Positions 1 through 64,000 of a stretch of 64,000 bases of DNA are shown here, in pieces. Under the pieces are notes generated by a model. It saw only the letters and a list, made by a program, of their open reading frames with translations, was not told the origin of the DNA and ran no database searches. Every line of letters begins with the position of its first letter. Within the stretch, counting starts at the first letter, position 1. The translations under genes and the position numbers were made by a program. The stretch is from contig CAWEZH010000002.1 in assembly GCA_963813535.1 (NCBI GenBank), positions 192,001-256,000 of the forward strand, in the 5' to 3' direction. Source of the DNA: an uncultured Chloroflexia bacterium (GTDB taxonomy: Bacteria > Chloroflexota > Limnocylindria > Limnocylindrales > CSP1-4).

Positions 1-243
1 ATGCACGCAACGTCGAGCTGCCAGGGTGCACCTGAGCGGGAGGCGATGACAGTCGATGGCGAACCGGCGGTCGTCCTGGTCTATGACCGCACCGACTGCA
101 CGCACGACCATCACGTCCTGGTGGTCGGGGTGATCCACGGGACGATGGGCTACAACCTGATGTGGCTCGCCAAACGCGGCGAGGACGACCTGCGTCGAGA
201 CACGTTCGATGCTGTCGTGGGCACGTTCAGGTGGACCGACTAG
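1..243 (+). CDS. Hypothetical protein, C-terminal part (runs off window edge)
   Basis: Open frame from base 1 to TAG at 241-243; protein-like composition (TVDGEPAVVLVY...FDAVVGTFRW). Confidence 0.6.
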   Translation: MHATSSCQGAPEREAMTVDGEPAVVLVYDRTDCTHDHHVLVVGVIHGTMGYNLMWLAKRGEDDLRRDTFDAVVGTFRWTD

Positions 244-249
244 CCTAGG

Positions 250-332
250 TCAGCTCGTGTAGGCCTGATCCACGTAGCACCACGTCCAGGCTTCGCCGGG
301 CTCGATCGAGCGCATCACCGGATGCCCGGTCG
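250..332 (-). pseudogene. Remnant 3' end of a UBP-type zinc-finger gene
   Basis: TGHPVMRSIEPGEAWTWCYVD matches the ZnF-UBP C-terminal motif (compare HPIVQSFEPGEDWFWDY in the intact copy at 44614); upstream CxxC/GCCDSS part is absent. Confidence 0.6.
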
Positions 333-498
333 GTGCCACGCATCGCGCAGAGGCGGGCTGAATCGGGGCCAAGTCGAGCTGTCCGCGAGTCAATTGACCG
401 CACCGAGGACATACCAGGTCAGGATCGCGGCTCGGGCCGAGCGCGATCGCCGGGACCGCCCCGCGCCATACTCCGACCGTCGACAGCGGAGGAGGCGT

Positions 499-1506
499 AT
501 GGGCAGGATCGGGGCCGCGGTCTGGGCGACGGGGCATGCCGGACGGGTGATCGTCGAGGCCGGGCTCACCCGGCCGTGGCTCGAGTTCCGCGGCGGGATC
601 GTCTACGACCCCGCGAAGGACGGGCTGGACCTCGGCCAGGCGTGCGGGCTCGACGTCCGTCTCGGGGCGCCGGTCTCGACCGACGTCGACGCCGTCCTCG
701 CTCGTCCGGACATCGACGTCGTCTTCTACACGGGGATCGGCAGCCCGACCGAGGTCGCCGACGCCTGCCTGCGCGCCAACCGCGCCGGCAAGGACGCGAT
801 CACGATCTCCGGCCTCGTCCACCCGAAGACGGTCCTGGGCGCGACCGCGGCCGCCGAGCTCGATGCGGCCGCACGTGCCGCCGGCGGCCGGATCCTCGGC
901 ACCGGGCTCTGGGACTACCTCACGATCACGCTGCCACTCGCGTCGCTGTCCAACGTGATCCGCTTCGACGAGATCCGACTGGAGCGGGTGGCCGACACGT
1001 CGTTGTGGGGCCACGGCATCCTGCGCGACGAGGGGATCGGCGGGCCGATCGAGGCAGCCGGTGGCGGCTTCATGATGCGCAACTTCCTCGTCGAGGCGCT
1101 GATGCTGCTGGCCGAGTCGGCCGGGCTCGAGGTGGACGAGCCGACGTTCGAGAGCACCCCCGTCCTGACCGATGTCCGCCGCGAGCGGAACGGCTACGTC
1201 GCCGAGCCCGGGACGATCGGCGGTCACGACCGGCGGGCGGCCGCCAACATCCGGGGCGGCGGGCGGCTCGTGTCGGTGTGGCGCGGGCTGTTCGACCTGC
1301 AGCCGGAGCGCGACGGCATGGAGGCATCCGCCAAGGTCATCGTCGAGGGCGACCCGCCGTTCGAGACGACCGTTCGGGGCGACCTCTTCCTCGACACCTA
1401 CCCGCCGACCGGGGCGCGGGCGATGGCCGCGGTGCGTCCGCTCCGGCTCCTGCCACCCGGGCTGCACACGATCGACGAGCTGTCCCAGCGACCGATCTTC
1501 GGGTAG
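499..1506 (+). CDS. NAD(P)-dependent amine dehydrogenase / DapB-like (2,4-diaminopentanoate dehydrogenase-like) oxidoreductase
   Basis: RBS GGAGGAGG before ATG 499; N-terminal Rossmann-like VWATGHAGR, KDGLDLG, STDVDAVL..DVVFYT, ILGTG. Confidence 0.75.
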   Translation: MGRIGAAVWATGHAGRVIVEAGLTRPWLEFRGGIVYDPAKDGLDLGQACGLDVRLGAPVSTDVDAVLARPDIDVVFYTGIGSPTEVADACLRANRAGKDAITISGLVHPKTVLGATAAAELDAAARAAGGRILGTGLWDYLTITLPLASLSNVIRFDEIRLERVADTSLWGHGILRDEGIGGPIEAAGGGFMMRNFLVEALMLLAESAGLEVDEPTFESTPVLTDVRRERNGYVAEPGTIGGHDRRAAANIRGGGRLVSVWRGLFDLQPERDGMEASAKVIVEGDPPFETTVRGDLFLDTYPPTGARAMAAVRPLRLLPPGLHTIDELSQRPIFG

Positions 1507-1507
1507 G

Positions 1508-2640
1508 TCAGCCGGCGAGCTGACCCGGATGCTCGCCTTCGACGACGACCAGGCCGCGCTCGGCGAGCGCGTCGACGAACGGCCGCGGCGTCGAAGGCCG
1601 CCTCCGGTGGATGGACGCCGGTCGGCCCGCCGCGCGCGACCAGGTCCGCGGCGATCGCCGCGACCGTGCCGGTGATCGCGGCCGACGCTGACCGCCCGAC
1701 CTGCTCGACCGCGAAGTCGTAGGTCAGCGTCATCGGCCGGCCGTCGAGCGTGCCCTCGACCCGGACGTGCTTGACGTTCGCGCTCCGCTCGGTCGGGCCG
1801 ATGCCGCGCCGGCCGATGTACGCCGCCGCGAATCGACGCGGCGAGATCGCGACGCCGTCGACGACGAACGGCTCCTCGCGATCGAAGCCGAGCTCGAGCA
1901 GGACGCGGATCCGGGCCGTCTCGTCGGCCGGGTAGCCGACCTTGAACACGACGTCGCGGACGTCGATCGTCCGCGGCAGCGTCACGCGGCTCGGGGTGGG
2001 GGACGAGGTGGACCTCCTGCTCGCCGTACGGCTCCGGGAAGGCGAAGCGCTCCTCGCCGCTGAACGAGGGGTATTCGACCGGCTGGCCGGCCTCCCACAC
2101 GATCGACGTCCCGGTGCTGGCGTCGAAGCGGGTCACGACGATCCCCGGTGACGTCCACATCGGATGGGTGATGTACGAGTACATCCGGATCGCGTCGACC
2201 GTGTCGAGCCGGTCGGCGCCGAGCCTCGCCAGGACGTTGGTCAGGCCGGGCGCGACGCCGCAGCCGGGGACGATCCGGCAGCCGGCCGCCTCCGCGGCCG
2301 CATGCCGCTCGAGCTGCTGGAGCGTCTCCGGGTAGTACGAGCCGAGGTCGACGAGGTGGACGCCCGCGGCGATCGCCGCGTCGGTGACGAGCACGTTGTG
2401 CCGCATGTAGGTCGCGTTGAGCACGACGTCGGTGTCGGCGAGGGCCGGCGCCAGCGACGCGGGGTCGTCGACGTCGACCTGGACGACTCGATCGGGTGCA
2501 CCGAGTCGGTCGAGCAGGGCGTGCGCGGCATCCACCCGGATGTCGCCGATCGACACCTCGTGGTCGGTCCGCTCGACGAGGTCGGCGACGGCCGCCGATC
2601 CCATCTCGCCCGAGCCGCCGAGGACCAGGATGCGAGCCAC
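1508..2640 (-). CDS. Saccharopine dehydrogenase family oxidoreductase (frameshifts near 1990 and 1585)
   Basis: ILVLGGSGEMG Rossmann motif, GCGVAPGLTN, HPEP, C-terminal TGTVAAIAA..GVHPPE; pieces lie in three frames and end at TGA 1508. Confidence 0.8.
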
Positions 2641-2739
2641 GCGCCGATCGTAGTTGACACGCCATGCCGCTGGTCCAAGGTTCGGTCGTGGATGCCACGG
2701 CTCCCTCGACGACGACGTCCGGCGTCGCGACGAGCCCTG

Positions 2740-3597
2740 TCAGCTGCGGAGGCTCCAATGTCGACTGGGCTTCCAGTGGGCTACCGCTTCGTTCTCGCAG
2801 CCGACTCCGTCTCCATCTCGGTCAAGGTCGAATTCGTCATACCCGACGACTCTGATCGAGCCCGCTCACGTAGTTCGGTCCATTGCCAGAGCCGCTAGCG
2901 CAGTCGTAGTCGCCACTGTTCTGTCGTAGACAGGCACCTCGATAGGACGGGTGGCAATTGCTTCTGCTGTCAGGTCGAGGAGGTGTCGGCCGAGGGGCCG
3001 GCGGAGGCGGTGGCGTGTCTCCCTTCATGGTTACCAGCCACTTCTGGACAGTTGCTCTTCACCACCATGATCGCGCCACGGGAATGCGGTACGGAATGGC
3101 TTCCTGCCCTTCTCTTGATCGCTGTCCCCCACAGTGACGCGGCCTCGGACCGTGGATGCGGATGACGGGTCCAGCGACCAGTCCACTCGGCAATTGAAGT
3201 CGCTGGCCGTCACGTCCCACCGGAGGGTCGCGTAGTCATGAGGGAACGACACCCGTGTCCACGCGTAATTGCCACGCGAGCCCCGAAACTTGGCGGGCTC
3301 CACGGGCCCCGGCGGTCACCCGGGTGGTCGCTCGTCGAGTTCTCGGGCTTGGGGGTCGGCTTGGGGGTCGGCTTGGGGGTGGGTTCGGGGGTCGGTTCGG
3401 GGGTTGGCTCGGAGGTCGGCTCGGAGGATCGGCTCGGAGGTCGGCGTCGCCGCTGGTTGGGTTTCCGGTGCGACGCTCGGGGCTGTCTCGATCTTGGCGC
3501 TGGGTACTGTGGGCGCGAGTGCTAGCGAGCCGGTTTGGCACGCGCCGAGCACCAAAGCGAGCCCCAAGAAGAATGAGAACGGGTTTTGTCGTTGTAC
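2740..3597 (-). pseudogene. Lipoprotein with Pro/Thr-rich linker and C-terminal excalibur-like Ca-binding domain, multiply frameshifted
   Basis: Lipobox LALVLGAC; (E/K)PTP repeats 3350-3430; NCHPSYRGACL..DYDCASGSGNGPNYV followed after a frameshift by IRVVGYDEFDLDRDGDGVGCE. Confidence 0.65.
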
Positions 3598-3935
3598 GAA
3601 GCAAGATGCTTGATCCTTACGAACTATTGGCCTGGCGGCGATCCAGGCGCACGCAGACATCGAAAATCGCCGCCCTGAACCCGGCATCCGAAGCATCCCT
3701 CGCGCGCGAGGGCACGACCAGGACACGACTGCGCAAATCGAGAAGTGATCCGATGCTCGCCTTCAGCAATCTGCGACGGATCTCATGTCACGCGCCGGTC
3801 GAGCGTGGCACCGACGGCATGCCCACCGACGTGAGCCATTGGTACTTCCTTGGGAACCGCCTGTTCTGGCCGACGGCCGGGACGCTGGGACCGTTACGGT
3901 CAGCGTTCCGGCGGTCGGTCAGACCGCGAAACTCC

Positions 3936-4760
3936 CTAGCGGAGCTTCAGTGTCGTGAAGACCCCATCGAGTCCATAGGCGTCATCCGACCACAGGAGCT
4001 TCAGCGAGGAGATGTCCTCCTTGGGCACCCGGAAGCAGATATTGCCGGCGATCTTGCCACCCTTGCGGACGTTCCGGTCGTCGTACGTGATGTCCTTCGG
4101 GATGACCCCGCAGGTCTCGCCTTCGAACGTCGAATACTCGACGTTCGTGCCTGAGCCGAGGACCATGAGGTGCTCAGACGCGTCGAACGAGGTCCGGCCG
4201 CTGCCCTTGTACACAGCGGTGATGGGGATGTTCACGTCGCGCCACCCGGCGGGCGGGGCGTCGTTGAACATGTTCTCGCGCTTGTTGACCTTCCATGCGT
4301 TGAAGTTGACCTTGCCCGGGCCGACGCGGATGTCCAGTCGGTGCCGGTGCGGAAGACCTTGTTTTTCTTCACGTCTGGCGCGGGTGTCGGGACGATACTC
4401 GCCGGTCTCCAGCGGCCGATGACACGAGGGCGGCGTCCAGCACGGCTTGGTCAGTCGTGGTGGCCATGCGCTCCTCGTCGCCGATGAGCTCCATGACGGT
4501 GTCGAAGTCCTCGGTCTCGGCGGCTGCCGCCGTGACATCGTCCATCGTGATCTGGATTCGTCTCGATTCCACCAACAGCGGCAGGGGTTGCTTCGACGGA
4601 GGGTTTGACCGTCGGCTTGACCGACGGGGTGACGACAGCCGGCGACGAAGCCGGCGACGCGGGGGCGAATTTCCCGTGGATGGGGCCTGGCTAGAGCCGG
4701 CGATGCTGCAACGGCGAGCACGAAAGTGCCAGCGGTCACGGCCATGCGCTTGAGTGTCAT
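3936..4760 (-). CDS. Secreted hypothetical protein with C-terminal Ig-like (DUF4352-like) domain; middle probably frameshifted
   Basis: Signal peptide MTLKRMAVTAGTFVLAVAASPALA; C-terminal CGVIP...GGKIAGNICFRVPKEDISSLKL. Confidence 0.5.
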   Translation of the reverse strand: MTLKRMAVTAGTFVLAVAASPALARPHPREIRPRVAGFVAGCRHPVGQADGQTLRRSNPCRCWWNRDESRSRWTMSRRQPPRPRTSTPSWSSSATRSAWPPRLTKPCWTPPSCHRPLETGEYRPDTRARREEKQGLPHRHRLDIRVGPGKVNFNAWKVNKRENMFNDAPPAGWRDVNIPITAVYKGSGRTSFDASEHLMVLGSGTNVEYSTFEGETCGVIPKDITYDDRNVRKGGKIAGNICFRVPKEDISSLKLLWSDDAYGLDGVFTTLKLR

Positions 4761-5056
4761 GTTGTTCGGGTGTCTCCTTGTTTCGCCGTCATGTCGGACG
4801 GCCAGTGGTGATGAGAGCAGGGGCGACATCACGCTCACGAGGGACTCGTTTGCGACAGTGCCTTCATGTCCGCGGCGTCATGCAGCGGGGCTGTACGTTG
4901 AGGCGACCTAAGAAAAGGTTTGATCGCGCTCAACAAACTTGGACTCGCCTGAGGATGCGGGATACGTGCGTCGGATCCATCGCCCGACTTCAGCAAACTG
5001 GATCTTGCTTCGCTGCACAAATGCTGCAATCGCCGAGGCGAGCGACGCTGGTGGCT

Positions 5057-6460
5057 CTAGGTCAGCCCCCGACGCCTCTGACTCGCCAGTCGGTCGATAG
5101 TCAAGGCTACGTCGAGCCGTCGGCCTGCCTTACCTTCGAGGCTTCGTCCGAGCAATACCCGATCCGCTCGAGGCGATAGGCCACCGTCCGATCAGCAAGG
5201 TGCAGTCTGCGGGCCGCTCGCCGGCGGTTCTCGCCGGAGTCGAAGTAGACCTGCAGCGTCTCGATCAGCTCCTCGCCCATTCTCTTGTCGCTAGGAGGGC
5301 GCCGAGCTCGTCGGTCGACGATGGTCGAGCGCCAGGTCCCGGTCGCTCAGCAGGAGCCGCTCGATCGTCAGTTCGGCGAGATCATCGATCACCCCGTGAC
5401 GGCCGATCTCATCGGCGACCCGGAGGCCCTCCTGCAAGTCCGCGAGTCCGCGAGCGATCTCTCCCACGCCGGCCGCCTCGACCGCGATCGCGGCCCAGGA
5501 AGTGTCTCGCGTCGGCTCGACCCTCACCAGGACCCTCCGAATCGCGTCCTGGAGCCGGAGCGCACTCGCGAGGATCGGACCCGAGGATCGCACGATCCGG
5601 CGACGCCACGTGACGGCCAGCGGCGCCTGGATCCGCTGGCGACCGCGTCCGCGCGTGAGCTCCGCCGGCGAAGGAGGTGGTCGATGCGTCCGGCGAGCTG
5701 CTCGAGATCCGCGACCGTCGAAGCCGGGTTGATCCGGTGTCGGATCGGCTTCGGGACCAGGCATGATCGCCGCGACGCGATACGTCGCATCGGCGTCCAT
5801 GCCATACCGCAGCGCGAGTCGACGGAGACGCATCGCAGCACGTGCAGTGGTCGGCTCCGCGTTCAGCAGCTCCTCGAGCGCCGCCCGCCGCGCTGCGCGC
5901 ATCACGGGCGAGCAGCTCCCGACTCGGTCGCTCGGTAGCCCTCGCCGACCGCCAGGGATGCCAGCTCGGTCGCCAGCAACAGCCATCGACCAGCTCTTCA
6001 AGCTGATCAGCTCCGAGATCGGACGTGTGGATCCGATCGACGCCGTGCTCCCAGATTTCCGTCGGACGTGAGAGCTAAGACCAGGAAGACGATGAGGCGT
6101 CGGCCCTGCCTCGCCGCGATCGAACCCGACTCGTACAAAAGGGACAGGGCCATTGCGAGGTCTAGGCGCCCCTCGGCGAGCGCGCGATTCGCCAGGTCGG
6201 CGAGAGCCTCGTACGTCTCGGCGCGGATGCGCGGTCGAACGGGTTCACAGCGGCGTTGCCGACGGCTCGAGCTCGCAGGACGGGTATGGCCGCCTCGAGG
6301 TCGTCCGCCTGAGCCGAGACGTGCGCGATCAAGAACGTCAGCCTGACGCGGGCGCGGCACTCCTCCTCGGACTCGACCAGGTCGGCGGGAACGCCGCGAT
6401 GACCAACTCGATGTCCGGCAGGACGAGATCGATGAAGTCGCCCGGCGGAGCCTTTGCCAC
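5057..6460 (-). pseudogene. PucR/CdaR-family transcriptional regulator, heavily frameshifted paralogue of 36122-37549
   Basis: Fragments in several frames align with the intact copy: RVRLTFLIAHVSAQADDLEAAIPVLRARA, ARRAALEEL, IERLLLSD, ELIETLQVYF, LADRTVAYRLER. Confidence 0.8.
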
Positions 6461-6601
6461 GTAGGGCGGACACCCCCAGTTCATGCCGGCAGGGTAGCAG
6501 TCGGGTCCTTGGCTCATGGTGGATGCGATGAGGGGCTCGGGCAAGACCAAGGCTCGGCTCGTGAAGGCTCTGCAGCTCCCGGAAACAACGCGGTGTCGTA
6601 A

Positions 6602-6666
6602 CTCGACGGATGTCGACGCCGTCCCCGGTCGTGCGGACATCGACGTCGTCTTCTACACGGGATCGG
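6602..6666 (+). repeat. ~65-bp diverged copy of an internal piece of the amine dehydrogenase gene (675-740)
   Basis: ctcgacggatgtcgacgccgtccccggtcgtgcggacatcgacgtcgtcttctacacgggatcgg vs ctcgaccgacgtcgacgccgtcctcgctcgtccggacatcgacgtcgtcttctacacggggatcgg. Confidence 0.8.
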
Positions 6667-6748
6667 CGCAACTCGTCCTGGGCCGACTCACCGTCGAGAG
6701 AGCGCCTGAGTTGCTGCGATAATGGGTCGCCGCTCCACGAGGGGAAGG

Positions 6749-8095
6749 ATGACCTCAGGGCTCCCGCAGGCCTCACTCCTCGAGAACGTCCGCTTCTCGC
6801 TGACGTACCTGCTGCCGAGCATGCTCCGGGGGCTCGCGATCCCGTTGCCGTTCTGGACCGAGCTGGCGGTTCGGTCTGACAGCGGGCGCGGCGTGGCGGC
6901 GGTCGAGCGTCTGACCAAGCGGTACGCCGGCCGGCCTGTGATGCTTCGAGGCGTCCAGGGGCGAACGCTGCTCATCCTCGCGGCCGACGATGTCCGCCGG
7001 GTCCTGGAGTCACCCGTGTCCCTCTACGGGATGAACGCTGGCGAGAAGCGGCGGCTGTTGTCTCCGTTCGCACCCGATGCGCTCAACGCCTCACCGCCGG
7101 ATCTCCATGCCCAGCGCCGGCCGTTCAACGAGGCCGTGCTTGACTACGGGCACGAGCCCCATCTCCTCGCGGAGCAATTCCTGAGGGTCGTCCGCGAGGA
7201 GGTCACGGCGATGCTGGCGGACGCCGGGGTCCTCGACTACGAGCGGTCGCTCGCAGCCTTTCGAAGGATCGCGCGGCGCTGCGCCCTCGGCGATGCCGCC
7301 GCGGATGACACGGAGCTGAGCGAGGAGCACAGCCGATTGCGCGCGGACGGCGACTGGCTGGGGCTCAAGGTCTGGAATCGACGCAGGAACGCACGGCTCC
7401 GAGCGTCCATGGACGAACGGATCCAGCGATACGTCGCCGCCGCCGAGCCCGGCACGCTCGTCAGTCTCTTCACGTCCGCGCCCAGGGAGGCGGGAACCAG
7501 TCCGAACGGCCAGGTCCCGTTCTGGCTGATGGCGCTCGACGCGGTTCGCATCGCGGTCTTCAACACGCTGGCGCTGCTCAAGACCGATCCCGCCGCGCAC
7601 GAGCGCGCCCTCGCCGAGGTCCGCACGGCGGACACGGCCCATGGGCCGGGCACGGTCGCCGCCCTCGCCGACCTTGCCTTCGTGCGCGCCTGCATGCTCG
7701 ACAGCGTTCGACTGTGGCCCGCGGCAGCAGTGCTCGTGCGAGTCACGGCGGCCGAGACGGAGTGGTATGGCGAGACGCTGCCGATCGGCGCGAAGGTCCT
7801 CATCCCCGTCGCCGCCCACCATCGCGCGCGTCGGTTGCCGCATGCGAACCGGTTCGCACCCGACCTTTGGCTCGACGGCTCGGCAGACGCCGACTGGCAG
7901 ATGAACGTGTTCTCGCGCGGCGGCGCGCAGTGTGCCGGCCGGAATCTCGCCCTCCTACTCGGCACCGCCAGCCTCGCGGAGCTGCTCCGACAGGGGGAGT
8001 TCGAGCTCCTGAAGCCGAAGCTGGTCCCGGGCCGGCCGCTCCCGTACGCGATGAACCCGTTGAACGTCCGATTTGCCGTTCGCGGAACCCGTTGA
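6749..8095 (+). CDS. Cytochrome P450
   Basis: Heme motif FSRGGAQCAG, meander RFAPDLW, K-helix DSVRLWP; RBS GAGGGG before ATG 6749. Confidence 0.9.
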   Translation: MTSGLPQASLLENVRFSLTYLLPSMLRGLAIPLPFWTELAVRSDSGRGVAAVERLTKRYAGRPVMLRGVQGRTLLILAADDVRRVLESPVSLYGMNAGEKRRLLSPFAPDALNASPPDLHAQRRPFNEAVLDYGHEPHLLAEQFLRVVREEVTAMLADAGVLDYERSLAAFRRIARRCALGDAAADDTELSEEHSRLRADGDWLGLKVWNRRRNARLRASMDERIQRYVAAAEPGTLVSLFTSAPREAGTSPNGQVPFWLMALDAVRIAVFNTLALLKTDPAAHERALAEVRTADTAHGPGTVAALADLAFVRACMLDSVRLWPAAAVLVRVTAAETEWYGETLPIGAKVLIPVAAHHRARRLPHANRFAPDLWLDGSADADWQMNVFSRGGAQCAGRNLALLLGTASLAELLRQGEFELLKPKLVPGRPLPYAMNPLNVRFAVRGTR

Positions 8096-8120
8096 CCTCG
8101 CCGGCCGTGTTGGTTGGGAC

Positions 8121-9884
8121 TCAGCGTGTCGCTTCGGACGGATCCGTGGTGAATGGGCCCTCGACCTCGGTGAAGTTCGGTCCTGAGTCGGTGTAGGGCG
8201 CATCGAAGCCGGACGAGAACAGCGAGATCACCTCGTCGGGGTCCTGGCACTCGTCCACCAACGCCATGTCGATCCACGCCCGGCAGGGCGCTTCCCAGAC
8301 GGCCCAGATGGCAAAGCGTCCCTCGGGCAGTCCGTCTGGGAAGTCGTGGACGAACCACTCGCAGGTCGCCGGTCCGGTCTGGGTCTCGTAGGTGGGTCCG
8401 CACCGGTCGCTCGTCCCGCGCATGACATAGTCGGAGGTGTAGCGGTAGGTGGCCTTGTCCCCGCCGTCGCCCATGCGCGTGACATACAACACGACATCAA
8501 AGCCGTCTCCGAGCGGCTGCTCCCGGTTGTTGATGAACCCTTCGCGGACGTGGAACGGACGGCCAGCCGTCCAGACGCCAGAGCCCATGGTCGGGTTCTC
8601 GGGGTCCATCCAGTGCGCGTCGCGGAAGCACTCCGGCCAGCAGAATTCGAACAGGAAGTCGAGGCGGTCCGGGTTGGGCGCATCGTTGATCGTGCCCAGC
8701 GGCAAGGGTCCCGTACCATCGTCGCCGGGCAGTGCCCCCGCCATGTCTGGAAGCGGGCTGCCGCCCGTCGGCAGGGCCGCCACGTCGTCCGTCGAACGAG
8801 GCGGTGGCGTGGCTTCCGGGGGATTCGCGCGTGTCGCTTCGGACGGATCCGTGGTGAATGGGCCCTCGACCTCGGTGAAGTTCGGTCCTGAATCGGTGTA
8901 GGGCGCATCGAAGCCGGACGAGAACAGCGAGATCACCTCGTCGGGGTCCTGGCACTCGTCCACCAACGCCATGTCGATCCACGCCCGGCAGGGCGCTTCC
9001 CAGACGGCCCAGATGGCAAAGCGTCCCTCGGGCAGTCCGTCTGGGAAGTCGTGGACGAACCACTCGCAGGTCGCCGGTCCGGTCTGGGTCTCGTAGGTGG
9101 GTCCGCACCGGTCGCTCGTCCCGCGCATGACATAGTCGGAGGTGTAGCGGTAGGTGGCCTTGTCCCCGCCGTCGCCCATGCGCGTGACATACAACACGAC
9201 ATCAAAGCCGTCTCCGAGCGGCTGCTCCCGGTTGTTGATGAACCCTTCGCGGACGTGGAACGGACGGCCAGCCGTCCAGACGCCAGAGCCCATGGTCGGG
9301 TTCTCGGGGTCCATCCAGTGCGCGTCGCGGAAGCACTCCGGCCAGCAGAATTCGAACAGGAAGTCGAGGCGGTCCGGGTTGGGCGCATCGTTGATCGTGC
9401 CCAGCGGCAAGGGTCCCGTACCATCGTCGCCGGGCAGTGCCCCCGCCATGTCTGGAAGCGGGCTGCCGCCCGTCGGCAGGGCCGCCACGTGGTCCGTCGA
9501 ACGAGGCGGTGGCGTCGAACGAGGCGGTGGCGTGGCTTCTGGGGAATCCGCGGGAGTGGAGCTCGGACCCACGACGGCCGGAAGGCTGGCGCTGGGGCTC
9601 GCGCTCGTCGTCGGGCTCGGATCGCTGACGGCTGCATTGTCGAGTCTATTCACGTAGAACAGGCCGCTGACCGCGATGACGCCGATGACGACAGCCGCAG
9701 CGACGGGCCAGCGGGTGGACGTTGGCACGATGGTGAACCGCCTCCGGATGCGCACGGAACGCCGCTGCGCGCTGGCCATCGCCGCAGAGGCGATGGTTCC
9801 TGGCTCGAATCGCGCGACGCTCATGTCGGCGTCGGACCGAAGGGCGGCAGCGAGGTTCCGCTCGAACTGGTCGAAGTCAGCCAT
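8121..9884 (-). CDS. Putative membrane-anchored anti-sigma factor with duplicated 235-aa Cys-containing extracellular domain
   Basis: Overlaps the ECF sigma stop; MADFDQFERNLAAALR N-terminus, one TM helix (WPVAAAVVIGVIAVSGLFY), Ser/Pro linker, two copies of one domain. Confidence 0.75.
   Translation of the reverse strand: MADFDQFERNLAAALRSDADMSVARFEPGTIASAAMASAQRRSVRIRRRFTIVPTSTRWPVAAAVVIGVIAVSGLFYVNRLDNAAVSDPSPTTSASPSASLPAVVGPSSTPADSPEATPPPRSTPPPRSTDHVAALPTGGSPLPDMAGALPGDDGTGPLPLGTINDAPNPDRLDFLFEFCWPECFRDAHWMDPENPTMGSGVWTAGRPFHVREGFINNREQPLGDGFDVVLYVTRMGDGGDKATYRYTSDYVMRGTSDRCGPTYETQTGPATCEWFVHDFPDGLPEGRFAIWAVWEAPCRAWIDMALVDECQDPDEVISLFSSGFDAPYTDSGPNFTEVEGPFTTDPSEATRANPPEATPPPRSTDDVAALPTGGSPLPDMAGALPGDDGTGPLPLGTINDAPNPDRLDFLFEFCWPECFRDAHWMDPENPTMGSGVWTAGRPFHVREGFINNREQPLGDGFDVVLYVTRMGDGGDKATYRYTSDYVMRGTSDRCGPTYETQTGPATCEWFVHDFPDGLPEGRFAIWAVWEAPCRAWIDMALVDECQDPDEVISLFSSGFDAPYTDSGPNFTEVEGPFTTDPSEATR
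8124..9515. repeat. Near-identical 705-bp tandem duplication
   Basis: gcgtgtcgcttcggacggatccgtgg starts at 8124 and 8829; about two substitutions seen in the core. Confidence 0.95.
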
Positions 9885-10428
9885 CATCAAGTTCTCCACG
9901 AAGCCGAAGAAGGAGGCGCGAGAGGCGGCCACGAGCGCCGGACGAAGACATCCCGAGCGCGCGCCCGATCTCGTCGGAGCTGAGCTCGGCCACGTAGCGC
10001 AGGGCGATCAGGGCCCGGTCGGTCGGATCGAGGGAGGCGAGAACGCGTCGCAAGTCGGCGTTGGCGATCCCGTCGGCCAACGGGTCCGAGCGGAGATCTG
10101 GCACACCCTCCAGCTCGATATCACCGACGGAGATCTCGTGGATACTCGGCCGGCGCGACCGCATGGTTCGGCGGGCCTCATTCGCGGCGACGGCGACGAG
10201 CCAGCCACGGACATGGGTCGGGTCCTTGACCTCGCCCATCCGGCGCCACGCGATCGCCCACGCCGCCTGAGCCGAGTCCTCCGCCAGGGCGCGGTCCCGG
10301 CAGATGACGTACGCGACCCTCAGCAGATCGTGATGATGACGCGCCACGAGCTCGGTAAACGCCGCCTCGTCCCCCAAGACGGCCGCTCGCACGAGCTCGC
10401 GGGCCTGGATCTCCATCGCGCCCACCAT
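9877..10428 (-). CDS. ECF RNA polymerase sigma factor
   Basis: GDEAAFTELV, AEDSAQAAW, WLVAVAANEAR (region 2); LDPTDRALIALRY..LSSDEIGRALG (region 4). Confidence 0.9.
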   Translation of the reverse strand: MVGAMEIQARELVRAAVLGDEAAFTELVARHHHDLLRVAYVICRDRALAEDSAQAAWAIAWRRMGEVKDPTHVRGWLVAVAANEARRTMRSRRPSIHEISVGDIELEGVPDLRSDPLADGIANADLRRVLASLDPTDRALIALRYVAELSSDEIGRALGMSSSGARGRLSRLLLRLRGELDDG

Positions 10429-10651
10429 GTCATAGAGATACCGCCAGAAGCCGGATTGATTCAGGAAAGGCCGCGCTTCCCACCGGTGACTGGCCCTGAT
10501 ACGTTGCTCGATCTCGTGTCGGCAAGTGCGTCGATCGACCACATCCGGGAGACGACCCGCGTTGAGCGTCGCAGCCTGACGGCGCGCTGTGGTTGCCATT
10601 CCTCGTACTGCCACCGTCGCTCTAGTCGCCAGATCGCCGGAGGAGAGGATG

Positions 10652-11486
10652 ATGGGCGCGATGAACGCAAGCGCCCAGATCGGTCGCCGCGAACGTTTCC
10701 GCGCCCTGCACCGTCAAGGGCTGTTCGTCATGCCGAACGCGTGGGATATCGGGTCGGCGCGGTTGCTCGCCTCGATCGGTTTCGAGGCGATCGCGACCAC
10801 GAGTTCGGGTCACGCTGCGTCGCTCGGGCGAGCTGATCAGGAGGTCAGTCGTGACGAGCTCCTGAGCCACGTGGAGGCACTCGCCGCCGCCGTCGACGTG
10901 CCACTAAGCGTCGATGCGGAGCGCTGCTTCGCCGATGACCCGGCTGGCGTCGCCCAGACCGTCGAGCTGATCGCGGCCGCCGGGGCGGCCGGCTGTTCGA
11001 TCGAGGACTACGAACCCACCACACGATCGATCGATGACATCGGCGTCGCCACCGAACGCGTGGCGGCGGCCAGCGAGAGCGGCCAGGAAGCATGGGCTGG
11101 TCCTGACGGCTCGCGCCGAGAACCACCTCTACGGCATCGATGACCTCGCCGACACCATCGAACGGCTCCTCGCGTATCGCGCCGCGGGCGCCGACGTCGT
11201 GTACGCGCCCGGACTCGTCGCACCTGACCAGATCGAACGACTCGTCAACGCCGTCGATGCTCCGGTGAACGTCCTCGCCATGCGGGCTTGCCCGTCTGTT
11301 TCCGAGCTCGAGGCGCTCGGCGTTCGACGCGTCTCGACCGGTGGCGGCCTGGCGAGGGTGGCCTACGGAGCGCTGATCGCAGCGGGGCGGGAGCTACAGA
11401 CCCGGGGAACCTACACGTACCTTGATTCGGCCGTCACGACCAGCGATCTGGAGGCGGCATTGGCCGCTGCCCGCCCGCCTGGCTGA
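10652..11486 (+). CDS. Isocitrate lyase/PEP mutase family protein (frameshift near 11085)
   Basis: MPNAWDIGSARLL, ATTSSG, PLSVDAE, GCSIED, LTARAEN, AGADVVYAPG, LGVRRVSTG. Confidence 0.85.
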
Positions 11487-11505
11487 GCCTCCTCCAGCGA
11501 CTCCG

Positions 11506-13128
11506 TCAGAAGCATTCCCGCGCCGGCTTGCCCACCGGGTTCAGCACGGGTTGGTCGATCATCGTCGGCTCGACACAGACCGGTTCGGACGCGGGGCGCT
11601 CGGAAGCGCGCTCGCCGAGCGTGATGTACGCGAAGGCGGCCAGCCCGAGCCCGATCACTCCGGCGATCGCAGCCGCCACGTGCATGCCGTCGACGAAGGC
11701 CGTCCGGGCGACGATGAGGAGCGTATCCGCCGCCCCGGCTGGCAGGGTGCTGGCAACGCCGACCGCCCCACCGAGGGTGTCCCTGGCGGCGGTCGCCGCC
11801 TCCGGCGGAAGGTCCGTGAGAAGGATCGGCTCGAGACCGCCTCGATAGATTGCCAGGCCGACGCTGCCGAGGAGCGCGATCCCGAGTGCACCGCCGAGCT
11901 CGGCACCGGTCTCGCTGATCCCAGACGCGGCCCCGGCACGCTCGGGGGGCGCTGAACCGACGATGAGCTCGGTCGTCAGCCCGAACACCGGGGACAGACC
12001 GAGCGAGATCACGACCGAGGCCACGACCAAGGGCAGCAGTCCATTCGTCGTCCCGACCTGGGTCAGCAGGAAGAGGCCCAACGACCCGAAGGCCAGCCCA
12101 CCGCTGATGAGGTACGCCGGCTTGACGCGCTGGACGATCCGCGGGGCCGCTTGCGAGCCGACGATGAACGCGATCGCGGAGGGCAGCGAGAGCAAGCCCG
12201 CCTGGAACGGCGACAGGTCGGCCACGAGCTGCAGGTACTGGGCGATGAACAGGAAGTAGCCGACGACCATGAAGATCGCGAGGAAGTTGACGACGAGCGC
12301 CGCCTTGAACGTGGGCACGCGGAACAACGCCAGGTCGATCATCGGATCGGCGAGATGCCGCTGGCGGCGTACCCAGAGCACCCCGACGACGAGCCCGATG
12401 ACGATCGCGCCGATCGCGAGCGGTCCGGGTCCCTCCTGGGCGATCTGCTTGAGCCCGAAGATCACCGCGAGGACGGCGCCGATCGCCATGATGGCGCTCG
12501 CGAGATCCAGGCGGCCTGCCTCTGGGTCGCGGTACTCAGGTAGGAGGCGGGGCCCGAGGATGAGGAGCGCCACCATCACCGGGATCGCGAGGAGGAAGAC
12601 CGAGCCCCACCAGAAGAACTCGAGGGCGATCCCGCCAAGCACCGGGCCGATCGCGCTGCCTGCCGAGAAGGCCCCGATCCAGACACCGATCGCGATCGTT
12701 CGTTCTCGCGGGTCCAGGAACATGGCGAAGATCAGCGACAGCGTCGAGGGTGCGAGCGTCGCGCCGGCGATCCCGAGGGCCGCCCGGCTGACGATGAGCA
12801 TCTCCGGCGTCGTCGAGAAGGCACACAGCAGGGACGTGATGCCGAATGCGGCCGCGCCGATGAGCAGGAGCCGTCGGCGGCCGATCCGATCACCCAGGCT
12901 GCCCATCGTGATCAGGGCACCGGCCACGAAGAAGCCGTAGATGTCGATGATCCACAGCAGCTGGGCGCTCGACGGCTGCAGCGCGGCACTCATCTTGGGC
13001 ACGGCGAGATGGAGCACCGTCAGGTCCATCACGTACATGAGTGCCCCGAGTGCGAGCACGACCAGCCCGAGCCATTCGCGTCGGGTGGCCTTCGCGGGTG
13101 GTGGCGCTTCGGTCGTCGTCGCTGTCAC
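11506..13128 (-). CDS. MFS drug:H+ antiporter (14-TMS, SmvA/QacA-like)
   Basis: DLTVLHLAVP, WIIDIYGF, GSLGDRIGRRRLL motif A, many TM helices. Confidence 0.9.
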   Translation of the reverse strand: MTATTTEAPPPAKATRREWLGLVVLALGALMYVMDLTVLHLAVPKMSAALQPSSAQLLWIIDIYGFFVAGALITMGSLGDRIGRRRLLLIGAAAFGITSLLCAFSTTPEMLIVSRAALGIAGATLAPSTLSLIFAMFLDPRERTIAIGVWIGAFSAGSAIGPVLGGIALEFFWWGSVFLLAIPVMVALLILGPRLLPEYRDPEAGRLDLASAIMAIGAVLAVIFGLKQIAQEGPGPLAIGAIVIGLVVGVLWVRRQRHLADPMIDLALFRVPTFKAALVVNFLAIFMVVGYFLFIAQYLQLVADLSPFQAGLLSLPSAIAFIVGSQAAPRIVQRVKPAYLISGGLAFGSLGLFLLTQVGTTNGLLPLVVASVVISLGLSPVFGLTTELIVGSAPPERAGAASGISETGAELGGALGIALLGSVGLAIYRGGLEPILLTDLPPEAATAARDTLGGAVGVASTLPAGAADTLLIVARTAFVDGMHVAAAIAGVIGLGLAAFAYITLGERASERPASEPVCVEPTMIDQPVLNPVGKPARECF

Positions 13129-13149
13129 GTCGCTACCTCGAATCGGAAG

Positions 13150-13607
13150 TCAGGATCCCCTGGTGTAGGTCGCGTCCAGCCTCGCCTCGCTGAGGACGTG
13201 GCCCTCCATCGCCGCCCGGACCTCGTCGGCCTTCGGGGCACCCGGGAGCTCGAGCGGGCGTCCAGCGCGACCAGCGTGAACCGGTAGTGGTGGGTGCCCG
13301 ACGGCGGGCACGGGCCGCCCCAGCCGACGCGGCCGAAGTCGTTCGTGCCCTGCGCCGGCGCGTCGGGTGACGACGAGAACCCCTCCGGCAACCCGCCGCT
13401 TCCGGTCGCGTCCATGTCGAACACGACCCAGTGGACCCAACCGCGCGCGTCGGGATCGTCGACGATGAGCGCGAGCGTGACGGCTTTGTCGGTTGTGTCG
13501 GCCCAGTCGAGCGGCGGCGACACGTCGTCGCCGTCGCATGTGTACCTGCCCGGGATCTCGGCGCCTGCCGGAAAGGCCGGGCTGGTCAGCTCGAAGGTCA
13601 TCGTCAC
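13150..13607 (-). CDS. YbhB/YbcL family (PEBP) protein (frameshift near 13260)
   Basis: LTSPAF, YTCDGDDVSPPL, DDPDA, WVHWVV, GPCPPSGTHHYRF; C-terminus in another frame ends at 13150. Confidence 0.9.
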
Positions 13608-13683
13608 GCACCTCCTGGACTGACCTTACCCGCTGATGAGCCGCCCTGTTTCACTCGGCGGCCCCGGTCGCCATCATGGGGAG

Positions 13684-15697
13684 GTGGAGCCCGCCGACCG
13701 TTACCCGCTCCTCCTTTCGCCGTTCGAGATGCGCGGACGCCGACTGCGGAACCGCATCGTCTCGACGCCGCATGCGACCGGCTGGAGCCGCGACGGGTTG
13801 ATCGACCGCAGCGAGGTCGACTACCACGTCCGCAAAGCCGCCGGTGGCTGCGGGCTGGTGATGACGTTCGGGTCGGCGTCGGTCGACCCAGGCGACCGAG
13901 GCGTCGTACGGCTCGATCGCGCTGTGGGACGAGCGCAACGAGCCGGCGCTTCGGGCGCTCGCCGACGGCGTCCATGAGCACGGCGGCCTGGTGATGTCGC
14001 AGATGACCCACATGGGCCGACGCGGCACGTCGGTCATCTCGGGCATCCCGCTGCGTGCGCCGTCAGACCTGCCGGAGGGCGTCCACATGGAGGTGCCGGT
14101 GCCGCTCGCGACGGACGAGCTGCCGGCCATCGTCGAGCGATTCGCCGACGTGGCCCGCCGGCTGGAGCGCTGCGGGCTCGACGGCGTCGAGGTCACGTCG
14201 TACGGCGGGCACCTGCTCGAGCAGTTCTTCGACCCGCTGGTCAACACCCGCACCGACGCCTACGGCGGCTCGCTCGAGAACCGGACGCGGCTCGCGCGCG
14301 AGGTGCTGCTGGCCGTGCGGGCGGCCGTGTCCGAGTCGTTCATCGTCGGCTTCCGGATGACGCTCGACCAGTGCCTGACCGGCGGTCTTGGCCCCGGCGA
14401 GATGATCGAGATCGCGCGGAGCCTCGCGTCGACCGGGGCGGTCGATCTCTTCAGCGTCAGCGGCGGCACCGGCGCGACGCGCCTGTCGACCGGCTACTTC
14501 GTCCCCGGCGACATGCTGCCCGAGGGCGTCTTCAACGAGCGGGCGATCCGGTTCCGGCGCGAGGTCGGCGTCCCGACGCTGGTCGCGGGACGGAACGTCG
14601 AGCCGGACCTGGCCGAGGAGGCCCTGGCCGGCGGGGTCGACCTGGTGGCGATGACGCGCGCGCTGATCGCCGACCCGGACCTGCCGGTGAAGGTCGCCGA
14701 TGGGCGGCGCCACCGACCATGCATCGGGCTCAACGACGGGTGCATCGGGCGGCTGTACACGGGTATGCCGATGTACTGCTCGGTCAACCCGGCGGTCCGG
14801 CATCCCGGGCTAGGCGAAGGTCGAGCCGGCCGAGGAGCCGGTGCGCGTCGTGGTCGTCGGGGGAGGGGTGGCCGGCCTGGAGGCGGCGCGGGCTGCCGCG
14901 TTGCGCGGACACTCGGTCGTGGTGTTCGAGCGACGGTCCGGTGCTCGGCGGTCGGGCGCGGCTGGCGGGACTCCGATCCGGACGCGAGCGCTGGCATCGC
15001 TACATCGACTGGCTCCGCGAGGAGGCCGAGTCGGCTGGGGCGGAGATCCGTATGGGTGTCGATGCGGACGCGGACGCCGTCCTTGCGGAGAAGCCCGACG
15101 CGGTCATCGTCGCGACGGGGTCGATCCTTCGGCCCGAGGCGCGGATACCGGGTCCCGTGCCGGTGCTCGATGTCGATGAGCTGCTCGAGGGCGGGGTCGA
15201 GCGTCCTCCCAGACCCGGCCAAGGGCTCCGCGCTGATCCTCGACGACGACGGTCATCAGCTCGCGCCGACGGCTGCCGAGATGCTGGTCGAAACCGGCTT
15301 CGAGGTCGAGATCGCGACGACCTACCCGTCGGTCGGCGCCCTGATCGATGCCACCCAGTCGCCGCTCGTGCTGCAGAAGCTGGCCCGCGACGGTGTGCGG
15401 TTGACGCCGAACGTCGAGGGCGTGTCGAGCTCACCAGGCGGCGTCGTGACCCTCCGCCACCTCTACAGCGAGCAGGAAGAGCAGCGCGACGGCATCGCCA
15501 TCGTCGTGGTCACCGGTCGTCGACGGGGCCTCACGACGCTGCGCGACGAGCTCGCCGTGGCAGCCCCCGACCTCCCGGTCGTCGTGGTCGGCGATGCGCT
15601 TTCGCCGCGAACGCTCCTCGATGCGACCGCTGAGGGAGCGCGAGCAGGTGCGACTGTCGGCGGGCGCGCCCGAAGGGTTCGCCAGTCGATCGCCTGA
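13684..15697 (+). CDS. NADH:flavin oxidoreductase (OYE barrel + FAD/NAD domains; DgcA/FadH-like), several frameshifts
   Basis: LRNRIVSTPH, QMTHMGRR, NTRTDAYGGSLENR, RPCIGLNDGCIGR..CSVNP Fe-S motif, VVVVGGGVAGLEAA. Confidence 0.85.
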
Positions 15698-15717
15698 ATG
15701 CCCGCCCGACCGTTCGG

Positions 15718-16882
15718 TCAGGCGAGTGCGCCCCGGGCTTGGCGGTCGGGCGCGACACGGCGACCGTCGGAGAGTGAGCGCGGCTCGCCGTGGGCGATCC
15801 AGTCGGCCGCGAGGGCGCCCATGATCGGCGACATCTGGATGCCAGAGCCGCCACCGCCGACCGCGAGGACGACGGACGGATCGCCCGACGCCGGACCGAC
15901 GATCGGCAGCCCGTCCGGGCTCACTGGATAGAGGCCCGCCCACGCCCGCTCGACCTCGCCGAGCGGCAGGTCGGGCATCCGACGCTCGAGCGCGGCGCGC
16001 GTGTCGGCGAGGTAGTCGTCATCGGCCGCCTGGTCGTACGCATCGGGATCGACGCCCTCGCCGTCGATCTCCTCGCTGTGGAGGCCGGCGAGCACATGAT
16101 CGGCGTCGTCGTAGGTCGCGACGTACAACCCGCGCGTCCCGCTGTGCGGGATGTAGTCCATGACCATCGGCATCACCCGGTCGAGCGGCCGCGCCAGTCG
16201 CCAGATGCCGATCTGGTTGCGAAGCGGGATGACCGGACACGTCGACACCGAGAAGATCGCCGATACGTGCCGCCCAGGGGCCGGCGGCATCGACCACGAC
16301 GTCGGCCTCGACCTCGCCGTCGGTGGTCTCGAGCCGCCAGCCGCGGACGGTCCTCGCCGCGGCCAGCACGCGCACGCCCGTCCTGATCCGGGCGCCAGCT
16401 GCCTCAGCGAGCCCGGCGAGGATCCGGCAGTACGCCGGCCCGTCGATCCGCCCGTCGCGTGGCCCGAACAGCCCGCCGGCCACGCCCCGACCGCGCAGCC
16501 AGGGCACGAGGCCGCGCACACCGTCGGCGTCGAGCACCTGCGCGTCGTCGATGCCGAATGACCCTTGGATCCGCGCGCTCTCTTGGAACGCCGCGAGTGA
16601 CTCGTCGTCGGGCGCGAGCCGGAGATAGCCGATCTCCTTGATCTCGAGACCGTGGTCGCGTTGCAGCCGCCGGAACGTGTGCATGCTCCGCGCCCGCAGC
16701 TCGATGTCGAGCGGGTCGACGTACTGGCTCTCGATGAAGCCCGCCGACCGGCTCGACGACCCGGCGGCCACGTCCGGGCTGGCCTCCAGGACCGTGACGT
16801 CGGTGATGCCACGCTCGACGAGATGCCACGCGGTCGACAGGCCGACGGCGCCACCGCCGATGATCACCACGGAAACGGTCAC
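15718..16882 (-). CDS. FAD-dependent oxidoreductase (DAO/sarcosine oxidase beta family), frameshift near 16250
   Basis: VVIIGGGAVGLSTAWHL, GSSSRSAG, VVDAAGPWA, AWAGLYPVSPDGLPIVG, GIQMSP. Confidence 0.9.
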
Positions 16883-16939
16883 CGGGCCACCATACCGACT
16901 TCGCGGGACAAGTTCGCCGCTACTCGACGCCATTACCCT

Positions 16940-16963
16940 TGAACGCGGCCGAGTGGCTGCGTC
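16940..16963 (+). promoter_or_regulatory. Candidate ECF-type autoregulatory promoter
   Basis: TGAAC-N15-CGTC ending 7 nt before GTG 16971 of an ECF sigma gene. Confidence 0.4.
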
Positions 16964-16970
16964 ACCGAGG

Positions 16971-17543
16971 GTGACCGTGGACCAGCGGGACTACGTCGAA
17001 CGTGCGGGCCGAGGCGATCACGACGCCTTCGGCGTGCTCGTTGGCGCGTCCATCGCGCGGCTGGAGGCTGTCGCCCGCCTCATCCTCCGGGATCCGGAGC
17101 TCGCGCGAGATGCGGTCCAGGAGGCGTACATCCGAGCCTGGCGGGACCTCCCGGGATTGCGTGACCCCGAGCGGTTCGACGCCTGGCTCCATCGACTAGC
17201 GGTCAACGCCTGCCTCGACGCCGTGCGCCGTCGCAAACGCCGGCCTATCGAAGTCGAGCTGTCGCCGACCATGTCGCCATTCGCCGGGTCGGCCGGCGAC
17301 GAGGCCGGTCATATCGCCGACCGTGACCAGCTCGAGCGTGGCTTCCGCCGCCTCAGCGCTGATCAGCGGGCCGTGCTGGTCCTGCACTACTACCTCGGCA
17401 TGTCCGCGTCGGCGGTCGCCGAGACCCTCGACATCCCGATGGGCACGGCGCAATCGCGCCTACATCGAGCCCTGACAGAGCTCCGCGCCGCGATCGCGGC
17501 CGACGAGCGCCAGCCAGTGGAACCCAGGACGGTGGTCGCATGA
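16971..17543 (+). CDS. ECF RNA polymerase sigma factor
   Basis: GDHDAFGVLV, ARDAVQEAYIRAWRDL, FDAWLHRLAVNAC, LSADQRAVLVLHYY..GTAQSRLHRA. Confidence 0.92.
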   Translation: MTVDQRDYVERAGRGDHDAFGVLVGASIARLEAVARLILRDPELARDAVQEAYIRAWRDLPGLRDPERFDAWLHRLAVNACLDAVRRRKRRPIEVELSPTMSPFAGSAGDEAGHIADRDQLERGFRRLSADQRAVLVLHYYLGMSASAVAETLDIPMGTAQSRLHRALTELRAAIAADERQPVEPRTVVA

Positions 17544-18760
17544 ACCGGTTCGATCATCTCGAGCGGGACCTCGCGGCCTGGTTCGTCGACGTCTCGTCGC
17601 CGCGCGACCCCGATCTCACCGACGACATCCTCCGGCTGACCGCGGGCATGCGCCAGCGGCCGCGCTGGAGCTTCCCCGAAAGGTGGCTTCCCATGAGCGT
17701 CATCACGCTCGCTCGCCGGTCCATCCGGCCCGTCCCCTGGCGGACGGTCGCCTTGATCGCCCTCCTCGCGCTCCTTCTCGCCGCCGGTCTGGCGCTGTAC
17801 GCCGGTAGTCAGCCACGCCCTGCGCCGATGCTCGGTCTCGCCGCCAGCGGCCTCGTCGCCTACGAGACCGATGGCGACATCTTCACGGTGGATCCCGTCA
17901 GCGGCGCGCGGACGGCCGTGATCGTCGGTGCTGAGCAAGACCGCGGTCCGCGCTTCTCCCTCGACGGCACACGCCTGGTGTTCCTGCGCGCTGGCCCGAG
18001 TGGCGACATCCCGGTGGTGGCCGACGCCGACGGCCGACACGTGCTCGTCACGAACACGACCGGACTCACCGGTGCCGATCCTGATTCGATCATGTGGTCG
18101 CCAGACGGGCGGTCGGTGGCGATGCTCGCCGGCGCGGAAGGTGCCGTGAAGATCCATGTGATCGATGCCATCGATGGCGGCGTGCGGGAGCTGCCGATGG
18201 ACTACCTCGACGGCGAGATCTACTGGCGGCCACCGGACGGTCGTGCGTTCATGTTCGTGAGCGGATCGGATCTCGCGAACGAACTGTCGCTCTACTCGCT
18301 CGATACCGGCGCGATCGAGACGCTAGCGGTGCCTGACAGGCCGGGTGGCATCATCCGGCCATCGGGATGGACCGCCGACGGTCACAAGTTCGCGTACTTC
18401 GAGAGCGACGATCGCAGCGCGGGGACCCACGTGGTGGACGTCGTCAGTGGGGACTCGGCGATCTTCAACGTCGGCTACGGCGAGCTCTCGAACGACGGAA
18501 CCCGCCTGGTGGGTCTGAACGGGGACGCCACCCACACGTGGCTGTGCGTGGTGCCCGCGCGCGGAGGGTCATGCACGGCCATCACCGCTCCCTATAACGA
18601 TCCGTGGGGTTGGAACTACTGGTGGTCACCCGATGACCAGTCCATCCTCACGAAGCGGTCCGACGGCGCGATATTCGTCCTCGATCCAGCCGGGGGACAG
18701 CAGGTCCAGCCAGATTGGATCAAGGATGGCGGTGAGTCCTGGCAGCGCAGGGCACCCTGA
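17540..18760 (+). CDS. Putative anti-sigma factor with TM helix and TolB/PD40-like beta-propeller
   Basis: ATGA overlap with the sigma gene; RQRPRW, TM (VALIALLALLLAAGLAL), repeated FSLDG/WSPDG/WRPPDG motifs. Confidence 0.75.
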   Translation: MNRFDHLERDLAAWFVDVSSPRDPDLTDDILRLTAGMRQRPRWSFPERWLPMSVITLARRSIRPVPWRTVALIALLALLLAAGLALYAGSQPRPAPMLGLAASGLVAYETDGDIFTVDPVSGARTAVIVGAEQDRGPRFSLDGTRLVFLRAGPSGDIPVVADADGRHVLVTNTTGLTGADPDSIMWSPDGRSVAMLAGAEGAVKIHVIDAIDGGVRELPMDYLDGEIYWRPPDGRAFMFVSGSDLANELSLYSLDTGAIETLAVPDRPGGIIRPSGWTADGHKFAYFESDDRSAGTHVVDVVSGDSAIFNVGYGELSNDGTRLVGLNGDATHTWLCVVPARGGSCTAITAPYNDPWGWNYWWSPDDQSILTKRSDGAIFVLDPAGGQQVQPDWIKDGGESWQRRAP

Positions 18761-18769
18761 TCTCGTCTG

Positions 18770-18800
18770 GGCGGTCGACCGTTGCTCGCGGTCGACCGTC
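18770..18800 (+). terminator. GC hairpin after the sigma/anti-sigma operon
   Basis: ggcggtcgaccg-ttgctcg-cggtcgaccgtc; no U-tract. Confidence 0.35.
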
Positions 18801-18911
18801 CGCTTCGATCGCTCTACCCTCGGCAGCCGGCCGGCCTGATCGCTTCGACCGACCGGCCTACCATCTCCTGACGCTGATCATGCCCGAGGGATCAGCCAGG
18901 AGGTCGATCGG

Positions 18912-19496
18912 ATGGCAAAGATCGTCGCGTTCATCAGCGTCACGCTCGATGGGGTGATGCAGGCGCCCGGCCGGCCCGACGAGGACACGCGCGGTGGCTT
19001 CGAGCACGGCGGGTGGGCGACGAAATACGCCGACGAGGACTCCGGCAAGTTCGCCGCCGAGGGGATGGCGACGACCGGGGCGCTGCTTCTCGGGCGCCGG
19101 ACCTACGAGGACCTGCTGACGTCGTGGAACGAACAGGGCGGCCCGTTCAAGGACATGCTCAACAACACCCCGAAGTACGTCGCCTCGACGACCCTTGCCG
19201 AGCCACTGCCGTGGCCCAACTCGACGCTGCTCGAGGGTGATGCTGTCGAGGCTGTCGCTCGACTCCGAGATGAACCGGGCAAGGACATCGTCGTGCTCGG
19301 CAGTGGCGACCTACTGCGGAGCTTGATGCGCCGCCGACTCGTCGACCGGTTCGTGCTCCTGGTCCATCCCTTGGTGCTCGGGTCGGGGCAGCGGTTGTTC
19401 GATGACGGCGTGCCGGACGCCGATCTGCGCCTCGAGGACTCCAAGACGACGTCGACCGGCGTGATCGCCGCGACCTACACCACCGAACGCGGGTAG
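18912..19496 (+). CDS. Dihydrofolate reductase-like (RibD C-terminal) protein
   Basis: SVTLDGVMQAPG, LLLGRRTYE, PKYVASTTL, GSGDLL, HPLVLGSGQRLF; RBS AGGAGG. Confidence 0.9.
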   Translation: MAKIVAFISVTLDGVMQAPGRPDEDTRGGFEHGGWATKYADEDSGKFAAEGMATTGALLLGRRTYEDLLTSWNEQGGPFKDMLNNTPKYVASTTLAEPLPWPNSTLLEGDAVEAVARLRDEPGKDIVVLGSGDLLRSLMRRRLVDRFVLLVHPLVLGSGQRLFDDGVPDADLRLEDSKTTSTGVIAATYTTERG

Positions 19497-19571
19497 TGGG
19501 ACCGGTGATCGGCGGCTTGGCGCTGCGCGTAACCACGTGAGTGGCAGGGCTCCTCGGCCATCGGAAAAGGT

Positions 19572-20045
19572 CTAACCCGGTTCGCGCTCCGCTCGCGCCT
19601 TCAGGTCCGTCGCGTACCGCCCGAAGATCGGGCTGAAGTCCGGCAGCCGCCCGGCGATCATGGGGAGCATCGGGCCACTGAAGACCTCCGTCATCTCGAA
19701 ACGTGTGGAGCGGCCATCCTGCGCGGGTGTCAACGTGTAGGTCCTGACACCGACGAACAGCGGATTGCCCTCGCGCCACTCCATCATCCGGTTGGCTTCG
19801 AACCGCGTGACCTTCGGCGCGAACGTTCTCCCCGGTGCCTCGGGCACCTCCATCTTCACGGTCCCGCCGAGCTCGATCCGGCCCTCGATGCTCGTCAGGG
19901 TGGAGTTCCAATCCGTCATGCCGGGCGCATCGGTGAGGAGCGCCCAGACGCGCTCGACAGGTGCGTGGATGTCGGTCCCGACCGAGCACTCCATCCGGAA
20001 CGTCGATCTCGACGCATGAGCCTTGATCGAGCCCGATCCGGTCAT
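19572..20045 (-). CDS. SRPBCC/polyketide cyclase-like domain protein
   Basis: IHAPVERVWALLTD..WN, FEMTEVFSG, DLKARAE. Confidence 0.8.
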   Translation of the reverse strand: MTGSGSIKAHASRSTFRMECSVGTDIHAPVERVWALLTDAPGMTDWNSTLTSIEGRIELGGTVKMEVPEAPGRTFAPKVTRFEANRMMEWREGNPLFVGVRTYTLTPAQDGRSTRFEMTEVFSGPMLPMIAGRLPDFSPIFGRYATDLKARAEREPG

Positions 20046-20091
20046 CTCAGCAGGATACGCCGACCCCTTCGGGACCTTCGACGCCGAGCCT

Positions 20092-20379
20092 TTAGGCCCG
20101 GGACATCGGGATCCGATCGCGGTTCGTGTACGCGCCACCTGACCAGGAGAACACGTCGAACGCGATCCCGATGACGATCCAGACGTAGTCGAAGCCCGTG
20201 ATTCCGGCCGGGTACACGAGGACGAACATCAGGGTCGTCCACGGCGCGACAAGGAAGCCGGCGAGCGCCCAGAGGAACGAATCGAACGCCGCGTTCCAGC
20301 GCACTGGCTCGAGGACGTACCAGATCAGGATGGCGGCCCGCGGGCCGAACGCGAACAGGGCAGCGATCATGCAGCACAT
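20092..20379 (-). CDS. Small integral membrane protein
   Basis: MCCMIAALFAFGPR...APWTTLMF; three hydrophobic segments; RBS AGGAG. Confidence 0.7.
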   Translation of the reverse strand: MCCMIAALFAFGPRAAILIWYVLEPVRWNAAFDSFLWALAGFLVAPWTTLMFVLVYPAGITGFDYVWIVIGIAFDVFSWSGGAYTNRDRIPMSRA

Positions 20380-20492
20380 GTGGTTCAAGGCTCCTACTCT
20401 CTCCGCCCCCTGGCGTCGATGCGGGTCAGCCACGAGTGTGCCCGTTCCTCGCCGGCGAAACACGGTCGGCGCGCGGTGCGGTCGAGGCTGAC

Positions 20493-23400
20493 TCAGTGGG
20501 CCTGGACCTCCGCCCAGGTCAGCGGGGTCGATGGGTTCACGTCGTGGCTGCCGCCGGATTGCTCGAACCCGAGGTTCCAGAACAGCGCCCCGTCCGATCC
20601 GTACGTGGTCTGCTCGTCGTACAGCCAGGCGTAGTAGTCGGCACGGGTCGCGTCACCGACCGACTGTTGCCAGCCGAATTCCTCTGTGAACCATGGTTTG
20701 TTCAGGCTCCCCGCGAGCGGACCGTAGGTTGGCGTCTGGTGGTCGATCGGCGTGCCGTCCGACGCGTACTGCGGCGGGTAGGTGTGCAGCGACGGCAGCG
20801 TGTTGTCGGCGAGGGCGAAGATCGCCTCGCCGTCGATGCCCGACGAGCCGCCGTACAGCTGCTGCCAATCGAGGTGGATGAGCCCGCCCGTCGAGCGCAG
20901 GTGGTTCGGGTCGATCGATGCGAGATAGCCGAGTGTCCGCTCATAGAAGTCGGTCAGGCCGGCCGTCGACGTCGCTTTGCCGCATTCCTCGGAGGCTGGC
21001 GGCAGCGGCTCGCCAGCGATCGATATGACCGCGATCGTCGCGTCGTCGCGATAGCGGACGCCGTTCACCGAGTTGATCCGGCCGATGACGAAGTCGAGGA
21101 ACGCCTCCCACTCCGCCTCGAGGCCGGGGCGGTATGGATCGATCGTCGTGTAATCCACTGGCGATCGATTCGCGCCCGGCTGACACGCCGATACCCACCC
21201 GTTCGCCCGGATGTCGCGGTTGACGAGGTGGTTGCGGAAGGCGGAGAGGTCGAGCACGACGCGCATGCCGGCTCCGCGCGCTCGGGCGAGCAGCTGGTCG
21301 ACCCGTTGCCAGTTCGCCGCGACGGTGGGTGCCCCAGCACTCGTGCCATCCTCGACGAACGGGTTGACGATCCGTAGCGAGTTGAGTCCGGCTTCGGTGG
21401 CGAGGGCGACGGTCCGCGCGGGCGGGTTCGGCGCGCCGGGGTTGGAGGTGCCGTAGATGGCCGCCCCGTGGAACCGGAATGGCTGGCCACCGACCGTCAA
21501 CGCGTCGCCCGACGCGATGACGAACGGCATGGCCGTTGCCGTGGTGACCGTGATCGTGCGCGTCACGGCCGGCGCGAGGCTTGTACACCGCGTCGCCGGC
21601 CTGGGCGCCCCGGATCCGGCACGTCCCGGCCTTCTTCAGGGTCACGACGTCGCCACTGACCGTGCAGACGGCGGCCGTCGTCGACGTCAGCGTGACCGGC
21701 AGCCCGGATGACGCGAACGGGGTAAGGACGACCGTCGGGACCAGCATCGACTGCGGGCCAGGGTCGGGGATCGTGATGGTCTGCGCGGCCTTCGCCACCG
21801 TGAACGAGCGGTTGATAGCCGGGGCGGCTGCATAGATCGCGTCGCCGGCCTGTGTCGCGCGGATCGTGCACGTGCCCGCGGCGAGCAGGCTGATGTCGAA
21901 ACCGCTGACGGAGCAGACCGTTGGGGTCGTCGATGCCAGCGTGACCGGCAGGCCGGAGCTGGCGGTCGGAGCCACCGTGATCGGTGACTCGATGAGGGTC
22001 GCGTTCGGCGGCTTCACGAAGGTGATCGACTGGGCGACCTTCGAGACCGTAAACGAGCGGGTCACCGGGTTCGCGGCGCGATAGACGGTGTTACCTGGCT
22101 GCGTCGCCGTGAGCGTGCAGGTCCCAGGCCCGAGCAGCGTCACGGAGAAGCCGCTGACCGTGCAGATGGCCTGCGTAGTCGATGTCAAGGCCACCGGCAG
22201 TCCCGAACTGGCTGTCGGAGCCACGGTCACCGGCGATTGGGCCATGGTCTTGGCGCCCGGGTTGGGGAACGTGATCGTCTGGGTGAGTTGGCTGACGGTG
22301 AATGCGCGGGTGACCGGGTTCGCCGGCCGATAGGTCAGGTTGCCGGGCTGGGTCGCCGTGATCGAGCAGCTGCCGGCGGTCAGGAGCGTGATGACGAATC
22401 CGTCGACCGTGCACACGGCGGTCGTCGTCGAGGTGAGTGTCACCGGCAGACCCGAGCTGGCCGTCGGCGCGACCGTCACCGGCGATTGGGTCAGGTTCTT
22501 GGGACCGGGGTTCGGGAACGTGATCGTCTGGTTCAGTTGCGGTCCGGGTGTGACCGCGTTGGACGGTGCTGATGCGGGCCCGGGGCCGGCGGCGTTGGTC
22601 GCGCGAACCGTGAACGTGTACGAGGTGCCGTTCGTGAGGCCAGTGACGACCGCAGTCGTCGTCGAACCACCGACCGTCGCGGTCATGCCGCCCGGGCTGG
22701 AGGTGACTGTGTACCCGGTGATCGGGCTGCCGCCATCGCTGGCGGGGGCCGTCCACGAGACGCCCGCCTGGGCGTTGCCGCGCACCGCCGTGATGCCCGT
22801 TGGCGCGCCGGGTGCGGTAGCTGTCGGCGCGGAGCCGACGGTCCAGCTGCTGGCCGCGCTGCTGAGCACGGTGATCCGGGCGTCGCCTTGATTCGCGCCG
22901 CCCGATAGGGTCTCTCGTAGGCTCACGCATGGGTTCGGTGTCGCCGGGTCGTCGGCACCGCTCGTCGTGCATGGGCTGACCGGGACGCCGTTCCGGAATA
23001 CCGCGACGGTCGTGGCGGTCAGATCGGGGTCGACCGATGTGAGCGTCGCCTGGTCGATCGTGAACACAACGGTGAGCGGGTTGGCCGTGTTTGCGGCCGG
23101 TGCGGTGATGTCGAGCTGCGTGCCGATGAACGTGTAGCCCGAGCCGGATGGTGGCGGACCTGGTGGATCAACCTCGGTGATCGTGATCGGGCCGGGGTTC
23201 GGACTGGTCACGCTGACCGTGACTTGCTGCTGCGCGGTCGCCGCGCCGGTCGGCCGGATCTTGAGTGCGATGTCGCGGGTGAACGCCGGGAGGGCGACGG
23301 TCAGCGTCCCGCCGTTGGCGACGGCGAGTCGGGAGTCGTCCATCGGCGCCACGCCCCACGGGTCGTGCACCTCGATCCGGTAGGTCCCGTTCGCGAAGCC

Positions 23401-26400
23401 GCCGATGCCGATCGACGCGCCGCTGATGGTTCGGCCGGTCTGGTCGCCCGGTCCGACGCCGCTGCCGTACTCGTTCTGGGCGTCACGGATCCAGGCGAAG
23501 CCGTGGCTCCCGTCATCGAGACCGAGCGCGATGACACTGGCCGGAGCGCTGATGGTCGACGTTGTCGAGGCCCATACCCGCGAGGTCCTCGCCGGCGAAG
23601 AAGTCACGCAACGGCGGGTTGATGCGCTCGTTCAGCGGGAACTCGGGCGCGTTTCGATGCTTGCTTGGCTCGTTGCGGATGTAGTTGCCCCACCACCAGG
23701 ACATGGCCCCGGATCCCGACATGGCCGACGCCCACGCCGAGTTGTGCAGGGCGGTCCCTTGGACGAGATGGGCGATGCGATCGGGCGAAAGGCCGGACGT
23801 GGTCGGGTCGAAGCCGGGCTCAGGATCGCCCTGGAGCCCGAACTCGCCGATGATCACCGGCTTGTCATAGGTCGCATTCAGGTCCACGGCATAGCCGCGG
23901 AACCGCTGGTCACGTCCGCTGAGCGCGCCGTAGTCGTGGACTTGGACGAGGTCGATGTTCGGATCCGCCCAGATCGCCTGGGCGCTCGTATCGATGTCCG
24001 AGCTCGTGGTGATCAGGTGGTCATAGGGGTCGAGTGACCGCAGGTACGCGGCCATCTCGGCGTGCCAGGCGACGAGGTCGTCCCGGACTTGCTGGCTGCC
24101 GAACGGGTTCTTGTCGGATCGCCCGATGAACTGCGTCTCGTTGAACAGCTCCCACGCCAGGATGTCGCGGTACGCACCGTAGCGGGCCACGAGGTAGCGA
24201 AGCCGGTGCTTGAAGAGCTGCTTCGCAGTCGGGTCGCTGAAGAATGCGGCCGGGTCGTCAGCCGGTACGGGTCCACCGTTGTCGGCGTTGTAGGGGTTGC
24301 CGTCCCAGCGCGGGTTGACCCAACTGCTGAACTGCCCGTGGTCGTTGAGGACGAGCTGGATCTCGAGGCCGTATTGCTCGGCGAGATCGAGGATCTGCTC
24401 CACTCGGAAAGCCGGGATGTCGCCGTACCGCCCGACCCCCTGGTACTGCCCCGAGAAGTGGCTGGCCGACCACTCCAGCGTCGTGATGTAGAAGTCGGTC
24501 ATCCAGACGCGGGCCCAGTTCTGGCCAGCCGCCTGCATCGACTGGAAGTGGGGTTCGTAGTAGTGGCTGCCGTCGTTGAATGGGTTGCCGTCACCGAACG
24601 CCACGTTCTGGCCCATCGGGTAGTAGGGCGTCCCGTCGCTGTAGCGCAGGAATCGATCGTCACGCGGGTCGCGCTCGATCTGACCCTTGGCCGACGACGC
24701 GGTCACCGCGAACGTCAGCTGGGCCGAGACCTTGGTCGAGGTCTGGCCGGGTCGTTTGTCCTGGGCACGCAGCGTGTACCGCCACGTGCCGGTCTCGTCC
24801 GGCGAGAACCGTGCGTGCCAGACACCCGACTCCGTCCCGGCCACCGGGTCGTACAGCTCCGATCCGCCGATTCCGGTCCCGGGTCTGAGCGTGTAGTCGG
24901 TACCGAAGAACGCCGGCACGGTGTAGGAGGCTCCGCTGGGCGCCCGGAACGTCGCCGTGACGTCGATGACCGCGGGATCGTGGACCTCGTCCGCGGCATA
25001 CGATCGGTTGAGGGTGAACTCCTTCTCGAACCGCCCGTACGTGGCGACGCTGGCTGCGGCCGGCCGGCTCGTGTCGATCGTCAGACCAGGTGTCGGCGGC
25101 GGGACGTTCGTCGGGACGAGGAGCAGGGCGCGATCTTGGAATCCGGCTGTCTGCCCTCTTGCCAGGATCGTCCCATCGTCTGCGATCTCGACGGCGACCG
25201 AGATGACGGCCTCATAGCCCGACGGGATCTTCGTGGTGAGGTCGACGAGCTGCCCATCCGTGAACAGGTACCCACGGATCGAGGTTTCCGTACTCGCGTA
25301 GCCCACGACATCACCGGGTTCGTTGATGTCCATGGATGTGGCGAACGTGCCGCCCATCCCCGGGATCAGCGAGAACGTCGCGTCCTCGTACATGAATGCG
25401 CGGCGATCCCCTGAGCCGTCGACATAGGAACCGGCGATCGCTCCCCCCTCATTGATGGCGATGCCCTCGCTCAGAGTCGAACCGGGAGGGGCGACGCTCG
25501 TGATCGTTCCGTTGGAGTAGCGGAAGGCATGGTTCGCCTGCGTCGGCGTCGACGAGGTACCGACTATCTCCCCGGATCCGTTGATGTCGAAGGGTGCGGT
25601 GAGCGACCCCGCCGAGGCTGCCGAGATCAGTGGTCGTCGTCCCGTCGGACACAAACCCACGGAACGTGCCGTTCGTCGGGGAATAGTTGCCGATGACGGT
25701 CCCCGATTCGTTGACGTCCGTGGCGATCGAGCTAACGCCCCCAAGGGTGTGGAGATCCCTCATGGCACCGTCGCGGTAGAGGAAGGCATGTCGTGCACCA
25801 CCGGAGGCGTCCGCCACGCCGACGACGTCGCCAGCGTCATTCAGGTCCTGCGCGAAGCTCGTCGGACCTCCCAATGTGCCCAAGGGGTGGACGGTCCCGT
25901 CGTATGTGAATGCCCCCAGACCGCCGCCGGTGTTCTGATTGCCGGCCACGGTGCCGTTGTCGTTGATGGCGACGCCGTAGGACTCCGTGAAGCCCGAGAA
26001 GATGTACGACGCCGTCGTCCCGTCGTAGACCCACGCGCGCCCGCTGCTGTTCCCCGTGACCTGGCGAGAGGCGTTCATGTCGGCCGGCGAGATATCGCCA
26101 CCCCCGGCATCGACGGCGCCCGCGATATCGATCACGTCGTAGTCGGCCGAGGGCCGAGTACCAGGCACGAGCAGGATGGCCTGGCCATTCCGGCCGAATC
26201 CGAGGATGTGCCCCGAGTCGGAGATCGCCTGGGCGTTCTCGACTTCCACGGAATGCGGAGGCAGTAGGTCATTGATGTCGTACATGACGCCGTCGTCGAT
26301 GACGAAGCCGTGCAGGTGGGTCGCGTCGATGTAGGACGAGCCGACGATCTGGCCTTGCTCGTTGATCCCCGCGGCGAACGATTCATTGCCGCCTGGCAGG

Positions 26401-27317
26401 GTCCCAAGGTCGATCAGGCCGGATCCGTCCCATCGAGCGGCACGGAACTTGCCGGCCGAGTTCTGCGCCGACACGACCACTCCGCCGGCGTCGTTCAGTG
26501 CAGCGCCACTCGTCCAGTTCCCGCCCGGCAGCGTGCCGAGGTCCGTCGCCGACGTCCCGTCCCAGAGGACGGCGCGGTTCGTGTTGGGAGGGATGGTGAC
26601 CGAGCCGAGGACGTGACCTGCCTCATTCATGTCGACGACGCTTGCCGAGGAGAAGGCCCCACCGCCGATGTCCTGGGGCACGCCGTTCTGCCAGGCGACG
26701 AGATGCATGTTCCCGTCGGTGCCTCGCGCGCTGCCGGCGATCAGCCCGGCATTGTTGATCTTGGTGGCGTTCTCGTAGTCGCCCCCGAAGCTGGCGAGTG
26801 GCGTCGTCTCGGTCCCGTCGTTCGTCCACGATCGACTCTCGCCGTTGGCAAGGAACGACGTACCGACGACCGTCGTCCCGGCGTCATCGATGTCGTAGGC
26901 GACGTCACCGGCTGTCCCTTCCAGACCTGCGACTGGCGTGGCCGTGGTCCCGTCGACCCGCACGGCGTGCAGTGGATCGCTACCGGTGAAACCGACCATC
27001 GAGCCCGCCGAGTTGATCGCGAACGGCGTGCCGCCGCCCGCGGCGGGGATCTTCTGGATCGTCGTGCCGTTGACGCGAGCGAAGCCCTGGTTCCCCTGGT
27101 TCGTCACGCCAAACTGCCCCGCGACCACGCCGCTCTCGTTGAGCGCGGTCGAACCGGTGATGCCATGGACGAGTCCGAGGGCGATCGCGTAGTAGGGGGG
27201 CGGCGTCGCCGCCTTCACCGGGCTCGCAGCCGGCGTGACGGTCAGGACCGTCAACGCGGAAAGCGTCGTACTGAGCAGGGCGACCAACCACAGCGGTGCG
27301 CGCTCGCGACCAGACAT
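20493..27317 (-). CDS. Giant secreted multi-domain glycoside hydrolase (HAF repeats, DUF5060-like, GH5-like barrel, FN3, four Ig-like repeats, second GH5-like barrel); frameshifts near 25610, 23540 and 21570
   Basis: Signal peptide; repeated DLGTLPGG/AxxINxxG/HAF motifs; WHARFSPDETGTWRY; AWELFNE...IGEFG; APGAPT..VSWTAPASDGGSPITGY; IAGEP...FTEEFG. Confidence 0.8.
21560..22532 (-). repeat. Four tandem 249-bp (83-aa) Ig-like repeats within the giant hydrolase
   Basis: QTITF/QSITF/QTITI units near 22520, 22271, 22022 and 21773, each with ASSGLPV.L.STT..C.V.G...GxC. Confidence 0.9.
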
Positions 27318-27464
27318 CGTCCCCTCCGTCAACCCGATGCAGTCGTGCGTATGCGTGGCGCAATCGCGCGCCCGCAGTTGCGGCATTGTGCGCCCCCGGC
27401 GCAACCCCGATCTGGTGGATCCGCGGCGACTCGACGAGGCGCTTCTAGACCTTCGGTGGTCGGG

Positions 27465-29013
27465 TCAGCCTGCGCCGGTTCCTCGAGCCTCGGATCGCCT
27501 CAGGTAGAGCACGGCCGGGCCGTCGTCGAACGGTGCCGTGAACGCGATGGAGCCCGTTTGATCGACAGTCACCGCCTCGGCCGAATCGGTCTGTCGTGCC
27601 GTGACGCTGAACCACTCGACGTCGTACGAGCCGGGCTCGAGCCGGACCGTGAACGGCTCACCGTCACCGGTCGGCTCGAGGACGAGGTACTCGCTTCCGG
27701 GGGAGGCAATGGCGAAACCGGTCGACGCCAGTTCGCCACTTGGCTCCATCGCGATGAGGTCCATCCACTCCGCGTACCGCCGTGTGTCGCCCATGGCGTA
27801 CCTCGCGGCCTCGAACGCCGCGAATGGCGACGATCCAGCGACGGCGGCCTCGCCATCGGGCGCATCGAACACGCCCATCAACCCAAAGTCCATGAGGATC
27901 GGGTGGTGGCCGCGGAGGAACGACTTCCAGGCCCACAGCGCGTCGCCCTGGCCCGGGGCGTAGTGGTCGGTGTCGGTGATGATGACCTTGGCGCCGTCGG
28001 CCGGCGGCGGATCGTCGAACCATCGCGACGGCGGCGAGCCGGGTGCCGCGGGATGACCGCCATCCTTGAACTTCTCGTCGTCGTAGCCCGGTGAGATCCA
28101 CTCGGCTCGACTCTTGAGCAACGGCTCGTTGACTCTGCGTCTGGTCGGCGACCGGGAACTGCATCGTCATCCCATGGGGTGCGCGTCATAGCCGACGTTC
28201 GGCCTCGTGTCGCTTCACGACATCGATCACCCAGTACTGCCACTGGGTCGAGTCGCCCCAGACCGGCGGCTCGTCCATGCCGAGGAAGCCTGCGAACTCC
28301 TTGTCCACCTGACCGTCGCCGGAGGACTCGTTCGCCACCTCCCAGAGCACATTGGGCAGGTCGTGCAGCGTGTCGACGACCTTCCTGATGTACGCCTCCT
28401 CGATCGACGAGATCCTCGGGTCGAGCGGGAGGACCTGCAGGTCATCGATCGACGTCGCCGCGATCCCATTCGTGTTGTTGCGGGAATGGAACGGGTGGCC
28501 CTCGATGTGGTCCGGCGACGGGCTCAGATGGAGCGCCCACCCGTCGAAGAGGAGCACGCCGACGTAGATCCCGGCATCACGGGCTTCCTCGACCCGTTCG
28601 CGCAGTCGGCTGAAATACGCCGGATCGAACTGGTCGAGGTCGAACCGCGGCTTCCCATCCTTCGCCGTTCCGGGGCCTGTACGTGCCCACGGCTGCGGCG
28701 CCATATTCAGGTGGTACTCGCCGGCGGCGGCTTGCGAGCGGAACTGCTCCCAGCGCCACAGGCGGATGAAGTTGTGCCCGCGCTCGTCGAGGAAGCGCAG
28801 GTACGCGTCGAAATCGAAGCGTTCGGGCTCGGCTGGGCCCTCGGCGCCCGGACCCATGCCGTCCTGGAGGTTGTTCCAGATGTGCGACCCGGTCAGGTAG
28901 ACCGCGCGTCCGGTCGGATCCCCGGCGTGGGTGAAGTAGCGAGGGTTCGTCGCCGAGACCGTCAGCGGACCGGCCATGGTGGTGGGAGCGGTCAGCGTCG
29001 AAGAGGTCGTCAT
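27465..29013 (-). CDS. DUF6298-like putative glycoside hydrolase (frameshift near 28150-28190)
   Basis: NPRYF..YLTGSHIWNNLQD, HNFIRLW, LWEVANE, KVIITDTDH, WKSFLRG; no signal peptide. Confidence 0.7.
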
Positions 29014-29109
29014 AGCACGTCCTTTCCGCCCAATTCTCCCTCCATGACCCGTCGCATGCCTTGCATCGACCTTACGACGGAGGACTGCCGGGCCACGACG
29101 CCACGTCAG

Positions 29110-30132
29110 TTACGACGCTGAGCCGGCGCCGAGCGCGAGGTCGATCGCCTGTTTCGTCGGCATCGACGCGCCGGTGGTGCGGGCTCGTTCGAATGCCTCC
29201 GAGCCCATCGACTCCGGAAGGACCTCCAGCAGGTGCTCGTAGTGCGGCCGCTCATCGGGCGGCCAGGCCATGTGCTGCGCCTCCATCTGTGCCTCGGCGG
29301 CCCCGACCAGGGTCGCGGCTCGGTCGAACTCGCCGCGCTCCGTGGCGATCGACGCGAGCCCGCTGAACGCGAACGGCGTGATGAATCGATCGCCGATGGC
29401 CTCGCTGATCCCGAGGGCATCGCGCGTGAGTGACTCCGCCGCATCGAGGTTGCCAAGCTGGCGTTCGACCATCGCGAGGTTCGCCGCTTCCGAAGCGATC
29501 AGGAACTGGTTGCCCTCCCGGCGCACGAGCGCCAGTCGCTGCGTCATCCAGTCGCGTGCCTCGGGTAGGTCGCCGGCGATCTGGGCACCGACGCCGAGGA
29601 GGTGCAAGGCATTCGATCGGCCCGCTTCATCGGACGCGGCATCGCTCACGTCGAGCGCCTCGCGCGCGATCCGGCGCCCCTCGGCGACATCCGTCCGCAG
29701 GGCGACTCTTGAGAGCCCGCCCAGCGCCTGCGAGGTCATCGGTGCGTCCCCGAGTGCCCGGGCGGCCTCGAGACCGAGCGTGAAGAGCTCGGCGGCGCGC
29801 TCGTCCTGGCCCATCCAGAACGGCATGAAGCCGGCATTGATCAGGGCCTGGCCGCGGATATGGTCGACACCGCCGGGGGAGGCGAGGGCTCGATCGAACC
29901 ACAGCGCACCGTCCTCGAACCGCTGCTTCGTGATCCAGAACCGGTAGAGCGCGTTGGCCATGCGGCGGGCGTCGTCGGCGCGGTCGTGGTCGATGAACCA
30001 TTCGAGTGCGGCGACGAGCTCGTCGTAGTCGCGCTCGAGCTGTTCGAGCGCAGTCTTGGGGTCCGGCCCACGTGAGGCCGAGCCGGCGTCCTCGGCGCGT
30101 GTCAGGAGGTTTTCGGCGGTGGGCGCATCCAT
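29110..30132 (-). CDS. Tetratricopeptide-repeat protein resembling the C-terminal sensor part of STAND/LuxR regulators
   Basis: LERDYDELVAALEW, ALYRFW, repeated helical hairpins, RAATLVGAA..AFERARTTG. Confidence 0.7.
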   Translation of the reverse strand: MDAPTAENLLTRAEDAGSASRGPDPKTALEQLERDYDELVAALEWFIDHDRADDARRMANALYRFWITKQRFEDGALWFDRALASPGGVDHIRGQALINAGFMPFWMGQDERAAELFTLGLEAARALGDAPMTSQALGGLSRVALRTDVAEGRRIAREALDVSDAASDEAGRSNALHLLGVGAQIAGDLPEARDWMTQRLALVRREGNQFLIASEAANLAMVERQLGNLDAAESLTRDALGISEAIGDRFITPFAFSGLASIATERGEFDRAATLVGAAEAQMEAQHMAWPPDERPHYEHLLEVLPESMGSEAFERARTTGASMPTKQAIDLALGAGSAS

Positions 30133-30189
30133 CCTGGCGATGGTAGGCGTCGGCGACCGCGTGATATGGACGAGACGCGACACATGGAG

Positions 30190-30223
30190 CCAGCTAGCAA
30201 GGTAGCAACTAAGCTGGTATGGT
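30190..30223 (+). promoter_or_regulatory. TA operon operator/promoter
   Basis: CCAGCT...AGCTGG inverted repeat with two internal TAGCAA copies, then -10 TATGGT 7 nt before ATG 30231. Confidence 0.6.
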
Positions 30224-30230
30224 TGCCGGC

Positions 30231-30482
30231 ATGAAGGTGACGATCGATATCGATCCGGATCTGTACCGCGCGATCAAGGTCGAGGCAGCTCGATCGGACG
30301 AGAACGTTCGCGAGCTCGTCGGGAAGGCGCTAGAGGCGCTGCTCGCAGAGCGCGAGATCATCGAGGACCGGGCATCCGCCGACGAGGCCTTGGCCGAATA
30401 TCGGCGCGACGGGGGTGAGGCCGCGGAATCGTTCTTCGAGTCCTTGGCCGCGGAGACGAAGGCGACCTACGGCGATCGGTGA
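30231..30482 (+). CDS. Antitoxin (ribbon-helix-helix type)
   Basis: MKVTIDIDPDLYRAIKVEAA; acidic C-terminus; GTGA overlap with the toxin. Confidence 0.75.
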   Translation: MKVTIDIDPDLYRAIKVEAARSDENVRELVGKALEALLAEREIIEDRASADEALAEYRRDGGEAAESFFESLAAETKATYGDR

Positions 30483-30751
30483 CCGAACGTCGATATCGGG
30501 TCGAGATCTCGCCCGCCGCGGGGCGGCAGCTTCGTCGATTGCCCCCCGGGGATGCGGCCCGTCTTCGGGCGCCGATCCTGGCCCTCGCGATCGACCCGCG
30601 ACCGCCGGGCTCGGCCAAGGTGCGTGACAGCGAGTTCTGGCGGGTTCGCACCGGCCAGCTCCGCGTCATCTATGCCATCGACGATGCCGAGCGGCTCGTC
30701 GTCGTCCTGCGTGTAGCCCGTCGATCCGAGGGGACCTACCGACACACCTGA
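30479..30751 (+). CDS. relE: RelE/ParE family toxin
   Basis: YRVEISPAAGRQLRRL..DPRPPG..WRVRTGQLRVIYAIDD..VVVLRVARR. Confidence 0.85.
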   Translation: MTERRYRVEISPAAGRQLRRLPPGDAARLRAPILALAIDPRPPGSAKVRDSEFWRVRTGQLRVIYAIDDAERLVVVLRVARRSEGTYRHT

Positions 30752-30905
30752 TCGAGGGTCGCTGGCAAAGGACGCCCGACCCGTCCCATCGAAAACGTAC
30801 CTTCGACGAGCGCGGATATCGACCTTTGTCGCGGCGATTTCGAGCTCGTCTGGCGTCGAATGGGCAGTGGCGGAATGACCGCCGCCGTCCACGGAGATAC
30901 CGACA

Positions 30906-31661
30906 ATGCACAAGCTCGTTTTCGCGGCCTCGCTGGTGGCCGTGCTCGTCCTCGCCGCGTGTGGATCGCCCACGCCGCCACCCAGCCAGCCGGCCGACGT
31001 GCCGCCGAGCCAGCCCGCCGTCTCGGCGCCGCCGGTCTCACCGGCGCCGTCGACCCCGACCGATCCCGCCACGCCGGATCCGGCTGATCCGACGGCCGAG
31101 CCGCCGGTCGCCACGCCCGCCCCGACGGTGCGCCCGACTCCCAAGCCGACGCCGCGCCCGACCGAGCCGGTGTTCACGCGGGCCGAGCGCTACCTGATCG
31201 ACGGCATCATGCGTGGAGAGGGTGACTGCTCGCCCGTGCGTGGTAGTCGCCTGCCGGGCGAGGCCATCGCAGGGATCGACTGCGACCTCATCGGATCGCC
31301 CGTCGCCCGTGTCGGCTACTACCTCTTCCGGAGCGACGACGCCATGCTCGACGCGTACTTGGCCCGGGTCGACGCCGAGGGTCTCGTACTCGAGAGCGGC
31401 GCCTGCGCTCCGGGCGAGGGCGAGTCCGGCTACGTCCCGTGGGACGAGGCCGATGGGCTGGCCCCCTACCGACATGCGTGCTTCGTCAACCAGGACGGCT
31501 ACGGCAACTATCGCGTCACCCTGCCCGGTGCCCACGTCTATGTCGGACTGCTCTCTCGATCAGAGTCGATGAGCAAGCTGTCTGACTGGGCGTTCTTCGG
31601 GAGCGTGGATACGCCGGGCTTCCCGACCATGTGGTCCCAGGGCTTCGTGTACCGACCCTAA
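30906..31661 (+). CDS. Lipoprotein with Pro-rich linker and Cys-containing domain
   Basis: Lipobox LVLAAC; PT-rich linker; four Cys in the C-terminal domain. Confidence 0.75.
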   Translation: MHKLVFAASLVAVLVLAACGSPTPPPSQPADVPPSQPAVSAPPVSPAPSTPTDPATPDPADPTAEPPVATPAPTVRPTPKPTPRPTEPVFTRAERYLIDGIMRGEGDCSPVRGSRLPGEAIAGIDCDLIGSPVARVGYYLFRSDDAMLDAYLARVDAEGLVLESGACAPGEGESGYVPWDEADGLAPYRHACFVNQDGYGNYRVTLPGAHVYVGLLSRSESMSKLSDWAFFGSVDTPGFPTMWSQGFVYRP

Positions 31662-31682
31662 GGCCAGCCTCGTGGCGTACGG

Positions 31683-31708
31683 GCCCATCAACCGTTCGGT
31701 TGATGGGC
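31683..31708. promoter_or_regulatory. Perfect 12-bp inverted repeat upstream of the ABC/TCS operon (candidate response-regulator operator or terminator)
   Basis: gcccatcaaccg-tt-cggttgatgggc. Confidence 0.55.
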
Positions 31709-31784
31709 TCACCCACCGAACAGGGCTCTGGAAGTGACCGTGCCGCCGATGTGTCAGCGGGGGTCGTGAGCCCATCCTCGAGGC

Positions 31785-32693
31785 ATGAGCCTCATCGAAG
31801 TCGACAACATCTCCAAACGGTACGGCGACCGCGTCGTCGTCGATGGCGTGTCGTTCGCCGTCGAGCAGGGCGAGATCTTCGCCATCCTCGGGCCGAACGG
31901 CGCCGGGAAGACCACCACCGTCGAATCCATCGCCGGACTGCGCACGCCCGACTCCGGAACGATCCGGGTCATGGGTCTCGATCCGCGGTATGACCGCGAC
32001 GCGCTGCGCCAGCAGGTGGGCGTGCAGCTCCAGGAAAGCCAGCTGCCCGATCGCATCCGGGTGGGGGAGGCTCTCGACCTGTATGCCTCCTTCTACGAGA
32101 ACCCGGCCGACTGGCGGACGCTGGTCGACGACCTGGGCCTCGCCGACCGGATCGACACGGGATTCGCCAAGCTGTCGGGCGGTCAGAAGCAGCGTCTGTC
32201 GATCGCGCTCGCGCTCGTCGGCTCTCCGAAGATCGCCATCCTTGACGAGCTGACGACCGGTCTCGACCCGCAGGCACGGCGCGACACCTGGGACGTGATC
32301 GAGGGTGTTCGCGACCGCGGCGTCACGATCATCCTGGTCACCCACTTCATGGAGGAGGCCGAGCGCCTCGCCGACCGGCTCGCATTGATCGACGCCGGGC
32401 GCGTCGTCGCACTCGACACTCCGGCCGGGATCGTCCGGCTCGTCGATGCCGAACAGCGGTTGCGCTTCCGCCCGTCCGCGCCGTTCGACGAGACGATCCT
32501 CACGAGCCTCCCGGAGGTCCGCGACCTGACCCGTAGCGGGACCACGGTCGTCGTGACCGGGACCGGCAACCTCGTCCACGCCGTCACCAGCGTCCTGGCT
32601 CGCCAGCAGATCGTCGCGAACGACCTACGCATCGAGCAAGCCGATCTCGAGGACGCATTCGTAGCGCTGACCGGCCGCAAGCTGGCCAGCTGA
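31785..32693 (+). CDS. ABC transporter ATP-binding protein
   Basis: GPNGAGKTT, LSGGQKQR, ILDELTTGLD, VTH. Confidence 0.95.
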   Translation: MSLIEVDNISKRYGDRVVVDGVSFAVEQGEIFAILGPNGAGKTTTVESIAGLRTPDSGTIRVMGLDPRYDRDALRQQVGVQLQESQLPDRIRVGEALDLYASFYENPADWRTLVDDLGLADRIDTGFAKLSGGQKQRLSIALALVGSPKIAILDELTTGLDPQARRDTWDVIEGVRDRGVTIILVTHFMEEAERLADRLALIDAGRVVALDTPAGIVRLVDAEQRLRFRPSAPFDETILTSLPEVRDLTRSGTTVVVTGTGNLVHAVTSVLARQQIVANDLRIEQADLEDAFVALTGRKLAS

Positions 32694-32711
32694 GATCAAG
32701 GAGTCCCTCTG

Positions 32712-33446
32712 ATGTCGAACCTCACCAAGATCACCGCGATCGAGGCGAAGCTGATGCTCCGCGAGCCGGCCATCCTGCTCATCGGGCTGCTGCTGCCGAC
32801 GGTCGTCCTGCTGGCGATCGGCGTCATCTTCGCCCCGCACAACCCGGATCCGTTGCTCGGCGGGCGGCGCTACATCGACCTGCTCGCACCATCGATGCTG
32901 GTCATCACCCTGGCGACGCTCGGCATCCAGACGATGCCGGGCCGGCTGGTCAAGGACCGTGAGAGCGGCGTCCTGCGCCGGCTGTCCACTACGCCGGTCG
33001 AGCCCGGGTTGCTGGTCGTCGCCCAGCTGCTCGTCAACATGGTCGTCGGCATCGGCGGGCTGATCATCCTCGTCATCGCCGGCAACCTCGCGTTCCAGAT
33101 CCCCGTGCCGCAGGACCTGATCGGCTTTGGAGCGGCGTTCCTGCTCGGGATGTCCGCGTTGTTCGCCATGGGGCTGCTCGTTGCGGCCATCGCGCCGAGC
33201 GCCGGTGTGGCAACGGCGATCGCGCTGCCGCTATTCGCGACCGTGATGCTCCTGGGTGGTGTCTATCTGCCGCGCTGGCTGCTGCCGGAGATCCTGGTCC
33301 AGATCGGGGACGTCACGCCGCCGGGCGTGCAGGCGATGCTCGACGCCTGGTCGGGTACGGCGCCCCAGCTCCTGCCACTGGTGATAATGGCCGGGATCAC
33401 GCTCGTGGCCGGGGCCGCGGCGGCGAAGCTGTTCCGTTGGGAGTGA
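32712..33446 (+). CDS. ABC-2 type permease
   Basis: RESGVLRRLSTTPV; six TM segments; ends FRWE. Confidence 0.9.
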   Translation: MSNLTKITAIEAKLMLREPAILLIGLLLPTVVLLAIGVIFAPHNPDPLLGGRRYIDLLAPSMLVITLATLGIQTMPGRLVKDRESGVLRRLSTTPVEPGLLVVAQLLVNMVVGIGGLIILVIAGNLAFQIPVPQDLIGFGAAFLLGMSALFAMGLLVAAIAPSAGVATAIALPLFATVMLLGGVYLPRWLLPEILVQIGDVTPPGVQAMLDAWSGTAPQLLPLVIMAGITLVAGAAAAKLFRWE

Positions 33447-34719
33447 GTGGCTGACGTGACACCGACTCCCGCTCCGAGGGGTGCGGATACGACCTGGGAA
33501 CGCTTGAACGTGGCGTCCATGGACTGGGTCGCGTATCTGACGCTGGCAGCCTCGACGGCCTTCGCGCTCCTCCGACCCGACCGGCAACCAGGCGAGCGTC
33601 TCTTGACGCTCGTCTTGGTCATCGTCGCCACGGTGTGGGTCTACGTGATGTTCACGCGGGTGCCCGAACCCCGGCGGGAACGGCGCGCGTCGGATGGTCG
33701 TCTACTTCGTCGGCCTGCTGGTGCTGGCCACGCTGCTGATGGTCCGCAACCCGATGTTCTTCATCTTCGCCATCAGCGCGTTCTTCCACGCCGGGCTGCT
33801 TCGGCCGATGGCGCTGATCGTGGCCGGCGTGGCCGCCACCTCGATCCTGATCAACACGACCATCACGGGGTTTCCCTGGCCCACCGCCGACCTGTGGTTC
33901 CTCTACGGGACGATCATCGTGATCCAGATCATCGCCATCGGAGGCGGCACCATCATCAGCGAGCGGCTGTCCGAGCTGACCGAGGAGCGCCGCCAGACCG
34001 TGGCGCGGCTCGAGGCGGCGATGGACGAGAACGTCGGACTCCAGCGCCAGCTCGTCACCCAGGCTCGAGAGGCCGGTGTGCTCGACGAGCGGGCCCGCAT
34101 GGCCCGCGAGATCCACGACACCATCGCCCACGGCCTCACTGGGATCGTCACGCAGCTCGAAGCGGCCGAGCAGGCGACCGACCGTCCCGAGGCTCGCCAG
34201 CGGCACATCGCCAACGCCATCCGACTGGCGCGAGAGAGCCTGTCCGAGGCACGACGCTCCGTGGAGGCATCCCGCCCCGAGGCCCTGGAGGGCGTGTCTC
34301 TCGAAGAGGCGCTGACCGATGTGGCGCAGCGGTGGTCGGCCCTGAGTGGCGTGCCGGTCGACGTCACCACGACCGGCGATCCCTTGCCGCTCCACCCTGA
34401 GATCGAGATCGCGTTGCTGCGGACGGCGCAGGAGGCCCTGGCAAATGTCGCCAAGCACGCCACGGCGTCGAAGGTCCGGTTGACGTTGTCGTACATGGGC
34501 GATGAGGTCACGCTCGACGTGCGCGACGACGGGGTCGGGTTCGAGGTCCCGACTGGAGCACGCCAGGGTCGTCCCAAGGGTTTCGGCCTGACCGCGATGC
34601 GTCAGCGGGTCAGCCGGGTCGCGGGCACGTTGGCGATCGAATCCGAGCCGGGCGGCGGCACGGCGATATCGGCACGTGTGCCGGCCATCGGCGCCCCGCC
34701 GGCGGGGTCCGAGTCGTGA
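33447..34719 (+). CDS. Membrane sensor histidine kinase (HisKA_3), frameshift near 33690
   Basis: ERARMAREIHDTIAH, QEALANVAKHA, DDGVGF, GFGLTAMRQR. Confidence 0.9.
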
Positions 34720-35354
34720 GTCCGATCCGGCTCCTGATCGTCGACGATCACCCGGTCGTGCGTGACGGGCTGCGCGGGATCTTCGAGGGCGACCCGGAGT
34801 TCGAGGTGCTCGGCGAGGCGGCCGACGGAGCGGAGGCGGTCGCCATGGCCGAATCCCTGCACCCGGACGTCGTCCTGATGGACCTGCGGATGCCGAATGT
34901 CGATGGCGCCACGGCGATCCGGACCTTGGCCGAGCGCGCCAACCCTGCCCGGGTCCTCGTGCTCACGACGTACGAGACCGACGCCGACGTCGTACCGGCC
35001 ATCGAAGCGGGCGCGATCGGCTACCTGCTCAAGGATTCGCCGCGCGCCGAGCTGTACCGGGCGGTCCGTGCCGCCAACCTGGGCGAATCGGTGTTGGCCC
35101 CGTCCGTGGCGAAGCGGCTGGTCCGGCAGATCCGGACGCCCGCGCAGGACGGGCTGAGCGAGCGCGAGCTCGAAGTGCTGTCGCTCATCGCGCAAGGGGA
35201 GACGAACCGCGGCACCGCCGCCCGCCTGTTCATCTCCGAGGCGACGGTGAAGACCCATCTCCTGCACATCTACGCGAAGCTCGATGTGAACGATCGAGCG
35301 GCGGCCGTCGCGACCGCCTATGAGCGGGGACTGTTGGGGCCAGGTCGGGGCTGA
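34716..35354 (+). CDS. NarL/LuxR-family response regulator
   Basis: IVDDHPVVR, LMDLRMP, GYLLKD, LSERELEVL..TVKTHL. Confidence 0.95.
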   Translation: MSPIRLLIVDDHPVVRDGLRGIFEGDPEFEVLGEAADGAEAVAMAESLHPDVVLMDLRMPNVDGATAIRTLAERANPARVLVLTTYETDADVVPAIEAGAIGYLLKDSPRAELYRAVRAANLGESVLAPSVAKRLVRQIRTPAQDGLSERELEVLSLIAQGETNRGTAARLFISEATVKTHLLHIYAKLDVNDRAAAVATAYERGLLGPGRG

Positions 35355-35408
35355 GCCGGCTCGGTCAGCATGCGCCCGGGCGGGCAGCCCGTGCTGGCGC
35401 CCGAACGG

Positions 35409-35804
35409 TCACCCGAGCCGGGTCAGGCCTGTGATCCCGTCGAACCCGGTATCGAAGGTGAGCACCCTGTCTACGTCGTAGCGATGCATCACGGCAACGT
35501 GGAGGGCGTCCCGCGCCGACAACCGAACCGCGGATCGCATGATCCGATGTGCCCGCTGCACGTCGGCAGCCTCGATGGGGTAGATCACGTCAACGACTGA
35601 CTCGACAAGGTCGAATGCTTCCTCGATGGCGTCATGTCGCCCGATCGCGGCATAGCGGTGCAGGATCTCCTGGAGGACCTCGGCGTCCGTGCACAACGGT
35701 TCGCTCGCGGCCAACGCCTCCTCGAGCAGTCGCCGGGCTAGGTCCTTGTTCGGATGCTCCGCACCGATCAGGTACATCGGGATGTTGGAGTCGACCAGGA
35801 TCAC
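35409..35804 (-). CDS. vapC: VapC family PIN-domain toxin
   Basis: ILVDSNIPMY, EVLQEILHRY, LSARDALHVAVM, LTFDTGFD. Confidence 0.9.
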   Translation of the reverse strand: MILVDSNIPMYLIGAEHPNKDLARRLLEEALAASEPLCTDAEVLQEILHRYAAIGRHDAIEEAFDLVESVVDVIYPIEAADVQRAHRIMRSAVRLSARDALHVAVMHRYDVDRVLTFDTGFDGITGLTRLG

Positions 35805-36067
35805 GTCGGCGGGCTGTCCTCGAGATAGCCGCGTTCGATCTCCGCGAGCATCACCTCGATGTCCGGGGCCGGTGCGGGCGGTCGGAACTGGTATGCGCTG
35901 TGGATCGCTTCGAGCTTGCGGCCGACGTCGGGTTTCGCCCGGTGCTCGCGGGCTTCGCGGAGGCGCTGGCGGACCCACTCGGCCGTCGTCATTCGTTCCC
36001 GCTTGGCCAATCGCTGGATCGAGCGGAGCTCGGCGTCATCCATGAGGACTTGCAGTCGCTTAGTCAC
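35801..36067 (-). CDS. VapB-type antitoxin (RHH)
   Basis: KRLQVLMDDAE..EWVRQRLR; GTGA overlap with vapC. Confidence 0.8.
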   Translation of the reverse strand: MTKRLQVLMDDAELRSIQRLAKRERMTTAEWVRQRLREAREHRAKPDVGRKLEAIHSAYQFRPPAPAPDIEVMLAEIERGYLEDSPPT

Positions 36068-36073
36068 CGAGTG

Positions 36074-36102
36074 AGCCTATCTGACTCATCGAGATGAGTC
36101 AA
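36074..36102 (-). promoter_or_regulatory. Sigma70 promoter with palindromic operator for vapBC
   Basis: Minus strand TTGACT-N17-TAGGCT-N6-GTG; TGACTCATC-GA-GATGAGTCA palindrome (36082-36101) overlaps the -35 box and spacer. Confidence 0.8.
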
Positions 36103-36121
36103 TCAGCGGCGAGGGCGGAGC

Positions 36122-37549
36122 TCAGCCCGAGTCGGCTCCGCGTGGAACCATCAGGCGCCGCAGGGTGAGCGCCACGTTGAGCCGCCGGCCCGCCTCGCCG
36201 TCGAAGCCGTGGCCGAGCAGGTCCTGCGCGCGCTCGAGGCGATACGCGACGGTCCGGTCGGCCAGGTGCAGCCGGCGGGCGGTCGCGCGGCGGTTGCCGC
36301 CGACATCGAAGTACGCCTGCAGCGTCTCGACGAGCTCGTCGCCCATCCGCGGATCGTCGAGGAGTGGCCCGAGCTCACGGTCGATGATCGTCGCGACGAG
36401 TTCCGGGTCGCTCAGCAGGAGCCGCTCGACGCCGAGCTCGGCCACATCGTCGATCACGCCACGCCGGCCGATCCTCGCGGCGACCCGCAGGCCTTCCTGG
36501 AGCTCGACCATCGACCGAGCCAGGGCGGGGACACCGTCGACGCGCATCGCGATCGCCGTCCACGTCTGGTCGACCTCTGGGGTCTCCGCGTGTTGCCGAG
36601 CGCGTGCCCGCGGTGAGAGGACCACCCGCACTGATTCCTGCAACCGCGTCCAGTCGCGCGGGTCCGGTCCGAGGATGGCGACGATCGACCCTCGCCAGCT
36701 GAACGCCACGGGCACCCGGATCCCGCTGTACGGGCCGTCGTTTCCGCCGCGCCGGCTCAGCAGCTGGTCGATCCGCCGGGCGAGTTCATCGAGGTCATCG
36801 TCATCGATACCCGGCTCGTCGGGCGTCGGGTCGACCTCGGGGTCCGGCAGGACCGCGGCGACCCGATAGCTCGCGTAGGGGTCGAGGCCGTAGCGCGTCG
36901 CCAGACGGCGTACTCGCGCCCGCCCACGCGAGTCGGTCGGGACCGAGCCGACCAGCTCGTCGAGCGCGGCACGGCGGGCTGCCACGTCACGCGCAAGGGA
37001 TTCGCGCTCGCTGGCTCGATACCCCTCGGTGACGGCCAGCGATGACAGCTGGGTCCACAGCATCAGCCATCGACCAAGCTCGATGAACCGCTCCGGCCCG
37101 TCGCCGCGTCGGGCCAGCTCGGCCGCCCCGTGCTCCCACATCGAGCGGTGGATGTCCGCATTGACGCCACGGAACAGGAGCAAGCGTCGACCCTGCATGG
37201 CCGCGATCGCGCCCGACTGGTATTGGAGTGCGAGGACGGTCATGAGATCGAGATCGCCGTGAGCAACGGCACGGTCGGCGACCTCGACGAGGGCGTCGTA
37301 CGAGTCAGCCTCGATGCGCTCGCCGAACGGATCCTGGGCCTCGTCGCCCGCCGCCCGGGCGCGCAGGACCTTGATCGCGGCCTCCAGATCGTCGGCGTCG
37401 GCCGCGACGTGGGTATTCAGGTAGGCCAGGCGCACACGCGTGCGCAGCTCGTCCTGCGAGTCGGCGAGGTCTTCGGACAAACCCGCGACGACCGTCTCGA
37501 TCTCCGGCAGGACGGCCGCGATGACATTGGGAGGCGTCGTGGTGGCCAC
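36122..37549 (-). CDS. PucR/CdaR-family transcriptional regulator
   Basis: C-terminal ELGPLL..ELVETLQAYF..ATARRLHLADRTVAYRLER HTH. Confidence 0.85.
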   Translation of the reverse strand: MATTTPPNVIAAVLPEIETVVAGLSEDLADSQDELRTRVRLAYLNTHVAADADDLEAAIKVLRARAAGDEAQDPFGERIEADSYDALVEVADRAVAHGDLDLMTVLALQYQSGAIAAMQGRRLLLFRGVNADIHRSMWEHGAAELARRGDGPERFIELGRWLMLWTQLSSLAVTEGYRASERESLARDVAARRAALDELVGSVPTDSRGRARVRRLATRYGLDPYASYRVAAVLPDPEVDPTPDEPGIDDDDLDELARRIDQLLSRRGGNDGPYSGIRVPVAFSWRGSIVAILGPDPRDWTRLQESVRVVLSPRARARQHAETPEVDQTWTAIAMRVDGVPALARSMVELQEGLRVAARIGRRGVIDDVAELGVERLLLSDPELVATIIDRELGPLLDDPRMGDELVETLQAYFDVGGNRRATARRLHLADRTVAYRLERAQDLLGHGFDGEAGRRLNVALTLRRLMVPRGADSG

Positions 37550-37881
37550 GGAGTCATCGAGTGTACGACCGTCGAGTGCGAAGACTGCACGACCTCGGCA
37601 ATCGACGGACGGCCGGACTGCGACGTCGTGCCCTTGGACTGGAAGCGGCCGCGACGGACGATGTCGCAACTGCAGTCATCGGTTTCGCCTGCCGGGGCAT
37701 CCCCCTGCCATCGGTTTGGCGTGAAGCCTGCATCGGCGGATGGCCCCCGTCTCGTCGAGCGCAGGACCCCCGGGCGGAGTCGGCGTATGCCGGCTCCGCC
37801 CGCTTTCGAGCCCGTTCGACGCCGCGGGTCTAAGGTTGCCGCAGACCGTTGTTCACGGGAACGAACCGGAAGGGGTCAACC

Positions 37882-38400
37882 ATGTTCGGCCGTCACAAAG
37901 ACGAGGCTGCACCGGCGAATGTCTTCCAGATGCGCCAGTCGATGGTCTCCATCGGCGACGACTACTGGATCGAGAACGGCGCCGGCCAGCGCACCTACAA
38001 GGTCGATGGCAAGGCGTTCCGGGTGCGGAAGACGCTCGTCATCGAGGACACCGCGGGGCAGGAAGTGGCCACGCTCAAGGAGAAGCTGGTCAGCGTTCGC
38101 GACGTCATGACGATCGAGCGCGGCGGTCAGCCACTCGCGACGGTCAAGAAGGCCATGTTCACGCCGCTGCGGGAGCGGTTCGACGTCGAGGCCACGAACG
38201 GCGTCAAGTACGAGGTCAAGGGCAAGGTCACCGACCACCAGTACGAGTTCGAGCGAGACGGCAACAAGGTCGCGAGCGTCTCGAAGAAGTGGTTCCGGGT
38301 GCGCGACTCCTACGGCGTCGAGGTCGGCCCGAATGAGGATGTGGCTCTCGTGCTGGCTGCGACGGTCGCCATCGACCAGATGACGCACGAGGTCGGCTGA
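37882..38400 (+). CDS. LURP-one-related / Tubby C-terminal-like protein
   Basis: MRQSMVSIGDDYWIE..KVDGKAFR, VSKKWFRVRDSYGVEV. Confidence 0.85.
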   Translation: MFGRHKDEAAPANVFQMRQSMVSIGDDYWIENGAGQRTYKVDGKAFRVRKTLVIEDTAGQEVATLKEKLVSVRDVMTIERGGQPLATVKKAMFTPLRERFDVEATNGVKYEVKGKVTDHQYEFERDGNKVASVSKKWFRVRDSYGVEVGPNEDVALVLAATVAIDQMTHEVG

Positions 38401-38499
38401 GGCGAGGTCGGCGGTCGGACCTTTGTCGGCTGATGACCTTGGGCCGCATCGACGGGTGATAAGCGCGGGCCGGCCGGAGCCCGCGGCCCCGCAGACCCC

Positions 38500-40176
38500 C
38501 TAGGCGACCAGCCGCTTGTACCGGATGCGGTGCGGCTGGTCGGCGGCAGTGCCGAGCTCCTTGCGCCGGAAGGCCTCGTAGTCGCTGACGTTGCCCTCGA
38601 AGAACCGCACCTGCGAATCGCCCTCGAAAGCGAGGATGTGCGTCGCGATCCGGTCGAGGAACCAGCGATCGTGGCTGATCACCACGACGCAGCCCGGGAA
38701 CGACTCGAGCCCCGCCTCGAGCGCGCGCAGCGTGTCGACGTCGAGGTCGTTCGTCGGCTCGTCGAGGAGCAGCAGGTTGCCGCCCGATTGGAGCAGCTTG
38801 GCGAGATGGACGCGGTTCCGCTCGCCGCCCGACAGCTGGCCGACCAGCTTCTGCTGGTCGGGGCCACGGAAGTTGAAGCTGCTGACGTAGGCACGGGCCG
38901 GGACCTCCCGGGGCCCGCTCTTGATGACCTCGGCGCCCTGGGTGATCTCCTGGAAGACGGACTTGTCGGCGGCCAGGTCGTCGCGACTCTGGTCGACATA
39001 GCTCATCTCGACCGTGTCGCCGATCGTGATCGAGCCCGCGTCGGGTGGCTCCTGGCCGACGAGCATCCGGAAGAGCGTCGTCTTGCCGGCACCGTTGGGG
39101 CCGATGATCCCGACGATGCCCGATCGGGGTAGCGAGAACGTCAGGTCCTCGATCAGGAGTCGATCGCCGAAACCCTTGCGCAGCCCGTTCACCTCGATGA
39201 CCTGGTCGCCGAGACGTGGCCCGGCAGGGATGGCGATCTCCAGCTCGCGCTCGGTGCGCTTCGCGTCGTTCGACTCGGCGAGTAGCTGTTCGTACGCCGA
39301 CAGCCGCGCCTTGCCCTTCGACTGGCGGGCCCGCGCCGACGAGCGCACCCATTCGAGCTCGCGAGCGAGCGTCCGTTGCTTCGCATCGGCCGTTTTCTGC
39401 TCGCGGGACATGCGCTCGAGCTTCTGCTCGAGCCAGCTCGAGTAGTTGCCGGAGAAGGGGATCCCGCGGCCGTGGTCGAGCTCGAGGATCCACTTCGCGA
39501 CGTTGTCGAGGAAGTACCGGTCGTGGGTCACGGCCACGACCGTGCCGTCGTACTCATCGAGGAAGCGCTCGAGCCAGTCGACCGACTCGGCGTCGAGGTG
39601 GTTCGTCGGCTCGTCGAGCAGCAAGAGGTCGGGATGCTGGAGGAGCAGCCTGGCAAGAGCGACGCGCCGGCGCTCGCCGCCGCTGAGCGTGGTGACATCC
39701 TGGTCATCGGGCGGACACCGCAGCGCGTCCATCGCGATGTCGACATTACGCTCGAGGTTCCAGGCGTCGGCCGCGTTGATCTTGTCCTCGAGCGCCGACT
39801 GCTCGGCACCGATCGCCTCGTAGTCGGCGTCGGGATCGGACCACTTGGCCATGACGGCGTTGTACTGATCGATGAGGTCCTGGACGGGGCGGACGCCGTC
39901 CAGGACGTTGCCCTTGACGTCCTTGCTCGGGTCGAGCTGCGGCTCCTGGTCGAGGTAGCCGACCGTGAACCCCGGTGTCAGCCGGGCGTCGCCGGTGAAC
40001 CCGTCGTCGAGCCCGGCCATGATCTTGAGCAGGCTCGACTTGCCCGCGCCGTTCGGCCCGATGACGCCGATCTTGGCGCCCGGGTAGAAGCTGAGCGAGA
40101 TGTCCTCGAGGACCGTCCGGTCGGGCGGGTAGTGCCTGGCAAGCCGGTACGTGGAGTAGATGAATTCGGCGGGCAT
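38500..40176 (-). CDS. ettA: Energy-dependent translational throttle protein EttA (ABC-F)
   Basis: EFIYS..ISLSFYPGAKIGVIGPNGAGKS, two ABC cassettes, LLLDEPTNDLD, PHRIRYKRL terminus. Confidence 0.95.
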   Translation of the reverse strand: MPAEFIYSTYRLARHYPPDRTVLEDISLSFYPGAKIGVIGPNGAGKSSLLKIMAGLDDGFTGDARLTPGFTVGYLDQEPQLDPSKDVKGNVLDGVRPVQDLIDQYNAVMAKWSDPDADYEAIGAEQSALEDKINAADAWNLERNVDIAMDALRCPPDDQDVTTLSGGERRRVALARLLLQHPDLLLLDEPTNHLDAESVDWLERFLDEYDGTVVAVTHDRYFLDNVAKWILELDHGRGIPFSGNYSSWLEQKLERMSREQKTADAKQRTLARELEWVRSSARARQSKGKARLSAYEQLLAESNDAKRTERELEIAIPAGPRLGDQVIEVNGLRKGFGDRLLIEDLTFSLPRSGIVGIIGPNGAGKTTLFRMLVGQEPPDAGSITIGDTVEMSYVDQSRDDLAADKSVFQEITQGAEVIKSGPREVPARAYVSSFNFRGPDQQKLVGQLSGGERNRVHLAKLLQSGGNLLLLDEPTNDLDVDTLRALEAGLESFPGCVVVISHDRWFLDRIATHILAFEGDSQVRFFEGNVSDYEAFRRKELGTAADQPHRIRYKRLVA

Positions 40177-40247
40177 GGTCCGTAAGGGTAGGGCAGGAGG
40201 CCGTTCCTCCTCTCGACATCGTCAGCCGACCGCGCTATACGTCGGTC

Positions 40248-40766
40248 ATGACGACGATGCGTCCGCGCGTGGGTTGGGTTCTCGCGGGGATCGGCCTGCT
40301 GGCGATCGCGAGCCTCGCGACGCTGGCCGCTCTGTTAGCCGCCGGCGAGGGCGGCCGGCAAGAGCTAAGCGGCGAGGTCAGGATCGTCGAGAGCCAGATG
40401 GCGCGGTTCGATCGGCAGGTCCATGCGGACACGGCCGACGCCACGCCGAGTCCCGGGAACGTCGACAATGCCCTTTGCCTCGAGCTCGCCCATGCTGTGG
40501 ACGTTGCGCCCGGTCACGCCGTGGTCCTCTATGACCTAGCCGGGAAGGTCATCGGCGAAGGGACGCTCGGCGAGCCCGAGCGATCGATCGACGAGTCGAG
40601 ACCGGCCTACGCCGACACCATCGTGTGTCGGCTGCTGTTCCGTGTCGGGGATGTTCGGCCGACCGATGCGGTCAGGATCGACATCGGCTCTCGCACGCGC
40701 GCGACCTACGACTCAGCGGCACTCGCCAGTCGAGGCTGGTACGTGGAGTTGGAGCTGGGCTCCTAG
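40248..40766 (+). CDS. Hypothetical secreted or membrane-anchored protein
   Basis: N-terminal hydrophobic helix; two Cys; 172-aa ORF. Confidence 0.55.
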   Translation: MTTMRPRVGWVLAGIGLLAIASLATLAALLAAGEGGRQELSGEVRIVESQMARFDRQVHADTADATPSPGNVDNALCLELAHAVDVAPGHAVVLYDLAGKVIGEGTLGEPERSIDESRPAYADTIVCRLLFRVGDVRPTDAVRIDIGSRTRATYDSAALASRGWYVELELGS

Positions 40767-40786
40767 ATCTCGCGACACGCTCATCC

Positions 40787-40923
40787 GCATCTGGAACATG
40801 CCGTGTTACGTCCGACCGCCGAAGCGTGTCGGACCGGGGTTTTAGCCGTCATTTGGAACATGTGATGTTCCAATTGACGAATGAACCGGCGTTCAGCGGT
40901 CGCTCGTAACACGTGATGTTCCA
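40787..40923. repeat. REP/MITE-like palindromic cluster (three GGAACAT-type units, 28-bp imperfect terminal inverted repeats)
   Basis: 40792-40819 vs reverse complement of 40896-40923 match 24/28; central ttggaacat-gtg-atgttccaa; lies between convergent genes. Confidence 0.8.
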
Positions 40924-40986
40924 AACGTGGGCGAGGAGCACCCGCGGACCCGACGACGAGGGCCCGGCGCAGCCCGCGCTGCCCGC

Positions 40987-42315
40987 TCAGCCGAGGAGCG
41001 TCTCTCCGACGAAGCCACCTTCGGACGCCCCGGGCGGGATGGCGAAGATCGCCGACCCGATATGCCGGATGTACTCATTGAGCAGGTCCGGACCGAGCGA
41101 TCGCTGCAGGGCGATGAACTGGCTAGGCGAGCGCTGATAGGCGAGGAAGAACAGACCGGCATCGAGTCGGCCGTAGGGCGTGTTCCCGTCGACGTAGTTG
41201 TAGCCGCGCCGCAGGATCCGGACGCCGCCGTTGGACGACGGGTGGGCCAGGCGGACGTGGGCGGCCGTGTCGATGACCGGCGCGCCATCGGCGCTCGCGT
41301 CGAAGTCGGGCGTGGTGAACTCGTCGCCGCCGCTGAGGGGCGCGCCCGGTCCCTTCGAGCGCCCGATGATCGTCTGCTGCTCGGCGAGCCGGACCCGATC
41401 CCAGGACTCGATGAGCATCTCGATCTTGCGGACCACCAGGTAGCTCCCGCCGGAGAGCCACGCCGGCTCGCCGGTCGGTACCCAGACGTGATCCTCGAGA
41501 GCGGCCGTGTCGTCGGCCAGGATGTTGGCGGTCCCGTCCCTGAACCCCATGAGGTTTCGGGGTGTCACCTGGGTGGTCGTGGTCTTCGACGTCCGCCCGA
41601 AACCCATCTGCGACCAGCGGATCGCCGCCCGGCCAAAGGCGATGCGCGATAGGTTGCGCACCGCATGGACGGCCACCTGGGGATCGTCGGCGCAGACCTG
41701 GAGACACAGGTCGCCGTGACTCCACTCCGCCTTGAGGGCGTCGCCGACGAACGGTGGGAGACGCTCCAGCTCGGGTGGTCGTCGGGCTGCGACTCCGTAT
41801 CGGTCGACCCCGTCCTTCTCGAACACCCCGGGCCCGAACCCGATCGTGATGGTCAGGCCACTGGCCGTGAGGTCGAGGGCTTCACCCGTATCTTCGGGCG
41901 GCGACTCGGGATCGCCGCCGATGGCCCCGGACGCACTGGTCTCGAGTCCTTGAGTCATCCGAGACGCCGCGTATGACCAGTCCCGGAGCAAGCCGACCAG
42001 GCCCTCCCGATCGGTCCCGTCCGCGATGTCGAAGGCCGCGAAATGGAGGTGGTCCTGGACCGGCGTCGTGATGCCGGCCTGGTGCGGACCGTAGAACGGA
42101 TAGGCCGTGGAGCCACTACTCGAACCCGTAGTCCCGGGTGCCGGATCGCCCGGACGCACGCCGAGCAGGGGACCGGCGAGGCCCCCGACGACCAGCCCGG
42201 CCGTCCCGGTGGCGGCCGCTCCGAGGAGCGCGCGCCGGGACAGACCACGGCGTCCATCCGTCTCCGGCTCGGGCCCCGCGGGCGCCGGACGCTCGGCGAC
42301 CTTGGGCTCGGTCAC
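40987..42315 (-). CDS. efeB: Dyp-type heme peroxidase EfeB with Tat signal
   Basis: LSRRALLG Tat motif, HQAGITTPVQ, RNLMGFRDGTAN, HVRLAHP, ILRRGYNY. Confidence 0.92.
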   Translation of the reverse strand: MTEPKVAERPAPAGPEPETDGRRGLSRRALLGAAATGTAGLVVGGLAGPLLGVRPGDPAPGTTGSSSGSTAYPFYGPHQAGITTPVQDHLHFAAFDIADGTDREGLVGLLRDWSYAASRMTQGLETSASGAIGGDPESPPEDTGEALDLTASGLTITIGFGPGVFEKDGVDRYGVAARRPPELERLPPFVGDALKAEWSHGDLCLQVCADDPQVAVHAVRNLSRIAFGRAAIRWSQMGFGRTSKTTTTQVTPRNLMGFRDGTANILADDTAALEDHVWVPTGEPAWLSGGSYLVVRKIEMLIESWDRVRLAEQQTIIGRSKGPGAPLSGGDEFTTPDFDASADGAPVIDTAAHVRLAHPSSNGGVRILRRGYNYVDGNTPYGRLDAGLFFLAYQRSPSQFIALQRSLGPDLLNEYIRHIGSAIFAIPPGASEGGFVGETLLG

Positions 42316-43543
42316 GACAGGATCGTGCTCGTCAGCTGCGAGAGCGGCTCGGCCAGCGCGTTGATCAGGTTCGTCAGATCACGCTTGTCCGCGTCGGTCA
42401 GCTCGCTGTACGTCACGAACCCCTTCTGGAGATCGCCGTGCTTGGCGAGTCGCTCCTCAAGGGCTGAATAGCCATTATCGATGCGCTCGACGAGGTCGAC
42501 GCCGTCATCCCCCTGCGCCACCGCGAAGTCGCGGACGAGCGTGAATGCCATCTTCGAGCCCTCGACGTTGGCCGCGAAGTCCCACAGGTCCGTACCGGAC
42601 CACCAGTCCTCTTCGCCCGTGATCTTGCCGCTGGCAACCTCGTCGAGGAGGGCCATGGCGCCGTTGCTCAGCCAGTCGACGCCCTGGTCGTCGAGGTAGG
42701 TCGTGAAGTCCGCGGAGTGGACGTAGTCGTAGAGCTCGGTGACGTCGTCGACGAGCTGCTTCCCGAGATCGGCCCGCTGCTCGGGCGTCGATGGCTGCCA
42801 GTCCTGCCAGGCATCGGTCTCACCGTCTGCGTTGAGCGTGCCCTTGGCCGGCTCCCAGAGGTCCTTCTCGATCCGGTGGAAACCGGTCCACTCGAGGCCC
42901 TCGGCCTTGGCGTCGACCTCGCGATAGTCGATCCGCGGGTCGAGGTCGCCGAGCGCCTCCGCGACGGGCTCGATGCGCTCGTAGTGGGTGCGGACGTCGG
43001 GGAACTGGTCCTTGGCGGCCACGTCATCGCCGGCGACGTAGAGGTCGACGAACCCCTTGGTTGCCGGCACGAGCTCGGCGACCTGATCCTTGACGAACGC
43101 CGCGTAGGAACGGACCGCCTCCTGCTTGACCTCCGCGTCCGCGACCGGAGATGGCCACCCGCTCGCCCGTCACCGTGAAGGCGTTGCGTCCGACGCCGGC
43201 TCCGACCATCCCGGGCTTGCACAGGGTGACGTAGCTGCCGGGCTGCACCGTCGCGGTCAGTGTCCGGGACGTGCCGGGGGCGATGTTCTCGACCTCGCCG
43301 ATGATCCGCAGACCATCCTCGGCCATGAGATAGAACTCGGTCACCTGCGAGCCCCGGTTCGTCACATCGAACGCGACCGTTCCGCTTGCGGCTTCGTTCG
43401 ACTGCCACCTGGCAGGCGTCGTCCGTCGACGTGACGGCGATCGCGCCACCGGTGACCGCGGCGTTCGGGACGCATGCGGCGATGGCCAGTGTCGCTGCCG
43501 CGGCGATCAGGGCGGGGCGACGGGCAAGGCGGGCCGGGGTCAA
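42312..43543 (-). CDS. efeO: Iron uptake lipoprotein EfeO (cupredoxin + imelysin-like), frameshifted
   Basis: TTG overlapping the efeU stop; lipobox AIAAC; EFY..GEVENI..CKPGM; YERIEPVAE, WTGFHRIEKDLW, KITGEED. Confidence 0.88.
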
Positions 43544-44470
43544 GACTCTCCTCGACTGATCGACGGGGTCGGGTTGACGATCGCCGGGCGTTGGGGTGCG
43601 CCGGCGCGATCGCGACGAAGGAAGATCGTCCCGACGACCACCAGGTAGGTCAGCCAGGCGATGACCTCGAGCCAGGACATCTCGCGGCGCCAGTCCGATC
43701 GTGCCCTTCAGCAGCGCGGCGAGCGCACTGTCCGGTGGGATGGCGTCGCCGATCTGGAAGGCCCAACCGAACGGGAAGCCGGCCAGCCCGACAGCGACGG
43801 TGCCGGTCACAGGATCGATCGGCGCCGCTGCGGTGAATGGCCCAGGCAGGACGCCCGCCTCCTGGAGGTCGTGGATGCCGTAGGCGAGGACACCTGCGGC
43901 GACGACGATCAGGCAGATGCTCGTGACCGTGAAGAACACACGGAGGTTGATGCGAACCATGCCGCGGTAGATGACGAACCCGAGCACGACGGCGACCAAC
44001 AGGCCGGCCAGCGCGCCGGCGAGGGCATCCGCTCCACCGCCGAGCGAGCGAACCATCGACCAGAGGAACAGTGCCGTTTCGACGCCCTCCCGGGCGACCG
44101 AGATGAAGCCGACCAGGACGACGCCCCACAGGCCGCCCGTCGCGAGCGCTCGGGCCATCCCCTGTTCGAGCTCGCCGCGCAGACCACGCGCGGCGCGCTG
44201 CATCCAGAAGACCATGCCGGTGACCAGCGCGACCGCGAGGATCGACAGGGACCCGCCGATGATCTCCTGTGCTTCGAAGCTCAGCGTGTACGCGCCAAAG
44301 GTCAGGACGAACCCGAAACCGAGCGACAAGCCGATGGCGAGGCCGATGCCCAGCCACAGGCGGGGCAGGACGTCACGTCGCTCGGAACGGACGAGGAACG
44401 CGACGAGGATCCCGACGACCAATGCGGCCTCGAGACCCTCGCGCAGGCCGATGACGAAGGTGGCGAGCAC
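43540..44470 (-). CDS. efeU: Iron permease EfeU/FTR1 (frameshift near 43685)
   Basis: Two RExxE motifs (REGLE, REGVE), GIHDLQEAG. Confidence 0.92.
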
Positions 44471-44494
44471 GGGAAGACGGCGACCTTTCGCTAG

Positions 44495-44522
44495 GGTACT
44501 TGCGTATCGGACGCAAGGTACC
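44495..44522. promoter_or_regulatory. Imperfect inverted repeat upstream of efeU (candidate metal-repressor operator)
   Basis: ggtacttgcgt-atcgg-acgcaaggtacc. Confidence 0.35.
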
Positions 44523-44613
44523 TTGTCTCACGAGAATAGGTCAACCTGAGGGTGAACCCGACGAATGCAGCGTTTCTCCGTCGAGTGCTACGGTGGCATC
44601 GAGCGATGGAACG

Positions 44614-44967
44614 ATGACGGTGGAGAAGCCCGATCAGGTCGATCTCGGGGTGCCGCCCAGCGGCCCGGGCTGCGTCGATTGCGATGCGACGGGCGGCTGG
44701 TGGTTCCACCTCCGACGCTGCGCTCATTGCGGCCACGTCGGCTGTTGCGACTCGTCCCCGTCGCAGCACGCCAGCAACCACGCCCTCGATGCGCAGCACC
44801 CGATCGTCCAGAGCTTCGAACCCGGCGAGGACTGGTTCTGGGACTACGCCGGCGAGCAGTACGTGGATGGACCGGCGCTCGCGCCGCCCCACCACCACCC
44901 GCTGGACCAGCCCACGCCTGGACCGGCAGGTCGCGTCCCGCCCGACTGGCAGGAGCGTCTGAACTGA
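44614..44967 (+). CDS. UBP-type zinc finger protein
   Basis: GCVDC..WWFHLRRCAHCGHVGCCDSSPSQHA..HPIVQSFEPGEDWFWDY. Confidence 0.9.
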   Translation: MTVEKPDQVDLGVPPSGPGCVDCDATGGWWFHLRRCAHCGHVGCCDSSPSQHASNHALDAQHPIVQSFEPGEDWFWDYAGEQYVDGPALAPPHHHPLDQPTPGPAGRVPPDWQERLN

Positions 44968-45344
44968 TGGCGGTGGATCAGCCCCGTTCGTCGGCCGCGC
45001 TGGGGCTCGAGCCGATCCGCACGATCGATCGCGACGAGCTCAAGGCGAAGCTCGATCGGGGCGAGGCGTTCAAGCTGATCATGGCCCTCAACCGGTGGGC
45101 GTACGACGCCAAGCACATCCCGGGCTCGCTCCACTTCGACACGCCCGAGGCGCTGTACGCGGCCGTCTCGCCCGAGGACGAGGTCGTCGTGTATTGCTCG
45201 AACGTCGACTGCCTGTCGAGCGTGGCCATGTACCGGGACCTCGTGCGACGGGGATACGCGAACGTGCGACGCTACTCGGGCGGTCTGGTCGATTGGGAGG
45301 AGGCCGGGCTGCCGCTCGAGGGTGAGATGGTGGGTGCGACGTGA
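44967..45344 (+). CDS. Rhodanese-like domain protein
   Basis: HIPGS, VVVYCSNVDC, RYSGGLVDWEEAGLP; TGATG coupling to the upstream gene. Confidence 0.85.
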   Translation: MAVDQPRSSAALGLEPIRTIDRDELKAKLDRGEAFKLIMALNRWAYDAKHIPGSLHFDTPEALYAAVSPEDEVVVYCSNVDCLSSVAMYRDLVRRGYANVRRYSGGLVDWEEAGLPLEGEMVGAT

Positions 45345-45847
45345 ACGAGGAACGGGCGCCGACGACGGCCGGGGCCGAAACGATCGACCATCCCTATGCC
45401 ACCGACCTCGATGCGGAGCGGCGCGGATGGTACGAGGTCCTCGAGCTGGTGCGGTCGCTCACGCCCGACGAGTGCCTCGAACCGGGTTACCAGCGCGACC
45501 CCGACTGGACGGTCCGTGACGTCGTCGCGCACCTGGGCACGTGGCTCGCCGAGGCCCAGCTCCAATTCGAGCGGATGAGCGCGGGCACGTACGAGGGGCA
45601 CGAGATCGATATCGACGCGCTCAACGCCGAGCTGCTGCACGCGATGGTCGGGCAGCCGTGGGACGTCGCCTGGGTGCAGGCCAACGCGGGTCGGACGCGG
45701 ATGATCGAGGAGTGGTGGCTCCTGCGCGAACCGAGCGATGAAGCCGCCTGGTGGATCCGGAAGGCCGCGTGCGACCACTACACGGAGCACCTCGGGCGCT
45801 TGCGCGAATGGCGCGACGAGCTCGTAGCGCGGCGAGGTCAGGCGTAG
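45341..45847 (+). CDS. DinB superfamily (ClbS/DfsB or MDMPI-N-like) four-helix protein
   Basis: WTVRDVVAHL..W, DHYTEH metal-binding pattern. Confidence 0.75.
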   Translation: MNEERAPTTAGAETIDHPYATDLDAERRGWYEVLELVRSLTPDECLEPGYQRDPDWTVRDVVAHLGTWLAEAQLQFERMSAGTYEGHEIDIDALNAELLHAMVGQPWDVAWVQANAGRTRMIEEWWLLREPSDEAAWWIRKAACDHYTEHLGRLREWRDELVARRGQA

Positions 45848-45884
45848 GGCGTCGCCCGTCGAACGGGGCTCGCTAGGCGTGAGC

Positions 45885-46259
45885 CTAGCCCTGCTCCGCT
45901 CCCGTCGAGCCCGCGCTCTCGTCCGCGCCCTCGACGTCGACAGGAGCCGGCGCGAGCTCGACCCGGCTCAGGTGACTCGCCTCGACGATCGTCGGCTTGC
46001 CGTCGCGATCCTTCCATCGCGTCTGCACCTGGACCTCGTCGGTCTCGCCGACGAGCCGCAGGACGACCACGTAGCTCGAACCGCCGAGCTCGACCGACTC
46101 GATCGTCGCCTCTTTCGAGGGCAGTGGCAGCAGCGAGATCACCTCGCCGAGGTTGCGCCTGAGCTCGGCACTGACGTCCTGGGTCGCGCGATCGACGTCC
46201 CCGGCGACGATCGCCTCGCACATGGCGCGGGCGTGCTGTCGAACGGTCTGCTCATCCAT
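45885..46259 (-). CDS. Hypothetical protein (possible NTF2-like fold)
   Basis: 124-aa ORF with -10 TATCCT 6 nt before the ATG. Confidence 0.6.
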   Translation of the reverse strand: MDEQTVRQHARAMCEAIVAGDVDRATQDVSAELRRNLGEVISLLPLPSKEATIESVELGGSSYVVVLRLVGETDEVQVQTRWKDRDGKPTIVEASHLSRVELAPAPVDVEGADESAGSTGAEQG

Positions 46260-46331
46260 GTCAGCAGGATAGTGCTCCGTCGAGTGCTACACGACCCTCT
46301 GCGCCCGCGGCCGAGCGAGCGGCGCTCTGGT

Positions 46332-47414
46332 CTAGCGCCGAATACGCAGCAATCGACCGCCCGTGAACATGCCGTCGGTCACGAAGAGCTCGCCACCGCG
46401 GCCGACCACGATGCCGCCCGGCTGCGACAGCTTGCCCTTCACCAGCTCACGGCGCGCCTTGCCGGGCCGCACCTCGAGCAGGACCGCCTTCGGGAAGACG
46501 CCACCGGGCGCGAAGCCGGCTTCGAATGCGAGCCAGCCGCCGCGGGCGATCTGATAGACGTAGAGGGTCCCGTTCCGCGGGTCGAACGCGAGATCCATGA
46601 TCGACGTGAAGCCCGACTTCCAGACCCGGCACGCCTTGGTCTTGTGTGTCACATCGCACACAGCGTCATGGGCGTTCGGGTTCACCCGCCAGACATGGGC
46701 CGAACCAGGTCGACCCGGGAAGCCGACCAGTTGGCCGACATACGCCCATCCGTCCTTGGCGATGGCGATGCTCGTCGGGACAGCCTCGGCTGGGAGGCGC
46801 TTCGGTAGGGTCGGGTCTCCGACTTTGTCGGTCCGCACGAGTTGCGTCTTCCAGCGCGCAACGGTCCATGCGGTGCCGTCGGGCTTGACTCGGATGATGT
46901 CGTTGCCAGCCGCGTCGGCGAGCAGGACATCGTTCGACTTGAGCGCGGCCAGGCCGAAGGGATTGGTCTCGGCCGGGTCCTGCGGGGCAACGTTGTGGGG
47001 GTCGGGGTCCGCGGCCTGGTACGTATGCATGTTCAGGATCGGGCTGATCGTCCCGTCCGGTGCCTGACGATACAGGATCCCGTCGCCGCCGATCGCCCAA
47101 CCGGCACCGTCCGGAGTGACGGCCACGTCGACGATGTTCACCGGGTCGGTGATGGGCGTGACCGTGCCCTTGTGAGCGCCGCGGAACACGTATTCCAGGG
47201 CTGGTGCGGGGGGTGGGCCGTAGGCGCCCTGTCCGATCGCCAGGGAGTTGCGCGTCAGGAGCGCCAATCCTTTCGGCGACGACAGGCCGTCGCGAATGAC
47301 CCGTGCACTGCCTCGTCGATCGTCGTCGTCGGCCGCGACAGGTGACGCCACCGACAGGAACGTGGCTCCGATGATGAGCGCGGCCCCTATCAGGCTGCCC
47401 ACTCGACGCTGCAT
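46332..47414 (-). CDS. ScyD/ScyE family secreted beta-propeller protein
   Basis: Signal peptide; TNPFGL, ADAAGNDII, AVPTSIA, YVGQLVGFP; RBS GAGGAGG. Confidence 0.85.
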   Translation of the reverse strand: MQRRVGSLIGAALIIGATFLSVASPVAADDDDRRGSARVIRDGLSSPKGLALLTRNSLAIGQGAYGPPPAPALEYVFRGAHKGTVTPITDPVNIVDVAVTPDGAGWAIGGDGILYRQAPDGTISPILNMHTYQAADPDPHNVAPQDPAETNPFGLAALKSNDVLLADAAGNDIIRVKPDGTAWTVARWKTQLVRTDKVGDPTLPKRLPAEAVPTSIAIAKDGWAYVGQLVGFPGRPGSAHVWRVNPNAHDAVCDVTHKTKACRVWKSGFTSIMDLAFDPRNGTLYVYQIARGGWLAFEAGFAPGGVFPKAVLLEVRPGKARRELVKGKLSQPGGIVVGRGGELFVTDGMFTGGRLLRIRR

Positions 47415-47526
47415 AGCGATCCCTCCTCTTGCGCCCCCTCGGGCGCCGGGGGGAGTCTAGGCCTCGACCGTCGCGCGGGCGTTTCGAGCACCGCTCGAGG
47501 CCACTGCGAGACTGCTCAGGCCCGTG

Positions 47527-48696
47527 CTACCCGCGCGCCGCCTGGAACGCGCGCAGACCCGATTCGACCATCTCGTCGCTCGCGGTGAGCGAGATCCGGA
47601 ACCAACCCGGTAGCTCGACGATCGTCCCCGGCAGCACGAGCGCGCCCAGTTCGGCGAGCCGCCTCGTGAACGCCATGTCGTCCGGGTCGGGCGAGCGGAT
47701 CATGCAGTAGAACGTCCCCTCCGGATTCGTGACCTCGTAGCCCATCTCGCGCAGCGCCGGGACCATCCGATCCCGGCGGGCCTCGAGCGCGCCGATATCG
47801 ATCGATAGCCCTTCGAGGTCGCCGATCGCGTGCTGGAGTACCGCATTCGGGAAGCCCCACCCGGAGGCCAGCTGCTGGACGAAGATGCGGTAGTTGACGG
47901 CCTCGCGATCGGGGAAATCCGGGTGCAGCGCGGCGTACCCGATCCGCTGGCCCGGTGCGAGCAAGGTCTTGCCGTACGTGTAGATCGTGACGGTCGCGTC
48001 GTAGTCGATCGCCGGGCTATGGAACTCGATCCCGTCGAACAGGATCCGGTTGTACGACTCGTCGGACAGCAGCACGATCGGACGACCGTTGCGCCCGGAG
48101 GCCGTGCGCAGCACATCGGCGAGAGCGGCCAGCTCGGGCTGGCGGTAGACCCGACCCGTCGGGTTGTGCGGGCTGTTGACGATGATCGCGCGGGTTCGCG
48201 GGGTGATGGCTGCCGCGATCGCGTCGGGATCGAGATCGAACGCGGGCGCCGACAGCCGGACGCGCACCGGGGTCGCACCGGACGACGTGATCATGAGCTC
48301 GTAGAAGAACCAGGGCGGCGACAGGAAGATGACCTCGTCGCCCTCGTCGCACAGCGCCCGGATCGTGACGCCCAGCGCGCCGAACGCCCCGGCGGTCATC
48401 GCGACGTCCTCCGCGCGGAACGGGATCCCCGTGCGCCCCCGGAGCGACCCGACCACGACTTCGCGAGGCTCAGCTTCGCTGAACTTGTAGGCGAACCAGT
48501 CCTTGTCCCGCGGTGTCGCGGCCCGCTGGAGCGCCGTCACGAGACCGGGCAGCGGCAGCTCCTGAGGGTTGCCGAACGTGAAGTCCGCGATGCCCGGGTC
48601 GAGCTTGTGGCGCTCCCAGTCCCCGCCTGTCATCCAGCCGAACACCGGCGCGACGCTGGCCACCATGCGGTCGATTCGCGGCTCGGCGACCGTCAT
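47527..48696 (-). CDS. PLP-dependent aminotransferase class I/II
   Basis: FGNP, IVNSPHNPTG, SDESY, YGKTLLAPGQRIG. Confidence 0.92.
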   Translation of the reverse strand: MTVAEPRIDRMVASVAPVFGWMTGGDWERHKLDPGIADFTFGNPQELPLPGLVTALQRAATPRDKDWFAYKFSEAEPREVVVGSLRGRTGIPFRAEDVAMTAGAFGALGVTIRALCDEGDEVIFLSPPWFFYELMITSSGATPVRVRLSAPAFDLDPDAIAAAITPRTRAIIVNSPHNPTGRVYRQPELAALADVLRTASGRNGRPIVLLSDESYNRILFDGIEFHSPAIDYDATVTIYTYGKTLLAPGQRIGYAALHPDFPDREAVNYRIFVQQLASGWGFPNAVLQHAIGDLEGLSIDIGALEARRDRMVPALREMGYEVTNPEGTFYCMIRSPDPDDMAFTRRLAELGALVLPGTIVELPGWFRISLTASDEMVESGLRAFQAARG

Positions 48697-49274
48697 AGCG
48701 TGCCCTCCCCATCGGCGGGGACATATTCGAGCAGGACGCTCCCGTTCGGGAACGTCCGCGTGCCGGTCAAGCGCAAGCTGAGCGGCGCATCCAGCGACGC
48801 GAACAACGATTTGCCCTTGCCGAGCGCCATCGGCGCGATAAGGAATCGGTAGTCATCGATCAGGCCGGCCTGGGTCAGGTCGGCAAGGAACTCGGCGCCG
48901 GTGCCGAGCCCGATATCGGGTCCGTCACCGGCCTTCATCGTGCGGACCGCCTCGACGGCATCGCCCTCGATGAGCTCGGCGTTCTCGCGCAGGGCGGGCG
49001 AACCGCGCGAGACCACGTGCTTCGGCGTTTGCTTCCAGATCCGCGCGAACTCGCGCTCGACCTCGGACACGCCTGGGTCGTTGACATCGACATCGTCCCA
49101 GTACGTCATGACGTCATACATGCCGCGGGTCATCACGAGGTCACCCGCGTCGTCCATCACGTGGTTCGCGTAGCGGTGCCCTTCCTCGTCGGGCTCGAAG
49201 CCATCGAGGCCGCCATCGGGGTCGGCGTACATGCCGTCTGCGCTGAGGATGATGAAGTAGGTGACGCGTCGCAT
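48693..49274 (-). CDS. Dihydrofolate reductase-like (RibD C-terminal) protein
   Basis: LSADGMYAD, PKHVVSR, GLIDDYRF..P..LGKGKSLF, FPNGSVLLEY. Confidence 0.85.
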   Translation of the reverse strand: MRRVTYFIILSADGMYADPDGGLDGFEPDEEGHRYANHVMDDAGDLVMTRGMYDVMTYWDDVDVNDPGVSEVEREFARIWKQTPKHVVSRGSPALRENAELIEGDAVEAVRTMKAGDGPDIGLGTGAEFLADLTQAGLIDDYRFLIAPMALGKGKSLFASLDAPLSLRLTGTRTFPNGSVLLEYVPADGEGTL

Positions 49275-49321
49275 CCGGATAGGGTAGCCGCGCGCCGTCG
49301 GTAGGTGAGTTCGCGCTACGT

Positions 49322-51397
49322 GTGGACGCCCATACTGGCCCTGTGCCCCGTCCCGACCCAGAGCGACTCCTCGATGACCTGAACGACGCCCAGCGCGAGG
49401 CCGTCCTCGCAACGTCCGGTCCAGTCGCGATCCTCGCGGGGGCGGGCACGGGCAAGACGCGGGTCATCAGCCGACGCACCGCGTACGCGATCGCGACGGA
49501 CGTCGTCGAACCGGACGAAGCCCTCGTCGTGACGTTCACCGACAAGGCCGCGACCGAGATGGTCGAGCGCCTGCGTGCACTCGGTCTGCCGGGCGTCACG
49601 GCGCGGACGTTCCATGCCCACGCTCTCAGCCAGCTCCGCCACTTCTGGCCGCTCTCTCACGGCGGCGACGCGCTGCCGGCCATCCTCGACTCGAAGATCC
49701 CGCTATTGGTGCCGCTGGCCCGGGCATTGCCGGGCCACTATCGGTTCACCCCGGCAAAGGACCTGGCCGACGAGATCGAGTGGGCCAAGAGTCGTCGACT
49801 GACACCGACCACGTACGAGCGCGCCGTCGCCGGTAGCCCGACGACGCCCTCGCGCGAGCCGCCGATCCCGGTCGACCTGTTCGTCCGGCTGTTCGCCGGC
49901 TACGAGCGCGCGAAGGCGCGCGCCGGACGGATCGACTTCGACGATCTCCTCGTCGAGACGATCGAGCTACTCGAAGGGGATGCGGACGCGGCCTCGACGA
50001 TCCGCGCCCGGAAGCGCTGGTTCAGCGTCGACGAGTACCAGGACACGAACCCGAACCAGCAGCGGCTGCTCGAGCTCTGGCTCGGCGACCGCAAGGACGT
50101 GTGCGTCGTCGGCGACGAGGACCAGACCATCTACACGTTCACCGGCGCGACGAGCGCGTTCCTGACCGGGTTCGCCGGCTGGTTGCCCGATGCGCGGGTC
50201 GTGACGCTGGCCGACAACTACCGGTCGTCGCCGGAAGTGCTCGAGCTGGCCAACCGATTGCTCGCCTCGAGCGGTCGCTCCAAGCGGCTCGCCGCGACAT
50301 GCCCGACCGGGCCGGAGCCGACGGTCGTCCGGCACGGGACCGAATCCGCTGAGCTGGCCGCGCTGGCGCTCTGGATCAGAGGGCTGATCGGGGAGGGGAT
50401 CGCGCCGTCCGAGATCGCCGTCCTGGTCCGGATGAATGCCCAGCTCGCGCCGATCGAAGCGGCACTCACACGGGCAGGCATCGCGTACCAGGTGCGCGGC
50501 ATCCACTTCTTCGAGCGCGCAGACGTCAAGGGCGCGATCGATCTCGTGCGCAACGGCAAGATCGAGTCCACCGGGACGGCTCTGTCGCGCTCGGTCCGGT
50601 CGCTGTGGGCCACGCACCTCGGCTATGACGACGACGCCGTGGCAGGGCACGCGGGCGAGGAGGCCCGCGAGCGGACCGCTGCGCTCGACACGTTGCTCGA
50701 CATCCTGGCCACGCTGTCCCGCTCCGATGCCGGCGTCGACGCGACGGGGTACCTCGCCGAGCTCGACCGGCGGCGTGCCGCGGAGCGTGCAGGCTCCGCC
50801 GATGGCGTCAACCTGCTCACCTATCACCGCGCCAAGGGCCTCGAGTGGGACGCGGTCGCCCTGCCGGCCGTCGAGGAGGGCATCCTGCCGATCCGGCAGG
50901 CGGTCGATGACGACGAGCTCATGGCCGAGGAGCTGCGCCTGCTGTACGTGGGAATCACACGGGCTCGACGCCACCTCTCGATCTCGTGGGCGGCCGAGCG
51001 CGAGACGCGCGGGCGCACGACCCGCCGCGAGCCAAGCCGGTTCCTCGCCGACCTGCGACCGCGGCCCCTCGATGGGCAGGCCCGGATCACGCAGCTCCCC
51101 GACCAATTCGCCGTGGACCAGGGCGCCCGTCGCGCGGCATCGGCTGCCCGCGACGCGTCCGGGTACAGCGTCGCCGACGACGACCCCCTCTATGCCGCGC
51201 TCCGCGAATGGCGCACGATCCGCGCGCGGGAGGACGGCGTTCCTGCCTATATCGTCTTCCACGACCAGACGCTCGCCGCGATCGCCGAGTTGAAGCCGCC
51301 GTCCGCCGCGGCGCTTCGACGCGTCAAGGGGGTCGGCCCGGCCAAGATCGAGGCCTACGGCGACGAGGTGCTGGCGCTCATCAGCCGGCTTCGCTGA
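49322..51397 (+). CDS. UvrD/REP helicase with C-terminal HRDC domain (UvrD2-like)
   Basis: AGAGTGKT, VDEYQD, NYRS, TYHRAKGLEW, YVGITRA, HRDC LREWR..VPAYIVFHD. Confidence 0.92.
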   Translation: MDAHTGPVPRPDPERLLDDLNDAQREAVLATSGPVAILAGAGTGKTRVISRRTAYAIATDVVEPDEALVVTFTDKAATEMVERLRALGLPGVTARTFHAHALSQLRHFWPLSHGGDALPAILDSKIPLLVPLARALPGHYRFTPAKDLADEIEWAKSRRLTPTTYERAVAGSPTTPSREPPIPVDLFVRLFAGYERAKARAGRIDFDDLLVETIELLEGDADAASTIRARKRWFSVDEYQDTNPNQQRLLELWLGDRKDVCVVGDEDQTIYTFTGATSAFLTGFAGWLPDARVVTLADNYRSSPEVLELANRLLASSGRSKRLAATCPTGPEPTVVRHGTESAELAALALWIRGLIGEGIAPSEIAVLVRMNAQLAPIEAALTRAGIAYQVRGIHFFERADVKGAIDLVRNGKIESTGTALSRSVRSLWATHLGYDDDAVAGHAGEEARERTAALDTLLDILATLSRSDAGVDATGYLAELDRRRAAERAGSADGVNLLTYHRAKGLEWDAVALPAVEEGILPIRQAVDDDELMAEELRLLYVGITRARRHLSISWAAERETRGRTTRREPSRFLADLRPRPLDGQARITQLPDQFAVDQGARRAASAARDASGYSVADDDPLYAALREWRTIRAREDGVPAYIVFHDQTLAAIAELKPPSAAALRRVKGVGPAKIEAYGDEVLALISRLR

Positions 51398-51414
51398 GAC
51401 TGGACGGAGCAACC

Positions 51415-52038
51415 ATGACCGACGAGCACCAGCACGAGCACGACCACGACGGCGGCGATGAGCACCATCACCACGAGCATCGCCCGATGTCGTATGAGGA
51501 GGCGGTCGAGGAGTTCCGCTCCGACAAGGACGAGTTCTTCCGTTCGAACCCGAACAGCCCGATCCCGGAAGGGGAGCGCGCCGGCTTCACCGGCTTGCCC
51601 TATTACCCCGTCAGCACCGCACTCCGGTTCGACGACCTGCCGCTCGAGCCGTACACCGGCGGTGAGCCGTCGGACTTCCAGATCCCGACCTCGGACGGTC
51701 GACTCCGTCCGGCGCATCGGGCCGGCGTGCTGCGGTTCGATGCCGACGGTGAGTCGCGTCAGTTGACGGCATACACGTTCGACGGCGGGGACGGTCAGTC
51801 ACTGTTCGTGCCGTTCCTGGATCAGACGAGCGGCCGCGAGACCTACGGCGCCGGGCGCTATCTCGACCTGGAGCCCGAGGACGACGGCACGTACTCGCTC
51901 GACTTCAACCTCGCCTACCACCCGTCGTGCGTGTACGACCCGAAATTCTCGTGTCCGCTGACGCCCGCCGAGAACCGCCTGCCGATCCGTGTCGAGGCCG
52001 GTGAACGATTGCCGCCGGAGCCTGCTGCGGCCGGATAG
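51415..52038 (+). CDS. DUF1684 family protein with His-rich N-terminus
   Basis: LFVPFLDQTSGRETYGAGRYL, LDFNLAYHPSCVY..CPL. Confidence 0.9.
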   Translation: MTDEHQHEHDHDGGDEHHHHEHRPMSYEEAVEEFRSDKDEFFRSNPNSPIPEGERAGFTGLPYYPVSTALRFDDLPLEPYTGGEPSDFQIPTSDGRLRPAHRAGVLRFDADGESRQLTAYTFDGGDGQSLFVPFLDQTSGRETYGAGRYLDLEPEDDGTYSLDFNLAYHPSCVYDPKFSCPLTPAENRLPIRVEAGERLPPEPAAAG

Positions 52039-52062
52039 CGCTGCGCGTTCCGCTCTGCGGGA

Positions 52063-53469
52063 TCAGGGGCGGCGGCCGCCTCCGCGTGGTGCGGTACTCG
52101 TCGGGACCTGCGTGGATCGCCGGCGGCCCGTACCCGACGTCGGACGGGGGTTACGCAGGAAAGTCGGGAGGTCGAGGCCGTCCTCGCTCGGGTCGAGCGC
52201 GGGCAGCTGAGGCTCGGCGTGCTGGACAGATGCGGCGCGGGCTGGCTCAGGACTGGGAGCAGGCTCCGGCTGCGTGGCCGACGCCTCGCGGCCGTTGGAA
52301 GCGTGGGCCTCTACCTCGTCTCGAGGCGCTGCGTCGTGGCGGGGAGGTGCGTCGTGGCGGGGAGGGACCAGGTGGCGGGCACTCGGCTCCGGCCGCGGAT
52401 CGTGTCGGCTCGTCGGTTCGGGTCGCCGTCGACCGTCGAGCCCGGTCGCGATCAACGTGATGTGGACCTCGCCGTCGGACACCTCGCCGACGCTCGCGCC
52501 GAAGATGACGTTCGCCCGGGGATCGACCGAGGCGCGGATCTCGTCCGCCGCCTGTCGGACCTCGCGCAGGCTCAGATCGGCCGGGCCGGCGATATGGAAC
52601 AGGACGCCGTGGGCACCGTGGATGCTCGACTCGAGCAGCGGGCTCGATGCCGCCTGACGCGCAGCCTCGACCGCGCGTTGTTCGCCGCGGCCCTGACCGA
52701 GCCCGATCAATGCCGGCCCCGCGTTCTGCACGACCGAGCGAACATCGGCGAAGTCGAGGTTGATGAGACCTGGCGACGTCAGCAGCTCGACGATGCCCTC
52801 GACCGCCTTGAGGAGCACCTCGTCGACGACGCGGAACGCCTCGAGCGCCGACGCCTCGGGGTCGATGACCTCAGCGACGTGGTCGTTCGGGACGGTGATC
52901 ATCGCGTCGACCTCGGTGATCAGACGCTGGGCCGCTTCCTCGGCGATCTCACGACGTGGCGTCCCTTCGAAATCGAAGGGCTTGGTCACGACGGCGACCG
53001 TCAAGGCACCCTGCTCGCGGGCCTTGGCTGCGACGATCGGCGCGGCACCCGACCCGGTCCCGCCGCCGAGACCGGCGGTGACGAACACGAGGTCGGCACC
53101 CGCGACCGCCTTCGCGATGCGATCGGCATTCTCTTCGGCAGAGCGTCGGCCGGTCTCCGGGTCGCCGCCGGCGCCAAGCCCGCGCGTCACGGCATCGCCG
53201 ATGCGGAGACGAACCTCGGCGCGGGACTCACGGAGGGCCTGGGCGTCGGTGTTGACGGCGACGAAGCCGACACCCGGGAGCCCGACATCGACCATGCGGT
53301 CGACCGCGTTGCCGCCGCCACCGCCGACGCCGACCACGAGGATCGCCCGCGTCTCGGGCCTTCGCCCGCGGCGAAGCCAGCCAGGGAGGGAAGCGAGGAT
53401 CCGCACCGTCAGGAGTCCCAGCAGGACGACGACGATGAGTTGGATGAAAGTCTGGGCCGTCGGGTCCAC
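52063..53469 (-). CDS. ftsZ: FtsZ paralogue with N-terminal transmembrane helix
   Basis: VVGVGGGGGNAV, NTDAQAL, GLGGGTGSG, INLDFADV (T7 loop), LIATG, C-terminal LDLPTFLR. Confidence 0.92.
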   Translation of the reverse strand: MDPTAQTFIQLIVVVLLGLLTVRILASLPGWLRRGRRPETRAILVVGVGGGGGNAVDRMVDVGLPGVGFVAVNTDAQALRESRAEVRLRIGDAVTRGLGAGGDPETGRRSAEENADRIAKAVAGADLVFVTAGLGGGTGSGAAPIVAAKAREQGALTVAVVTKPFDFEGTPRREIAEEAAQRLITEVDAMITVPNDHVAEVIDPEASALEAFRVVDEVLLKAVEGIVELLTSPGLINLDFADVRSVVQNAGPALIGLGQGRGEQRAVEAARQAASSPLLESSIHGAHGVLFHIAGPADLSLREVRQAADEIRASVDPRANVIFGASVGEVSDGEVHITLIATGLDGRRRPEPTSRHDPRPEPSARHLVPPRHDAPPRHDAAPRDEVEAHASNGREASATQPEPAPSPEPARAASVQHAEPQLPALDPSEDGLDLPTFLRNPRPTSGTGRRRSTQVPTSTAPRGGGRRP

Positions 53470-53593
53470 CTGACGAGTGTAGTCCGGGGTGGTGCGCGCG
53501 CGGCACGGCTAATCGTCCTCGGGTACGTGGTCCCTTCGGCGGTGACGGCGTCTGACGGGTGGCGGCAAGCGATGGGTAGGGCACTATCCATGG

Positions 53594-54307
53594 ATGCAGC
53601 TCGCCTCATCGCTCCATCGACTCGGCGGCTCCACCGTCGTCAACAGCTACCTCGTCGCCGACGCGACCGGCGTGACGGTCATCGACGCCGGGCTACCCGG
53701 CTACTGGAACGGACTGCCGAACGAACTTGCCGCGATGGGTCGGTCGATCGAGGACGTGCGCGGTGTCGTGCTGACGCATGGCGACACCGACCATGTCGGT
53801 TTCGCGGAGCGGCTCCGCCGTGAGCGAGGCGTGCCGGTGTATGTCCACCAGGCCGACGCTCCCCGTGCGCGCTTCGAGGTGAAGAAGCCGTCGTCGGGCT
53901 GGGGGCCGATGAAGGTCGGTCCGATCCTCGGATTCCTCTGGTACAGCGCCCGGAACGGGGCACTCCGGATCCCGCCACTCAGCGAGGTGGTGCCGTTCGA
54001 CGATGGCGCCACGCTCGATCTGCCGGGCTCGCCGCGCGTGATCCACATCCCGGGTCACACCCCGGGGAGCGCCGCGATCCACGTGCCGGGCGTCGATGCG
54101 CTGTTCGTCGGTGATGCGCTGACGACACGGAGCGTGCTGACCGGTGAGACCGGACCGCGCATCGCGCCGTTCACGCTCGACCCGGAAGCTGCCCGAGCAT
54201 CGTGGCAGCGGCTCGACGGTATCGAGGCGCGCTGGCTGCTCGTCGGTCACGGCGATCCGTGGGACGGCGGCGTCGGCGAGGCGCTCCGGCTGGCGCGGTC
54301 GCGCTGA
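53594..54307 (+). CDS. MBL-fold metallo-hydrolase
   Basis: IDAG, THGDTDHVG, PGHTPG, VGDA, GHG. Confidence 0.9.
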   Translation: MQLASSLHRLGGSTVVNSYLVADATGVTVIDAGLPGYWNGLPNELAAMGRSIEDVRGVVLTHGDTDHVGFAERLRRERGVPVYVHQADAPRARFEVKKPSSGWGPMKVGPILGFLWYSARNGALRIPPLSEVVPFDDGATLDLPGSPRVIHIPGHTPGSAAIHVPGVDALFVGDALTTRSVLTGETGPRIAPFTLDPEAARASWQRLDGIEARWLLVGHGDPWDGGVGEALRLARSR

Positions 54308-54358
54308 CGGATCCGGTCGACGCCGGTCGACGGCTCCTTCTCGCGAGCCGGTTCTCGC

Positions 54359-55084
54359 CTAGCCGGCCTGGTCGGTCCTCGCGGTTTCGTCGGCCTCGTC
54401 GTCGGTCGCCTCGAGCGCGTCGGCGATCTCGTCGAGAGTCGTGACCACGACCGCGGCGCCCGAGCCCTCCAGGGCTTCCGCCGACACGGCCGACCCCGCC
54501 GTGACGCCGATCGGGATCATCGCTGCGGCCACGGCTGCTGCCATGTCCCACGTCGCGTCGCCGACATACCAGGCCATCGGCGGATCGACGCCCAACTCCT
54601 CCGCGGCGCGGAGCAGCAGGTCGGGCTCGGGCTTGGCGTGCTCGACGTGGCTGGCGTCGACGATGGTCGGTTCCTTGTCGAGGTCCAGGGCCGCGACGGA
54701 CGTCCGGACCTGCTCCTTCCGACTCGACGTGGCGATGGCCGCTTTCATCCCGCGCGCCTCGATCGTGTCGAACAGACGCCGCACGCCCGGCAGCGGGCGA
54801 GGGGACCGGTTGAGTTGCTCGTAGAGCTCGCCGCACCGCTTGTCGATGTCTTCGGCGCGGTCGTCGTCGATCGGCTGGCCGGCAAGGGCGGCGACCTCGC
54901 GGGCGAGTCTCTTGCCATCGACACCGATCAGCGGTCCGAGCTCGTCCTTGCTCGCGGGGATGCCCGCTTCCTCGAAGATTGCCAACCAGGCATCGATGCG
55001 CGTCTGGACGGTATCGACGAGGGTGCCGTCGAGGTCGAAGATCACGGCCTCGGGTGCGGGCAGCTCTCGGTCGTGGGCGGTCAT
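54359..55084 (-). CDS. HAD family phosphatase
   Basis: FDLDGTLVD, ATSS, KPEPD, VGDATWD. Confidence 0.92.
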   Translation of the reverse strand: MTAHDRELPAPEAVIFDLDGTLVDTVQTRIDAWLAIFEEAGIPASKDELGPLIGVDGKRLAREVAALAGQPIDDDRAEDIDKRCGELYEQLNRSPRPLPGVRRLFDTIEARGMKAAIATSSRKEQVRTSVAALDLDKEPTIVDASHVEHAKPEPDLLLRAAEELGVDPPMAWYVGDATWDMAAAVAAAMIPIGVTAGSAVSAEALEGSGAAVVVTTLDEIADALEATDDEADETARTDQAG

Positions 55085-55103
55085 GCTCGGGACGGTAGCA
55101 GCG

Positions 55104-55126
55104 GGAACATCACGTCGAGACGTGAT
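55104..55126. repeat. GGAACATCACGT palindromic unit downstream of the HTH-nuclease gene
   Basis: 55104-55115 is the exact reverse complement of 40911-40922; overlaps hairpin atcacgtc-ga-gacgtgat. Confidence 0.6.
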
Positions 55127-55153
55127 CGACCCGACACAGAACGGGCTCCCGCC

Positions 55154-55804
55154 TTACATCAGGAGCAGGCAGTCTCCGCCGGGGTCCTCACCACGCCCGA
55201 GCGCCGCGAGGCACGCGCGAGCTCCGATGGGGAACTGCTCGCGGAGCTGCGGGACGTCGCGCAACACGTTCCGGTTGTGGCGTGTGTCGGCGACGAGCAG
55301 GATCGCGCGGGTCGCCCCCAAGTCGCGTTGCTTGGCGCGCAGCCGACGCTCGGTGGCCTGGACGTCGTGGAGTCGTGTCTCGGCTTCGACGATGGCGCTG
55401 AATGCCCGTCCGCGCGCCATCCCGTCGGCGCTCCGGAGGTCGCCTTGGATGGGTATCGGGACCTCTGTGCGCCAACGAACGGAACCATCGAGCCTCGCGG
55501 CAAAGCGACTCAGCAGGGCGATGTGCGCCTTATCTCTGATCGGTAGCCCGATCGGGTGAACACCCAGGCTGAGCTCGGCACCGAGCGCGGATGCGAGACG
55601 CGCGAGAAGCTCGATGTCGACGTGGTTGGCGATCCCGGCCTCGATCCTTCGGACCTGCGTGTGGGAGATGCCGACCATCGCCCCGAGGTGGCGGGTGCTG
55701 ATGTCCGCTGTCAATCGGTGGGTTCGGAGCTCCTGGCCGGCACGTCGAAGCAGGTACTCGGCGCGTCGTTTTCCTCGGTGAGCTGCGGATTGCCAGGTTG
55801 GCAT
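55154..55804 (-). CDS. XRE-family HTH fused to a putative PD-(D/E)XK (DUF559/Vsr-like) nuclease domain
   Basis: LRTHRLTADISTRHLGAMVGISHTQVRRIEAG (HTH); WRTEV...RSADG...IVEAETRLHDVQ...K acidic pattern; -10 CAGACT 6 nt before the ATG. Confidence 0.7.
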   Translation of the reverse strand: MPTWQSAAHRGKRRAEYLLRRAGQELRTHRLTADISTRHLGAMVGISHTQVRRIEAGIANHVDIELLARLASALGAELSLGVHPIGLPIRDKAHIALLSRFAARLDGSVRWRTEVPIPIQGDLRSADGMARGRAFSAIVEAETRLHDVQATERRLRAKQRDLGATRAILLVADTRHNRNVLRDVPQLREQFPIGARACLAALGRGEDPGGDCLLLM

Positions 55805-55844
55805 GGCAAGAGTCTGATTTGGGGCGATCACCTGCGGCTCACCG

Positions 55845-56017
55845 GCATCTGGAACATCCCGATGTTCCGATCGACCGGCGAAGCTCGCATCACCGCCCGT
55901 TCCGAGGCCCACGAGGGCAGTTCGCCGGTCGTCTGGAACCCCGATTGCGTTCCAAACGCACCTGAGAGTGTCCGATCGGCCCGCTCGCCGGTCAGTTGGA
56001 ACACCGGGAGGTTCCAA
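55845..56017. repeat. Three TGGAAC-N8/9-GTTCC palindromes upstream of the HTH-nuclease gene
   Basis: ggaacatc-cc-gatgttcc (55851), tggaac-N9-gttcca (55934), ttggaac-N8-gttccaa (55996); cgccggtc/gaccggcg flanks. Confidence 0.8.
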
Positions 56018-56195
56018 TCGCAGCCAGGACGGCGCGCGGGCGGGTTCGCGGCCCGGACCGCGGCCGACCGGCGGCACGCCACTCACCGTCGATCCGCTAG
56101 ACCCCCGAGCGTAGAATCGGCGCACTCCCGACCCGCCCTCGAGATGCACGCACTTTCGTCCCTCGGACGGGCCGGCGTGTGGAGGTACGCGGACG

Positions 56196-56597
56196 ATGCA
56201 GCACGCATTCCTGATCGACCTCGAGGACAAGCCAGGTGCGCTCGCCGACGTGGCCGAGGCCATCGCCGCGAAGGGCGTCAACATCACGAGCGTGAGTGGG
56301 GCCAGCTGTGGCGATCGGGGCCGCATCGCGATCGCGACCGACGACAACGCCCAGACCCGCGCCGCGCTCGCCGATCTGCCCTGCACCTTCGAGCAGAAGG
56401 AGATCACCATCGCCGCGCTGCCCCACGCACCGGGCACGCTCGCCAAGGCCGCCCGCCAGCTCGCCAACGCGGGACTCGATATCGAGTCGGTGATGCTGAT
56501 GGGTATGCAGGGCAATGACATCGAGGTCGGGTTCGTCACGAGCGACCCGGTCATGGCGCGCAGCGCGCTGGACCGGGTGGTGTCGGCGAGCGGCTAG
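56196..56597 (+). CDS. Tandem ACT domain protein
   Basis: LEDKPGALADVAEAIAAKGVNI; HAPGTLAKAARQLANAGLDI. Confidence 0.85.
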   Translation: MQHAFLIDLEDKPGALADVAEAIAAKGVNITSVSGASCGDRGRIAIATDDNAQTRAALADLPCTFEQKEITIAALPHAPGTLAKAARQLANAGLDIESVMLMGMQGNDIEVGFVTSDPVMARSALDRVVSASG

Positions 56598-57580
56598 TCG
56601 GGCGGCTGCCCGGCGCTGACCACCCGGACCCCGATGTGGTGGTCCTGGTAGGTCGGTGGGTCCTCGAAGTGCCGGTACGCCGCCCTCGCCACGTACGGCG
56701 CCGCCCCCCACCAGCCGCCCTTCTCGACCTTCTTCGTTCCGAGGTCCGGCCCGGTCGGGTCGTCCCGCACCTCCTGCTTGTAGTACGAGCTTGAATACCA
56801 GTCGGCGACCCATTCCATGGCGTTGCCGGCCATATCGACCGCCCCGACCCAGCTAGCACCCTCGGGATACGACCCGACCGGCTCCAGCGAGGTGCTGTCG
56901 ACCACGTTCGCCTTCGCCGGATCCCAGGCGTCTCCCCAGGGGAAGACGACCGACGATGGTCCGCGCGCCGCGAACTCCCACTGGGCTTCGGTCGGGAGCG
57001 CGCCGCCACGCCACGCCGCGTACGCCTCCGCCTCGAACCAGGTGATGCAGACACGCGGGTGTGTCGGCTCGCCGTCGACGCACGCGACCGGCAGCGCGGA
57101 CGCGTCGAGACCCTGCAGCCAGGTCCAGCCCGCCTCGGACCACAGCGACTCCGTGGTGTAGCCGCCCGCATCGACGAATTGCTGGAACGCCTCGTTGGTG
57201 ACCTCGGTCGCGTCGATCCAGTAGCCGTCCGATAGGGCGACCTCGTGCTGTGGTCGCTCGGAGGCCAGCTCGAACCGTGCCCACTCGGGTGGTGCCAGCT
57301 CCCCGGTCGGGTCGGTCTCGTCCGTGCCCATCAGGAATGAACCGGCCGGCACCCACACCTGGGCGACACCGTGCTCGTCCGTCCGTTCCTGGCCGGCGTT
57401 CGCGTCGAGGGTCGCGGCCGCGGTCGCGGATGGGCTCGATGGCGACGCACTCGGACTGTCGGACGGAGCCGCAGACGCGGCGGAGGCAGCGGCCGATCCG
57501 GTGGGCACGCCGCCGGACGGCGCCGCCGCGCAGCCCACGAGGATCAGCGGCAGGACCAGCGCAACGACGCGGACGCGCAT
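56594..57580 (-). CDS. FGE-sulfatase (SUMF1/PvdO) domain lipoprotein
   Basis: Lipobox LILVGC; PAGSFLMG, TEVTN, LPTEAQWEFAARG, DMAGNAMEWVADWY, IGVR. Confidence 0.9.
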   Translation of the reverse strand: MRVRVVALVLPLILVGCAAAPSGGVPTGSAAASAASAAPSDSPSASPSSPSATAAATLDANAGQERTDEHGVAQVWVPAGSFLMGTDETDPTGELAPPEWARFELASERPQHEVALSDGYWIDATEVTNEAFQQFVDAGGYTTESLWSEAGWTWLQGLDASALPVACVDGEPTHPRVCITWFEAEAYAAWRGGALPTEAQWEFAARGPSSVVFPWGDAWDPAKANVVDSTSLEPVGSYPEGASWVGAVDMAGNAMEWVADWYSSSYYKQEVRDDPTGPDLGTKKVEKGGWWGAAPYVARAAYRHFEDPPTYQDHHIGVRVVSAGQPPD

Positions 57581-57718
57581 CGATCTCCTCCCTCGGACGA
57601 TGTGTCATCGCCCCGACGACGCCGGCCCGCTGCCGGTTCCGCGCACAAGATGGTGCATCGGGTCACCAAAGATGTCAGCGGACTGCACAAGACCCGCCCG
57701 GACCGGCGCAGGATAGTG

Positions 57719-57808
57719 GTCCCCCGCAAGGTCCTCCATCGCAGGAGGCCGGATCCCCCATACGGCCTCCATGGCGGCCCGCGGGGCTTCGGCCCCGCGG
57801 ACGCCGCC
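57719..57808 (+). ncRNA. Candidate structured small RNA (or terminator region)
   Basis: Hairpin ggaggccg-N11-cggcctcc; hairpin ccgcggggc-TTCG-gccccgcgg extended by ggcggc/gccgcc; three CC(T/C)CCAT motifs. Confidence 0.3.
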
Positions 57809-57894
57809 GGTGCGCGGCTCCCAAAGGCCGTCGCCGGCTCGTCGGCCCGGTGGGTGCTGGCACGTCGCGACCCCCTTTGCGCCGTGCCGGCGCC

Positions 57895-58205
57895 TCAGGC
57901 CGATTCGATATCGGGTTCCGACGCCTCGAGCGGCTCGCGCATCGCCGAGTAGGCCAGGATCGCAAGCGAGAGCAGGAGCGCGATGCCCATGACGGGCGCG
58001 CCGATCCGCCTGATCTCGGACGACCCGAGGATCAGCCCGATCACGAACACGATCAGCCCGAGGTTCACGCCCCAGAAGATCAGCTGACCGATCCATGACC
58101 GCCGGACCTCGGCCCGGAGCACGAGCACCGTCAGGAACCCAAGTGCGATGTTCGTGGTGATCCCGATGTACGTCGCGTGATCGCTGGCGACGAGGACGTT
58201 GACCG
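57895..58205 (-). pseudogene. 5'-truncated membrane protein fragment
   Basis: DHATYIGITTN..IFWGVNLGLIVFVIGL..IGAPVMGIALL; no start codon after the MFS stop. Confidence 0.5.
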
Positions 58206-58214
58206 GACCCGCCG

Positions 58215-59465
58215 CTACGACGGGCGGCGTACCGACCAGGTCGCGACAGCCAGCAGGATCAGCCCGGCGACGGCGATCGCCACGCCAGTGGAGAGGCGGT
58301 CTGCCAGGGGACCCGCCACCAACGACGGTATGAGTGACCCCGCGGACACGATCGATGCCAGCACGCCGAAGACGCGGCCGCGGACATCGGCGGGCGTCGA
58401 CTCGGTGAGATCCGTCTGGGCCGTGACCGCGGTGATCGCGTAGGCCGCCCCGGCCACGATCGCCGTCGCGATCACGATCGGGATCGAGCCGACGCCGACG
58501 CCCATCGCGTGGAGCATCCCGTCCAGCCAGCCCGCGCCGGCGAGTGCCGCGGTCACCGCCCCGAGAACGAGCAGTCCACCCTCCGCGACCCGCCGCCGCG
58601 GCCACCGCCCGCCGAACCGCCGCAACCCGAAGATGCCGACGACGACCCCGATACCCAGCGGGATCACGACGACCCCGAGGTCCTCCGGGTCGAGGCCGAC
58701 GGTAACGGCGAGCGATGGTCCGAGGACGCCGAGCACGCTCGCGACCGATGTCGCCGTCGCCAGCAGCACGATCGGGCGGCTGATCGACGGTTCGTGTCGG
58801 ACCACGGCGAATCCGTCACGGAGCTCGGCGATCGGCTCGCGGAAGGATCGACGTCGCTCGCCGGTCTTGGGCGCGATCGGTGGCGCGCTCGGCAACCCGA
58901 TACAGGCGATGCTCGCGGCGACGTAGAAGGCCGTGACGACCCCGAGCACGAATGACGGGCCCGCCAGTGACACCATCAACGGGCCCAGGAACGCGAAGCC
59001 GACGGCGAACGAGCCCTGGAGGGTCAGGTTGAAGATGCTCATCGCGGTCTCGAGCTGCGGCTTGGGCACGACCCGCGGGATCATCGAGCCCTCCGCCGGC
59101 GTCAACGCCACGCTCATCAGGCTCACCCCGAGGTTGAGGACCAGCACCATCGGGATGTTCGCGCCGGCCAGCGCGAGGCCGGCGGTCAGTGCGGTCCGGA
59201 TCACGTTCGGGACGACGAGCGCCCAGCGCAGGTCGAGCCGATCGACGATGACGCCGGCGAACGGCGAGAGCACGATCTGGGGCAGGACGAACGACACGAG
59301 TAACGCGCTGACCGCGCTGTTCGAACGGGTCGTCGAGAAGACGAGGACCGTGAGCGCATAGAGCGCCATGTTGCCGCCGACCTGGTTGGCGGCCTGGATG
59401 AACCAGAGCCGCGCGAACACCGGGTCACGCAGGATGCTCCGGGCGCCGGCAGCGTCGATCGTCAC
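58215..59465 (-). CDS. MFS transporter (DHA3/MFS_3-like)
   Basis: FARLWFIQ, PFAGVIVDRLD, TPADVRGRVFG, GPLADR. Confidence 0.9.
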   Translation of the reverse strand: MTIDAAGARSILRDPVFARLWFIQAANQVGGNMALYALTVLVFSTTRSNSAVSALLVSFVLPQIVLSPFAGVIVDRLDLRWALVVPNVIRTALTAGLALAGANIPMVLVLNLGVSLMSVALTPAEGSMIPRVVPKPQLETAMSIFNLTLQGSFAVGFAFLGPLMVSLAGPSFVLGVVTAFYVAASIACIGLPSAPPIAPKTGERRRSFREPIAELRDGFAVVRHEPSISRPIVLLATATSVASVLGVLGPSLAVTVGLDPEDLGVVVIPLGIGVVVGIFGLRRFGGRWPRRRVAEGGLLVLGAVTAALAGAGWLDGMLHAMGVGVGSIPIVIATAIVAGAAYAITAVTAQTDLTESTPADVRGRVFGVLASIVSAGSLIPSLVAGPLADRLSTGVAIAVAGLILLAVATWSVRRPS

Positions 59466-59585
59466 GGAGCGGCAGTCTAGGCGACGCTGCCCCGCCGGAT
59501 CTGGCTGCCGATGACGGGAAGAGTCCCAGCCGGATCGACCGGGAGAGTTCTCGGGCGCCGATCCCCCAGATCGACGCCCGAGCCC

Positions 59586-60071
59586 TCAGGGACGATCGAT
59601 CGGTTCGAGGCGGAAGAACGTTCCTGTCGCGACCACGTGGTCATGGGCGCGGTCGTACATGGTTCGGAACGGCTGGCGCTGCACCGCGAGGTGCGCATCG
59701 ATGACCCTCGTCCGCTCGGGGCCGGCGCCGAGTTCCGTGGCCCGCACGACGGTCGTGGATCCATCATGTCGGACGACAGTGCCCGAACCCGCACAGAGGA
59801 GATTGCGGACCCACTGGGCACGGTGTCCGTTGGGATGACCGATGTAGCTCGCGTCGTCAGTGTCGAGGACGACGGCGAAGAACGAACGCTCGAGCCCGGT
59901 CCGCCGGCCGATCACCCGGACCTCCTGGACGGGCCCCAAGACGCCGCGGCGATGGAGGATCCGCGCGACGGCGGTCGGCGTCGTCGCGAAAAGGAGCGAG
60001 AACATCCGCCGGGTCGCGATCGAGCCCTGGGCATCTGCGCTGCTGCCGATCGGCCTGGTCGTCATATCCAT
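59586..60071 (-). CDS. Deazaflavin (F420)-dependent nitroreductase-like split-barrel protein
   Basis: IGRRTGLER, QWVRNL, FFRLEP. Confidence 0.7.
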   Translation of the reverse strand: MDMTTRPIGSSADAQGSIATRRMFSLLFATTPTAVARILHRRGVLGPVQEVRVIGRRTGLERSFFAVVLDTDDASYIGHPNGHRAQWVRNLLCAGSGTVVRHDGSTTVVRATELGAGPERTRVIDAHLAVQRQPFRTMYDRAHDHVVATGTFFRLEPIDRP

Positions 60072-60119
60072 AAGGGCGTCCGGGCGACCGCATTCGTTCC
60101 TTCTGCGCGGATGGTCTCA

Positions 60120-60992
60120 TCAGGTGGAATCGAAGCTCCACTGATCGATATCGATCACTGGCTCGAAGCCGATGGCCTGGTAGATCTTGTTCGAGGTCGG
60201 ATTCGTGATGTCCGTGAACAGGAACACGAACCGGCGACCCGCATCGAGCTGTGCCTGGCTCGCGGCCGCGGTCACAGCGCTCCCGAATCCATGGCCGCGG
60301 TCAGCCGGCGGCGTGTAGACCGGACCGACCCGGATGCCGTGCGGTGTCGGGCCGGTGACACCGGCCATCGAGACCGGCCGGCCATCGTGTTCCCAGAGGT
60401 AGAAGAGCCGCGTGCCGCTCCGCAGCGCGCCGTCGACGATCTCCGCCGGCTCCCACGGATCGTCGCGGTCGAGCGCCTCGCGCAGGAACGCGTCGGACCA
60501 GGCGATCAGCAGATCCCGATCGGCGGGGGTGGCGACGCGGGTCCCACCGGAGACGCCGACCGGTGGCGTAACGCGCTCCAGGCGGTAGATCCGCTCGGCC
60601 ATCGTGCGCTCGGCGAGCTGGCCACGTGGCTCGGCCCACGCGGCTGCGAATGCGCGGGCCATCTCGACAGGGGCGGTCACGCCGGGAACATGGACGCGGC
60701 CCTGCCCGAGGTCGGCGGCCAGTGCCTGGACCGCCTTGGGATCGCCGGTCCATGACAGGACCACGTTGAACGGCGGCGTCATGAGGGCCGCCGCGACGAC
60801 GTCGCCGTTCCTTCGGACCGCGGCGAAGAACGGCGGCGCGGTCATCGGTCGTTCCGGATCCGCGATGAGGTTCGCCGCGATGCCGAACAGGAGGTTGTGC
60901 TCGGCCTCGCGTCGCTCGAGGAATGGTCCGGCCGTGTCGAGGAACGCCCGGGCGTCGGGCAGCCGTTCGACGCGGACGGTGGGCTCCGGCAC
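60120..60992 (-). CDS. GNAT family N-acetyltransferase
   Basis: RVGPVYTPPADRGHGFG, LFTDITNPTSNKIYQAIGF. Confidence 0.9.
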   Translation of the reverse strand: MPEPTVRVERLPDARAFLDTAGPFLERREAEHNLLFGIAANLIADPERPMTAPPFFAAVRRNGDVVAAALMTPPFNVVLSWTGDPKAVQALAADLGQGRVHVPGVTAPVEMARAFAAAWAEPRGQLAERTMAERIYRLERVTPPVGVSGGTRVATPADRDLLIAWSDAFLREALDRDDPWEPAEIVDGALRSGTRLFYLWEHDGRPVSMAGVTGPTPHGIRVGPVYTPPADRGHGFGSAVTAAASQAQLDAGRRFVFLFTDITNPTSNKIYQAIGFEPVIDIDQWSFDST

Positions 60993-61001
60993 CGGACGAG
61001 T

Positions 61002-62279
61002 CTACGCGGCGATGGCCGCCGGATCGGCCGTGGCGCCGGCCTGCCTGGCGGCGCGTTCCTTGCGCCACGCGGGGATGTAGAGGGGCGCCGCCATCGCGCA
61101 GATGACACCGCCGACGACCATCGCCGTCGAGACGCTCGTGCCGTCGGCCAGAGCGGCCAGGACGACGCCACCGAGGGCGCCGGCGGGTTGGGCCATCATC
61201 GAGTTGATCGAGAGCACGGTCGTCCGATGCGAGCCGTCGACCTGCCAGTGGAGCAATGTGGTGTGCATCGGGTTCGATGCTCCGTGGACCGTGTAGCAGG
61301 CCAGGTACGCGACCGCCACGCCGATCGGACCGGCGATCACACCCATCGCCACGATCGTGAGCCCCTGCGCGACGCGCAGGAGCGCCGCGGATCGCGCGAC
61401 ACCGATGCGTCGGCTCAGGATGACGACGCCAGCGGCGCCGGCGGCCGACAGGAACCACGCCGCCGAGCTGAGCGGTCCCATGATCGCGGCGGCCGCCTGC
61501 GTGCCGCCGACGAGCTCCGACATCCGGATCGGGAGGAGGCTCTCGAAGGTGACCATCGAGAAGCCCCAGAACAGCTCGACCAGCACGATCCCGAGCAGGA
61601 CACGCGACGACCGCAGCAGACCCAGGCCCTCGCCGATGATCGCCGGCACCGCGCGGATCGAGGCGACGACGGCTTCCGGGTGACGCGCGTGTGGCATCTC
61701 GGTCATCAGGGCGAAGACCGCGCCGAGGAGGAGTACCTGGACGACAAGCGCCACGAGCAGCGGTAGCAACAACGGATCGATCCCGGGCACCGGATGGAGC
61801 GCGACGAGTGCGCCGGATGCCAGGGCACCGAGGGCGATCCCGAGGCTCAACGCCGCCGTGCCACGACCCAGGCCATGCTGGATCTCGGCGGTCGGGTCGG
61901 CAGCCAGCGTCGCATCGACGTACCAAGCCTCGAGCGGGCCTGAGTCGAGCGCCCGGTAGATGCCCTGCAGCGCCATCGCCGCCGCAAACACCGCCGCCGT
62001 GTCGGCGATCGTGAACAGCCCCATCGACAGGATCGCGACGACCGAGGCGAGCAGAAGGACCGGCCGTCGCCCGAGCGCATCCGACAGCCCGCCGGTCGGC
62101 AGCTCGAGAGCGAGCACGACCAGGCCCTGGATCGCGAAGACGACGCCGATCTCCGTCAGGGACAGCCCGCGTGACAGCGGGATAAGCACGAAGATCGGGG
62201 CGAGGAGACCGACCGGCAGCCAACGCAGCGCCGTCAGCACGAGGAAGCGTCGGTAGGCTGCCCGCGGATCGAGTGTCAC
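61002..62279 (-). CDS. MFS transporter
   Basis: LELPTGGLSDALGRR, RALDSGPLEAWYVD, RTTVLSINS. Confidence 0.9.
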   Translation of the reverse strand: MTLDPRAAYRRFLVLTALRWLPVGLLAPIFVLIPLSRGLSLTEIGVVFAIQGLVVLALELPTGGLSDALGRRPVLLLASVVAILSMGLFTIADTAAVFAAAMALQGIYRALDSGPLEAWYVDATLAADPTAEIQHGLGRGTAALSLGIALGALASGALVALHPVPGIDPLLLPLLVALVVQVLLLGAVFALMTEMPHARHPEAVVASIRAVPAIIGEGLGLLRSSRVLLGIVLVELFWGFSMVTFESLLPIRMSELVGGTQAAAAIMGPLSSAAWFLSAAGAAGVVILSRRIGVARSAALLRVAQGLTIVAMGVIAGPIGVAVAYLACYTVHGASNPMHTTLLHWQVDGSHRTTVLSINSMMAQPAGALGGVVLAALADGTSVSTAMVVGGVICAMAAPLYIPAWRKERAARQAGATADPAAIAA

Positions 62280-62860
62280 GGACGCTCCCCGCCGTTCGAT
62301 GGCGTGACCGGGAACGTGTGGTGGTACACCGCCACCGGTCGGGCGTCGGGATCCTCAGGGTCCGGGTCCCGGTACCGATCCAACAGGGCGATCAACTCCG
62401 AATGCAACTCGGTGAGTCGGGCCGGGGAGAGCTGCAGCATCGCGTCACCGGACTCGGCGGCGGCGCGCCAGTCGATCGGCCAATCGGCCGCCTGGTCCAG
62501 CCAGCGCTCGTATCGGTCGGCGAACTCCTGGAGGTAGTGGCGCTTCAGCCAGTCGCTCGCGGCCTCGGCGTCCGGGTCACCGGCGACGTCCCGCTCCGTC
62601 CAGCCGTGGCTCGCCGTGCTGGCGCGCCACCAGCGCTCCCGGCCGCGACCCTCCTCGGTCTCGTCGACGAGGCCCACCGACGCCAACTTCCGCAGGTGAT
62701 AGCTGGTCGCCCCGGTATTGGTGCTGAGCGAGCGGGCGAGTGCGGTCGCCGTTGCGGGGCCGGCGGATCGCAGCGCCGTCAGCAGGCGGGATCGGAGCGG
62801 ATGGGCGAGTACGCGGAGGGCCCGCCGATCGAGCCGGAGGGTCGTGTAGGGGGTGGCCAT
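62276..62860 (-). CDS. ArsR/SmtB-like winged-helix regulator
   Basis: LRVLAHPLRSRLL..GPATATALA..GATSYHLRKLA..GRERWW; GTGA overlap with the MFS gene. Confidence 0.88.
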   Translation of the reverse strand: MATPYTTLRLDRRALRVLAHPLRSRLLTALRSAGPATATALARSLSTNTGATSYHLRKLASVGLVDETEEGRGRERWWRASTASHGWTERDVAGDPDAEAASDWLKRHYLQEFADRYERWLDQAADWPIDWRAAAESGDAMLQLSPARLTELHSELIALLDRYRDPDPEDPDARPVAVYHHTFPVTPSNGGERP

Positions 62861-62879
62861 GCCGTCGGCCACCGTAGCA

Positions 62880-62909
62880 TGCACAGAAGTTATGCACAAG
62901 TATTGTGCA
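62880..62909. promoter_or_regulatory. Tandem TGCA-ended palindromes (candidate ArsR operator)
   Basis: tgcacaa-gta-ttgtgca (62893-62909) overlapping tgcacagaagttatgca (62880-62896); AT-rich patch between divergent genes. Confidence 0.65.
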
Positions 62910-62958
62910 AGTGTCCGGCAGGCGGGTCGCGCTGCGGGACGCGGTAGAGTGCAGCCCC

Positions 62959-63969
62959 ATGATCCTGCGCATCGTGTTCGGTCGTTTCCCGTCCGATATC
63001 GACGCGAATGCCCTGGTCGAGGTGCGCGGACGGCTGGCACGCGCCGCGCGCGATGTCCCCGGGCTCGAGAGCCTCATCGTGGGCGCGCGTCGCTTGCCGA
63101 CGGCCGGTCCTGATGCGCCTGTCGAGGCGGCGATCGTGTCCGTCTGGCGCGACGTCACGTTGATGGCCCGCGCGACCGACGTCGGCGAGCAGGACCGCTT
63201 CCTGGGGACGCGCCTGCAACTCCCGCTCCAGGTCGACGCTGCCGTCCACTACGAGATCGTCGGTCGGACGTTCGGTGCGCTGCCACCGGACGAGGCCGCA
63301 TACCTGCGTCTCATCACGGTCCGAGCCCGGCCGAACGAGGAGGCGAGGCTGATCGAGACGCTGCGCAGCCAGCAGCCCAAGTTCGTCGACCTCGGCCTGG
63401 TGGCGTCCCACCTCGGCCGCCGCGTCATCGGGCCGGAATGCGAGGCGGTGACGGTCGGCGTCTGGCCAGACCGGGCGACCATCCGTCGAGCGACGGGCGG
63501 CCGACCGGAGCGACCGTTGTTCGAGAAGGACCTGGTCGACTGGGTCGACCGACTGCACCTCGAGACGTACGACGGGATCGAGATCGCACCGCGCCTGCCC
63601 GCCGCGAGTGGTCCGCCGATCTACATCATCGACGAGGACCTGCGGATCGTGGACATCACCGCTTCGGCCGCAGCGGCGATCGGTTGGCCGGCCGAGGACC
63701 TGGTCGGCACGTCGGTGCTCGATATCTCGCTCGCCGACCCCGAGTCGCGGGCCGAGCCGTGGGAGGCGTTGATCCAGACCGGTGAAGTCTCGGGCGAGGG
63801 CCCGTGGCTGGTGCCCGACGCCGGTGCCGTGTTCATCCGCTACCACGCCCTGCGCGATGTGCCCATCGTCGGCCGCCACGCGGTCCTCGTCCATCGATGG
63901 CACGAGCCCGCGCCGACGCGCGCCGACCTCGAATCGGCACTCGAGGAGGCGTTTCCCGCCCGGGGGTGA
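62959..63969 (+). CDS. Tandem ABM-like (dimeric alpha-beta barrel) domains plus C-terminal PAS domain
   Basis: Two units ending IVSVWRD and VTVGVWPD; PAS PIYIIDEDLRIVDITASAAAAIGWPAEDLVGTSVLDI. Confidence 0.6.
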   Translation: MILRIVFGRFPSDIDANALVEVRGRLARAARDVPGLESLIVGARRLPTAGPDAPVEAAIVSVWRDVTLMARATDVGEQDRFLGTRLQLPLQVDAAVHYEIVGRTFGALPPDEAAYLRLITVRARPNEEARLIETLRSQQPKFVDLGLVASHLGRRVIGPECEAVTVGVWPDRATIRRATGGRPERPLFEKDLVDWVDRLHLETYDGIEIAPRLPAASGPPIYIIDEDLRIVDITASAAAAIGWPAEDLVGTSVLDISLADPESRAEPWEALIQTGEVSGEGPWLVPDAGAVFIRYHALRDVPIVGRHAVLVHRWHEPAPTRADLESALEEAFPARG

Positions 63970-64000
63970 CAGCGCTCACGCAGCGGGCCCGTCGCCACGG

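Follow-up and report, generated by a model that had tools for sequence, protein, structure and literature searches.

The 64,000-nucleotide window analyzed here, a stretch of one contig of an uncultured Chloroflexia bacterium, encodes on its reverse strand an FtsZ protein with a predicted membrane anchor ahead of its GTPase fold (hereafter the anchored FtsZ; Table 1). The immediate neighbors of the gene encode a DUF1684 protein and an MBL-fold hydrolase. Typically, although this is not a defining property, ftsZ closes the dcw cluster, beside ftsA. Among the neighbors across 38.5–64 kb of the window (UvrD-HRDC, DUF1684, MBL-fold, HAD, HTH, and others), we found no dcw gene, and no operon partner is conserved across related loci, so that nothing links the anchored FtsZ to division over another membrane process. 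The synteny of the window is common only to its closest kin (L114, L115, and L073); clpX and leuS flank five of the anchored ftsZ loci, and the remaining loci have other contexts. For the DUF1684/MBL junction in five members of the genus that do not carry the gene, only MBL paralogues in other contexts were seen. The genome has two tubulin-domain matches, the anchored ftsZ and a canonical ftsZ placed directly after ftsA (G000:C2:331.5–334.7 kb), ~88 kb away and outside the window, and the two proteins are 50% identical over residues 43–439. These results bear out the sequence-only reading, which had described a stand-alone second FtsZ with no ftsA, ftsQ, or mur genes nearby. FtsA is the only recognized FtsZ tether found in the genome; the assembly, 92.9% complete, yielded no SepF, MinC, ZipA, EzrA, or ZapA.

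Table 1. Features of the anchored ftsZ locus, as read from the open reading frame and its flanks (window coordinates; residues numbered from the GTG start)
Feature	Position	Strand	Description
Anchored ftsZ (TM-ftsZ) gene	52063..53469	-	468 codons plus stop, GTG start
-10-type box TACACT	53476..53481	-	6 nt before start codon, leaderless-type promoter
Upstream element (CGAAGGGACC ... GGACG.ATT..CGTG)	53504..53540	-	conserved, ~-72 to -35 from start
Residues 1-7 (MDPTAQT)	53449..53469	-	short acidic tail, predicted outside
Residues 8-28	53386..53448	-	predicted transmembrane helix, near-invariant R23
Residues 29-42	53344..53385	-	PGW and basic juxtamembrane linker (RRGRRPETR), into strand S1
Residues 43-202	52864..53343	-	tubulin/FtsZ GTPase domain, Pfam PF00091, E 7.7e-45
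Residues 251-345	52435..52719	-	FtsZ C-terminal domain, Pfam PF12327, E 3e-28
Residues 346-429	52183..52434	-	disordered Pro/Arg/Ala-rich C-terminal linker, pLDDT <50
Residues 430-439 (DGLDLPTFLR)	52153..52182	-	conserved C-terminal peptide, putative FtsA-docking type
Residues 440-468	52066..52152	-	basic tail NPRPTSGTGRRR...GGGRRP after C-terminal peptide

No ATG, GTG, or TTG precedes GTG 53469 in its open frame, which begins 13 codons upstream. The only start codons common to all 11 orthologues compared are codons 1 and 59, the latter inside the GTPase domain, and an in-frame stop lies four codons upstream of the start in eight of the 11. The TACACT box is followed by the spacer cgtcag (53475–53470) and the start codon (53469–53467), an arrangement previously taken as support for this start. 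Of 17 loci, 14 have TA(G/C)ACT at this 6-nt distance, and the other three have TANNNT at 7–9 nt. As a spacing control, we counted across the genome the ATG or GTG codons that open a reading frame of at least 150 codons downstream from such a box: The 184 TA[GC]ACT sites have one at 6 nt in 27 cases and at 7 nt in 26, with three at most at any spacing of 0–5 or 10–20 nt, and the count for TANNNT is 199 at 6 nt versus 14–39 at spacings of 0–5 and 11–20 nt. The modal box spacing of the many leaderless-type genes of this genome is thus 6 nt (peak at 6–7 nt). Being the first start codon in frame, conserved among orthologues, and at the modal distance from its -10 box, GTG 53469 can be regarded as a secure translation start on sequence grounds. 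The same evidence gives the gene its own promoter and a leaderless-type, monocistronic message, with a predicted 5' end at or beside GTG 53469. No two-hexamer promoter turned up in a generic sigma-70 scan, and the promoter is called from the -10 box by itself. Farther upstream, an alignment of 13 upstream regions from different genomic contexts revealed a conserved element (Table 1), absent elsewhere in the genome by pattern search; Rfam gave only a chance-level snoRNA match on 53300–53700 (E 0.13). Two soil metatranscriptome runs matched in our search, each with 0.05 of the sampled words. The contig pieces from both runs that match window positions 52000–53700 are short and within the gene body (the best is 151 nt with two mismatches, 52554–52704; the others are 88–95% alike). 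None covers 53368–53481, and being contigs they are unable to show a start.

The ~40 residues ahead of the GTPase fold contain a strongly hydrophobic helix (FIQLIVVVLLGLLTVRILASL, residues 8–28) followed by RRGRR (residues 33–37), just as had been noticed from the sequence; the helix is nonamphipathic. A database search recovered this extension in 114 of the 120 best homologues, the remaining six being fragments, a frameshifted call, or calls beginning inside the extension, and it is also found in 11 further clusters at 50% identity. Across codons 2–42, dN/dS is below one in 45 of 45 pairs (range 0.19–0.90), and by this measure the extension is under purifying selection. The public gene calls P0066, P0096, and P0116 begin within it; such calls sometimes shorten or over-extend the N terminus of anchored FtsZs, concealing the feature. 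Residues 1–7 are conserved as M/V-D-x-x-A-Q-T and carry a net charge of -1, versus +4 for residues 29–42. The hydrophobic stretch reaches a Kyte-Doolittle maximum of 2.56 over 19 residues, with an Eisenberg mean hydrophobicity of 0.72 and a hydrophobic moment of 0.08 (0.04–0.16 over 19-residue windows beginning at residues 6–12), so that we do not see the high-moment terminal amphipathic helix of the known self-anchoring FtsZs. AlphaFold models a helix over residues 3–34 (pLDDT 86, 96, and 80 per 10-residue block), then drops below 50 at residues 34–39, which points to a flexible linker. At least 90% of alignment rows share R23; the N-terminal profile alignment A2 shows no variation at R36 and R41 and at least 90% conservation at P29 and E39. 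The apolar helix of ~20 residues, its low moment, and the positive-inside charge are those of a single-pass, N-out/C-in segment. Hydropathy, charge distribution, and the modeled helix thus support the earlier proposal of a transmembrane-like N terminus; since AlphaFold models without a membrane, the length of the helix is no proof of spanning. Q10 and the conserved R23 sit within the hydrophobic stretch and were counted against spanning. An ESM Atlas search with residues 1–60 returned unnamed clusters only (best score 0.77).

The remainder of the protein is that of an ordinary FtsZ, and the motifs reported as intact are all present. GGGTGSG (residues 135–141) is invariant in alignment A1, and the T7 synergy loop INLDFADV (residues 236–243) lies just upstream of the FtsZ C-terminal domain. 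GTP hydrolysis in the polymer requires the N-x-D-x-x-D motif of this loop, and all 26 anchored FtsZs aligned share its residues N237, D239, and D242. The protein scores 376.4 bits against the TIGR00065 equivalog model, above the curated cut-off of 295.2. Alignments with solved FtsZ chains begin only at residues 33–44, and Foldseek places the model at target-normalized TM-scores of 0.92–0.96 to them (rmsd ~1.5 Å). Core dN/dS values are 0–0.26, and clade-specific core substitutions number only three (R41, V198, and L344). After a linker variable in length and sequence in alignment A1 comes LDLPTFLR (residues 432–439), within a decapeptide that aligns with DDLEIPSFLR of the canonical FtsZ of the same genome. 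The C-terminal peptide of FtsZ docks FtsA, SepF, or ZipA, and by its sequence the one found here is putatively of the FtsA-docking type. A regular expression for a CCTP-like motif matches 114 of the 120 best homologues, with three further variants, and one subclade has lost the peptide (P0128, P0137, P0170, P0203; L128). The basic tail that follows is conserved within subclades, with a median length of 26 aa and a median net charge of +4 across the 114 homologues with the motif. A homodimer prediction for two copies of residues 1–350 with alignment A1, run without controls, gave no answer either way (score 0.00).

We analyzed the phylogeny of the anchored FtsZs together with canonical copies. 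In a 174-row tree, 33 anchored and 11 canonical rows from Limnocylindria (a class of Chloroflexota, assigned from the names that the sources give to the homologues) form one clade with SH-aLRT support of 99, recovered at 94/91 in a 60-row tree. Within the latter, 32 of the 33 anchored rows group at 99/95 and the canonical copies at 76/55; a single clade of all 33 anchored rows is weak (62/19; 64% of bootstrap trees), and a constrained clade of anchored and family-1 canonical copies is not rejected (p-AU 0.46). By both tree and model score, the anchored FtsZ is a true FtsZ. An origin from a phage or plasmid was considered and rejected, as the gene nests in the FtsZ clade of its host lineage; no mobile-element genes were seen within ~12 kb. 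Scores of the whole-length profile A1 failed to separate anchored from canonical copies, and a 44-position N-terminal profile (A2) was therefore built. Genome searches placed the anchored gene in a single Limnocylindria family, of whose 401 searched genomes 34 carry it (19 of the 148 of high quality); within the genus, 12 of 32 genomes do. Anchored FtsZs nonetheless amount to >110 distinct clusters at 90% identity, all from uncultured soil Limnocylindria. A motif-pattern search of genome contigs returned mostly canonical FtsZ from many phyla, with L073 as the sole orthologue.

Several readings other than a conserved membrane anchor have to be weighed. We give very little credence to an annotation artifact, with translation starting downstream and the product being an ordinary soluble second FtsZ. 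GTG codons do occur at positions 22 and 45, and the three homologue calls that start within the extension would agree with this. However, a start codon stands at position 22 in only four of 11 orthologues, with the same number for position 45, and orthologue L122 offers none after codon 1 until codon 59. Purifying selection acts on the extension in every pair compared, and the -10 box keeps a fixed distance from codon 1. It is likewise highly improbable that the gene is a redundant or decaying duplicate without a function of its own. It is patchily present among relatives and evolves faster than the canonical copy, with longer tip and internal branches in both trees; yet the frames are intact and the catalytic motifs invariant in 26 diverse members, the low core dN/dS and the number of distinct clusters speak for maintenance, and its own conserved promoter region travels with the gene into different genomic contexts. 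Somewhat more thought is due to the idea, still improbable, that the hydrophobic N terminus does not span the membrane, being instead an in-plane or peripheral anchor, an oligomerization helix, or a cleaved targeting signal. Every natural self-anchoring FtsZ published so far relies on an amphipathic helix, and R23 and Q10 lie inside the stretch. Against this, the combination of moment and mean hydrophobicity measured here is the opposite of an amphipathic helix, and ~21 consecutive apolar positions fall within a 32-residue helix. A cleaved signal would moreover have a basic n-region before the helix and a small-x-small cleavage motif after it; neither is seen, and the basic cluster stands after the helix instead. 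Export would also cut the GTPase off from its nucleotide supply.

We therefore suggest that the anchored FtsZ is probably a paralogue arisen within its own FtsZ lineage, which gained a predicted N-terminal single-pass anchor and serves as a Z-ring accessory together with canonical FtsZ and FtsA. By the positive-inside rule, the inserted helix would have its N terminus outside and leave the FtsZ domain on the cytoplasmic side, the core being held by its N-terminal face no more than ~12 residues from the membrane. With its movement restricted to two dimensions, the protein would polymerize with GTP at the membrane, most likely at the division site beside canonical FtsZ and FtsA, and Z-ring filaments would gain a permanent, adaptor-independent attachment or nucleation point. 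The presence of the gene in a minority of related genomes suggests an accessory modulator rather than the essential division FtsZ. It is dispensable in most relatives. Membrane insertion, polymerization, and a specialized role are what we infer from these features taken together.

A different use of the same anchor is possible but unlikely: The filaments could lie inside out, with the N-terminal face toward the membrane, and bend or stabilize it in the opposite sense (bulging it outward, or wrapping tubes of it that project into the cytoplasm) in a process other than ordinary septation. The tether reaches strand S1 after only ~12 residues, the distribution is accessory and patchy, and the FtsA-type peptide is lost in the one subclade mentioned above. 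In addition, according to two reports, FtsZ with an artificial membrane-targeting sequence makes concave depressions when the sequence is at the C terminus and convex bulges once it is moved to the N terminus (bioRxiv 2023.08.29.555414; PMC9111741). On the other hand, the near clade that includes the anchored FtsZ keeps the peptide (114 of 120, plus the three variants), which suggests that its partner is the usual one of the divisome; the surfaces of its core barely differ from those of canonical FtsZ, so that mixed filaments are plausible; and no partner genes hint at another process. Since an integral tether at the N-terminal face would give filaments a polarity opposite to that of FtsA-tethered ones, the protein might, with the same low likelihood, be a natural inside-out FtsZ that seeds or orients the Z ring or bends the membrane oppositely, and its monomers, diffusing in two dimensions, could nucleate at very low copy number. 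If so, protrusions, vesicles, or internal tubules could result from opposite-sense bending, the retained C-terminal peptide could still recruit FtsA, and a single protein would offer a test of which filament face generates force. The attachment of FtsZ to the membrane and the filament face involved are central to the debate on whether FtsZ exerts constrictive force or guides wall synthesis. N-terminal attachment has so far been represented by engineered constructs and a few peripheral amphipathic helices. The anchored family would provide a natural, conserved version, predicted to be integral to the membrane, with a peptide of the FtsA-docking type and a canonical FtsZ in the same cell. It could address curvature direction, two-dimensional nucleation, the co-assembly of paralogues, and the treadmilling of a membrane-bound subunit that is unable to leave.

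Our search of the literature found no self-anchoring FtsZ with a transmembrane helix; the published ones use amphipathic helices. The anchored FtsZ may be likened to these in its working, by direct anchoring, yet it would not be a member of their group. With canonical FtsZ (TIGR00065; Bacillus subtilis and Mycobacterium tuberculosis; PDB 2rhl, 2vam, and 1rlu), it shares the fold, the GTP-binding and T7 motifs, and the C-terminal peptide. It differs in the 40-residue N-terminal extension with its hydrophobic helix, in being monocistronic, outside the dcw cluster, and under a leaderless-type promoter, and in its additional basic tail past the C-terminal peptide and its accessory distribution. 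Atribacter laminatus RT761 also has two ftsZ genes, a conventional one beside ftsA and an extended, stand-alone one with proposed N-terminal membrane binding (Katayama et al. 2020, PMC7736352). That species belongs to another phylum and its extension is predicted to be amphipathic (PMC7736352), whereas the helix found here is uniformly hydrophobic and of transmembrane type with positive-inside flanks. OdinFtsZ1 of Odinarchaeota is likewise a natural paralogue that binds the membrane directly through its N terminus, by a 13-residue amphipathic helix and with no SepF interaction, its sister paralogue using an adaptor (EMBO J 2025, PMC12583498). The word "transmembrane" is absent from the text of that paper (PMC12583498). 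Unlike this archaeal protein, the Limnocylindria one also keeps a peptide of the adaptor-binding type. The group 1E FtsZs of Mycoplasma are self-anchoring through an amphipathic helix at either terminus (N-terminal in 10 of 12 sequences), are the sole FtsZ of the cell, have no FtsA-binding peptide, and are peripherally attached (bioRxiv 2023.08.29.555414). Here, in contrast, the anchor is predicted to be integral, the C-terminal peptide has been retained, and the genome also has a canonical copy.

SSO1376 of Sulfolobus solfataricus, a transposon-disrupted member of the FtsZ-like 1 family (FtsZl1; Makarova and Koonin 2010, PMC2875224), likewise joins N-terminal transmembrane helices, which are only predicted in our case, to a GTPase domain of the tubulin superfamily. 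This archaeal protein is not a bona fide FtsZ; in its divergent family, a coiled coil and then an alpha-helical C-terminal domain come after the FtsZ-like domain, and the operon partners are of the vWA type (PMC2875224). The Limnocylindria protein, in contrast, is a true FtsZ. Membership in FtsZ-like 1 was considered and rejected, given the canonical architecture of the anchored FtsZ and its place inside true FtsZ in the trees; none of the neighbors examined is a vWA gene. The engineered FtsZ with an N-terminal membrane-targeting sequence that Osawa and Erickson built in 2011 reportedly formed "inside-out Z rings"; the construct is said to be artificial, attached by a peripheral MinD-type helix, and devoid of the C-terminal peptide. 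Like it, the anchored FtsZ would be attached to the membrane through the N-terminal side of its core; unlike it, the protein described here is natural, predicted to be integral, and dual-ended. The anchored FtsZ may be a natural counterpart of the artificially membrane-tethered FtsZ of laboratory reconstitution.

Judged by its sequence, the anchored ftsZ gene encodes a complete FtsZ with a predicted N-terminal apolar helix, appears to have its own leaderless-type promoter, and is conserved at both ends. All the motifs quoted in the sequence-only reading (the apolar stretch, RRGRR, GGGTGSG, INLDFADV, and LDLPTFLR) are found in the translated ORF, and the protein scores 376 bits against the NCBI curated ftsZ equivalog model, for which the cut-off is 295. 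Alignments of solved FtsZ structures to it begin only at residue 33-44, so that about 30 residues beyond the usual precede strand S1. An AlphaFold2 model built with the family alignment (mean pLDDT 78.2, pTM 0.69) has a single continuous helix over residues 3-34 (pLDDT of successive ten-residue blocks 86, 96, and 80), a linker of low confidence at 34-39, a confident core, a disordered C-terminal linker from 347, and a short helix at the C-terminal peptide; superposed on solved FtsZ, the modelled core gives target-normalised TM-scores of 0.92-0.96 with an rmsd of about 1.5 A.

Features of the anchored ftsZ gene and related loci (window positions unless residues or another genome are indicated)
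Feature	Position	Strand	Description
Anchored ftsZ ORF	52063-53469	-	468 codons, GTG start
Tubulin/FtsZ GTPase domain	residues 43-202		Pfam
FtsZ C-terminal domain	residues 251-345		Pfam
Apolar stretch	residues 8-28		FIQLIVVVLLGLLTVRILASL; sequence
Basic stretch	residues 33-37		RRGRR; sequence
Glycine-rich motif	residues 135-141		GGGTGSG; sequence
T7 loop	residues 236-243		INLDFADV; sequence
C-terminal peptide	residues 432-439		LDLPTFLR; sequence
Basic tail	52066-52152	-	conserved within subclades (P0005-P0050, P0052-P0083)
Conserved upstream element	53504-53540	-	~37 nt; consensus CGACGAAGGGACC, ~10 nt, GGACG.ATTTCGTG
EfeUOB-like iron uptake cluster	40987-44470	-	Dyp-type peroxidase, imelysin (M75) gene, FTR1 iron permease in a row
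Anchored copy in G217 (genus member)	G217:C3:251954-253123
Anchored copy in G217 (genus member)	G217:C2:984467-985705

Comparative evidence indicates that the N-terminal extension, the roughly 40 residues preceding the GTPase fold, is translated. Ahead of GTG 53469 the frame is open for 13 codons, none of which is an ATG, GTG, or TTG. When 11 orthologous genes of equal N-terminal length are compared, the only start codons common to all 11 are codons 1 and 59, the latter lying inside the GTPase domain, past the first glycine-rich motif; any other position has a start codon in at most four of them, one has none at all between codons 1 and 59, and eight have an in-frame stop four codons upstream of the start. 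Pairwise dN/dS is below 1 in 45/45 pairs for codons 2-42 (0.19-0.90) and 0-0.26 for core codons 43-200, ratios that are approximate, with dS near saturation in distant pairs. The expectation that homologues would share the extension was borne out: a hydrophobic stretch (Kyte-Doolittle mean over 19 residues no lower than 1.6) lies ahead of the GTPase domain in 114 of the 120 best database homologues. Of the other six, two are fragments, one is a frameshifted call, and in three the gene call starts within the extension; no full-length homologue without the extension was found among these 120. Public gene calls often misplace the start (P0002, P0064, P0066, P0092, P0096, and P0116, among others), some running upstream through the -10 box and others starting inside the extension, so that the predicted transmembrane helix is hidden from annotation.

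The helix is uniformly apolar and not amphipathic; its best 19-residue window (residues 8-26) has a Kyte-Doolittle value of 2.56, an Eisenberg mean hydrophobicity of 0.72, and a hydrophobic moment of 0.08. The charge is -1 over the seven residues before the helix versus +4 over residues 29-42 (PGWLRRGRRPETRA), an asymmetry that under the positive-inside rule predicts an N-terminus outside and a cytoplasmic FtsZ domain. Across the family, residues R23, R36, and R41 show little or no variation, and conservation of P29 and E39 reaches 90% or more. About five residues separate R23 from the helix's cytoplasmic end, a position from which an arginine could reach the headgroups.

The proposed -10 box, TACACT at 53481-53476, stands six bases ahead of the GTG, and this spacing recurs in orthologues: TA(G/C)ACT lies exactly 6 nt ahead of the start codon in 14 of 17 orthologous loci (window locus included), and the remaining three have TA(G/C)ACT at 7 nt, TAGTCT at 7 nt, and TACACT at 9 nt. 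As a spacing control we took all TA[GC]ACT sites in the 3.28-Mb genome (n=184) and their distance to an ATG or GTG that begins an ORF of 150 codons or more. Distances of 6, 7, 8, and 9 nt accounted for 27, 26, 14, and 10 sites, respectively, and no spacing of 0-5 or 10-20 for more than three. Under the same ORF criterion, genome-wide counts for TANNNT are 199 and 157 at spacings of 6 and 7 nt, versus 14-39 at spacings of 0-5 and 11-20. A -10 box 6-7 nt ahead of the start codon thus marks a common gene class in this genome, and anchored ftsZ sits at the modal spacing. In other high-G+C bacteria, a -10 box close to the start codon is an accepted sign of leaderless transcription; gene starts of this type look common across the window's genome. 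A generic two-hexamer sigma-70 scan returned no site for anchored ftsZ, hence no recognisable -35 box, and the six bases ahead of the GTG contain no Shine-Dalgarno-like purine run. The conserved upstream element, about 35-72 nt ahead of the start codon, is found at the equivalent position in orthologous loci L114-L127, and pattern searches of the genome found no further copies; it may be a regulator binding site.

The neighbours of anchored ftsZ include a DUF1684 gene, convergent with it, and a UvrD-HRDC helicase gene; an MBL-fold hydrolase gene is divergent across a 124-nt spacer. HAD hydrolase and HTH protein genes are also present, with iron-uptake, MFS, aminotransferase, and ArsR genes farther out. 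None of these neighbours is a division, wall, or mobile-element gene, in agreement with the stand-alone location described in the sequence-only reading. This neighbourhood is common to the three closest orthologues only; in loci L116, L117, L118, L119, and L122 it is bracketed by a convergent clpX and a divergent leuS, and the remaining orthologues have other contexts again. In the window's own genome clpX and leuS directly adjoin, with nothing between them (G000:C2:940655-943094). The differing contexts and this empty junction indicate that anchored ftsZ relocated as a single unit, and the -10 box and the upstream element move together with it. ClpX is known to regulate FtsZ in other bacteria; its convergent gene orientation argues against co-transcription with anchored ftsZ.

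We searched for relatives with a 44-position profile of the extension alone, scoring 18 candidates per genome in partly incomplete genomes, so that all counts are lower bounds. Within the window's family, the profile matches at least 34 of the 401 genomes searched and at least 19 of the 148 that are at least 90% complete; by genus, the figures are at least 12 of 32 in the window's genus (own genome included), at least 5 of 7 in g22, at least 7 genomes in g9, and at least 3 in g71. Matches have E 5e-9 or better in at least 22 genomes and are weaker in the remainder. In a phylum-wide sample of 401 genomes the matches, again a floor, were limited to the window's genome, another member of its genus, and a single borderline hit (20 bits, containing a stop codon), and no anchored-type match was found in 16 genomes from the sister family with small genomes. 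Some of the search denominators take in genomes flagged as unpublished, none of which contributes a positive reported here. The homologues carry the source names 'Candidatus Limnocylindrales/Limnocylindria bacterium' and 'Chloroflexota bacterium', and the same architecture occurs in 11 further 50%-identity clusters. One genus member, G217, has two anchored ftsZ genes from different subclades plus a canonical copy.

That the anchored protein is a second FtsZ was likewise confirmed by a genome search, which found two tubulin-domain genes. The canonical ftsZ is located beyond the window, at a distance of about 88 kb, directly after ftsA and ahead of a YggS-type gene; its product ends in DDLEIPSFLRRK and shares 50% identity with anchored FtsZ from residue 43 to the C-terminal peptide. 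We built trees from the core only, leaving out the extension. A 174-row quick tree unites 33 anchored and 11 same-class canonical FtsZs in one clade (SH-aLRT 99) and explains the anchor label by a single change. In a careful 60-row tree (LG+C20+F+G4), support is 94/91 for the joint clade, 99/95 for a clade of 32 of the 33 anchored rows, and weak (62/19; 64% of bootstrap trees) for the full set of 33. The trees are compatible with either order of the duplication and the split of the two sampled families: the canonical copies group together at 76/55 in the 60-row tree, and a topology in which the anchored copies and one family's canonical copies form a clade is not rejected (p-AU 0.46). By our criteria, only R41, V198, and L344 separate the anchored clade from other FtsZs in the core.

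The C-terminal peptide is kept in 114 of the 120 best homologues by regular expression, with three variants besides. The genome encodes FtsA, and Pfam models found no SepF, MinC, ZipA, EzrA, or ZapA in this 92.9%-complete assembly, which leaves FtsA as the sole recognised partner for the kept peptide. The tail after the peptide is basic (median 26 residues, net charge +4). Within subclades it is conserved, in the forms FLRNPRPTSGTGRRR... and FLRK.RPP..RRR..EDQALTPRSASHSS; this conservation points to an additional binding role or, as the tail is Thr/Ser-rich, perhaps to phosphorylation. One subclade (P0128, P0137, P0170, P0203, and L128 of genome G357), beginning MDWL(T/L)QYWPY, has kept the N-terminal anchor and lost the FtsA-type peptide; some members have long C-terminal tails, up to 609 aa in total.

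We consider it likely that this is an anchored, functional FtsZ paralogue. The role we prefer, tentatively and at somewhat short of an even chance, is that of a permanent anchor or nucleator of the Z ring, which it would join or seed together with canonical FtsZ. The helix would insert N-out/C-in and tether the core through its N-terminal face, no more than about 12 residues from the inner leaflet; the protein would polymerise with GTP in the membrane plane, its polymer interfaces looking canonical, and its C-terminal peptide would meet FtsA. The leading alternative for its function is a filament system of its own with inverted polarity, in favor of which two reports describe how shifting an artificial membrane-targeting sequence to the FtsZ N-terminus turned concave depressions into convex bulges (bioRxiv 2023.08.29.555414; PMC9111741).

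Natural self-anchoring FtsZs have been described in three reports: Mycoplasma group 1E FtsZs have an amphipathic helix at the N- or C-terminus and lack an FtsA-binding peptide (bioRxiv 2023.08.29.555414), OdinFtsZ1 has a 13-residue N-terminal amphipathic helix (PMC12583498, which mentions chloroplast FtsZ1 as another example), and the second, stand-alone FtsZ of Atribacter laminatus has an N-terminal extension predicted to be amphipathic (PMC7736352). N-terminal transmembrane helices are reported for the Sulfolobus FtsZ-like 1 protein, which is transposon-disrupted and belongs to a divergent family (PMC2875224). Our literature search, which covered main texts and few subscription journals, turned up no true FtsZ described as having a transmembrane helix. 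The hydrophobic moment of the anchored FtsZ helix is 0.04-0.16, and the helix thus lacks the defining feature of the amphipathic-helix FtsZs. We suggest that anchored FtsZ may work like these self-anchoring proteins without their defining helix type.

Follow-up and report, generated by a model that had tools for sequence, protein, structure and literature searches.

A helix-turn-helix protein with a predicted restriction-endonuclease fold and its neighbouring palindromic repeats in a soil Chloroflexota genome: a candidate REP-like pairing with a non-HUH enzyme

Among the non-coding features of bacterial genomes, REP-type repeats rank with the commonest, and to our knowledge the RAYT, an HUH transposase, is the sole enzyme known as their partner. 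PMC3733652 speaks of whole REP super-families that have no known partner. The locus described here raises the question of whether an enzyme of another class could hold that place. In a stretch of 64,000 nucleotides (the window, G000:C2:192001-256000), a gene for a protein of 216 amino acids lies beside palindromes of a type that recurs elsewhere, and an earlier note, made from the sequence alone, had read it as a nuclease gene of a non-HUH REP-like system or, alternatively, as an auto-repressed nuclease toxin. Direct reading of the DNA confirmed the palindromes that had been placed at 55850, 55934 and 55996, their flanks, the sequence shared by 40787 and 55845, and the 216-aa gene itself.

The genome, G000, is that of a soil Chloroflexota, assembled in three contigs (3.28 Mb, 69.5% G+C); close protein relatives carry the source name Candidatus Limnocylindrales (Chloroflexota). 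The gene, P0001, was delimited by its open reading frame and translation and occupies 55154..55804 on the minus strand. The public gene call, P0002, takes a later start and yields 186 aa; relatives conserve the 216-aa form. Its neighbours encode a HAD hydrolase, an ACT-domain protein, an MBL-fold protein and an FGE-sulfatase-like protein, and inspection of these genes found no methyltransferase, antitoxin or other defence gene adjoining P0001. Before the start codon, at 55806..55832 on the minus strand, stands a leader motif, GTGATCG-N4-6-(A/G)TAAG(C/T)G, recognized by eye at about 14 loci; a GTGATCG-type leader precedes the start codon in most members of the nuclease family among the upstream regions compared, and it is possibly a promoter or a control site proper to the family. 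A scan of 55000-56250, leader included, for sigma-70 consensus promoters and terminators found none. No Rfam family matched anywhere in the window, which therefore holds no known structured RNA.

Regarding the protein, its N-terminal part is an XRE-type helix-turn-helix (HTH): residues ~23-77 (55574-55738, minus strand) match the Pfam families HTH_31 (E 1.5e-8; 35.3 bits, cut-off 27) and HTH_3 (25.1 bits, cut-off 23), both above the curated cut-offs, and the best solved HTH matches are HigA2, C.AhdI, C.BclI and ClgR. Apart from this HTH, searches of P0001 against Pfam, NCBIfam, PHROGs and PADLOC returned only a weak PADLOC match to a type IV restriction enzyme (residues 63-162, E 1.2e-3), and a family profile compared with the sequences of solved structures found HTH proteins only, with no sequence similarity for the C-terminal domain. 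Since the HTH dominated both this profile search and the two-domain Foldseek search, the C-terminal domain (residues 85-216; 55157-55552, minus strand) was folded alone. AlphaFold2 gave a pLDDT of 89.7 for the whole protein (29 sequences) and of 91.3, with a pTM of 0.85, for residues 85-216 (25 sequences). The model of the C-terminal domain presents an alpha-beta-beta-beta-alpha-beta core, which is the topology of the PD-(D/E)XK core. Its best Foldseek rows are AF1548, NucS, the R2 restriction-like endonuclease, McrC, Hjc and OkrAI (E from 7e-3), and PD-(D/E)XK nucleases fill nearly all 50 rows of the VIA fold search, with Z scores of 9.5 for NucS (rmsd 2.8, 93 aligned), 8.8 for the XisH-like 2okf, 8.6 for AF1548, 8.3 for Can2 and 7.7 for Hjc. 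As these Z values are only middling by the scale of the tool, the assignment of the fold rests on the uniformity of the match list. The nuclease proposed earlier for the C-terminus stands as regards the restriction-endonuclease fold and the conserved acidic residues; the likeness to DUF559 does not stand as the best one (Vsr, Z 5.8).

Residues D91, E114, D122, R124, D127, D147, Q149, R153, K158, R160 and D161 are invariant in the 29 sequences, and E140-A-E142-T143 is conserved in at least 90% of them. In the model, strand 2 bears D127, strand 3 bears E140-x-E142 and the second core helix bears K158. That strand 3 bears E-x-E and not E-x-K is a point against the nuclease reading; the active site of BamHI uses E-x-E. 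Variants of the PD-(D/E)XK site that take their lysine from the second core helix (PD-EXX-K) have been described, and BamHI is listed among the variants in the excerpts of PMC3424549. In the model, the site D127/E140-x-E142/K158 of P0001 fits such variant sites. On the strength of these models, the C-terminal domain has the restriction-endonuclease fold, and its acidic site, for which cleavage is predicted, is invariant. Both domains are under purifying selection (dN/dS 0.16-0.25 against seven orthologues, with dS near saturation).

Directly upstream of the gene lies a palindromic element (55839..56030, no strand assigned), delimited by nhmmer units (C2:247839-248028) and by folding, which belongs to what we call family 1. 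It contains TGGAACATCCCGATGTTCC at 55850-55868, TGGAACCCCGATTGCGTTCCA at 55934-55954 and TTGGAACACCGGGAGGTTCCAA at 55996-56017; GACCGGCG follows the first of these palindromes, CGCCGGTC precedes the second and the third, and GCATCTGGAACAT is present at 40787 and at 55845. The three palindromes had been taken as separate units. They are all present, although not as separate units: the outer two are inverted copies around the central one, and 55839-56030 makes one hairpin of ~190 nt in which the outer units are paired (-47.5 kcal/mol, z -3.7). An 'orphan cluster' reported at 40787-40923 does carry the same motif and is a further member of family 1, one of seven dispersed loci. It corresponds to a composite palindrome at 40781..40936 (no strand assigned; nhmmer), which folds as a single hairpin of 156 nt (-41.8 kcal/mol, z -4.9) between convergent genes, an ORF of no known identity (40248-40766, plus strand) and a Dyp peroxidase gene (40987-42315, minus strand). 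Each three-unit 'cluster' is one long composite palindrome.

On the other side of the gene, between its stop codon and the start of the HAD gene, there is a hairpin at 55104..55133 (no strand assigned; inverted repeat 55102-55133), which had been described as a downstream unit. Positions 55104-55115 (GGAACATCACGT) are indeed the exact reverse complement of 40911-40922; the unit is weak, the family-1 profile not detecting it at E<10, and the bracketing of the gene by its palindromes is doubtful. This 12-mer has nine copies in the genome, seven of them in the seven family-1 loci, one at 55104 and one in a coding region (C2:1031457), and the orthologue in the genome G024 has a similar remnant at the matching spot. 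The hairpin may be a decayed unit or relic of family 1, or else a chance match.

At the scale of the G000 genome, an exact scan found ten TGGAAC-N6-12-GTTCCA sites, and a scan allowing one mismatch indicated that the clusters are real at seven places. With a profile built from 26 units, and counting nhmmer rows at E<10, 72 rows were obtained: 56 represent 28 places read on both strands (E<=0.077), all of them in the seven loci, and the other 16 have E>=1.1. The loci lie at C2:232787-232935 (window 40787-40935), C2:247839-248028 (window 55839-56028), C2:716476-716581, C2:945579-945869, C2:994223-994576, C3:277951-278104 and C3:363586-363939. All seven are intergenic, three being between convergent genes and one beside a tRNA-Leu gene, and only one adjoins the nuclease gene. 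The genome-wide enrichment of the motif, which had been anticipated, is borne out by these seven loci and by a census of perfect hairpins with 6-nt arms, where GGAACA (11 against 1.15 expected) and TGGAAC (10 against 1.28) hold the top rank. Half-sites are separated by 7 to 10 nt. Motifs such as LexA/Cheo boxes, ECF sigma -35 elements and parS were considered and dropped, because neither the order of the half-sites nor their variable spacing fits, and nor does the arrangement in intergenic arrays.

P0001 is accompanied in G000 by two paralogues (~39% identity), at C1:185300-185959 and C2:838700-839341. The former is followed downstream by four TCGGTCAYSGGGTGACCGA units and the latter by five or six TTGCCG-N5-CGGCA units, in such a way that each of the three genes adjoins its own, different palindrome cluster. 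The GGTCAC family (family 2) has 26 units at nine loci, and GGTCAC comes second for over-representation in the census (26 seen, 8.8 expected); the two top over-represented short palindromes of the genome are therefore found beside two of its three nuclease genes. The TTGCCG family (family 3) occurs only beside its gene, a point against the pairing of gene and dispersed repeats. Under a model of random placement, in which a 650-nt gene falls within 350 nt of a family locus, the chance of adjacency is 0.0034 for family 1, 0.0042 for family 2 and ~1.4e-5 for both jointly. The flanks common to family-1 units are of the type CGCCGGTC...GACCGGCGAA, and the motif TTCGYYGG reaches 4.3/kb in family 1 and 3.6/kb in family 2, against 0.30/kb genome-wide; it is absent from family 3, and the flanks of 42 wider loci show no enrichment in it (mean 0.43 vs 0.29, p 0.09). 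A conserved flank common to the palindrome families can thus be proposed only tentatively.

Does the association hold in other genomes? Family-1 units adjoin 14 of the 17 distinct loci that encode a protein of at least 51% identity, and none of the 12 at 45% or less. The misses are L004, L032 and L028, the upstream side of the last running off the contig end. Orthologues of at least 64% identity are syntenic (HAD hydrolase, gene, repeats, ACT-domain gene), so that their repeats could have been inherited with the locus. Three of the loci with family-1 units are non-syntenic, namely L026 (G101, 59%), which bears full units on both sides of the gene, L027 (G091, 51%) and L003 (G008, 54%). In named MAG records, units stand upstream in 10 of 13 loci at 64% identity or more, the misses being two records that have no upstream sequence and one partial match, and in 1 of 32 loci below 60%; these counts are not independent, because several records represent the same genomes as already compared.

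Moreover, 17 of 101 genomes of the genus have at least ten family-1 matches, counting both strands and up to a ceiling set by how many candidates were scored: 13 of the 13 with a close orthologue (at least 59% identity, or pieces at 67-74%) versus 4 of the 88 that have none, a contrast confounded by shared ancestry. The four exceptions are G021, G064, G083 and G091. The first three retain family-1 repeats and have no close orthologue, which is a point against the pairing. At the syntenic site of G021 and G064 gene and element are both missing, and in G064 the last ~40 nt of the gene are retained, meaning that it was deleted there. In G091 the copy at the syntenic site contains a stop codon, and the copies of G076 and G053 are split, assembly errors being possible. 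Likewise against the pairing, G024 has family 2 at seven loci or more and no intact paralogue-2 gene: its syntenic site has none, and a broken, 59%-identical gene lies elsewhere. Three generic measures of flanking palindromes (perfect 6-nt arms, 8-nt arms with one mismatch, and inverted-repeat self-BLAST) did not separate 45 wider homologue loci from random G000 genes; all three missed known positives and weigh neither for nor against the pairing. With two or more 8-nt one-mismatch arms, for instance, 14 of 45 loci scored versus 50 of 300 controls.

A maximum-likelihood tree of 29 homologues comprises three groups. Nearly all members of a clade of 16 (support 100/99) are TGGAAC-associated; a second group, clade II, gathers the GGTCAC, GGTCAT, TCGAAC, GATCAC, GTGCAC and TTGCCG cases, with arrays placed after the stop codon only; and the third clade, of five homologues, has no repeat array, which again counts against the pairing. 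Tandem arrays with periods of 61-72 nt are common. Orthologues of paralogue 2 that occupy the same chromosomal site are followed by different arrays (GGTCAC, TGTGCC, GGAACG/GTTAC). At least seven TGTGCC-N7-GGCACA units lie downstream of the G071 gene (69.5% identity), GGAACG...CGTTAC units downstream of that of G096 (67%), and GGTCACCCGGTGAC units downstream of that of G106, found in two pieces (68-71%). The dispersed repeats follow suit: G071 has 20 GTGCC-type sites at five loci, eight of them beside the gene, and three CGGTCAY-N3-GTGACCG sites, against 19 sites of the latter and none of the former in G000. In both genomes the dispersed family is the family beside that genome's gene. Pairing with other palindromes was also seen in G083, G096, G106 and G064, besides G071. 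The expectation that homologues would have flanking palindromes of their own, differing with the protein, agrees with what the paralogues and orthologues present.

In turn, the start of the recognition helix (residues 47-51) reads SHTQV in the TGGAAC clade, S(S/E)SQV with GGTCAC or GGTCAT, SKSHA with TGTGCC, SGMHV with GGAACG, SGAHV with TCGAAC and SPAQA with GATCAC. By eye, and over eight palindrome types, the recognition helix appears to vary in step with the palindrome.

The comparison of filled and empty sites in related genomes, which had been suggested, indicates that the elements move or turn over: family-1 elements occupy different positions in related species. The closest relative examined, G024, shares all seven loci in unchanged order and has one more, where 292 nt stand in place of the 29 nt of G000 through the insertion of a three-unit copy; across 158 nt this insert matches the G000 element at 40781-40936, 6.6 kb away, with 84% identity. 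G021 has about 15 family-1 loci, one of which (L061) has no unit at nhmmer E<0.01, and when their flanks were mapped onto G000 none of the 15 coincided with a G000 locus. For four of them both flanks are close together in G000 with no family-1 element between, leaving gaps of ~0, 16, 120 and 130 nt where G021 has 180-345 nt; thus, G000 has a near-empty site for at least two G021 loci. In two further cases, the intergenic region of the G021 locus neighbours one that bears an element in G000. Five filled/empty site pairs were compared, and neither a clean target-site duplication nor the exact ends of an element could be recognised in them.

Which explanation accounts best for these observations? 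We regard it as probable, on balance, that the protein is a sequence-specific DNA-binding nuclease with an adjacent cognate palindrome, on whose DNA it would act, in a REP/RAYT-like arrangement with a non-HUH enzyme. The idea of the earlier note is to this extent supported, since the three computational tests by which it might have been refuted (enrichment, flanking palindromes, fold) favoured it; binding, cleavage and mobilisation are what such a system would be expected to perform.

The main rival, which we hold to be rather unlikely and nevertheless a serious candidate, is that the protein is a transcription factor only: an XRE protein that autoregulates, whose other sites sit on repeats spread by slippage, recombination or some other transposase, its nuclease fold serving for dimerisation or sensing. 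The XRE HTH itself speaks for it, and so do the fixed distance of the nearest palindrome, 64-67 nt before the start codon in five orthologues, the similar single palindromes at about -60 in more distant homologues, the restriction of family 3 to its gene, and the persistence of repeats in genomes that have no such gene. Against it stand the conservation of the acidic site in a nuclease domain under purifying selection, the clade II arrays, located after the stop codon and hence outside the promoter, the three of seven loci between convergent genes, the fact that the sites are not retained beside orthologous genes in G000 and G021, and a half-site spacing (7 to 10 nt) that is unusual for the operator of a dimeric HTH protein. 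In sum, the fixed site at -64 favours this rival; that it should be the whole story is opposed by the conserved catalytic residues, by arrays that lie downstream of their genes, by the location of sites between convergent genes and by the way loci turn over.

It could also be conceived that the protein is a host structure-processing factor that resolves or suppresses the cruciforms or hairpins of the palindromes, keeping long palindromes tolerable while the repeats spread by other means. The best fold matches include the structure-specific nucleases NucS and Hjc, and the elements do fold as long hairpins; by itself, however, such a role gives no account of why the dispersed family tracks the gene-adjacent one. 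We consider it improbable, although the data at hand scarcely distinguish it from the explanation that we prefer. Improbable as well, and a little more so, is a defence or toxin nuclease, that is, a solitary restriction-like or abortive-infection endonuclease restrained by its own HTH, with the palindromes being incidental. The restriction-endonuclease fold and weak PADLOC matches to HTH_VI, capH and a type IV enzyme (E 8e-5 to 1e-3) could be cited for it. Nevertheless, no methyltransferase, antitoxin or defence gene adjoins P0001, its own genome holds many presumed targets, the gene keeps a syntenic position and is inherited vertically across species, and the joint change of palindrome and protein would be left unexplained; for the auto-repressed toxin of the earlier note nothing specific was found in favour. 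Finally, coincidence, i.e., ordinary REP-like repeats beside an unrelated regulator gene, is already disfavoured and very improbable: only one of seven family-1 loci adjoins the gene and XRE genes are common, but the joint chance calculated for two G000 paralogues is minute (~1.4e-5) and the pairing recurs at non-syntenic loci and, with other palindromes, in the five genomes named above.

If the protein is indeed a nuclease paired with its palindromes, its HTH would read the variable core of the palindrome, probably as a dimer or on the stem of a hairpin or cruciform, and the nuclease domain would nick or cut at or near the element. Such cutting could cause elements to duplicate, expand in tandem and spread, or could maintain them, as a RAYT does for its REP and REPIN sequences. 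In addition, with a palindrome ~64 nt before the start codon, the protein probably controls its own expression. A broader reading can be offered tentatively, as a possibility that we do not favour over its negation: the REP/RAYT way of life would have been invented a second time, independently, with a family of HTH plus PD-(D/E)XK nucleases that copies and maintains long palindromes by cutting them as hairpins or cruciforms. The arrangement would be modular, a fast-changing HTH reading the core and the nuclease acting on a conserved flank of the TTCGCCGG type, and new pairs would arise through switches of the recognition helix.

How far does the likeness to known systems extend? In Nunvar 2010 (PMC2817692), REP/RAYT systems are described by a gene standing beside its repeats, gene-repeat co-evolution, a gene evolving faster than its neighbours and a presence that goes with repeat abundance; the comparison was also drawn from excerpts of PMC3337134 and PMC3116915, on REP/REPIN-RAYT (TnpA-REP). 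Here too the gene is single-copy per type and adjoins its cognate palindromic repeats, which are intergenic, dispersed and often in inverted pairs forming long hairpins. Gene and repeats change together, and the presence of the former correlates with the abundance of the latter, shared ancestry being uncorrected. Inheritance is vertical, and the gene is the faster one (64-74% amino-acid identity among syntenic orthologues versus 72-94% for the HAD and MBL neighbours).

Unlike in REP/RAYT, the enzyme consists of an HTH and a PD-(D/E)XK domain and is not an HUH Y1 transposase: no RAYT gene was found in G000, the Y1_Tnp profile (PF01797) giving no match in this 92.9%-complete genome and matching in control genomes. 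Moreover, REPs occur in more than 100 copies per genome, whereas here the copies are tens and not hundreds (28 units at seven loci for family 1; 26 units at nine loci for family 2). The units have no GTAG or CGTC tag, and the clusters lie on one side of the gene and form no clear bracket, with tandem arrays of 61-72-nt period. The CGTC-tagged REPs are, in the excerpts of Di Nocera 2013 (PMC3733652), palindromic intergenic repeats that have no HUH partner and are often found between convergent or unidirectional genes; in contrast to them, a candidate partner of another enzyme class adjoins the present repeats, and the sequences are unrelated.

With NucS/EndoMS, Hjc, AF1548, XisH-like proteins and BamHI/OkrAI the protein shares the core fold and the acidic residues of strands 2 and 3; it differs from these PD-(D/E)XK nucleases by its N-terminal XRE HTH, its small size, its linkage to repeats and the lack of detectable sequence similarity. 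The XRE autoregulators and the C proteins of restriction-modification systems have the same HTH family and a palindrome upstream of their own gene, but not the fused nuclease-fold domain nor the mobile composite repeats and arrays, and P0001 has no partner gene. Unlike type II restriction-modification or toxin-antitoxin systems, no methyltransferase or antitoxin is adjacent. As to MITEs, inverted ends are present in the form of long palindromes; no clean duplication was seen at the five filled/empty pairs. Full-text literature searches found no paper on a non-HUH, restriction-fold partner of REP-like repeats.

Were the pairing true, partnerships of an enzyme with palindromes would have arisen more than once, long palindromic repeats could spread with no need of HUH chemistry, and nature would offer protein-DNA pairs in which specificity can be seen to have changed from one close relative to another.

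A profile of the C-terminal domain retrieved 1,226 clusters at 50% identity (E<=1e-3) among 1.84 billion proteins, and most of the best 150 clusters have ~216 aa, with the domain at residues 86-216. In the broader reading given above, the nuclease family would thus amount to some 1,200 clusters at 50% identity, mostly of soil Chloroflexota. The look-alikes of P0001 according to a protein language model are unnamed Chloroflexota clusters.

The open reading frame of the HTH-nuclease gene (window 55154-55804, minus strand) is 186 aa long in the public gene call (P0002), in which the start is placed later; the 216-aa form, beginning MPTW..., is kept across relatives. Ahead of the start codon lies a GTGATCG-N4-6-(A/G)TAAG(C/T)G motif (window 55806-55832), which most members of the HTH-nuclease family carry 15-40 nt 5' of their start codons, as seen in the upstream regions of the fetched loci L002-L012 and L026-L035, and which also precedes paralogues at unrelated loci. 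Two roles are possible for this leader motif: promoter of the family, or common control site separate from the variable palindromes.

The palindromes themselves also occur in tandem. In the source genome, the GGTCAC-type family that adjoins a paralogue of the window gene forms near-identical arrays of five units at C3:44390-44708 and of four at C2:1542871-1543125, the period being exactly 72 nt, and the related genome G071 contains arrays of its own palindrome family, at 61 nt. Growth of such arrays seems to proceed through duplication, in tandem, of a unit together with its spacer.

At the chromosomal place of the window gene, between the HAD hydrolase and ACT-domain genes, the related genome G064 (contig C4, locus L037) retains only some 40 nt of the HTH-nuclease gene, from its 3' end. 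This remnant is the trace of a roughly 1-kb deletion in which the remainder of the gene was lost together with its repeat element. In the source genome, one locus of the TGGAAC-type family (locus D) directly adjoins a tRNA-Leu gene (C2:945908-945995, corresponding to 408-495 of L014); the G021 repeats are on the opposite side of this tRNA gene.

The genome-wide palindrome census of the source genome also returned GCACCT-NN-AGGTGC at 10 places (2.6 expected) and five GGTGCA hairpins (0.7 expected), which may represent another binding-site or repeat family. A 309-aa ORF starting VPECAMSPVLRF is present, with a neighbour starting MESDEIWL, in copies on two contigs (C2:1015482-1017546 and C3:316857-318935), a segmental duplication; an identical TGGAACGACAGGCTGTTCCA site within the ORF in each copy is unrelated to the repeat family.
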